Assembly (NCBI GenBank): GCA_023334545.1
Contig: JAADVB010000200.1
Span: forward strand, 1 to 36,328
Length of the DNA stretch: 36,328 bases
DNA from: Salisapilia sapeloensis CBS 127946
Lineage: Eukaryota > Protista > Oomycota
Direction: 5' to 3'
The notes beneath the pieces were generated by a model. The model did not search any database. It was not told the DNA's origin and worked only from the letters and a program-made list of their open reading frames with translations. The position numbers and the translations under genes are program-made. Below are positions 1-36,328 of the stretch, one piece after another (within the stretch, counting starts at the first letter, position 1; each line of letters begins with the position of its first letter).

Positions 1-46
1 CTTGTCGTGCACTTCGCCATAAACCAACTTGCCGATCGAAAGCAGC

Positions 47-943
47 ATGCTCGTCCTTCTCTTGTGCTGCACGCTCGTCTTGTCCCAGGTCACTTCCACA
101 AGTGTATCTTTCAAGGACCCGACTATGGATATCAACGCGACTGCATCGCAGCCAGTGATGAACCGTATAAACGGACCACCCGTAAGGGGCACAGGGCTGG
201 ACCGAGTTCCATATATTGCCAAAATCAAAAGCGGCCGCTGGAAGTGCTCTGGTGTACTCATCCGACCTCAGTGGGTCCTCACAGCTGCCCACTGTGTTAA
301 GAAAGCAAAGCAAACTGTAACTTTAATGAACTCTACGCACGAGGAAACCTTGGACAAGTGGAAAAGCGTCATCAGGCCGGAATATGATCCAAAAAAGAAA
401 AGCCCAAGAGGACATGATATCGGCTTGATCAAAGTGGACCAACCCAGTTGGTTTAATCCCATCGCATTGATGGCCAACTCGAAAAGTCGAACCCAGTCCA
501 CTGCCAAAGCGTATGGATTTGGCCAAGTGTTTAGATTGGATAAGTGGGTCAATTCTCCTCTGCTACGGGTGACTTGGTTCAAGCTTTCATCCAGAGACGC
601 AAAGGCTTGTGGAAAACGCAAGCCGAAAACTCTGATCTGTCCAGAAGTTGAGGTACGAAACGGCGGCGTTTGCAAGGGGGATTCTGGTGGTCCTCTTATT
701 GTCGAGGAGGACGTACCGAGGGTCTACGGCATCATTTCCGGAGGACGCAATTGCACGAAGCCGAAAAAGCAACGCCCAAACATTGAGCTAGTACCATATC
801 ACTACAACTGGATTGTAAGTACCATCAATTTGCATGACATGCAAGATGCAGAAATCGAGGCTGACAAGAGGAATCGCGCGAACAAACCAGCTTTGCCAAT
901 GCCGAGACCGATGCCTTATTGGCGCTTGCCTACGTACGTCTAG
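47..943 (+). CDS. Secreted S1 (chymotrypsin-fold) serine protease
   Basis: Hydrophobic signal peptide MLVLLLCCTLVLSQ from the ATG at 47 (the track start at 29 is a TTG). Intact triad motifs: CSGVLIRPQWVLTAAHC (His), DIGLIK (Asp), CKGDSGGPL (Ser). No introns needed. Confidence 0.92.
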   Translation: MLVLLLCCTLVLSQVTSTSVSFKDPTMDINATASQPVMNRINGPPVRGTGLDRVPYIAKIKSGRWKCSGVLIRPQWVLTAAHCVKKAKQTVTLMNSTHEETLDKWKSVIRPEYDPKKKSPRGHDIGLIKVDQPSWFNPIALMANSKSRTQSTAKAYGFGQVFRLDKWVNSPLLRVTWFKLSSRDAKACGKRKPKTLICPEVEVRNGGVCKGDSGGPLIVEEDVPRVYGIISGGRNCTKPKKQRPNIELVPYHYNWIVSTINLHDMQDAEIEADKRNRANKPALPMPRPMPYWRLPTYV

Positions 944-1434
944 CTATAAGATCTGTCTACTAAATTGCAACACATCGTATTTTGGACTTGAGTGGAAAAA
1001 GGAAGAGGAGGTGCCGACAGTGGTAACCTAGGCCAAAGTCTGAATCGTTGCTTTTGTTGCTCTTTCTTGTCGTACAATAAGTGGTGATCAGCATGTAGTG
1101 GAGACTAGAGTAAGTTACTTACTGAAAAGGACAATGATGATTAGCTAGATGGTAATTCGTCCACTGTTGGAACCTGCGTCTCTCAGCTTGAAAAGCCATC
1201 CACAAGATATGCGCTGCTTCCATGCCATTTCGATCGGATGCATAGTCGACTTATTTTTACAGTAAAAAGAAGCTACTGCATCCTGCCGTCACAAACCAAA
1301 AGACATACATGATCTACGCCAGTCTTCCCATGTACTTGTATATGCAATGCATTTCGTGTTCGTTTGTTTCTTATGCAAGTACGCCAAGAAATTATAAAGT
1401 CAAAGTACCATTCAAAAATGGTAGAACGTCTCGC

Positions 1435-4400
1435 TTACAGGTCATGCGACTCCGAATGCGCCAAGCTTTCTTCTTCGTGCACCGTCAGTGAGACGTTACC
1501 AGACTCCCTAGAGTCCATAAACGACGCAAACTCTTCTTCATCACTCGCGTCTTCGCCCAAGAGCTGAGCGTACTTTTCATCATCAAACTCTTCTTCCGCT
1601 TCCTCCAAGTCATCAATGTAGATGCCTCGTCTCGAAAGCGTCGAGAACGTGCCCAGCATCGACTGTCCCAAGCTCAGTTCACTCGTGCCTAAGCTCTTCT
1701 GACTACGCGTCGTCCCGGACAGAAAGCTTTGTGAGAGCCCAAAGGCTCTGGTCGACGTGTTTGCGTCGAAGTCACTACCAAAGCTACGCCTCCTTCGTCT
1801 CCCAGAGCCGCCTTGATCAGTTTGGATCGACAGGAAGGCCGGGTCGGACGTGGCGAGGAAGGATCCTCCGATGGTGCTCTGGGCATCTTCGTCCATGATT
1901 GGCGTCGAGCTAAGGAAGCTACTCGTAACGCTGCGGGAAGCATGCTGTCCTTCCTCATTGATATTCTGCACGTGATTCTTCACGGCACTCAAGAGCGATT
2001 CGAAGCTTCTTGGGAAACTGAGAAAGTCGTTCTTAATGAAGAAATGGAAGAACTGGGCGCGAGAGAGCGAGTACTGGAGATCCAATGGCAACTCCAGTTC
2101 GTCCGCCACCACCGGCAAGATCCGTTTGCCCTTGTCTTCAGCAAAAGCTAGCTGATCCTTTAGCAGCTCGCTCTTCAACGTCTTCCGACTGAGCACAAGT
2201 ACAAACATGGAGCACTTGAGGATGGCTTCCTTAGCTTCACGAATCCGATTGGACATGTCCTGATTACCTTGTTCTCCACTAGATAAAGCGGTCTCTGGTA
2301 TCGACTCGTGCGACTGGAGTTTATTCAGCTTCCTCCTTCGGTCGACATAGCACAAGACACCTGCCTGTCGACACAATTCCCCACACAGCTTTCGTACGAA
2401 AGACGCATGGCGATCACCATGTGCTATGAAGACGAACTGCTCTTTATTTGTCGGCAAGTCGGCGTACGAGATCATCGCTTGCTCTTGCTCCTCCGCCTTC
2501 ATCTTCCGTCGATTCGGAATCGACTCCCATTCTTGGACGCTACTTTCCTGCTCCGGCACACTTTCGACGCGATCGATCTTTGGACGATACCGAACGTACC
2601 CTTCATCATTCATGACGATACTGCCGCAGTTATGATCACTATTCGACTTGTCGCTTACTGCAGTCGAGTTCTTTCGCAAGTCGCCGGAAGATGTCGCAGT
2701 CGTTTGGGACGATACGTTGCTTCCAGAGCTCACGACAGTCCCTTGCTCGATACGTTTTAACTCTGGGACCAACTCATGATTCGAGCTGATGGAATCAGGT
2801 AGGAAGGATTGATTGTCTAGCACCGAGTTGGAATTCGGTACACGAGATCGTTTCTTTTCAATCTCATCCCGCAGTCCATCGAGCAACGTCCGGAGTTTAC
2901 TCTGATACTCTCCTTCATCATACGTATACCTCACGCCTCGGACATTCGCATGATGCTCCACACTCTTAATCGCACCTTCAAACGGAACGATCTGACGCGT
3001 GTACAAGTACACTTGCAGTTCCTCCGAGATCTCTGCGCCTTCTGTCGAAATTGCCAGGATAGGCGTACCTACTTGCTTGGCCATCGCCAGTTCATTCAGA
3101 CACCACTTGGATTGTTTATAGTCTTCCGTTAGGATACAAAGGACGACTGCAGCGTTCGAGATGCCTCGTGCAATCTCTTCTCGCCACACAGCTCCACCAC
3201 CAATGCCGTTCGGATCCATCAGATCTAACCACGTCGTGATGTTGGCAGCTTCCAGACTAGCCCGCAGCTTTTGTGCAAACTCCAAGTGCGAGTGCGTGTA
3301 GCTAATCATGACGTCTCGGTTCCCTGCCGCTCGTTTCAATTCGAACTGAAGACGAGTGGACGTCGTGCAGTCAATAGCACGCAGTCCTTCTTTATTCGTA
3401 CACATGATGTCGGCACCGGCGTCCAAGAGCGCCAAGGCTGTCTCCCGATCGTCTAGCTTGACAGCCAAGTGCAGTGCCGTGTCACCAGACGACTTGAGCT
3501 GATGATTCACTTTGCATCCGTGAGACGATAAGGCTTTGATCATCGCTGGTGTCGCGGCACCACTGCACGCAGCACATACGATCGGAGTCATGTCGCTATC
3601 GTCTACTAGATCTCCTTTCGCACCTTGCTCAAGCAGACTCGTGACTACTTCCAACTTGTTGACACGCGCGGCCCAGTGCAGTGGTGTACGTCCACGTGCG
3701 TCTCTCGCATCGACATTTGCACCAGCTTCCAACAACATATCCACAGCCTTGACGCTTCCATTCACAGCCGCCCAATGGAGTGGCGTTCGTTCGTTCAGAC
3801 CGACGTATCCGATCTCACCTAGACAGTCTGGCTCTACTTTCTTCCGAAGCAAGAGTCGAATGGCGTTCTCATCGTCCTTGGCAGCAGCAGAGTGCAATGG
3901 CGTCAAGGCAATGTCTCCTCCCCACTCTTCCAGGACTTGCGCAACGGCGTAGTTGCCTCGCAAATACGCCATCTGCAGCACTGTTACAGTGTTGGCATGC
4001 CCAGGGTCTGGAATCGCCAAGTGGTTCGCACCGGCTGCGAGTAGTTCACGCACGATTTCCGGATGATCTGCTAGGAAAATAGGTGGCAACTTGCTTTCAC
4101 TTCGGTAGGAAGACCGAGAGCAAGCGTTGACGTCTGCACCACGTGCCAAGAGCCATCGAACGGCGTCGAGTCTACCAGTAGACACGGCACAATGCAGTGG
4201 CGTGACGAGTGTCTGGCGCAGGACACTCGAATTGGACTCTTCCACCTCGACCACTGGCTTACAGACGAGTCGGGAGGCAAGGAACCAGAAGAGATCACCT
4301 GTGGAGACACGCAGACGAGATACTTTATCGAAACTATTGACGGACAGTCCGCAGTTATTCAGTAACTCGAGTGCTGCAAGGTTGCCTTGGTACGCTGCGA

Positions 4401-5853
4401 CGTGCATCGGGTTCTTGCGCGACCATGCGAAGAGACCAAAGACGAGCTTTGCGTCCGGATATAGTTCCCGAGCAAATTCTTCTCCGAGAGACTTGGTTGC
4501 TATGCGAAGACTTCGTTTGAGCAGACGCAAATCACCTAACTGTGCGCCACGGTACAATCGCTTGCGGATGTCGCTAACCACTTGACTCTTCGGGGGTGTC
4601 GCTTTATTCTTCGGCGCGAGGACGTTCGATTCGGACGGATCGTTCTTGGATTGCGCCCGCTGCTTCTTCCGTCGTGCTAGTTTGTTGCGTAGGATTAATC
4701 GACGGACGTCACCTGTCTGGTCAGACTCTTTAAACGCTCCTAACTGCATCTTTAGATGCTCTCGGAAGCGCATGAAGAAACGAATTTGGAGTAGCATGAG
4801 CAGTAGGACGATGGCTGCGCATGTAACGAAGATGTAAGCGTCGTTATGCTCGCCACAACCTTCCATCCATTTGCTGCCGGCGAGGAAGAAGATGAGACGA
4901 ATAGCTAACAATATGGTGAAGAGGAGGACGATGATGCCAGCGACTTCACATACTTGCAGGAACAATGTTCGCTTCACCTTTTGCAGTCGACCACTTGCAT
5001 CGATACGTCGCTCACGTTTAAAAGGTTCGAAGATGTGGAAACCGGAGGAAGGCAGACCGAGGATGATGACACAAGGAAGTAAGTGATAGATGATTGACCC
5101 TGCAGCAACCATCGATCGACAGCTCGTGGAAGACCAAGAGAAGAACATCCGACTCATTGGTTCGCCTACGTATCGAACTGCCTTGTGGTTTCCACTCGCA
5201 TCCTCCGGATCATCATCGAGGAAAGCTTCGTACTTGAGATGCGTGTAGAAATGAAATAAACCACAGATATCCATTGCGAGGAGCAAGACAGCGAGTGCAG
5301 ACAGACGCAAGGCAAAGTAGGAGTTCATCTTGAAACGCATGTGAAGATAGGACATGCGAGCTTTCTTCTCGAATTCGAGATCTCTCACGTCATCCGCTGG
5401 AAGGTCCGTGGACTTGTCGCTCGCGTCGTGGTGAAGGCGTCGACGAATGTGCACATTGGTAGCACGCACTCGAGCATCACTCGCATTGCGCGGCTCTGTT
5501 GTTGGCGATGGAAGGACATGATCGTCCCATGATACGGCATTCGGCTTGCGACGAGTTCCCATGGGATCCATGCGCGATGTAGTGCTAATTCGCTCTGTGA
5601 TCGAAGTTCGCCTCGAGTGATCCTGCATGGACCGACCTGAACTCTGTTGGCGCTGCTGCGTGCGCAGTATGGCCGCGTCCATCGTGAACACTCGCTGCGT
5701 CGTGTTGGGCGAATCGATGAATGATTCGTCATCGACGACGTCCGAGTCCATCGTATCTTGCGCCTGGACCCACTGGAGTGGTGTCTGCGCTCGGGTGTAT
5801 GGAGATGTGGTGTCGTCAAAGCTGTCCTTGGACATGCTTTGTCGCTCCCCCAT
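1435..5853 (-). CDS. Multi-pass membrane protein with ankyrin repeats and two TIR-like domains (4TM-ANK-TIR-TIR), 1472 aa
   Basis: Single uninterrupted ORF. Four hydrophobic segments (e.g. LSALAVLLLAMDICGLF, VAGIIVLLFTILLAIRLIFFLAG). Multiple ankyrin motifs (TPLHCAV, TPLHSAA, TPLHWAA twice, TALHLAV). TIR_2-like DVMISYTHSH...WLD...IARGISNAAVVLCILTEDYKQSKWCLNEL. A second TIR-like FVFIAHG...AILKCSMFVLVLSRKTLKSELLKDQL...ILPV. Confidence 0.9.
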   Translation of the reverse strand: MGERQSMSKDSFDDTTSPYTRAQTPLQWVQAQDTMDSDVVDDESFIDSPNTTQRVFTMDAAILRTQQRQQSSGRSMQDHSRRTSITERISTTSRMDPMGTRRKPNAVSWDDHVLPSPTTEPRNASDARVRATNVHIRRRLHHDASDKSTDLPADDVRDLEFEKKARMSYLHMRFKMNSYFALRLSALAVLLLAMDICGLFHFYTHLKYEAFLDDDPEDASGNHKAVRYVGEPMSRMFFSWSSTSCRSMVAAGSIIYHLLPCVIILGLPSSGFHIFEPFKRERRIDASGRLQKVKRTLFLQVCEVAGIIVLLFTILLAIRLIFFLAGSKWMEGCGEHNDAYIFVTCAAIVLLLMLLQIRFFMRFREHLKMQLGAFKESDQTGDVRRLILRNKLARRKKQRAQSKNDPSESNVLAPKNKATPPKSQVVSDIRKRLYRGAQLGDLRLLKRSLRIATKSLGEEFARELYPDAKLVFGLFAWSRKNPMHVAAYQGNLAALELLNNCGLSVNSFDKVSRLRVSTGDLFWFLASRLVCKPVVEVEESNSSVLRQTLVTPLHCAVSTGRLDAVRWLLARGADVNACSRSSYRSESKLPPIFLADHPEIVRELLAAGANHLAIPDPGHANTVTVLQMAYLRGNYAVAQVLEEWGGDIALTPLHSAAAKDDENAIRLLLRKKVEPDCLGEIGYVGLNERTPLHWAAVNGSVKAVDMLLEAGANVDARDARGRTPLHWAARVNKLEVVTSLLEQGAKGDLVDDSDMTPIVCAACSGAATPAMIKALSSHGCKVNHQLKSSGDTALHLAVKLDDRETALALLDAGADIMCTNKEGLRAIDCTTSTRLQFELKRAAGNRDVMISYTHSHLEFAQKLRASLEAANITTWLDLMDPNGIGGGAVWREEIARGISNAAVVLCILTEDYKQSKWCLNELAMAKQVGTPILAISTEGAEISEELQVYLYTRQIVPFEGAIKSVEHHANVRGVRYTYDEGEYQSKLRTLLDGLRDEIEKKRSRVPNSNSVLDNQSFLPDSISSNHELVPELKRIEQGTVVSSGSNVSSQTTATSSGDLRKNSTAVSDKSNSDHNCGSIVMNDEGYVRYRPKIDRVESVPEQESSVQEWESIPNRRKMKAEEQEQAMISYADLPTNKEQFVFIAHGDRHASFVRKLCGELCRQAGVLCYVDRRRKLNKLQSHESIPETALSSGEQGNQDMSNRIREAKEAILKCSMFVLVLSRKTLKSELLKDQLAFAEDKGKRILPVVADELELPLDLQYSLSRAQFFHFFIKNDFLSFPRSFESLLSAVKNHVQNINEEGQHASRSVTSSFLSSTPIMDEDAQSTIGGSFLATSDPAFLSIQTDQGGSGRRRRRSFGSDFDANTSTRAFGLSQSFLSGTTRSQKSLGTSELSLGQSMLGTFSTLSRRGIYIDDLEEAEEEFDDEKYAQLLGEDASDEEEFASFMDSRESGNVSLTVHEEESLAHSESHDL

Positions 5854-6501
5854 CTACGTTTAGAGGTACGGAGTGACAGGCGAGACTGCTGGAATGCTTA
5901 GGTGAATTTTTCGGACGAGTGGCTTGATGCAATTTTCTCAGCTTCTGTAAGTAGAGTACGTAGGCGCAGTAGTTTCGACTCGCCGTCTCGAGTGATAAGA
6001 GGCAGTGGCGTGCTAAAGCAGGAGCTCGGTTCGTACTGTGCTGTCTAGTGATCGTAATGCTGGTCAGAAAACCAGCTGCATGCGGCTATAGAAAATGATC
6101 ACGCAAAAGGGGAAAGGGGATTGTTTTCTGGACACTAATGGCCGTGGTGCTAGCGTTTCGATACGAGATAGTGACAAATGGAGCATGTTTGTCGTGCGGT
6201 GTACATGCAGTTTAGTAGTGCAGCATTGCATGTGTAGAGCTCATGAGGCTCGAGCAAGTAGAGTCTACGGTGGAGAAAAATCGACGCGATCTGAGGTCGG
6301 AACAGACGTCTAGAGAAAATACAGTGATGGGTACATTGGGAGAGATCCATCGTACAGCTTCTCGGCGGACAGTGGATTGTACCCTTCCTCTCGCCATGGG
6401 TCTGAGATCCGTGGTAATTTAAACCAGAAACTAGCATCAGCCACGGGCTGGATGTTTGAAACGTTCAAATGCATATTGAAATACGAGTGGAAATCTAGCT
6501 C

Positions 6502-7872
6502 CTACACTTCGCGCTCCTGCGGTCGATTCTCATAAGCTTCTCGAGCGTGTACGATCGGACTATCTGAAGCGCTGCCGTCTTCATAACGATGGTACTTGTT
6601 CCAACTTTTAGCCCGACATCGATAGTACACACATCCACCGATGATCGCGACGAAAGCGACGATCGGAACAATGATGGCAGCTATCTTGCCACCGGACAAA
6701 CCGTTTGGCGAGCATGCATAGTATTCTGTACCGAGGATGGCATTTAAACTACCTTCGGGACACTCATACGCATTGTCCAACCATGGCGTAGGGAGAGAGA
6801 CGTTCACATACTCGAGCGAAGAGAGCATAGAGTAGCCTAAAATTCGATTTTCAAGTGGATTTCCACTGAGATTTCTATGTCATATAAAGGTTACATTTTT
6901 TCATCACGAATAAATCATGCACACGTACAATAGGTGAAGGTACTCAGTAGCTGCGATCGCTTGAGGAATTTTGTCCAATCTATTCTCTTGGAGATGGCTA
7001 CAGCACACGTACATAGCGTTAGGTTGGCTCACATGGTAGTTTCCATATAGTTAGCCGCACATGTTGATAGCTTCGTTCAGCTCCAAATCATCAGGAAGGT
7101 CTTGTAGATCGTTATGACTCAAATCCCTAAACATGGAGATTAGATCGCGTTACGGCACGTTTCTCTAGTCGATACGCACAGTGTCTCCACTCCATACAAG
7201 TAATCGCCTTCTGGGATTGACGAAAGGTGGCAGAAACTGATGTTAATCGTCGCGTTTTTGAGAGGAGAGGGTAGAGCATTTAGATCTGGTGGGCTGGACA
7301 AGTTCAGTCCATATAGCGTTAAAGCCTTTAGCTCCGTTGGTGACGACATTGTCTTGCTGGTGATCTCAATGTACTTGGTATCTGCATCCTTCGCAACATC
7401 GCAGTCATCCCCGCAAATTCGCCTAGGCCTAACGTTAGCAAAATTGCTACTATGCTCGCATATGACATTACCATTCTCGTACATGGTCTGGGACTCGAAC
7501 GTCGATTTTATCGACATGTTCCGCTTTAATCGATGGATGCTTAACCTCCGTTCCATTCTCAGTTGGATGAGATAAAATGACCAACGTTGCACTCTCGTCC
7601 GAACCGAAGATATTCATGCATTGGACTCTGCAGTTGGACTCTGAATCGCTCCTCCAACAGCCTTCGTTACTAGAGGAATTATCTGCTTCTTCACAATCAT
7701 TGCTTTCACCACCATCCGTCCAAATGCCATCTCGGAAGATACAAGCGTCATGATTGTCACAATACTCGCCACAGTCTGTAGTGAGGATCTTTGTCTCCAT
7801 CTCACAAGCCATGGTTCTCCATAGACCCAACGCAGTTACAACACAAAGAAAGAAATGATGGCAAATACCCAT
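6502..7872 (-). CDS. Cys-rich/LRR single-pass receptor-like protein without kinase, 5 exons (7872-7472, 7428-7180, 7126-7061, 6997-6929, 6874-6502), 385 aa
   Basis: Manual splice model: four GT-AG introns (43, 53, 63, 54 nt), all phase 2, join into one open frame. Signal peptide MGICHHFFLCVVTALGLW, Cys-rich N-terminus, LRR-like LDLSHNDLQDLP / IHLQENRLDKIP / LNLSGNPLEN, TM IAAIIVPIVAFVAIIGGCVYY, then a short tail. Confidence 0.8.
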
Positions 7873-8078
7873 CTCAATCTTCCAAAGTGTCTTAAATCGC
7901 TGGTGGAAAGAAACTGAACTCTCCACATTCTATCGTACGATCTCATTTCCTTGAAGCCAGCTTGAACATCCGGACTCGGGATGACGTACTCACACTAAAA
8001 CTACCCAATCGCAAAATAGCTGGAATCAGGTACCAAAAGGGAGAGATACGAAAATCATCAGAAGAGGAGAGGATCGAA

Positions 8079-10037
8079 ATGGAAGAATCAGCTAACCGTA
8101 GCGAACACATTCCGTCGGAGGCACTCAAGGTATGCCGGATGTCACCTGTGTATTTCCCCTTTTCTGAGCTCCTTTTGGATGCACGTAGGCGTTGCAAGGG
8201 CCAAACCCAACGACGACACGAGGCGCCCCGTCCGTCTTGGGCGTCCACCCGAAAGAGCCCAAGGTCATCTACTGCAGCGGCAAGACCGTGGTGGTGCGCA
8301 ACCTAGAGGATCCAACAGACACATTCGTCTACAAGGGTCACAAGGACCAGACGACGGCGGCCAAGTTTTCTCCGAATGGCTTCTGGGTCGCTTCCGGCGA
8401 TATCACTGGCAAAGTCCGTGTCTGGTACGCTTCCGTCCTTCCTGTCATCAATGCTTCTATGCTAACTTGTCTGCAGGTCATATGACAACCCAGAGCACAA
8501 CCTCAAGCTGGAAATGCTGGTCTTCTCCGGGGAGATCAAGGACTTGTGTTGGGATCCGGACAGCAAGCGCATCGTGGCGGTGGGCGACGGGCGATCGTTC
8601 ATGGCCCGTGTCTTCATGTGGGACTCTGGCAATAGCGTCGGTGAGATCGTCGGCCACCAGAAACGCATTCTGAGCGTCGACTACCGCCCCGTGCGTCCGT
8701 TCCGGATCATGACGGCCAGCGAGGACTTTAACGTGTGCGTCTTCGAAGGACCTCCGTTCAAGTTCAAGCAGAACAACATGAACCTGCACTCGAACTTTGT
8801 CAACTGCATTCGATATTCGCCCGACGGAGAGCTCGCCATCAGCGTCGGGTCCGACAAGCTCATGTGTCTCTACGACGGCAAAAGTGGCGACTTGCTGGAA
8901 ACGTTCCCAGCGGAGCACGCGAGCTCTATCTACGCCGTGTGCTGGAGTCCGGACGGGAAGCAGGTGCTCACGTCGTCGGCGGACAAAACGGTCAAGCTCT
9001 GGGACGTCGAGAGTCGGAGCGTGACGACGACCTTCACGTTCGGAGACGGCAGCAAACTGTCGGACATGCAGGTCGGCGTCGTCTGGGTGCAAGACTACAT
9101 GGTGTCTCTCAGCCTTGGAGGCGACTTGAACTACCTCGACACGGCCAACCCGACACAGCCGAAGAAGGTCGTGCAGGCTCACCAGGTGGCAATTCAAGCC
9201 ATGGCTGCTGCACCAGACAGGAACATGATCTTCACCGGCAGCTACGATGGCAATGTGTGTGCGTGGGACAACGAGACTAAGGTCGCGACCAAGCTCACGG
9301 GCTCGGTGCACACGGCGAAGCTGACTTCGATCGCTGCCGACGCATCGCAGGTGGCCAGTGTCGGTTGGGACGACACCGCCCGCTTCGCCCCTGACGCCGG
9401 TTCCTACAGCAGCGACTGCAAGTTGGAGGCCCAGCCATACGATATTGCTCTCGGTCCAGAAGGCTCGGACATCGTTGCCATCGCGACGAACAAGGGCGTC
9501 AAGCTCCTTCGCGGCGGGAGCATCGTGTTCGAGACGGGTGAGCTGGAGTGGACGCCCAATTGCATCTCGATGAACTCTTCCGGGGATTTGCTGGCTGTCG
9601 GAGCGCAGGAGGGGAACAAGATCCATCTCTTCCAGGTGGATGGCGATAGTCTCTCGGAGACAGGCGCGATCGAAGGACATTTGGGCGCGCCCACGACCGT
9701 CTCGTTCTCTCCTGACGGCACGCTGCTGGCAGCCGGAGACGCCTACCGAGAAGTTCGCGTGTGGGACGTGGCTAGTCGCAGCGCCAAGGTGCAGGGTCTC
9801 TGGGTCTTCCACTCTACGCGCGTGACGAGCGTCGCGTGGGCTCCGAGTGGGAACTTTGTGGCGAGCGGATCGCTCGACGAACGCGTCTACGTCTGGAACG
9901 TGGAGAAGCCCATGTCGAAGAAGTGCTTTGACTTTGCCCACAAGGATGGCGTGACAGGCGTGCGTTTCACGAGCGAAGAAGAGCTTGTGTCCGTGGGCAA
10001 TGACGGATGCGTCTGCTACTGGGACGTGACCAAGTAG
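8079..10037 (+). CDS. WDR1: Actin-interacting protein 1 (WD40 repeat, WDR1/AIP1), exons 8079-8129, 8189-8424, 8477-10037, 615 aa
   Basis: AIP1-typical motifs FSPNGFWVASGDITGKVRVW, VFMWDSGNSVGEIVGH, RPFRIMTASEDF and FEGPPFKFK. Many WD40 repeats. Two GT-AG introns (59 and 52 nt) restore the frame. The first exon is less certain. Confidence 0.93.
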
Positions 10038-10809
10038 ATTGGTAGCTTGAGAAGGTAGCGATTTCTACATAAACGAAAGAGGCACGATACGAGGTTGATT
10101 TTTGAGTTTGCATTCGCGAATGGATAGTGGTCTGGAGGTGTATGGTGGATTTTTGTTGCACTTGAGGCTATGCGTATCTGCTGCTTTATGTGAGTTTTTG
10201 GGCTCTCGATGCGAAAGATGCTCATACGATATGTATTCTGGCTATGTGTCCAGACTAGCAGTTATTCTTGTGGAAAGCTGGTGCGTCACGCTACTCGAAC
10301 CAACGCTTCCAGTTTCTGTCATGATGATAAAGAGTTGGACATTCCGTGCTTACCTGCAGAACAAGCATCCTTCTATACCTCTCTATGATATAGCTATGGA
10401 ATAATAGGAAGAACTTGTGTGGTCGTCCTCTGGGGTTGATAGTTTCTTAACCTCTCAACCGTAGTACATCGGAGTATTCTACACGGACAACAAGAAATTG
10501 GGATCTCCCTTTAGAGGAATATTACATCTGATCGCTGCAATGCCAATTACAGCTACTTGGCCATCATTGCAATCACTATGCCCAGGCTGTGTGGACGCGC
10601 GTAAGCCCATTCCATATACTCTGTTGCTTTCACTTCTGTCACTCGCATCGTGTTATAAGAGAAAAATGGTCATGTCCAACGGAAACATGTATAGTAACAA
10701 GAGAGCTGAGATAGCACCAAATTTCACTCCGCTTTGCTTTCTATGTTGAATATGGAGGATCAAATAGTTTGTCGTACTCGTTAAAGCTGTTCATCGATTA
10801 GGTGAGTAG

Positions 10810-11741
10810 GTGTGCATACATTTGAATGTCCAGCTTTCATCGAGTGCGATACTGATGCTCGTCTCTCACTTGGGCCAAGAACTAGTTCCGTGGCAAAGAT
10901 TCGGGCAGCAAGCGAGTTTCAACAGCATTTTGAAGTGTGCTATGATCGACCTTGTCCTGCATTTGAACCTAGATATACACACAGGTGTAGCTTCAGAAAA
11001 CTGATTTGATTAAAATGACGAAATAGCTGATAGCTTCTCGAACCACATCCCTCCGACAAAGATCGCACACCGTGTTTGTTCGAAACTCAAATGGCAGGAA
11101 ATTACTTCATGACGCCAATCGTGCAGCAAAACTTGAACAAGTCTCGAAGGTTGGCGTCCGACGGGTCGGAGCCTTAAGAAAGATGTCAAACCATACGGCT
11201 TGAGAGTATGTAGAAAAGTGGAAGTCTCATGTAACTTTCTTCTTGACAGATATGGCATCAGCACGAGGATACAGTGGCACGCACGCACGTATTGGTTGAG
11301 GTATTGTAGCGAAGAACGCATTATGTACCTTCGAATCCATCCCGGCCGCAACTGTGTAGAAGTTTCGAATCATAGGCGAAACGGCACCACACAAGCATGG
11401 AATGGCCAGTCTTTACGTCATCAGCGGACACTGCCCAGCGCCGAAGTCTCGTGACATAATTGTATCATAGTACTTGAACGGTACTTCTGGTCTATATTGC
11501 TGATCCACTTCTGGCGGCATCAAAGAACTGTTGCAAACAGGATCTGATCAGTGCGAGGTATATGCGCCACCCACGACAAGATGTAAACGTGCAGACCGAG
11601 CAGTGAGGCTCGCCGATATGGTGTGTCATCTCGACTAGACAAGGGTCTGGCATTTTGAAGACGAGACGATCGCGGTCTCTGAGGATAGACACGCGCCACT
11701 AGCTGGTCTGTTTGAGGGGCATCATCGAGGGTAGGAAGTAG
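10810..11741. pseudogene. Degenerate coding-like relic of unknown origin (possibly transposon-derived)
   Basis: One + frame (10810 onward) and the codon-aligned - frame (11741-11010) each run about 250 codons with only a few stops, mostly TGA. No family recognised and the coding strand is unresolved. Confidence 0.25.
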
Positions 11742-12827
11742 CTAGTCGGAGATGGTAGGCAAAAGAAGTAAAGCTTGAACGAGTTCAATCGTTTGTATCA
11801 GCGTCGCTCAGAGTACTTTATGGGTGTCCGCTTGCGCCACACGTCCCTGCAACTGGCTGCAAAATCTAACTGAATGGTGCTAATAGACCATGGACACCTG
11901 CGCATTAAAGTAGAAACTCTGATCAAGATTGGTGACTGCACAATCTCTGACTAGCCGATCAGCTCATATACAGACTTGCTCGATGAAAGCATAAAGACTA
12001 GCACGTCTCGGATGCATAGCAACTCCATCCGTGTAGTCATCAGTAGCTGTACGCTTTATCCCACGGTTATTCTCCAGATGCTGTCGCACAAAGAGAGGGA
12101 CACTTGAAATGGTACAGTATCTATATCCATTACGTATTTTGATCGGTAACTCTCTCCTCGTGCAATGCGTGTTGAGTGGATCTGGTGTAGGAGAGCGAAG
12201 TCGTCGTTTGCAAGTTGAAAGTCTCCATTAGCTTCCTTCAAAGATCCTACTACCGCGGGAAGATTGGCACGGTTTCCGTCTAGCTAGATTGAAAGATGGT
12301 CACCAGTCGACATTTGCACGCCAGCATCACAGTTACTTGTCATTCATTGGAACAATTAGAAAGCTCTTGCCAAGGCCACTTCTTAACCCACGAGATCACA
12401 CGGGCACAAGAGTTTCTTACTTCATTTCCGTTCTAGCTCCAAGACAGCAACCGCACATCCACCTATACTTCGCTCGGTGGAAAAGTCCAGGAACAGGCTC
12501 GAAGTTTGTGGTATTCACATCCTCCGAGTCTCACATCTCTCAATACTCGACATCGCGTGACTGAGCTCAGTCCGAAGCAGCGTTTATTTTAAAGAAGTGG
12601 ACCTGCCTTCCTTCAAAGCATACATTGCGCCTGTGATCTCTGGATCCAGCCCTCACTCACGCAGCCTTCCGAAGACACCGATTCTCCCTACTAAGATCTA
12701 TTAGACAGCAAATTCGAGCACACACGCTTGAGGCCCGTTGTCGATCGTCACCTCTACCATCATCTTTGCACATTTCCCTCCCGTTCCCACGGAAGTAGCC
12801 TTACAACTATCCTATCGCACTGGGAGC

Positions 12828-14090
12828 ATGCGAAGCAAGATGCACAGCGGGTCTGGACACGGTGATATCAGCAACGTGGTGCCCAGTGCCGATGGAGATG
12901 TTGACAGCATTGGCAGAGGCGATACGTACGTACCAGTGTTTCAACCATACCGTATATCCACGGGACGTAAGATAGCTTGCAGTCGAAATGACCAACAGCA
13001 GCCGAACGATGACGCGCGAGAGAAGAAGCGAGCTCGGATTGGCGAAGCGTCCGAGACGAAAGGCTTGGTAGATAGGAACCAAGATATGGACTCAGGTAGC
13101 ACGGAGATACCACCGGAGAGATGGGAAAGTGGGTCAATGGAACAACCACCGAGTACGCAGACGGAAGACGCTGCATACGCGCTGGAAGGTCTGTCACGCA
13201 GTAGAGACGCAGGCGCTCGTCCTCTCTCGGATAGACACCCGTACACGCCTGACTCGATCCTAAGATGCCTTCGACCGTACTTTGAAATGCCGCTGAAGGA
13301 GGCTGCAGCTCATTTGGGCTACTCCGAGGCGTGGATCAAGAACCTGCGCAAGAGGGCCGGCATCCCAAAGTGGCCGTATCTGGAGATAAGAGGGCTCCGT
13401 CGCGAAATTGATGAACTCGAGGCCAAGTATATCAGCTACTTTCGAGATGGCTACCAGCAGAGCTATGCTAAAAGCGCCATGGTGCTTCAAAAGAGGCTGG
13501 AGAGTTTCCTGGCGACCGGATGCGACCTAAAGGAGGAAGCGAAAGCGCAGGTGCTTCGCCAGTTGGACACCAAGTATCCTTTGCCACCGCCAGCGTCATC
13601 TCATCCGACCTCTTCATCGCATCTAACGTCTAGGCCTCCTCGAGACGTGGTGTATCAAAGGGGATCGCCGTACGAACGGGCTCAGTCGGACTGGATGAAT
13701 CTTAGAGATCCTGCAGTCGATACCATGGTCGGTGCGAACGGAATGAGACAAGGCCTTATCCGACAGGAGAGTGCGCCTCCAGTGCTGATGAATCCGTCTA
13801 TGGGTATGGTACCACCTAACACGGGCGCATGGATGCGACAAGATCCACAGCAGCAAACAATGGAAATACAACGTGGTCGGGAAGGGATGATGCTTCGACA
13901 GCGATGGACATCTCTCGACACGCCCACGCACGAAGGACGTTACTATATCAGCGGTCAAGCTAACACTCTGCCTCCTATTCGAAAGGTGATGGCGAGTCAG
14001 CTGCAGAAGCGCGGGTGGCACGAATCTTTCTCCGCGAACGAAGACATGCGTCAGGATGAGACGCGGTGGGGAGGAGCTGGAGAGAGCTGA
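12828..14090 (+). CDS. RWP-RK-like transcription factor (divergent motif)
   Basis: LRPYFEMPLKEAAAHLGYSEAWIKNLRKRAGIPKWPYLEIRGL matches the RWP-RK layout (YFxLPxxEAAxxLG...GIxRWPxRK) and is followed by a helical segment. First ATG at 12828 (the track start at 12738 is a TTG). Confidence 0.75.
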   Translation: MRSKMHSGSGHGDISNVVPSADGDVDSIGRGDTYVPVFQPYRISTGRKIACSRNDQQQPNDDAREKKRARIGEASETKGLVDRNQDMDSGSTEIPPERWESGSMEQPPSTQTEDAAYALEGLSRSRDAGARPLSDRHPYTPDSILRCLRPYFEMPLKEAAAHLGYSEAWIKNLRKRAGIPKWPYLEIRGLRREIDELEAKYISYFRDGYQQSYAKSAMVLQKRLESFLATGCDLKEEAKAQVLRQLDTKYPLPPPASSHPTSSSHLTSRPPRDVVYQRGSPYERAQSDWMNLRDPAVDTMVGANGMRQGLIRQESAPPVLMNPSMGMVPPNTGAWMRQDPQQQTMEIQRGREGMMLRQRWTSLDTPTHEGRYYISGQANTLPPIRKVMASQLQKRGWHESFSANEDMRQDETRWGGAGES

Positions 14091-14127
14091 TGGAAACATT
14101 GCGTATGGTATTTCGGGATGCAAGTGC

Positions 14128-14655
14128 TTAAATAAAAGAAGCGAGGAAGGCTTGGGTGTCCAGGCTGCCTCCAGTAAACATGATCGCTTCTGTGACAGAG
14201 CGTTGATATCTCATACGCCATGCCAAGAGTGATGAAATGAATTGATGCGCTTGTGTTGAAAGCCTACTGTAGGGCTCATCCATGCGTGTACCGTCCGTGC
14301 ACGTCAAAGCCACGGCGATGGCCTTTCTGATGTATCTTTGCTTCGAAGGCGAGCGTGGTTCTTGGCCACGGACGCTTTCGATGTACAGACTCACCTCTTT
14401 CGGGCTCGAGAGTGGCTCGGCGAGTTTAATCGAAGCAACGACGTAGGAAGCGTCCGGTAATCTTATTTCGACGCGCGAAAGTAGGTGATCCAATAAGTGC
14501 TGTCTCGACGCCAGCCACGAATATATTGACGACTGTGATACATGTACTTTAACGCTCGAAGTGACATTCATGGCAAGGAATACGTCTCTGAGCTTCTCTG
14601 CTTTAGACAACTCGATATCTGCGCGAGTATGGTCTACCTTCACGTGGAGCGACAT
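14128..14655 (-). CDS. Hypothetical protein, 175 aa
   Basis: ATG in an A-rich context (AAACAATG), globular-looking composition, convergent on the RWP-RK gene. No recognised domain. Confidence 0.5.
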   Translation of the reverse strand: MSLHVKVDHTRADIELSKAEKLRDVFLAMNVTSSVKVHVSQSSIYSWLASRQHLLDHLLSRVEIRLPDASYVVASIKLAEPLSSPKEVSLYIESVRGQEPRSPSKQRYIRKAIAVALTCTDGTRMDEPYSRLSTQAHQFISSLLAWRMRYQRSVTEAIMFTGGSLDTQAFLASFI

Positions 14656-15195
14656 TGTTTAACATCAAAGAGCAGGTCGTGGTACAAATACAGGCGGTTT
14701 CCAGTATACCGCTGAGGTCGGTCAGGTTGAAGGATTGCATAACTTGAAGCATAAAAAAGTTTTTACGAATTAACATTAGTATATTTTGCCTTCAGTCGAG
14801 GCAGATTAGCAAACCAATTGACTCGATGTGTTCTCGCATGTACGATGACTAGCTATAAAGCCGTTTCAATACAAACGCAGAAGCTATTAAATGCATTTGG
14901 AGGTGTCCACAATGAATCAAGTGCTCGGTCATTCCTTCTTCCTGGAATTCGCAGCGCGTGGTGTTCATGCCTAAAACCTGCATTCACAATGGTGGGGTGC
15001 TGATTTTTCCACCATTTCGTCTACGTTGCAAATCTGCCCGAGCTCTGGAAATGAAGTTACCGAAGGCGATAAACGCAGTCATCGCCAATCTTTGTGATTG
15101 AAAGTAGGAAGTCGTGCATTATTTCTTTGGGCGAAACTGATCTGTATCTACTGGTGAAAGTACGAACTGCAATGATGGTAAAACGCTCGTTTTAA

Positions 15196-15747
15196 AGTAA
15201 AGGAAGGCCCTTCGCCTTTGACTTGTGGGATCTTGCCTATCGAATGTTCCTGCGCTATTTCCTCGCTGATGAAACCGATTATGGCAAAGCTTTAGCGCGA
15301 ACTCGCACTTACCTTGGCAGGTTGTGAATGTACATACTAATGCCCGAGCTTCGGAAAAGATCCAAAGGTAGGCTTGATCGCGACCCCTGAAACCAATTCC
15401 TCGGTTCTTGATGGCTCGGAAAAAGGATACGAGCGAGAGAGCGAGATTTTAATGCGAAGCGTGCTCTTCGTGGGCATCCTTATCGATCTTTTTCTACTAA
15501 ATTGGCAAGAGAGTACAATGAAGCGTCTACCATCGCCAAAAGGCAGAAGAAACTCCGTACGTTATCGTCCGAAAGCAAAAAGAAAAGCCAAAGCATCCGA
15601 CGTAAGGACCTCTTACTGTGCACAAAAGCTTCTACACGTCCTCTTGCAGAAAGAGAAGGTATGAGAACGAAGCCCGGCGATCCTTTCATGTGCTTGTGGA
15701 TGGAAACCAGATTTGCGCTGATATCCCAACTTCGATCTAGTAGATGA
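15196..15747 (+). pseudogene. Degenerate ORF relic interrupted by three in-frame TGA codons
   Basis: One frame reads FAFDLWDLAYRMFLRYFLADETDYGKALARTRTYLGRL*MYILMPELRKRSKGRLDRDP*NQFLGS*WLGKRIRARERDFNAKRAL...; protein-like, family not recognised. Confidence 0.3.
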
Positions 15748-16100
15748 CTTCGTAGGTGATAGATCCATCGTGTAGATATGGAAACCTACTTTGCAAGGTC
15801 CCATTGCCGGCTCGATCAGAATTCGATGGAGGTCACGTCAATCTGCGAATCGGGCGCTGTTGGTGTACGCCGTCCAAGCATTTGAAGTGTCCCTCCGTAC
15901 CAGCGATACGGCACGGAGTGGAAGCAACAAAATTTTAAATATGAAACGGTGTTTCTGTCGCTTGATTGCTGTATGCAGGCGCTTCTTGCTGAACTCGACC
16001 CACTTCTTCTTCTTTCAAATTTTCTCTGCCTGTGCCACTACGCCTTCATTAAAAATTTTGCAGCCCTCAACTCACGCCTTCTGTCCAACTATCCTTCCAA

Positions 16101-16541
16101 ATGATTTCCAGCACGACAGACTCGACTTCGGCTCGCCTCGGATACGCCCATCCTCACAACTTGGCATCTGCTGACATCCCGCAAGATCGACCTTCGAATC
16201 AGGAAGACAACTTTCACTCGGGCGAGGAATACGATGAAGAAGACATTGCGCGTTCAAACTGTAATCGAGTCTTCTACCCGCACCCACGAGTCTGCCTCAC
16301 GTACTGGGATGAGAGCCTTCGCAACCGCATGTGCGAAAACGTAAAAGAGCTGATCGATATTGTCAGTGAAAAGGAGACGAAAGCAAGTCCGACGCAAGCG
16401 CGGTTGGCCAAGAAGGCTCTTGCCTACCGACGGATCTCGTCCCGGTTACCAGAGGTCGATCCGAACGACCCGAGCTTTGATGTGTCTGCATTTCTAGGTG
16501 TAGAGTGGCGTAAAGCACCGACGGCAAGCCGATGTGGCTAA
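16101..16541 (+). CDS. Small hypothetical protein, 146 aa
   Basis: ATG-started ORF with an acidic N-terminal linker and a structured-looking core (CNRVFYPHPRVCLTYWDESLRNRMC...LAKKALAYRRI...PSFDVSAFLGVEW). Preceded by a pyrimidine-rich leader. Confidence 0.55.
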   Translation: MISSTTDSTSARLGYAHPHNLASADIPQDRPSNQEDNFHSGEEYDEEDIARSNCNRVFYPHPRVCLTYWDESLRNRMCENVKELIDIVSEKETKASPTQARLAKKALAYRRISSRLPEVDPNDPSFDVSAFLGVEWRKAPTASRCG

Positions 16542-17354
16542 ATGTGCACCAGATACGTGTAGTTGTATTACCAATAGAGTATATCCATAATTTAAAATGG
16601 TTATCTTGTTCATGCATGGAGATCAGTGGAAACGTGTGCCTTTGTTCAGAGTTTCATTCCTCGTGTCTAGTAGAGGTAGATATAAAGCATGCGCCCTTTC
16701 ACAATTATGTACCTGGATGTGCCACTAGAAAGGTAGATGCTTCGGCCGTAGACATGAAAACCAACGGGAAATAGGAGTTTAGCACCTAGCACCCTCTATC
16801 CACCGGAAAGTCTAAGCTTGATTTCAACGCTTCATCATTGCACTAAAGCAATTGTAATAATTACATGCAAGTAGAGCAAAGTACGTAGCGTAAACGATAC
16901 TTCTATGTAGTCTCCCGCTCGCCGTCTTAAGTTTAGCGGACACATCGCGCGTATTAAAAGCAGCATGGCAGATAGCCAGTCGATAAAAAGGGCACTTTGG
17001 CTTCAAGAAAAGTTCTGGACTGCTGCATCTATCTTTAAAGCAGAGACACCCCATCAGCTCTATTCTTTGAGACTTTTGAAGCACTGACAAAGCACTATGA
17101 CGTGAAAGCGAATGACAAACGAGTCGACTACAAACTATTGCATATATTTAGTATCTGTTGTACGACAGCGTCAAAGTACATCTCGCCAGTCTGTTCTTTC
17201 ATAATACTGGTACCAACGCGCATAAGCGTTTTGCTGGTAAAGGCCAATAGAGAACAAGGCGTGGATGGTTCATGTTCTATGCTCATATAATCGGTAACAG
17301 AACAATCAAAGGCACTAAGCGATGTCTAACTATATTTATAGATAGGATTAGTTT

Positions 17355-17385
17355 GAAGTTGAAGTGAAGCGAAGCGAAGTTGAAG
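17355..17385 (+). repeat. Short imperfect tandem repeat of GAAG(T/C/TT), six units
   Basis: gaagtt gaagt gaagc gaagc gaagtt gaag read directly in intergenic DNA. Confidence 0.6.
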
Positions 17386-17701
17386 ATGAGTATCTTGGAT
17401 GGCAGCAATGCAAAGAGCGATAGTGAAAATGCAAAAAACACGAAGGCACTCGAGACGGACAAAATTATATTATAGTCTTGCTATCTTCCATATAAATCTT
17501 GGTCATGGTGACGGCTGCCAAGATCAGTACTAGCGGATAAGTGCTCATGATCAACTATCCTTGCGTTTTATGTATTTCTTCTTTCGGAGATTCTTCTTCT
17601 CGAGTAGTTCCAAGGCCTGAAAACTTGTCAACAACGAATGACCTCGAGAAAAAAGTTGGACCAACAATATAATCAATATTTGCATGCGACCAGGCCTAAC
17701 T

Positions 17702-19885
17702 TTACTCCTCGTTCATTGAAATATATTTGCTTAAGTAGTCGGTATATGTTCGGCCACTCTTATCACCGATTAGTTTCTCCCAAAAGGTTGAAAGTAGATA
17801 AGTTCCATTAGGCTCAGCCGTCAAGTCATTTCTCTCCGTCACATCTCCAGTCGTCTCAATCGCATTGAGATCAGTATGAGCCTGGCGAAGGCATGGATAT
17901 CTTATCTTGTCAGCTTCAAACCTATTTAATGGATCTATCTCGTTTTCAACAATATCTTCGCATACTTTGCTAATTTTTTCTGTCAGTTCCTCTATCGGAG
18001 AACGATTTGGCAGCTCTTCCGGCTTTGAACGAGTGGTAGGTTCCGATGCTGTAGACTGCAAGCTCTTTGTCGGCGAAGTCATATCTTGGTCAGAATTCAC
18101 TTCACTAGACAATGACCTCGTCAGTTTCAAGTCGACAGAACTAGAACATTTCTTTTTCCCTTCCCATCGAGTGCTTGTCTTTGGAGTTACTCTACTCCAG
18201 TCCAATTTCTCGATGACGATCTTGTGAGGTTTCCTCTTTAAGAATGATTTCACTTCTGCACTTGAATGATCCATATCAGCTCGAATATACTTTTGTTTGT
18301 TTGGCGAAGATGGATCTGGTGAAAGCGCCTCTACGTCGAGCGATGATACAGACGATGGTGAAGATGGAGGTGAAAAAGCTTGGATTCGACGAAAAGCAGG
18401 TTTAGCACGAGCCTTATCACTCTTCAGTTCCTGATGTGTGCTCATTTTGATGATGTCTCTTTCATTGTGCTTTGACTTGATATCTGAAGAAAGCGTTGAA
18501 TTACTCTTTACTAAAGTTGATTTCTGTTCTGTACCAGGTGCTATAGTCTCCCCTTTAGATGATAGATCAAATTTCTGGGTTTTTGATGTTTTTGGTGCTG
18601 TCTTTCGTACTCCACGTTTCTTCACTGGAGGTGTTTTGGTCTCCACTTGAATGGCTGGCACGACTGGAGATATGTAAGGCTTAAGAATCTGCTCTCCGGT
18701 ATCCGCTACCTGTACTTGTTCTAAAGCAATTTGAAGCTTTAACTCCCCACGTACAGTTGCTTCTACTGCGGGCTTTTCAAGAGGAAACCATCGAGACATG
18801 GCATATTGACTGGCAAAGGACATTTCAAGTAAGTAGAGAGGAACGTTTACTTTCCCAATGGTTTGTACTTCGTCGTTAGAATACGACTTTACTTCTCCTT
18901 CCAGAACCCATTCATCGATTACCTGTCTTTGCTCTTCCGGCAATTTACACACTTCATGTGTAAACTTTTCATCCCATTCAATATTCTCTCTTTCGCTTAG
19001 TACAAATTCTTTTGTACTAGAAATAAAACTATTTAAATCGATTCCGTTGTGCTTTAATGCGAGCTCGACGCATATATTCGCCGTTTCTACACGTGATAAA
19101 CCACTGTTGCCAGCAAGATCCCGGATCGCTAGCACTTTCACGGACACTTGGTGAAAAGTTGATACAATATTTTTCATCTCTTCAACGACGACTTCTGGTT
19201 CTTCCAGTTCCTTTGGCTCTTCTACTGGGAATAACTCGGCATCATTCATCATCATTGGCACTGGAACAGGCGATTTGGCAGGCGATTGTTGACATGACGG
19301 TGCAGGTGAACTAGGACTTATTGAAGATCCTTTGCATGAAGATGGAGATGTCTGATATGGAGATGGTGGCTTCTCATACGGAGGTAGAGGTGACCGTCGA
19401 CTTAATGGAGACTTTCGGCATGGAGACGGAGGTAAGCTCCTGGTTGATGGAGATCTTTGGCATGGCATCGGGGACATACGCCGTGCTAACGGAGACTTTT
19501 GTGTTGGTTCTAATGGTATCATGATCGAGTCTGACACAAGCTCCAATTCCATTTCCAATCGATCTCGATACTGCTTAAAAGCTCTAGCTATTATATTCGC
19601 AGCTTCCTTTCGCCGATTGCGGATCCACTCTCGATCAGCAGCAAGTTGCTTCCAATACAAGGCTTCTTCTCGCCTAATTCTTGCTTGTTCCTCCGAATCA
19701 TTTCGAATGTAATACTCTTGATACCGTCGATACGGATCCGACGTCTCCCAATACTCTCCATAAGACCCAGTAAAAGCAGGCATGGGTGAATGTTCCTGTG
19801 AAAATATTCTTTCATTATATTCCCTTTCATAATCTGGGTAGTACCTGTCCTGCCTCCGACTCATAAAGTCTTCATAAGACTCCAT
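17702..19885 (-). CDS. IQ-motif and C2-domain protein with Ser/Pro-rich repeats
   Basis: Long intron-free ORF. IQ-like AANIIARAFKQYR, SP-rich segment, C2-like VSVKVLAIRDL...IEWDEKF...IGKVNVPL...RWFPLE...GELKLQIAL. Start taken at MESYEDF (19885); the upstream in-frame ATG at 19960 is possible. Confidence 0.75.
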   Translation of the reverse strand: MESYEDFMSRRQDRYYPDYEREYNERIFSQEHSPMPAFTGSYGEYWETSDPYRRYQEYYIRNDSEEQARIRREEALYWKQLAADREWIRNRRKEAANIIARAFKQYRDRLEMELELVSDSIMIPLEPTQKSPLARRMSPMPCQRSPSTRSLPPSPCRKSPLSRRSPLPPYEKPPSPYQTSPSSCKGSSISPSSPAPSCQQSPAKSPVPVPMMMNDAELFPVEEPKELEEPEVVVEEMKNIVSTFHQVSVKVLAIRDLAGNSGLSRVETANICVELALKHNGIDLNSFISSTKEFVLSERENIEWDEKFTHEVCKLPEEQRQVIDEWVLEGEVKSYSNDEVQTIGKVNVPLYLLEMSFASQYAMSRWFPLEKPAVEATVRGELKLQIALEQVQVADTGEQILKPYISPVVPAIQVETKTPPVKKRGVRKTAPKTSKTQKFDLSSKGETIAPGTEQKSTLVKSNSTLSSDIKSKHNERDIIKMSTHQELKSDKARAKPAFRRIQAFSPPSSPSSVSSLDVEALSPDPSSPNKQKYIRADMDHSSAEVKSFLKRKPHKIVIEKLDWSRVTPKTSTRWEGKKKCSSSVDLKLTRSLSSEVNSDQDMTSPTKSLQSTASEPTTRSKPEELPNRSPIEELTEKISKVCEDIVENEIDPLNRFEADKIRYPCLRQAHTDLNAIETTGDVTERNDLTAEPNGTYLLSTFWEKLIGDKSGRTYTDYLSKYISMNEE

Positions 19886-20029
19886 GACACCAGCCTTGGT
19901 GCTCAAATTGGCATACGGCGTTTCGCAGTGCTCAACTTGAAGATCAACAGATGTTAACATGGCAGCATGACGTTCGTAACGGGGTCAACAAAAGTGACCA
20001 GCTATCCGCGTCCAAGAGAATCGAAGGTG

Positions 20030-21001
20030 ATGGAGAGGCTTGGAGGACGATTAAAAGGCGATCCGTTTTTCCAGACCAGTGCAGATGACTACTATGACTT
20101 CATACCGAGTGATGAAGAAGGTATTGATGAAGACGAGCCACAATCAGTGGAGCAAGCACAGCCTATGAGTGATTATAGCAGCTCCGAGTCCAGCATGACG
20201 CATCTATCGAATGCATCAGCATCTCGATCTGCAAAATCACAAGTCCTGAAGCCTCTAAGTGACATGGCTCATGCAATTTCATCCAACTACACTGACAATT
20301 CGGTCCAATATGCTCCAATAGAGAGCTCCCCGAAACTTTCCTCTGCAGCTTTACAAGCGCATACGAATCGCAAAATAGAGCTGGAGGAAGCGTTAGACTC
20401 TATTTCCATCACACCAAACGATCACAATGCTCCTATGGATGCCCCATTCCGATACATCGGCCAACAATCAGCACTCAACGTCACATCACCGGCTCCAACG
20501 AGTGGCAAGGTGGAGGGACATGGACCGGAGAAGCACAGTCGTGCATCCTTTGCGTCTCATCAGACGCTCCCAGAAGAAGATGTTGATCCATTGTACGATG
20601 ACCGCCAGGACGATAGGAACGAGCAGTGGGTTCAGTCGAATCTTCGCTCCGACCAGGGTAAGACGACGGATGCCATTCTCTGCTGCCCATGCTGCTTCCT
20701 CACAGTCTCGATGGAATGCAAGCGCCACCCCAAGTACTCTGGCCAATACACCTCTCCAGTAGGCATGAATTGTCGAGTGAAGAAAGATGAAGTCTTTACA
20801 CTGGATAGTGGAGAGCAATCGTCACTAAGTAGTCGCCATTACTCCACTCGACAGCAAGACACGGCGAATCGACACTCGACGATCATGTTGGATGAAGACG
20901 AGTACTTCGGTGTCACATGCTCCGACTGTAACACGACTGTCGGTATCTACGACCAGCATGGCGAGTACCATTTCTTCAACGTCTTACCAAGTAATCCATA
21001 A
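20030..21001 (+). CDS. EAPP: E2F-associated phosphoprotein-like (Eapp_C domain)
   Basis: N-terminal acidic YYDFIPSDEE, then PLYDDRQDDRNEQWV, DAILCCPCCFLTVSMECKRH...QY...MNCRV and VTCSDCNTTVGIYD..EYHFFNVLPS, the EAPP C-terminal Cys pattern. The start could be 19967 or 20030. Confidence 0.85.
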   Translation: MERLGGRLKGDPFFQTSADDYYDFIPSDEEGIDEDEPQSVEQAQPMSDYSSSESSMTHLSNASASRSAKSQVLKPLSDMAHAISSNYTDNSVQYAPIESSPKLSSAALQAHTNRKIELEEALDSISITPNDHNAPMDAPFRYIGQQSALNVTSPAPTSGKVEGHGPEKHSRASFASHQTLPEEDVDPLYDDRQDDRNEQWVQSNLRSDQGKTTDAILCCPCCFLTVSMECKRHPKYSGQYTSPVGMNCRVKKDEVFTLDSGEQSSLSSRHYSTRQQDTANRHSTIMLDEDEYFGVTCSDCNTTVGIYDQHGEYHFFNVLPSNP

Positions 21002-21045
21002 ATCAATGTATTCTTCTTTAAACATCGCTACTTGCTCACTATGCT

Positions 21046-22918
21046 TTACATCGTACTTGTCTCCACCTGTCCAATACTTTCATTCAGTTCTGCCACGAGT
21101 GATTCCAGTCTCGATCGTATCTGTGCTGTGTTCCCTCCTTTTAGTTGACGCACGGCAAGTACCATTCTCTACTTATGTCATGAGTATACTTTATCAGAAA
21201 AAAGAAAAAAGGAAACAAACTTTATGAACGTCTCGAAGATCATCCAGGACAGTCATTTCAGGACCTCGGAGCAGACGTCTGATCGCTTCGGACACTTGTG
21301 CACTATTCGGTCTTTCACTTGGATCCACCGATGTCATCTGAGCGATCAAGTAGGCTTCCTCCGGATACGTCTTTGCGACTTCCGGTGCGATGAAACCATG
21401 ACGAACGGCCGTAAGGACTTGAGATCGCTCCATCATCGTCGAGAATGGACAGCAGAGTTCCAGGAGGATGATACCCAGAGCGAAAATATCCGACTTGTAA
21501 GAGTACTTGGTGCTTTTCACACACTCGGCAGTCCCTCGTGCTCTTTGTATACGATGCCCGAGCTGCTCTGGGGATGCGTACGTCAGTGTTCCAAGGGCGG
21601 TGGTATGGTCGTCATAGGAGGACGATACTGGTGATCGGACGCCAATGGAGCTCGAAAGAGACTTGGAAAGACCAAAGTCACCTACTTTTGCTAGATTGTT
21701 ATGCAGGAAGATGTTGTCTGGTTTCAAGTCTCGATGGATGACGCCGTGCGCATGCAGGTGTTCGACACCACGCACGACGCCGAGAAAGAGTTTTAAACCT
21801 TCTTCATGCTTTTCACGACTACCGGATGCTCTTGCATCGACAGAAGTACGTAGCCAGGTAGTAAGAGTAGATGGTACGTCCAATCGACTTGACTGTTTTT
21901 CGGTTGAAGCGAAGCGATGGACAAAGGAACGAAAGGAATCGTGATGTGATAGGGAGTTGGAGACGCCACAAAGTTCCATTTGGATGTACAACGTCCGTTT
22001 GCGACTTGGAGTGTGGTGAGGTTCCTCACTGACTGTCGTTAGTTCATTCATCGGTTCATCGTCAAAGTCAAAGGCGTTGAAAGAGTCTTTCGGAGTGACA
22101 GGACGAGCATCCAGTGCTTGGAGGACGTTCGATTGATTCGAATGTATAAACGAGTCTTCGGACATCTCGTCGGACGCGGGTGCATGGTCTTGTTGTATAT
22201 TGTCATGCACTTCTGTCCATGCAGTATGGTAGCGAACTACGTTGGCATGGGCAGGCAATGCGGCCATGACCTTGACCTCCCGCATGATCTGTACGTCCAG
22301 AGCAGTATCCAGCTCCACTTCCTTGACAGCATACAAACAACCGTCAACTTTGCTCCTTACCTTTAGCACACGTCCCTGGCCACCACTACCAAGTGACCCG
22401 AGGACGTCAAAGTCCTGCTGGAAACGAGAGGACGAAGCAGCACCGTCGGCGGTGGATGAAACGGATGGAACGATCGAGAGCTCATTATCTACTATCTCTT
22501 CTTGACTACTGTCTACAAGCTCGAGGTATCGAGGAAATGAGTTGAGTTTGCTAGCACACGACACACTCTTCCGCAGTGAAGACGCTTCAAAGCAGTCATG
22601 TAGACTTTCCATCGGATGCGACCGCGGCACAGATAAGAGCGATTGGGCCGGCGACAGCCGCTCGAGTTGAAAGTATCCGATGAACGGATTCACTTTGTCG
22701 ATCGAACCTTTTCGCTTCCGAATGTGACGATCCGTAGGGGAAGACGGTGCATGGAGGAGCTGCCAAGAACCGTCCTCGCTAGCGGCACTCGTGGCAAAAA
22801 TAGAGGTGCTTGCACTGGAGGCTTCATCCCCTGACTCGGACGATTGGGACTTGCGTCCGTTCGGCCGGTACGCTGCTGCCGTCCGCCTCGCAGTCGTTCG
22901 AGCCGAACTCGCTTGCAT
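21046..22918 (-). CDS. eIF2-alpha kinase-like (PEK family, HRI/GCN2-type) protein kinase, exons 22918-21221 and 21168-21046, 606 aa
   Basis: RFQQDFDVLGSLGSGGQG, YAVKEV, VVRYHTAW followed by a long insert, LYIQMELC, HRDLKPDNIF, DFGLS, GTLTYASPEQL, KSDIFALGIILLEL, ER..VL. A 52-nt GT-AG intron adds a 40-aa helical C-terminal exon. Confidence 0.85.
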
Positions 22919-23641
22919 ATGGCTGCTTGGGATCTGATACTGGGTGCTACGTACGACGCAAAGGAGTGACAATCACTTGGAGAGTATTTTTTCTTTCGAT
23001 TTATGCAGACTGTCAAGTGAGAAATGTAATGGAGTCAAGTAAAAGTATCCGCTAGCACCAGGTACCCCCTTCTTATCTACCTGCCGAGCAGGAACTGGCA
23101 TTGCGTATCTCGACGCGATCGGCGCCGCTACACTTGCCTACAGTATGTGAGAGTATCCGGTCCCTGATTGGCTGCAATTTAACACGGCGATTACTCGTGT
23201 GCTCTCGGAGCGATGATGGATAAAGCGATCCTCCATCCGTTGTACGTGACACATGCCCAAGGCAAGTCTCTGCGACCTATTCGAACGTATGCACGAAGAG
23301 CTTTCTTGGCAATCAACATGCAGTGACAAATCGTCCTGCCAACCAGACGCAGCATTTCCACCAATCGTCTTCGTTAAAAACCCACTCGTTCCCTGTCAAA
23401 CTCGATCTCTTCGACTTCAGATTCGACGAGCGGCTACGAAGCGTTAAGCGTTTGGCACGTTATCTACCCTCGTACGTTCCATACTCGTCTACCTCTACAT
23501 CCTTCCTACCCAACATACATATATAAACCATATCGATCTTATAACCCCTCTTCTATCTCCCAATCGACTCGATGCCAGCATGAAACTAATAAACATCGTA
23601 GATCGACAGACCCTCACCACCGACATTAATACACTTTTCCA

Positions 23642-25346
23642 ATGGCTCTTCTTCGGCGAATTACCCAGCGATCTGCTCGACCGCTACAGTCTGTCCGGAA
23701 CACATCGATTGCTCGATACTCGGTACCTTCTCATGTCGATGCGTCCATCGAAGAGAAGATGAAGGCGAGTGAGCATTTCGATCTCATCGTCATCGGATCC
23801 GGGCCGGCTGGCCAAAAGTGTGCGATTGACCATGCCAAGCACGGCAAGTCCGTTGCACTCGTTGACAAGCGAGATATGATCGGAGGTGTCTGCGCCCACA
23901 CCGGCACCATCCCTTCCAAAGTACTTTTACTTACTATCTATCGATCCGTCCTCGTCTCACCTGCTCTGATAGACCTTCCGTGAAGCTATCCTCCACTTCA
24001 CGGCCCATCGCCACCGGAACTTTTACCGCGGCCAGTCCGCTCCGTTTCATCGCTTCGGCATCGAAGACATCCTCCAGCGCGTGAAGAAGGTGGAAGACGC
24101 CGAGCTCGATGTCATTCGTCACCAGCTCCTTCGCAACAACGTGGAGCTCGTGACTGGCAGCGCTCGCTTCCTCCCGTCGGATGAGAACAACACGATCGGT
24201 GTCTTCTCCAACGACGAGCACAGCGCCGCGGAACCGACGGACGGGAAGCGTCATCACAACGCAGACGTCTGCAAGCGCGTGCTGACGGCCGACAAGTTCC
24301 TCATCTGTGTCGGGACCCACCCTGCTCGTCGCGAGGACATCCCGTTCGACGGCGAGACTATCTTTGACAGTGACCAGATCCTCTGGGGCCGCGTCAAGAC
24401 CGCACCCAAGCGTTTGATCGTCGCCGGCGCTGGTGTCGTCGGCATGGAGTACGCTTCCATGCTGAACATCATCCCTGGCACGGAAGTGACGGTCGTGGAT
24501 CCGCGTAAAGAGATCCTCGACATGGCGGACAAAGAAGTGTCCGAGTCGCTCTGCTACGCCATGCGTCAAATGGGCGCTCGTTTCTTGACGAACGAAGTGA
24601 TTAAGAGTGTACGAAAGGAAGGAAAAGAAGTATACGTCGAGTTAAATAGTGGCAAGACGGTCGTGGGCGACGGTCTCTTGTACACGCTAGGTCGACAGGG
24701 TAACACAAAGGGCTTGAACCTCGAAGCCGTTGGATTGGAGACGGATAAGCGAGGACTTATCCAAGCCGATGACAACTTCCAGACGGCCGTGCCGCACATT
24801 TATGCTGCTGGAGACTGCATCGGCTTCCCTGCCCTCGCGTCGACGTCCATGGAGCAAGGACGACTGGCGTCCATCCACATGCGGACGTCTCTGCCGACAA
24901 ACAAGAAGAGAGAGGAGCAGGGCGCAACGAACGACCCGGACTACCAACGCACGCGCATGCGTTCGGGTGAGATCTTCCCCTTCGGTATCTATACGGTGCC
25001 GGAGATCAGTATGATCGGCAAGAACGAGCAGCAGTTGACGAGTGAAGGTATCTCGTACGAAGTCGGAATGGCGAGATATGAGGAGTTGGCCAAGGGACAG
25101 ATGCTCGGAGGCGTCGCTGGTTTCTTGAAGATCCTCTTCTGCCCCAAGACGCTTAAGCTCCTTGGTGTTCATGCTATTGGAGAAGGTGCGACGGAGATTA
25201 TTCATATTGGCCAGGTCGTTATGACCATGGGTGGGGATCTCGAGTACTTCCGACACACGGTCTTTAACTACCCGACGCTCGCAGAGGCCTACCGAGTGGC
25301 AGCGCTAAATGGCCTGAGCAAGTGTGGTAGTCGATTGGCAGAGTAG
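23642..25346 (+). CDS. sthA: Soluble pyridine nucleotide transhydrogenase (Si-specific NAD(P)+ transhydrogenase, SthA/UdhA-type), exons 23642-23920 and 23973-25346, 550 aa
   Basis: FAD motif [24 protein letters not shown] has one Cys where disulfide reductases have CxxxxC. NAD motif [23 protein letters not shown], and C-terminal [17 protein letters not shown] lacking the HPT catalytic His. A 52-nt intron joins PSK to TFREAI. Confidence 0.9.
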
Positions 25347-25929
25347 AAAAATCAATACAAGTACTCTGGACTTTGAAAATACTCCTTGTAGCATGTAAAG
25401 ATGCAGGTCATACGGTGATGTCGAGAGCATCGTCATACCGGTAAGTGTTGTGGGATAGATTCCATGTACTGGGTGTTGTTGCAATGCACACCAGCACGGC
25501 TTTCTTCGGAGGACACTATGACACATGATAATGACCAAATTGATTTCTTGCACAACATGCTCTGCGCTTCAGAAGCCAGTGCTTCAATGGCTCTCTTCCT
25601 CTGAGACCGCGCTATCCATAAAGACATTAAGAAAGTACTGCCCATGGAGACTCGAAGGTTATCCAGGAACAAGATTCTTCCCACTATCAGGATAATTTGC
25701 ATTGCTATCGACGTCTATCATACATAAGACTCTTTCATAAATGACTGCACACGAGTCTAGTGTGAAAGCATGGACATAGTCCGTATTGAGTACAAGCACG
25801 AGCGGTGGCTCGCGGTTGTAGCCGGTCTGATACTGTTAGGAGCACAAAAGTTCGCAAATAAACCTGAGCTACGATAGTTTCTACCTTGACTTGCATTTAC
25901 GCTTGGTAAATTTTGGATATCACAGCATC

Positions 25930-26011
25930 GTGGACTGAATTTGTCTACCAAGAGTGATGGGTTTCGGTCATCACGAAATTGTGGACTAGATTTGTCTATC
26001 CAAAGTGATGG
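25930..26011 (+). repeat. Imperfect 31-bp direct repeat, two copies (25930-25960 and 25981-26011)
   Basis: gtggactgaatttgtctaccaagagtgatgg versus gtggactagatttgtctatccaaagtgatgg. Confidence 0.7.
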
Positions 26012-26478
26012 ATTGTATTAAACCTAATCCTTTTAATTAATTTTATAGATAAAACTATACTTTACTTTTCTTTATCTTTTAGTATTAGATCGAGGCATAA
26101 CCAAAGACGCTTTCTTCGGGCATTTTCACATCATTTAAAGCTCGCAAACACTCTTACTCGCTTGTAATAATATACTTTCGGCAAACGCGATCCATATAAC
26201 AGCATTTGAGATGGACTTGTAGGTCAGTCGACATCAAATTTTATGCCGCGACCTTTGCGGTCACAAGGACAAAGTTGAAGTATACATGTGTGTTTCGCAT
26301 CCGATACTATGTGTGGGCTGTAGAAAGATGCAAAGGTTTCAGATGAACTGCATACACACGAAGTATTGGAGCGTTATTAATATCACTGGATTCTTGGTAA
26401 CTCTCCGTTGTAAATAAGTCAACACGTGCACATCAGCACAGTTTTTTTAGTCAGCTTACCCTGAGAAGGTGAATATCT

Positions 26479-26494
26479 GTTCACTCGCAATTTC
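26479..26494 (+). promoter_or_regulatory. Oomycete-type INR/FPR core promoter candidate
   Basis: GTTCACTCGCAATTTC resembles the oomycete GCTCATTYBNNNWTTY core element and lies 21 nt before the ATG at 26516. Confidence 0.45.
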
Positions 26495-26515
26495 ACTGAC
26501 TACGACATAAGCAGA

Positions 26516-27928
26516 ATGAGCTTGAGCGGAAAATTGACTACTTTGGCTACTATCTGCCTATTCATTGCTGTCACTTCTGACTGCAACTTTAAAACCAGAA
26601 CGCTTATGTCCGACTGCAATGGCCAATGTGATGGCTATGATGCATGCGCCATTCACGATGAAAATAAAAACTCTTTCCCGTTTGGATGTAGAGATAACAC
26701 CGATAAGGATTGGTGCAAGAATGCATCCGACGCGCCGGAAGAGTGCCGCTCTCCAGACAAGACTGGTTGCGTATACCAATGTTTCCATCTCTTCAACTCC
26801 AATAGCTCCACTTTCGAATTGCCTATTCTCGGAGCAAACTTTACCGATTCAGACGTTCCAACTACACCATGGGTTCCTCAAACTTTTGCTAGGGGCGTAG
26901 ATGTTCGAATTCCGGATCATATCGACACGCTGTATGTGTATCTCCACTTTTATAGGTACCTAGAGATGGTACTAATGATCAACCCTGTAGCAAGGTGGCT
27001 TTCCATCCGACAGAATATTCTTTCCCGCAAACAACCATAACTATTACGAATGAAAAATCGCATTGGGAAAGAATCTCAAGACCATTTCTTTCGACCGTCT
27101 TCGATTTTCACCGGGAATTTGGATGTATACAAGTTCATGCCCAACTGGAAGCAAGCTCTAGCAGATAAAGACATACAAAGCTTTACGCTGACGCACAGCA
27201 TGGCAAGCTATTTTCCGAAGGAAGACTACTTGCGGAATGCCCGCACCATGTAAGGCCTCTTCAGAGTATTTACCTAAGAAGTACGTGAGGAAACTAATTA
27301 TTTTCATGCAAAACAGCGACGTGAATCATGATATGTTCCTTGACATCTCACGGGATTTAAATCTAGAGAGCAGTCGCAACGTACAAACTATGGTACGTCT
27401 GCTATTGAATTCGATAGCTCATGCAAATAAGTTACCACAGAAACTTAGCATACGTGATCTAGGATTTATCGCAAGCTCTTAGCACGGCAAAGAACCTCGA
27501 TACACTGTACGATTCTTTAACGCACTTGTATAAATATAAACTAACAGGCCTATTCGGATGGATGCTATAGAAGTATCACGGGTAGTCTCGGCTACAACCG
27601 AACCGTGACACCCGAACTCTTCGAGATATTGAAAAAGGCGAACGTAGTCATCAGTGAAGAGTGGCTAGCCACTAATTCCCATTGTGATGACGGTCACGTC
27701 GAGGATATTGAGGGTACCCCGTACGAAGTATGCGTACTAGGAGGAGGTATGTCGGGTGGAACTATCACTGCGATTGTCGTTCCAATCCCCGTTGTCGTCA
27801 TCACCGTGGCTGGTTTCATCTTGTATTGATGCCGAAGCAAGAAGCGCACGCAAGGGGAGCGTCACAACAGCGACACTATCGCGGATAACAATCTTTCGGA
27901 GCCACTTCCAAGTGCCGAAAAAGCATAA
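26516..27928 (+). pseudogene. Disrupted paralog of the Cys-rich/LRR receptor-like gene at 6502-7872
   Basis: Same 5-exon layout and homologous peptides (CNFKTRTLMSDC..C...DAC versus CEMETKILTTDC..C...DAC; DVRIPDH versus DVRVPDH; FPKEDYL versus IPEGDYL; GMSGGTITAIVVPI versus GLSGGKIAAIIVPI). Inferred exon 2 (26991-27249) and exon 3 have lengths of 3n+1. In-frame TAG at 27460-27462 and TGA at 27827-27829. Confidence 0.72.
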
Positions 27929-28274
27929 ATTAATCTTGAATCCGACCCACTCGTCTAACGATCATCAATTTAAGCTATGAATTCTATACTTTGCCAACTC
28001 GATTTGCACATTTGAAGCTTTATTTCTTTTAATATCTCCCGCCGAACAATATTGATCTACTAGAAAACCACATATGCTACTTTATTGAAACTTTGGTTGC
28101 TGTAAAAGCCGATTGCTGAACCGACTTCCTTTAAAGTATCTGCCTAACATATATTGTTCTACACCAAGCATGGAAACTCAGTGGCTCAATGTGATTAGTT
28201 ATTATAAGTCAGTGATTCGATCATCAAGTACTTACTCTAGACAGCAACCGCTAGAAAGTTTAATTCAGTTACGA

Positions 28275-30193
28275 TCACTTTTCCAAGATACTACCATCTT
28301 TTAGCATTTTGCGTAATGCAAAGGCAATCTGTACTGCTGTCGGTCGTTCTTTCGGTTCGAAATTCAGGCACTTATCTACAAGCCTCCGCATTGCACGTGG
28401 ACAGTCCTCGGAGACACTAGGCTTGATAACACCACTTGCAACGCGGTGCATGAGCGCAAAGTCTGGGAGTTTCTTGCCTTTTGTATCCGTTGCATCATGT
28501 AGAGGTAGCTTATGTGTATCCAACTCGGTCAGGATGGCACCAAACGAGTAAGAATCACAAGTATGGTCGTAAAACTCACCGGCCACTACTTCTGGTGCTA
28601 GCCACTACGACATAAATAAAGTAATCGTTAGTAAATATAAAGAAATATATGTACATATAAAGAAATGAATATAAGATTGCTACACATACCCGAGCAGTTC
28701 CAACGGCCTGGGTGGTCATGGTGTTGTTGTCCGACATGAGCCGAGCGGAGCCAAAGTCACTCACTTTTGCCACCATCTCTTCTGACAGAAGAACGTTGCG
28801 AGACTTGAGGTCACGATGGACGATCGGACGGTCGAAGGACTGAACATACACGAGTGCTTCGGCAATGTCAATAGCGATACAAAGCTTCTCGTTGGTCCAA
28901 TGGTGCGGCACCGTCGAGCGCTGTAGATACTCTCGCAAATCACCATTGGGCATGTATTCGAAGAGGGCCTGAAAGTTAGATTTCATCGTCCATGCCACAC
29001 CAATACACTCAATGACGTTCGAATGCTCGATCTTGGCCACAAGCTTTACTTCATCAACGAACTTTTCGAATACTGCTGGATCTACGGCTTTTCGAACTAG
29101 CCTTTTGGATGCGTAGTATGTGTTGTAATACGACACGAGCCAGACAACTCCAAAAGCTCCGGACCCAAGAATCTTTTTGTCCTGGATTTCTGCATAATTT
29201 AACTTTTTGTCGATGAGCTCTCTGTCGCTCCAGAGGTCGTAGATGTTCGAGTCTTTGACTAAGACGCCAATATTGGATGAAGGCACAGGCTGGGTTACTG
29301 TCTCGGTGTTTGTCGTTACTCCACCATCTAAGTACCCATCCTCAAGTTTTGCGGTCGAAGCTGACTTGCGTCGACGTAACCACCAATACACCACGCCAGC
29401 TAAAATAAGAAGAACTACAACGACTGGAATCACGATGAAAAATGTACTGACTTCATCGTCTTCACCTCGATCGTTTGCAACACTGCCAATTGATGAAGTG
29501 TCATAACCTTTTGAAAAGCTCGATGGATTTTGTACAGAGTTGTCAGTTGCGAAGTCATTGAAAGCTCCTGAAGAGCTGGACAAATTTAAGTCTGTTACAT
29601 CACTTTTATCTTCGTCGATTCCAGAATTACCATCTAGTTCACTTTCAGAAGCCGCTGAGGATATTCCTGAATGCGAAATTATCAAAGAAGCTCCAGATGA
29701 GTCTAACGGAACTATCATGGCCCCATATGCATTGAGAGGTATATCCTCGTGGCCAGGAAATATAAAGTCGATCCAATATGCTACTATGAAAACAAATGAA
29801 AACGATAATATACATACAAAATATAAAGTCATTACCATTTGAACTTGTGAAGTCTGGAAGCTCTCCGCTAGTCAAATAATGGTTGCATGACTCTAGGTAG
29901 AAGCCATGAAGCATGGACACATCAATCTCTGTAAATTCCTCTAAGTTGTACGTGCAGCTATCCAAGCCTCGATAAAATAAATCGTAAATTTTAGCGCATG
30001 ACACAGAGCACTCAAAGTTTAAAGTGGTATAATCCACACAAACTGCTTCATCAGACCCATATCCTTCATACTTGACAAGGGCGTCGGTGATAGACTCCTC
30101 CTGACTTGCATGACAATTTTGGCTTTGGCTTAGCACATTTCGAAGGAAAACTGCGCTAAAGAGTAATATGGGGTAGGAAACCGATTGACCCAT
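28275..30193 (-). CDS. Single-pass TKL receptor-like kinase with a 6-Cys ectodomain, exons 30193-29836, 29783-28690, 28604-28275, 593 aa
   Basis: Signal peptide MGQSVSYPILLFSAVFL, Cys-rich domain, Ser-rich stalk, TM FFIVIPVVVVLLILAGVVYWWL followed by RRRK. Kinase motifs GSGAFG, ASK, DEVKL, FEYMPNGDL, HRDLKSRNVLL, DFG, GTAR|WLAPE (85-nt intron), DSYSFG, ERPTA. This motif set is typical of oomycete TKL kinases. Confidence 0.9.
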
Positions 30194-31030
30194 GGCAGGT
30201 AAGCTTGCAGTCTCAGTATCCTGGTGTGGTGATGAAGGACCTTTGGAGAATGGGAATTGATTGCTATTATGAAGACCCATGAGAAGTTGAAACCTTCTAC
30301 GCGAAAGGATGAAAAGTTTCAGTAAAGCGCAGTCATAAGGATCTGACCCTTCGCCAGCTTAAGGACCAATCTGTATACGCGCCTCGTCAAACCGAACTCT
30401 CGAGCTTCGAGTAAATCTAGTTAGGGGAGGCGAAAAGTAGATCGTCAAGGGTTTATAGTATCTTATGCGCCAAGTTACCATCATTAGAAATCGCTAACGC
30501 TTAGCCATACTGATATGAACGCAAATGTTACTTGTACTTGCCTACGAGAAAGATAATGACTCGTATAGTAGCTCTTTATTATCCCCGGAAGGACAGTATT
30601 AGCAGTTCAATTCCTTCCAGTTGATATCAAGATGGCGCCAGTTTGAAGTCACCGTTGCTTTGCGCCCTTCTACAAAATGTATCTAAAGCATCTCGAAACG
30701 AAGATTTTATAACTGGAACGTAACTCCCAAAGATGTAGCTTGTCCCAGGTGTTCCGGCTTGAACTCTTCTCCTATGTTTGTACCTATAGCGTTGGAGAGC
30801 ATATAGTAGAATATAGCTTGTATCTATGAAAGTATAAGATTATCTAACAATGTCTGCAGGTAAGCAGGGAGAGCTTTCTGTAGGTATTTAATCTATGATA
30901 TCAAGTATTGTATAAGCAAGCGAACAGTCCATTTGTACCACATCCATCTCTAACTATGACAAAAATATAATCTAGACCAAAGTTGACTTGTCCATTTCCC
31001 ATATCAAAATCCTTCATAAACTACCTCTTC

Positions 31031-32131
31031 CTAATGCCTTCGCGGCGTGCTGCTCATGGATCCAGACGTCCTCGGTACTTCATCGTCTGTCAATCCATCA
31101 GGTATGGGTTCATAACCATCCTTACTCTCCGCTTCATCGCGACTATCGCCCCATAGCGTATACAAAAGGAAATAGAGGACAACAACTTCCACCACGTGCT
31201 TACTCGCGACGAATAGCCACCACCATTTACTCGAAATACCTGCTCCTGCTTGATGGAACTTTGCGAGACTGATGAGCGAATAGCCTAGGAAGATGCTATG
31301 GGTGATGAGGAAAGCAGCTCCGATCGTCGTTGCCCAGTTCACAGCTTTAATTCGATCCGTCGTATCGATTTGACTCACTTCCAAAAACGCTTGGAGCACC
31401 GTTTTCATCCGATAGCTATACACGAGCACAGCTGCAAGACTTAGTAAAGAAACGATGCCGAGGACCGTGTCATTGTACATCATGAGCCAATACGAATCAG
31501 CTCGCTGGCATAAAAAGATGCCGACACCAATCGCTTGGAGACTTACTAGAAGCAGCACCAAGAGACCGAATAGACGCATCGGCCGAGGAGCTTTGGAAGT
31601 TTCATGTGTGAATAGTCGACGCAGCATGTCGGCCCAGAAGACGACGATAAGCATGAAGACGCTGTATAATAAGATGGACCCTAGTCTTTCGACGATTTCG
31701 GATACAAGGAATTGGCCCCATCCGTTGTCTCCTTTATGCAGCCTCTCTGGTTCTACTAGGACGGAGAGAACACCATAAGGGGTGGAGAACCAGACGACGC
31801 GAATGAAGGCACAGAGACCTAATAAGAGATAAAATCCAAGCGTTGGTGGCTGCCTTTGGGAAGAACACATGTGCTTTGCAAACGCCCAGAAAGCAAAGAA
31901 GCAAGCCCCTCCATAGAAAACAGCTAGGACAGTATCCACGTGCCGGAATTCCAGGTCGAGGTGGATCGAGGGTGCTGGCAGAGACAAAGTCATATTGAAA
32001 GTCAGTATACGTGTGGTAAATGATAAAAAGATGATAAAGGATGCTGCCAAGCGATGGGAGAAGATCATACCTGGTGGCGGTGTCTCAATCGAAAGTGGCG
32101 GCTCGGAATCATCATACACGGAGCGAAGCAT
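31031..32131 (-). CDS. Seven-TM protein of THH1/TOM1/TOM3 (GPR137-like) type
   Basis: An N-terminal hydrophobic segment plus seven TM segments. FYLLLGLCAFIRVVWF and LLYSVFMLIVVFWAD match the TOM1/GPR137 pattern. The acidic tail contains YEPI. Confidence 0.75.
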   Translation of the reverse strand: MLRSVYDDSEPPLSIETPPPGMIFSHRLAASFIIFLSFTTRILTFNMTLSLPAPSIHLDLEFRHVDTVLAVFYGGACFFAFWAFAKHMCSSQRQPPTLGFYLLLGLCAFIRVVWFSTPYGVLSVLVEPERLHKGDNGWGQFLVSEIVERLGSILLYSVFMLIVVFWADMLRRLFTHETSKAPRPMRLFGLLVLLLVSLQAIGVGIFLCQRADSYWLMMYNDTVLGIVSLLSLAAVLVYSYRMKTVLQAFLEVSQIDTTDRIKAVNWATTIGAAFLITHSIFLGYSLISLAKFHQAGAGISSKWWWLFVASKHVVEVVVLYFLLYTLWGDSRDEAESKDGYEPIPDGLTDDEVPRTSGSMSSTPRRH

Positions 32132-32591
32132 GATCTAAATCGGTACTTGCGATGCTCTTTACGATATAAATCCGCAGTGTGTTTTAGCTTCGTCTCACAT
32201 CAAGTCTTAGAGGTTAATCCACTATTTTACACCCTTTAATCTCCATCTCAGTAGATACCTCAAAGTATCTCTACTTGCATGCGACGTATAGAAAGCCTTC
32301 AGCTATAAAAGATTACAAGTGTACATTGAAAAACAAGTTGATAGATCAAAGCAGGTTTGATCTACTAGAAAGCGTATTTGATTCCAAAACTGGACGTCAC
32401 ATGTATTTTGAAAAGAGGTAGAAGGAGGAGGCTTGGCGAATAAGTTAAATACGCGCTGTGTCGCTATCCACGGCGCTGGCCAAAAATGCAAACGGAGATC
32501 TCCGAGGCGGGAGTCCTAAGACTGCAAAGTCGTCGAGCATTGTCGAGAGGTTCTAAACCGGTAGTGTCGGACGGCATTTGCGTCACGTAGT

Positions 32592-33431
32592 TTAACAGGA
32601 TGCGTTCTGTATCGTATCCAACCACATGTGCATCTCGTCTTCTGACCTTGCTCTCAAGTACAATGACTTTCGTGATTTGCCAGACACTGTATCCACTTCG
32701 AATTCACATCCACCGGACACGACGACGTCTGCGCCTGCGACGTACCCTCTTGATAGAGGTACTGCCCACGCGTCTTCGCTTTCATACACCGTGAACAAGT
32801 TGCCTTGTAAGACACAAAACCGACGTTTTCTGCCTCCTCCCTTCTTGTCTCCCACTTCTAACCAGCCATTGCGGTCCAAGACAGTCGTAAGAACTTCGAT
32901 TTCTGGTTCAGACAGGTTGAGAGATACGGTAGAGGAAGCGGTGCTAGTAGATGAACCGTTTAGTGACTCGTGTCGCTTGGCTAGTGTTGCTGCTTGGGTC
33001 AATTGCTCAATCCATTGCTCGCAAACTTGATCGTTCTTCGCTCGGACGTCCACGACTTTGCCACTCACGCCGTAGATTTTAAATGCAATTCTAGATTTCG
33101 GCGATCGCTCGATGTGTGCGACTCGTAAAGCTCCTTTTGCCGTCGATTCTCCACTGCAGGCGAAGAGTTTGTCGCCAGATTGAGGCGTGAGAGACGAATC
33201 GCCGACAAATTGGTCGGTTGGGAACGTGTCATAGTACGTCAGGAGCGCGCCTTCGAGGACAAAGTGCTGATTCCGCCACTTGGCAAAGCGTCCTGATCGT
33301 TTCCATAGCCATCCATGAAATTTCTCTGCGCCACTGCGCCGAATAGCTGCGTTCTGGGTACTCTGGACAAGCATTTCGACGTTCACGTCAAGACCTTGGC
33401 CACTACCATCGCTAAATCCACTTTGACTCAT
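32592..33431 (-). CDS. Tandem PH-domain protein, 279 aa
   Basis: PH1: FHGWLWKRSGRFAKWRNQHFVLEGALLTYY...EQWIEQL. PH2: RNGWLEV...KRRFCVLQGNLFTVY...LYLRARSEDEMHMWLDTI. Confidence 0.85.
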   Translation of the reverse strand: MSQSGFSDGSGQGLDVNVEMLVQSTQNAAIRRSGAEKFHGWLWKRSGRFAKWRNQHFVLEGALLTYYDTFPTDQFVGDSSLTPQSGDKLFACSGESTAKGALRVAHIERSPKSRIAFKIYGVSGKVVDVRAKNDQVCEQWIEQLTQAATLAKRHESLNGSSTSTASSTVSLNLSEPEIEVLTTVLDRNGWLEVGDKKGGGRKRRFCVLQGNLFTVYESEDAWAVPLSRGYVAGADVVVSGGCEFEVDTVSGKSRKSLYLRARSEDEMHMWLDTIQNASC

Positions 33432-34309
33432 ACTACCTCGTCGCTTTTATTGATTCCTTTGGGTGTTTGCGACAGAGATAAGCAGTTGCAAGCTGATGCT
33501 CTTTGTGCTGTGCTACCGGCGTTCCTGGCCTGTGTTTTTCGACTCGAAATGCCAAGTAGGGACTGCCTAAAGGCCTGGACGTCACGTTGTAAGAAACAAG
33601 GAGCGGGAGTGGACCATGCATAGTTTCTACAAGAGTAAAATTGCTCACGCAGTGCGATCAGACGATCAGGGCTCTGATAAGAGGGGTGTCCAGACGGTCT
33701 GCTCGATTGTATCTTTGGAAGGTGTACGCTGGCAGCAGGGAGGTAGGGAAACGGGGATGACAGGCCTAGTCTGAGTATTCTATCGTGTGGCAAGAGCTGA
33801 GGACGGTAATGGTGAGAGTTGTCACTACAAGGTGACGGCACGTCAGCGAGGCAGCCGGCGTAACTTGGCTCGAACACCACGATCACGACGCTATGAACGT
33901 CAGTGAACGAGTTGGCAATGCCCTAGCGGTCATGTTTGCCGAGAAGATGCCGTGGAGGAAGCTGCACGGCTTAATTTGATCAGTTGACATGCTACTTCTT
34001 CAACTATCAACGTAACGCAATGCACTAAAAGACGTTTTTCCATTGATCTATAAAATAAATGCGATCCATTGCATGCGTGTGTACGGCTTCACGATGGACA
34101 TAAGTCTACTTTTCTGTCTCTCGTTAAACCCCAAACAAGATCGTCGGTTCAGCGCGAACCGTCATGCCGGACACAAGTTTATCGCAACTTCAATGCTACT
34201 TCAGACTAAGACATGAAGCAAGATCGATCCTCAAGGGTCAGAACGGTCGGACCATGGCCTCTGGTGCAGACGCGTAAAAGGCATTCCAAAGCTCTTCTTA
34301 CCACAAAAT

Positions 34310-35598
34310 ATGCCTACTCGGCAACGAACGGGGATCATCGGTTGCACGAACCGCGGTGAATATGGTGTCGTGGAGCGGCATCAACGGCCGTACGGACACC
34401 TGTCGCCGCAGTATCGGGTCCAACAGACCTTGGCACAGGCCAGCACGGTAGAAGAACCGAATATCATCAAGCCATGGTCTCTACCTATCATCCAGCAACC
34501 TTCAAGTGCCGAGGTGCCAATACAGAGACCTCGTGAAGATTGTACGACTATCGAACAGATCAAAGCAACACTCGGCGCAAATATTCAACGATACCAAGTA
34601 CTATCTTCTCTCAATAAAGTTATTCCAAACAACTACTCATGCTAAATGCAATATACGTCCAAAGCATGAAAGCAAGTCGTTCAAATCGGAACCTTGGTAT
34701 CACAGCCCCATCGGCGCCGGCTCCAGCTCTTCAGTCTTGCACGCCGCTTTTACAGGTCTGGATCTCCACGGCACCGGATACATACAACGTAAAGCGATTA
34801 CCAAAACCCTTGGATCTGCGCAGTTCGGTACTAGATACTATCCCAAAGTGAATGCATGTCGCTTCAGATAGATTGCTCGCTCACGATTTTTTCCACACAG
34901 GTCTACGTGAAAGCGAGATAGGTGCACTGCTATCCAACTACAATATCCATGCGACAGACGATAGCGCCAATGTACCGTACAAATCGTTTGTTCGCTCCTT
35001 AAACATTCCTGAGACAACAGATACGGGGAACGACATTATTTTTCGTCGAGAAACATATATCGAAAGAGTCAGGCGACAGGCAAGTGACTTACTCGAACAA
35101 AATGCACATAAAACGACCCACGGGTCTACTCAACCCAACTGGCCCGCTACGGTAACTCCAAGTGTACCTCCACGTCCACCTGGTACGGAAAGAATAGTGC
35201 CTTCTCGTACTAAACTTCCTAATCGACTAGTAGAAGTAGACAAATTGTCCTATCAGTATGATAAGGAGCGCCGCGAACGAAGGATGGAAGCCAAGTCTCG
35301 AGCGCTGCTGGCTCATATAAACCGAATGGAAGAATATGCACAATTTGAGCGGGAGCGACAGGAGTATACAGATCGTCGAAGACTTGCTTCCGTCGCAATG
35401 AACAATGTTGATTACCACAGTCGGATTCTTGAAGGCGAAAGGGCTGTGATCAGAGTAGAGGAGAAGCGAGGCAAGGGCCTACTAAAGTGCTCTCAAACGC
35501 AAGCAAAGTATGGTACGAGCCCCGAGTCCATGTTCTTTCATCAGACACTCCGTGCGAAGGACGTAGGAACGAAACTTCCAATCTTGACACCAGGATAG
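34310..35598 (+). CDS. EF-hand-like and coiled-coil protein, proposed exons 34310-34597, 34665-34827, 34901-35598 (382 aa)
   Basis: Three ORF pieces join in frame via GT-AG introns. AFTGLDLHGTGYIQRKAI resembles an EF-hand loop, followed by FG|LRESEIGALL...VPYKSFVRSL and a charged helical C-terminus. The exon 2 acceptor (AAG) is uncertain. Confidence 0.6.
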
Positions 35599-36235
35599 CG
35601 ATCTGCTGAATTCAAGTATAGGATTATGCGTATTCTAATCGAGATCAATTTTCCTTCTATCCATGCACTCTACAAGAACCTTTTCATTCAGAAAGCGATT
35701 CGTTCGTTGCATATTCCCAATGCATTTGCCACTAATACACTTCTTTCCCGATGCCGTGTCTATACCAAGCTACATTGCACAGCTTCAAACGAGCACGTCG
35801 AAGGCAATTCAGCTCCAACAATTTGACCAATGTGGTCGGGTCGAATTAACAAAGCTTGAACGAAAGTATTAGTACATGTTTATTCTCCTCGCAATACTTG
35901 CAAGACGACTGCCTCCCCCGCTCGTACACCCGTGTGTAGTTGTCTAAAATGTGACAGTCCTGAATGCAACAACATGGCACGAGAAATATCTTCAAAAACA
36001 GTGTGCCTGTGAGTACAAGGTTACCGTGACGTAGGACCACGATACATACATGCTAGATGCGGTCTTTTGCTTTCAGACAGCGTCGACGTCGCATACCCGC
36101 GGGTAGTAATATATCATTCTGCATTTCTCAACATTGTCGCTGGACCCGTGGACAGAGGAGACAACAATACTTCACGCGAGATGGATGATGCAAAGATAAT
36201 CTGTCTTATTTATAACTCATTCAATACTACGTCCT

Positions 36236-36328
36236 TCATGCCTCTTCCTCTTTGAGCCTCCGGGCGGGAGGACTGATGCTCCGACGACGGTTCTCATCTA
36301 CGTCTTCTTCATGTCGGAAGCGGTACCA
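36236..36328 (-). CDS. Possible 3' end of a gene entering from beyond the window
   Basis: Open frame WYRFRHEEDVDENRRRSISPPARRLKEEEA* to the window edge; too short to verify. Confidence 0.25.
   Translation of the reverse strand, partial: WYRFRHEEDVDENRRRSISPPARRLKEEEA

What the first reader, a model, noticed from the sequence alone, without database searches (positions are those of the whole stretch)
1435..5853. Membrane-anchored ankyrin protein with one catalytic-looking TIR and one E-to-Q pseudo-TIR
Seen: 4 TM helices, an ankyrin stack, then two TIR-like domains separated by a disordered linker. TIR1 has the canonical SxWCxxEL motif (SKWCLNEL; Glu codon at 3091-3093). TIR2 has SELLKDQL at the aligned position (Gln codon at 2152-2154). 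Established: the TIR alpha-C glutamate is the catalytic residue of TIR NADases (SARM1, plant TIR-NLRs, bacterial Thoeris ThsB). Inference: this is a membrane sensor in which ankyrins regulate an NAD+-cleaving TIR and the dead second TIR acts as a scaffold, inhibitor or product-binding module. That would be an immune or stress signalling architecture little characterised in oomycete-like organisms.
Basis: partly seen in the sequence, partly recalled or inferred. Interest (0 to 1): 0.82.

Follow-up and report, generated by a model that had tools for sequence, protein, structure and literature searches.

The report
Membrane ankyrin protein with paired TIRs
This expressed oomycete gene encodes a four-pass membrane protein with ankyrin repeats and two TIR domains, one carrying every sequence mark of an NAD+-cleaving enzyme and one that has lost the catalytic residue across the whole family; nobody has tested what the family does.

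Summary
The ORF at 1435-5853 (minus strand, 1472 aa) has four hydrophobic helices, an ankyrin region and two Pfam TIR_2 domains. Glu921 lies at 3091-3093 and Gln1234 at 2152-2154. RNA-run contigs indicate one unspliced mRNA of about 4.7 kb.

The gene belongs to an oomycete-wide family with several paralogues. In 119 of 119 homologues TIR1 keeps the Glu, and in 120 of 120 TIR2 has Gln at the aligned position. Among more distant representatives, TIR2 has Gln in 49 of 63, another non-Glu residue in 13, and Glu in 1. TIR2 folds as a TIR with the Gln on helix alpha-C. It has its own invariant motifs, so it is constrained rather than decayed.

My best reading (confidence about 0.55): TIR1 is a regulated NAD+-cleaving enzyme and TIR2 is a non-catalytic partner in the same chain. 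The closest analogue is the plant RPS4/RRS1 TIR pair, which works between two proteins. The strong conservation and one-to-one orthology argue against a fast-evolving pathogen receptor. The neighbouring genes are not conserved partners, and the database name "TRP Ca2+ channel" is unsupported.

No paper in the library characterises the family. The scan also noted a second paralogue elsewhere in this genome. No enzyme activity has been shown.

The parts
1340..6060 (-). Approximate transcript: an unspliced mRNA of about 4.7 kb
   Evidence: In three RNA-labelled runs a single colinear contig spans 1378-6067, 1344-6057 or 1339-6043. There are no joints. Depth is zero in the flanking intergenic DNA and differs from the neighbouring genes.
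1435..5853 (-). Coding sequence, 1472 aa plus stop
5359..5853 (-). N-terminal region (residues 1-165), low complexity, poorly conserved, predicted cytosolic
   Evidence: Composition is rich in D, R, S and T. Column identity to homologues is about 0.1.
4699..5358 (-). Four-helix membrane domain (residues 166-385). TM1 184-202, TM2 247-270, TM3 298-326, TM4 339-360.
   Evidence: Hydropathy. Invariant motifs NSYF, LGLPxSGxRxFEPFxRE and QKVKRTxFLQxCE in alignment A3. No Pfam or PDB relative.
4711..4773 (-). Juxtamembrane motif directly after TM4 (residues 361-381), the most conserved stretch outside TIR1
   Evidence: 83% mean identity over 109 homologues. F, R, F, R, E, H, M, L, G, A, F, E, D, Q, T and G are invariant in A3.
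3340..4581 (-). Ankyrin-repeat region with a helical lead-in (residues 425-838)
   Evidence: Pfam Ank, Ank_2, Ank_3, Ank_4 and Ank_5, E down to about 4e-41. Well conserved.
2854..3321 (-). TIR1 (residues 845-1000), the catalytic-type TIR
   Evidence: Pfam TIR_2 71.8 bits, TIR 29.6 bits, ThsB_TIR 21.7 bits. Aligns to the Cat1 TIR including the G-rich BB loop and WCxxEL. pLDDT is mostly above 85 in the tandem model.
3091..3093 (-). Codon GAA for Glu921, the putative catalytic glutamate on helix alpha-C of TIR1
   Evidence: Invariant in 119 of 119 homologues and 66 of 66 family representatives.
2443..2853 (-). Ser-rich disordered linker between the TIRs (residues 1001-1137), long only in this orthologue clade
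   Evidence: pLDDT below 50. Mostly gaps in the paralogues.
2584..2622 (-). Conserved short motif in the linker (residues 1078-1090), predicted as a beta-hairpin
   Evidence: S-I-V/I-hydrophobic ... G-Y-Y/V is conserved in all 15 clade-A sequences. Strands at 239-242 and 247-251 of the tandem model, pLDDT about 78.
1978..2442 (-). TIR2 (residues 1138-1292), the glutamate-less TIR
   Evidence: Pfam TIR_2 37.5 bits. AlphaFold2 pLDDT 83.9. Foldseek matches to SARM1, MyD88 and SPARTA TIR domains.
2152..2154 (-). Codon CAG for Gln1234, at the position of the catalytic Glu on helix alpha-C of TIR2
   Evidence: Gln in 120 of 120 homologues and 49 of 63 representatives.
2257..2340 (-). Low-complexity insertion in the BB loop of TIR2 (about residues 1172-1199), specific to this orthologue clade
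   Evidence: Alignment A1, columns 62-112. pLDDT 51-66.
1438..1977 (-). Ser- and acid-rich C-terminal tail (residues 1293-1472)
   Evidence: Composition. Weak conservation limited to clade A.
1624..1686 (-). Conserved tail motif (residues 1390-1410, S-x-x-S-L-x-Q-S-M-x-G-x-F-S), preceded by an Arg run and followed by an acidic run
   Evidence: Clade-A alignment.

Best explanation
The gene encodes the 'long' (clade A) member of an oomycete family of polytopic membrane proteins. The layout is a cytosolic N-terminus, four membrane helices, then a cytosolic ankyrin stack, TIR1, a linker, TIR2 and a tail.

TIR1 is most likely a regulated NAD(P)+ glycohydrolase or cyclase of the SARM1 / plant TIR / bacterial ThsB kind. 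TIR2 is a conserved non-catalytic TIR that pairs with TIR1 in the same chain. It would template or restrain the TIR-TIR contacts that enzymatic TIRs need to form an active site, much as the Glu-less RRS1 TIR does for RPS4 between two chains. It may also bind a nucleotide in its conserved Gln pocket.

The ankyrin stack and the conserved four-helix domain would supply localisation and the activating input.

Shown here: the architecture, transcription, the fold of both TIRs, the Glu/Gln positions and their conservation.

Inferred: NAD+ cleavage, the TIR1-TIR2 pairing, the membrane topology and the physiological role.
For: Hallmarks of enzymatic TIRs. PMC13732033 names these as the catalytic Glu plus Asp and Gly residues in the BB loop.
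- TIR1 keeps all of them invariantly: S-x-W-C-x-x-E-L, and D-x-M-D-P-x-G-I-G-G-G.
- TIR1 aligns through these motifs to the Cat1 TIR.
- TIR2 lacks all of them. It has Gln for Glu, Leu for Trp, and no conserved BB-loop Gly. It is nevertheless a confident TIR fold.
- TIR2 has its own invariant residues on the betaA-alphaA loop, on alpha-C and after it.

The asymmetry is specific to this family.
- TIR1 has Glu in 119 of 119 homologues and 66 of 66 representatives.
- TIR2 has non-Glu in 120 of 120 homologues and 62 of 63 representatives.
- In bacterial multi-TIR arrays that hit the same profile, 72 of 84 second-position TIRs have Glu.

Other support.
- The tandem AlphaFold2 model has pTM 0.70 although 22% of it is disordered. 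This is only suggestive of a defined TIR1-TIR2 arrangement.
- The gene is transcribed and under purifying selection.
- The orthologue clade is well supported.
Against: - No enzymatic assay exists for any family member in the searched literature.
- A conserved Glu does not guarantee activity. Dictyostelium TirB and TirD keep the Glu yet showed no NAD+ processing in vitro (bioRxiv 10.64898/2026.04.30.722052).
- I could not read model coordinates or the predicted aligned error, so the TIR1-TIR2 contact is not demonstrated.
- TIR2's BB loop carries a long disordered insertion in this clade. That fits poorly with the idea that TIR2 donates its BB loop to TIR1.
- In this window's protein the residue before the Glu is Asn, where 118 of 119 homologues have Lys.
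Confidence: 0.55

Rival explanations
1. Non-enzymatic adaptor. Both TIRs act only as protein-protein assembly modules, as in animal TLR/MyD88 signalling. They would recruit unknown partners to a membrane, and the Glu would be kept for structural reasons.
For: - MyD88 and MAL TIR filaments are among the structural matches.
- Some Glu-bearing eukaryotic TIRs are inactive in vitro.
- TIR2 shows that the family tolerates a Glu-less TIR.
Against: - The Glu, the Trp four residues before it and the G-rich BB loop are kept together without exception in TIR1 over the whole family.
- The paired TIR2 lost all three together, which is what relaxing a catalytic constraint would produce.
- TIR1 matches bacterial-type TIR_2 and ThsB models better than the animal TIR model.
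Confidence: 0.2
2. Self-contained messenger system. TIR1 makes an NAD+-derived nucleotide. TIR2's Gln pocket binds it (or NAD+) without cleaving it. This gates the conserved four-helix membrane domain as a channel or transporter.
For: - TIR2's invariant residues lie in the elements that form the nucleotide pocket in enzymatic TIRs: the betaA-alphaA loop HGDxH and D-Q on alpha-C.
- The membrane domain and the juxtamembrane motif are as conserved as an enzyme core.
- Glu-to-Gln variants of related N-glycosidase folds are used to trap ligands. One example, 8pqq, appeared among the fold matches.
Against: - There is no homology of the membrane domain to any channel.
- Four helices per chain would need oligomerisation to form a pore.
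- There is no evidence of ligand binding.
- Relatives in Cyanophora have the Ank-TIR-TIR module without the membrane domain.
Confidence: 0.12
3. Pathogen- or virus-sensing immune receptor. It would work with the neighbouring LRR receptor-like gene and the secreted protease as a split Toll-like module. This was proposed by another first-stage note on 47-7872.
For: - TIR domains are immune modules in animals, plants and bacteria.
- A trypsin-like protease gene (29-943) and a putative LRR gene (6502-7872) flank the gene.
Against: - In Pythium oligandrum and Plasmopara halstedii the orthologue is flanked by a UDP-glycosyltransferase gene, other Ank-TIR paralogues and a cullin gene, not by LRR or protease genes.
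- None of those conserved neighbours is in the window.
- Each neighbour is a separate transcript with a different depth.
- The ectodomain is only a loop of about 45 residues.
- Strong conservation and one-to-one orthology are unlike arms-race receptors.
Confidence: 0.06
4. TRP-type Ca2+ channel, as several database records name homologues ('transient receptor potential Ca2 channel (TRP-CC) family protein').
For: Names given by sources for Plasmopara, Globisporangium, Achlya and Thraustotheca homologues. Ankyrin repeats are shared with TRPA/TRPV-type channels.
Against: - No ion-transport or TRP Pfam domain is found, even at E up to 10.
- There are four rather than six helices.
- The ankyrins follow the membrane helices rather than preceding them.
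- The membrane-domain profile has no PDB channel match.
Confidence: 0.03

Closest known systems
Arabidopsis RPS4/RRS1 paired TIR-NLRs (PDB 4c6t heterodimer; PMC13732033)
   Same: A TIR with the catalytic Glu and BB-loop motif is paired with a TIR that lacks both. The Glu-less partner is conserved and regulatory.
   Different: Here the pair is in one polypeptide rather than two. There are no NB-ARC or LRR domains. The protein is membrane-anchored with ankyrin repeats. The pairing interface is not known.
SARM1 / TIR-1 (ARM-SAM-SAM-TIR NADase)
   Same: A highly conserved eukaryotic protein in which a helical-repeat domain precedes an enzymatic-type TIR. SARM1 TIR is the top structural match of TIR2 and among the matches of the tandem model.
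   Different: Ankyrin rather than ARM repeats. No SAM oligomerisation domains. Two TIRs. A polytopic membrane anchor. No evidence of an allosteric NMN/NAD+ site.
Bacterial TIR_2 / ThsB / Cat1 (CRISPR-associated TIR 1) enzymes
   Same: This is the best sequence match of both TIR1 and the TIR2 profile in the PDB (E 1.3e-4 and 7.5e-4). It shares the G-rich BB loop and the WCxxEL motif with TIR1. PADLOC ThsB models hit weakly.
   Different: The bacterial proteins are soluble defence proteins with other sensor domains. Bacterial multi-TIR arrays keep the Glu in successive TIRs.
Oomycete 'uncharacterized ankyrin repeat-TIR proteins' noted by Lapin, Johanndrees and Parker 2022 (PMC9153377)
   Same: This is that family.
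   Different: The review notes only the ankyrin-TIR architecture. The text searched does not mention the four-helix anchor, the second TIR or the invariant Glu/Gln asymmetry.
Ank-TIR-TIR proteins of Cyanophora paradoxa and one MMETSP transcriptome
   Same: The same ankyrin, Glu-bearing TIR, Glu-less TIR module. TIR1 motif is SEWCR(K/R)E(L/V). At the TIR2 position the MMETSP protein has Gln and the scored Cyanophora proteins have Arg or Ala.
   Different: No N-terminal four-helix membrane cluster. One carries LRR_6 repeats instead.

Membership tests
TIR domain superfamily (Pfam TIR_2, PF13676) | Match to the family HMM above its gathering score | tested here: met
   TIR1 scores 71.8 bits and TIR2 37.5 bits, against a cut-off of 28.
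TIR domain superfamily (Pfam TIR_2, PF13676) | Flavodoxin-like alpha/beta fold with alternating strands and helices | tested here: met
   AlphaFold2 models have betaA-alphaA-betaB-alphaB-betaC-alphaC-betaD-alphaD-alphaE for both domains. Foldseek probability is 1.0 to solved TIR domains.
Enzymatic (NAD+-cleaving) TIRs: SARM1, plant TIRs, ThsB, AbTir | Catalytic glutamate on helix alpha-C | tested here: met
   This row is for TIR1. Glu921 aligns to the Glu of Cat1 and is invariant.
Enzymatic (NAD+-cleaving) TIRs: SARM1, plant TIRs, ThsB, AbTir | Catalytic glutamate on helix alpha-C (TIR2) | tested here: not met
   Gln1234 is at the aligned position. Across the family, 62 of 63 representatives and 120 of 120 closer homologues have a non-Glu residue there.
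Enzymatic (NAD+-cleaving) TIRs: SARM1, plant TIRs, ThsB, AbTir | Conserved Asp and Gly residues in the BB loop (named as required in PMC13732033) | tested here: met
   Met for TIR1 only, which has D-x-M-D-P-x-G-I-G-G-G invariant. TIR2 has no conserved Gly and a variable-length insertion there.
Enzymatic (NAD+-cleaving) TIRs: SARM1, plant TIRs, ThsB, AbTir | Oligomerisation-dependent NAD+ cleavage measured in vitro or in cells | not testable with these tools
SARM1 family | ARM-repeat autoinhibitory domain and tandem SAM oligomerisation domains | tested here: not met
   Pfam finds ankyrin repeats only, with no ARM or SAM domain.
TRP-CC cation channels (the name some sources give to homologues) | Six-helix ion-transport domain with a pore loop, and ankyrins N-terminal to it | tested here: not met
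   No ion-channel Pfam hit at E up to 10. Four helices. The ankyrins are C-terminal to the helices. No PDB channel match to the membrane-domain profile.
Toll-like / IL-1 receptors | Single-pass membrane protein with an LRR or Ig ectodomain and one cytosolic TIR of the animal (PF01582) type | tested here: not met
   Four helices and the longest outward loop is about 45 residues. No LRR or Ig domain. TIR_2 scores far above the animal TIR model.
Paired catalytic / non-catalytic TIRs (RPS4/RRS1 type) | One TIR with Glu and BB-loop motif plus a partner TIR lacking both | tested here: met
   Here both TIRs are in one chain.
Paired catalytic / non-catalytic TIRs (RPS4/RRS1 type) | Direct TIR-TIR heterodimer, and NB-ARC-LRR receptor context | tested here: inconclusive
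   NB-ARC and LRR domains are absent.

The most novel reading that the evidence does not exclude
The protein is a self-contained second-messenger device. TIR1 makes an NAD+-derived nucleotide at a membrane. The Gln pocket of TIR2 is a non-hydrolysing receptor for that product or for NAD+. Occupancy of that pocket is relayed through the invariant juxtamembrane motif to a new four-helix channel or transporter domain. That would be a TIR pseudoenzyme acting as a nucleotide sensor, and a new membrane effector class in oomycete pathogens.
Probability: 0.12. Interest if true: 0.85.

Novelty: new variant of a known kind. Interest (0 to 1): 0.6.

Why it matters
Enzymatic TIR domains are central to cell-death and immune signalling in bacteria, plants and animals. 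Most eukaryotic TIR clades outside the model organisms remain untested (bioRxiv 10.64898/2026.04.30.722052).

This family offers a naturally fused pair of a catalytic-type TIR and a Glu-less TIR. The pair is kept across oomycetes and occurs, without the membrane anchor, in a glaucophyte. It is a simple system for asking what a non-catalytic TIR partner does: template, brake or ligand sensor. That question is currently being worked out for plant paired NLRs.

The family is present in every oomycete genome sampled here, including major crop and animal pathogens. It has several conserved paralogues and no close animal or plant counterpart. Its physiological role is therefore worth knowing, whether that is NAD+ or calcium signalling, zoospore biology or regulated cell death.

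If TIR1 turns out to be inactive, the finding reduces to a conserved adaptor of unknown function.

Tried and rejected
- TRP-channel reading from database names: rejected. There is no channel domain.
- Split Toll-like module with the neighbouring LRR and protease genes: not supported. Synteny in two other oomycetes shows different neighbours, and none of those conserved neighbours is in the window.
- Single-sequence search of TIR2 against PDB sequences: no hit. A family profile was needed.
- ESM Atlas look-up of the membrane domain: only scores of 0.78 or less, which is chance level, and no structure search was possible.
- Profile of the membrane domain against PDB sequences: nothing meaningful.
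- Looking for the Glu/Gln pairing in bacterial tandem-TIR arrays that hit the tandem profile: they keep Glu in both positions, so they are not the same module.
- Foldseek of the tandem model against AlphaFold DB clusters: this finds many tandem-TIR proteins in animals and bacteria. TM by query is mostly 0.2-0.35, so no shared two-domain geometry can be claimed.
- Model coordinates are not exposed to scripts. The TIR1-TIR2 interface and a map of conserved residues on the surface could not be computed.
- Literature searches by architecture, by NADase terms and by locus tags of homologues: no characterisation found.

Full report
**What is there.** The minus strand of the window carries one uninterrupted ORF from 5853 down to 1435. 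It encodes 1472 aa and starts at the first ATG after an upstream stop.

Contigs of three runs labelled as RNA, from the same organism, each cover the gene as one colinear piece: 1378-6067, 1344-6057 and 1339-6043. There are no joints. Depth is zero in the flanking intergenic DNA and differs from both neighbouring genes. I read this as an unspliced mRNA of about 4.7 kb. The caveat is that the run type is itself a guess by the tool.

A run from a related organism holds fragments that are 90-97% identical. Of the 40 listed differences, 35 fall on third codon positions and 32 are synonymous. The gene is therefore under purifying selection.

**Architecture.**
- Hydropathy finds four membrane-length segments at about residues 184-202, 247-270, 298-326 and 339-360.
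- Pfam finds ankyrin repeats over about residues 480-830 and TIR_2 twice. TIR1 (residues 848-940) scores 71.8 bits and TIR2 (about residues 1141-1273) scores 37.5 bits, against a gathering score of 28.
- The N-terminal 165 residues, the 137-residue linker between the TIRs and the 180-residue tail are Ser-, Asp- and Glu-rich and poorly conserved.
- The loop between helices 2 and 3 and the stretch after helix 4 are rich in Arg and Lys. By the positive-inside rule this places both termini, the ankyrins and both TIRs in the cytosol. This topology is inferred, not shown.

**The two key residues.** SKWCLNEL and SELLKDQL each occur once.

Three independent routes show that the Gln occupies the catalytic-Glu position:
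- A profile of 38 TIR2 sequences aligned to PDB sequences puts D-Q-L on the D-E-L of Cat1, AT1G72930 and RPP1.
- Profile-profile alignment of TIR1 against TIR2 gives probability 95.3 and E 2e-8 over 141 columns. It pairs Glu with Gln, Trp with Leu and Cys with Val.
- In the AlphaFold2 model of TIR2 (pLDDT 83.9) the Gln lies on the helix that follows strand C, which is alpha-C.

The TIR2 model matches the solved TIR domains of SARM1, MyD88 and SPARTA at Foldseek probability 1.0. The second domain is therefore a real TIR fold.

**Family.** A search restricted to the two-TIR region found more than 200 proteins. Every named hit is an oomycete: Phytophthora, Peronospora, Plasmopara, Bremia, Pythium, Globisporangium, Lagenidium, Albugo, Aphanomyces, Saprolegnia, Achlya and Thraustotheca. 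Each genome has several paralogues. All of them have the same order of membrane region, ankyrins, TIR1 and TIR2.

A tree places the window's protein on a long branch as sister to the 'long' orthologues (about 1450-1650 aa) of Pythiales and Peronosporales, with SH-aLRT 100. Albugo candida holds the same kind of position in a second paralogue clade. The organism is therefore an oomycete outside Pythiales and Peronosporales. I did not identify it further.

An exhaustive profile search found 105 cluster representatives at E of 1e-30 or better. Outside oomycetes, the ankyrin, Glu-TIR, Glu-less-TIR module occurs in several Cyanophora paradoxa proteins and in one marine transcriptome. None of these has the four-helix cluster.

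**Conservation of the asymmetry.**
- Top 120 homologues: TIR1's Ser, Trp, Cys, Glu and Leu are invariant (119 of 119). TIR2's Asp-Gln-Leu-Ala is invariant (120 of 120 aligned).
- More divergent 50%-identity representatives: TIR1 has Glu in 66 of 66. TIR2 has Gln in 49, another non-Glu residue in 13, and Glu in 1 of 63.
- Bacterial giant multi-TIR proteins hit the same tandem profile (for example from Candidatus Parabeggiatoa and a Bacteroidota MAG). They have Glu in 72 of 84 second-position TIRs. The asymmetry is therefore a property of this eukaryotic family and not of tandem TIRs in general.

TIR1 is extremely conserved, at about 75% identity between this protein and Phytophthora. Its BB loop D-x-M-D-P-x-G-I-G-G-G is invariant.

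TIR2 lacks the Trp, the Glu and any conserved BB-loop Gly. In this clade it even carries a disordered insertion there. It nevertheless has its own invariant residues: H-G-D-x-H after strand A, D-Q-L-A-F-A-E-D-K on and after alpha-C, Y-S-L-S-R and H-F. That is the signature of a selected non-catalytic function, not of decay.

**Other conserved parts.** The membrane domain has invariant motifs. These are NSYF before helix 1, L-G-L-P-x-S-G-x-R-x-F-E-P-F-x-R-E after helix 2, and Q-K-V-K-R-T-x-F-L-Q-x-C-E entering helix 3.

The stretch directly after helix 4 (residues 361-381) is 83% identical across 109 homologues. It is the most conserved stretch outside TIR1.

The membrane domain has no Pfam family, no PDB relative by profile and no informative Atlas neighbour.

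Specific to the long clade are three short motifs:
- a motif in the linker predicted as a beta-hairpin (residues 1078-1090);
- an Arg run in the tail;
- a tail motif (residues 1390-1410) followed by an acidic run.

**Mechanism.** According to PMC13732033, all enzymatic TIRs need the catalytic Glu and the BB-loop Asp and Gly, and they become active through TIR-TIR association. In the RPS4/RRS1 pair only RPS4 has these features, while the Glu-less RRS1 TIR is a conserved partner.

The protein here shows the same division of labour in one chain. I therefore commit to the following, at about 0.55 overall:
- TIR1 is a regulated NAD(P)+-cleaving enzyme.
- TIR2 is its non-catalytic partner in cis.
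- The ankyrin and membrane parts provide the input and the location.

The tandem model's pTM of 0.70, despite 22% disorder, hints at a defined TIR1-TIR2 arrangement. I could not read coordinates or the predicted aligned error.

Against the main reading: no member has been assayed. A conserved Glu does not guarantee activity, because Dictyostelium TirB and TirD kept it and were inactive in vitro.

**Rivals.**
- A purely adaptor role (0.2).
- TIR2 as a nucleotide sensor gating the membrane domain (0.12). This is also the most novel reading the evidence does not exclude.
- A pathogen-sensing module working with the neighbouring LRR and protease genes (0.06).
- A TRP-type channel, as database names suggest (0.03).

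The pathogen-sensing and TRP-channel readings were tested and are not supported:
- Orthologues in Pythium oligandrum and Plasmopara halstedii sit between a UDP-glycosyltransferase gene, further Ank-TIR paralogues and a cullin gene.
- None of those neighbours is in the window.
- No channel domain is detectable.

**Novelty.** A 2022 review notes 'uncharacterized ankyrin repeat-TIR proteins' in some oomycetes (PMC9153377). A 2026 preprint states that several wholly eukaryotic TIR clades are uncharacterised.

None of my searches found the four-helix anchor, the second TIR or the invariant Glu/Gln asymmetry described anywhere, or any experiment on the family. The library lacks most subscription journals, so this absence is not proof.

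I rate the finding a new variant of a known kind. It is an enzymatic-type TIR system with a built-in Glu-less TIR partner on a new membrane anchor. Interest is 0.6: the architecture is clean, ancient and testable, but the function is still inferred.

The scan holds a first-reader note of a second membrane-anchored ankyrin-TIR-TIR gene on another piece of this genome. That fits the multi-paralogue family.

Noticed in passing
window 29-943 (+): A trypsin-family serine protease gene (Pfam Trypsin, E 5e-30) lies downstream of the TIR gene. It has a separate transcript at several-fold higher assembler depth (480-700 against 35-74).
   Followed up: partly
window 8514-10037 (+): A 507-aa ORF made of WD40 repeats (Pfam WD40, E 9.5e-59), apparently two beta-propellers. 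It overlaps a 487-aa ORF on the opposite strand that is probably spurious.
   Followed up: partly
L001:16063-20787 and L002:252-4988; also L002:19354-23052: In Pythium oligandrum and Plasmopara halstedii the orthologue lies in a conserved cluster. The cluster holds one or two further Ank-TIR paralogues (about 1575 aa and 1232 aa), a UDP-glycosyltransferase gene and a cullin gene. This cluster is absent from the window.
   Followed up: partly
P0155, P0162, P0176, P0194, P0228 (bacterial proteins from the representative search): Giant bacterial proteins (for example Candidatus Parabeggiatoa and a Bacteroidota MAG, 1200-2300 aa) carry three to six TIR domains in tandem. Almost all have the S-x-Y-C-x-x-E motif. 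Their function is unknown.
   Followed up: partly
P0177, P0179, P0187, P0202, P0203, P0209 (Cyanophora paradoxa); P0156 (MMETSP transcriptome): The glaucophyte Cyanophora paradoxa has a small gene family with the same module of ankyrins, a Glu-bearing TIR and a Glu-less TIR, but no membrane helices. The MMETSP protein adds LRR_6 repeats. This patchy distribution could reflect ancient inheritance or gene transfer.
   Followed up: partly
P0072, P0118, P0121 (Lagenidium giganteum and a MetaClust protein): Some family members are predicted as proteins of 2200-2660 aa. They are fused to EF-hand/calmodulin-type domains, or they carry two TIR1-TIR2 modules. These could be real fusions hinting at a calcium link, or merged gene models.
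   Followed up: no
window 3094-3096 and 3106-3108 (residues 920 and 916): In this protein the residue before the catalytic Glu is Asn, where 118 of 119 homologues have Lys. The residue after the Ser is Lys, where 111 of 119 have Glu. These are lineage-specific changes next to the putative active site, on a long branch.
   Followed up: no
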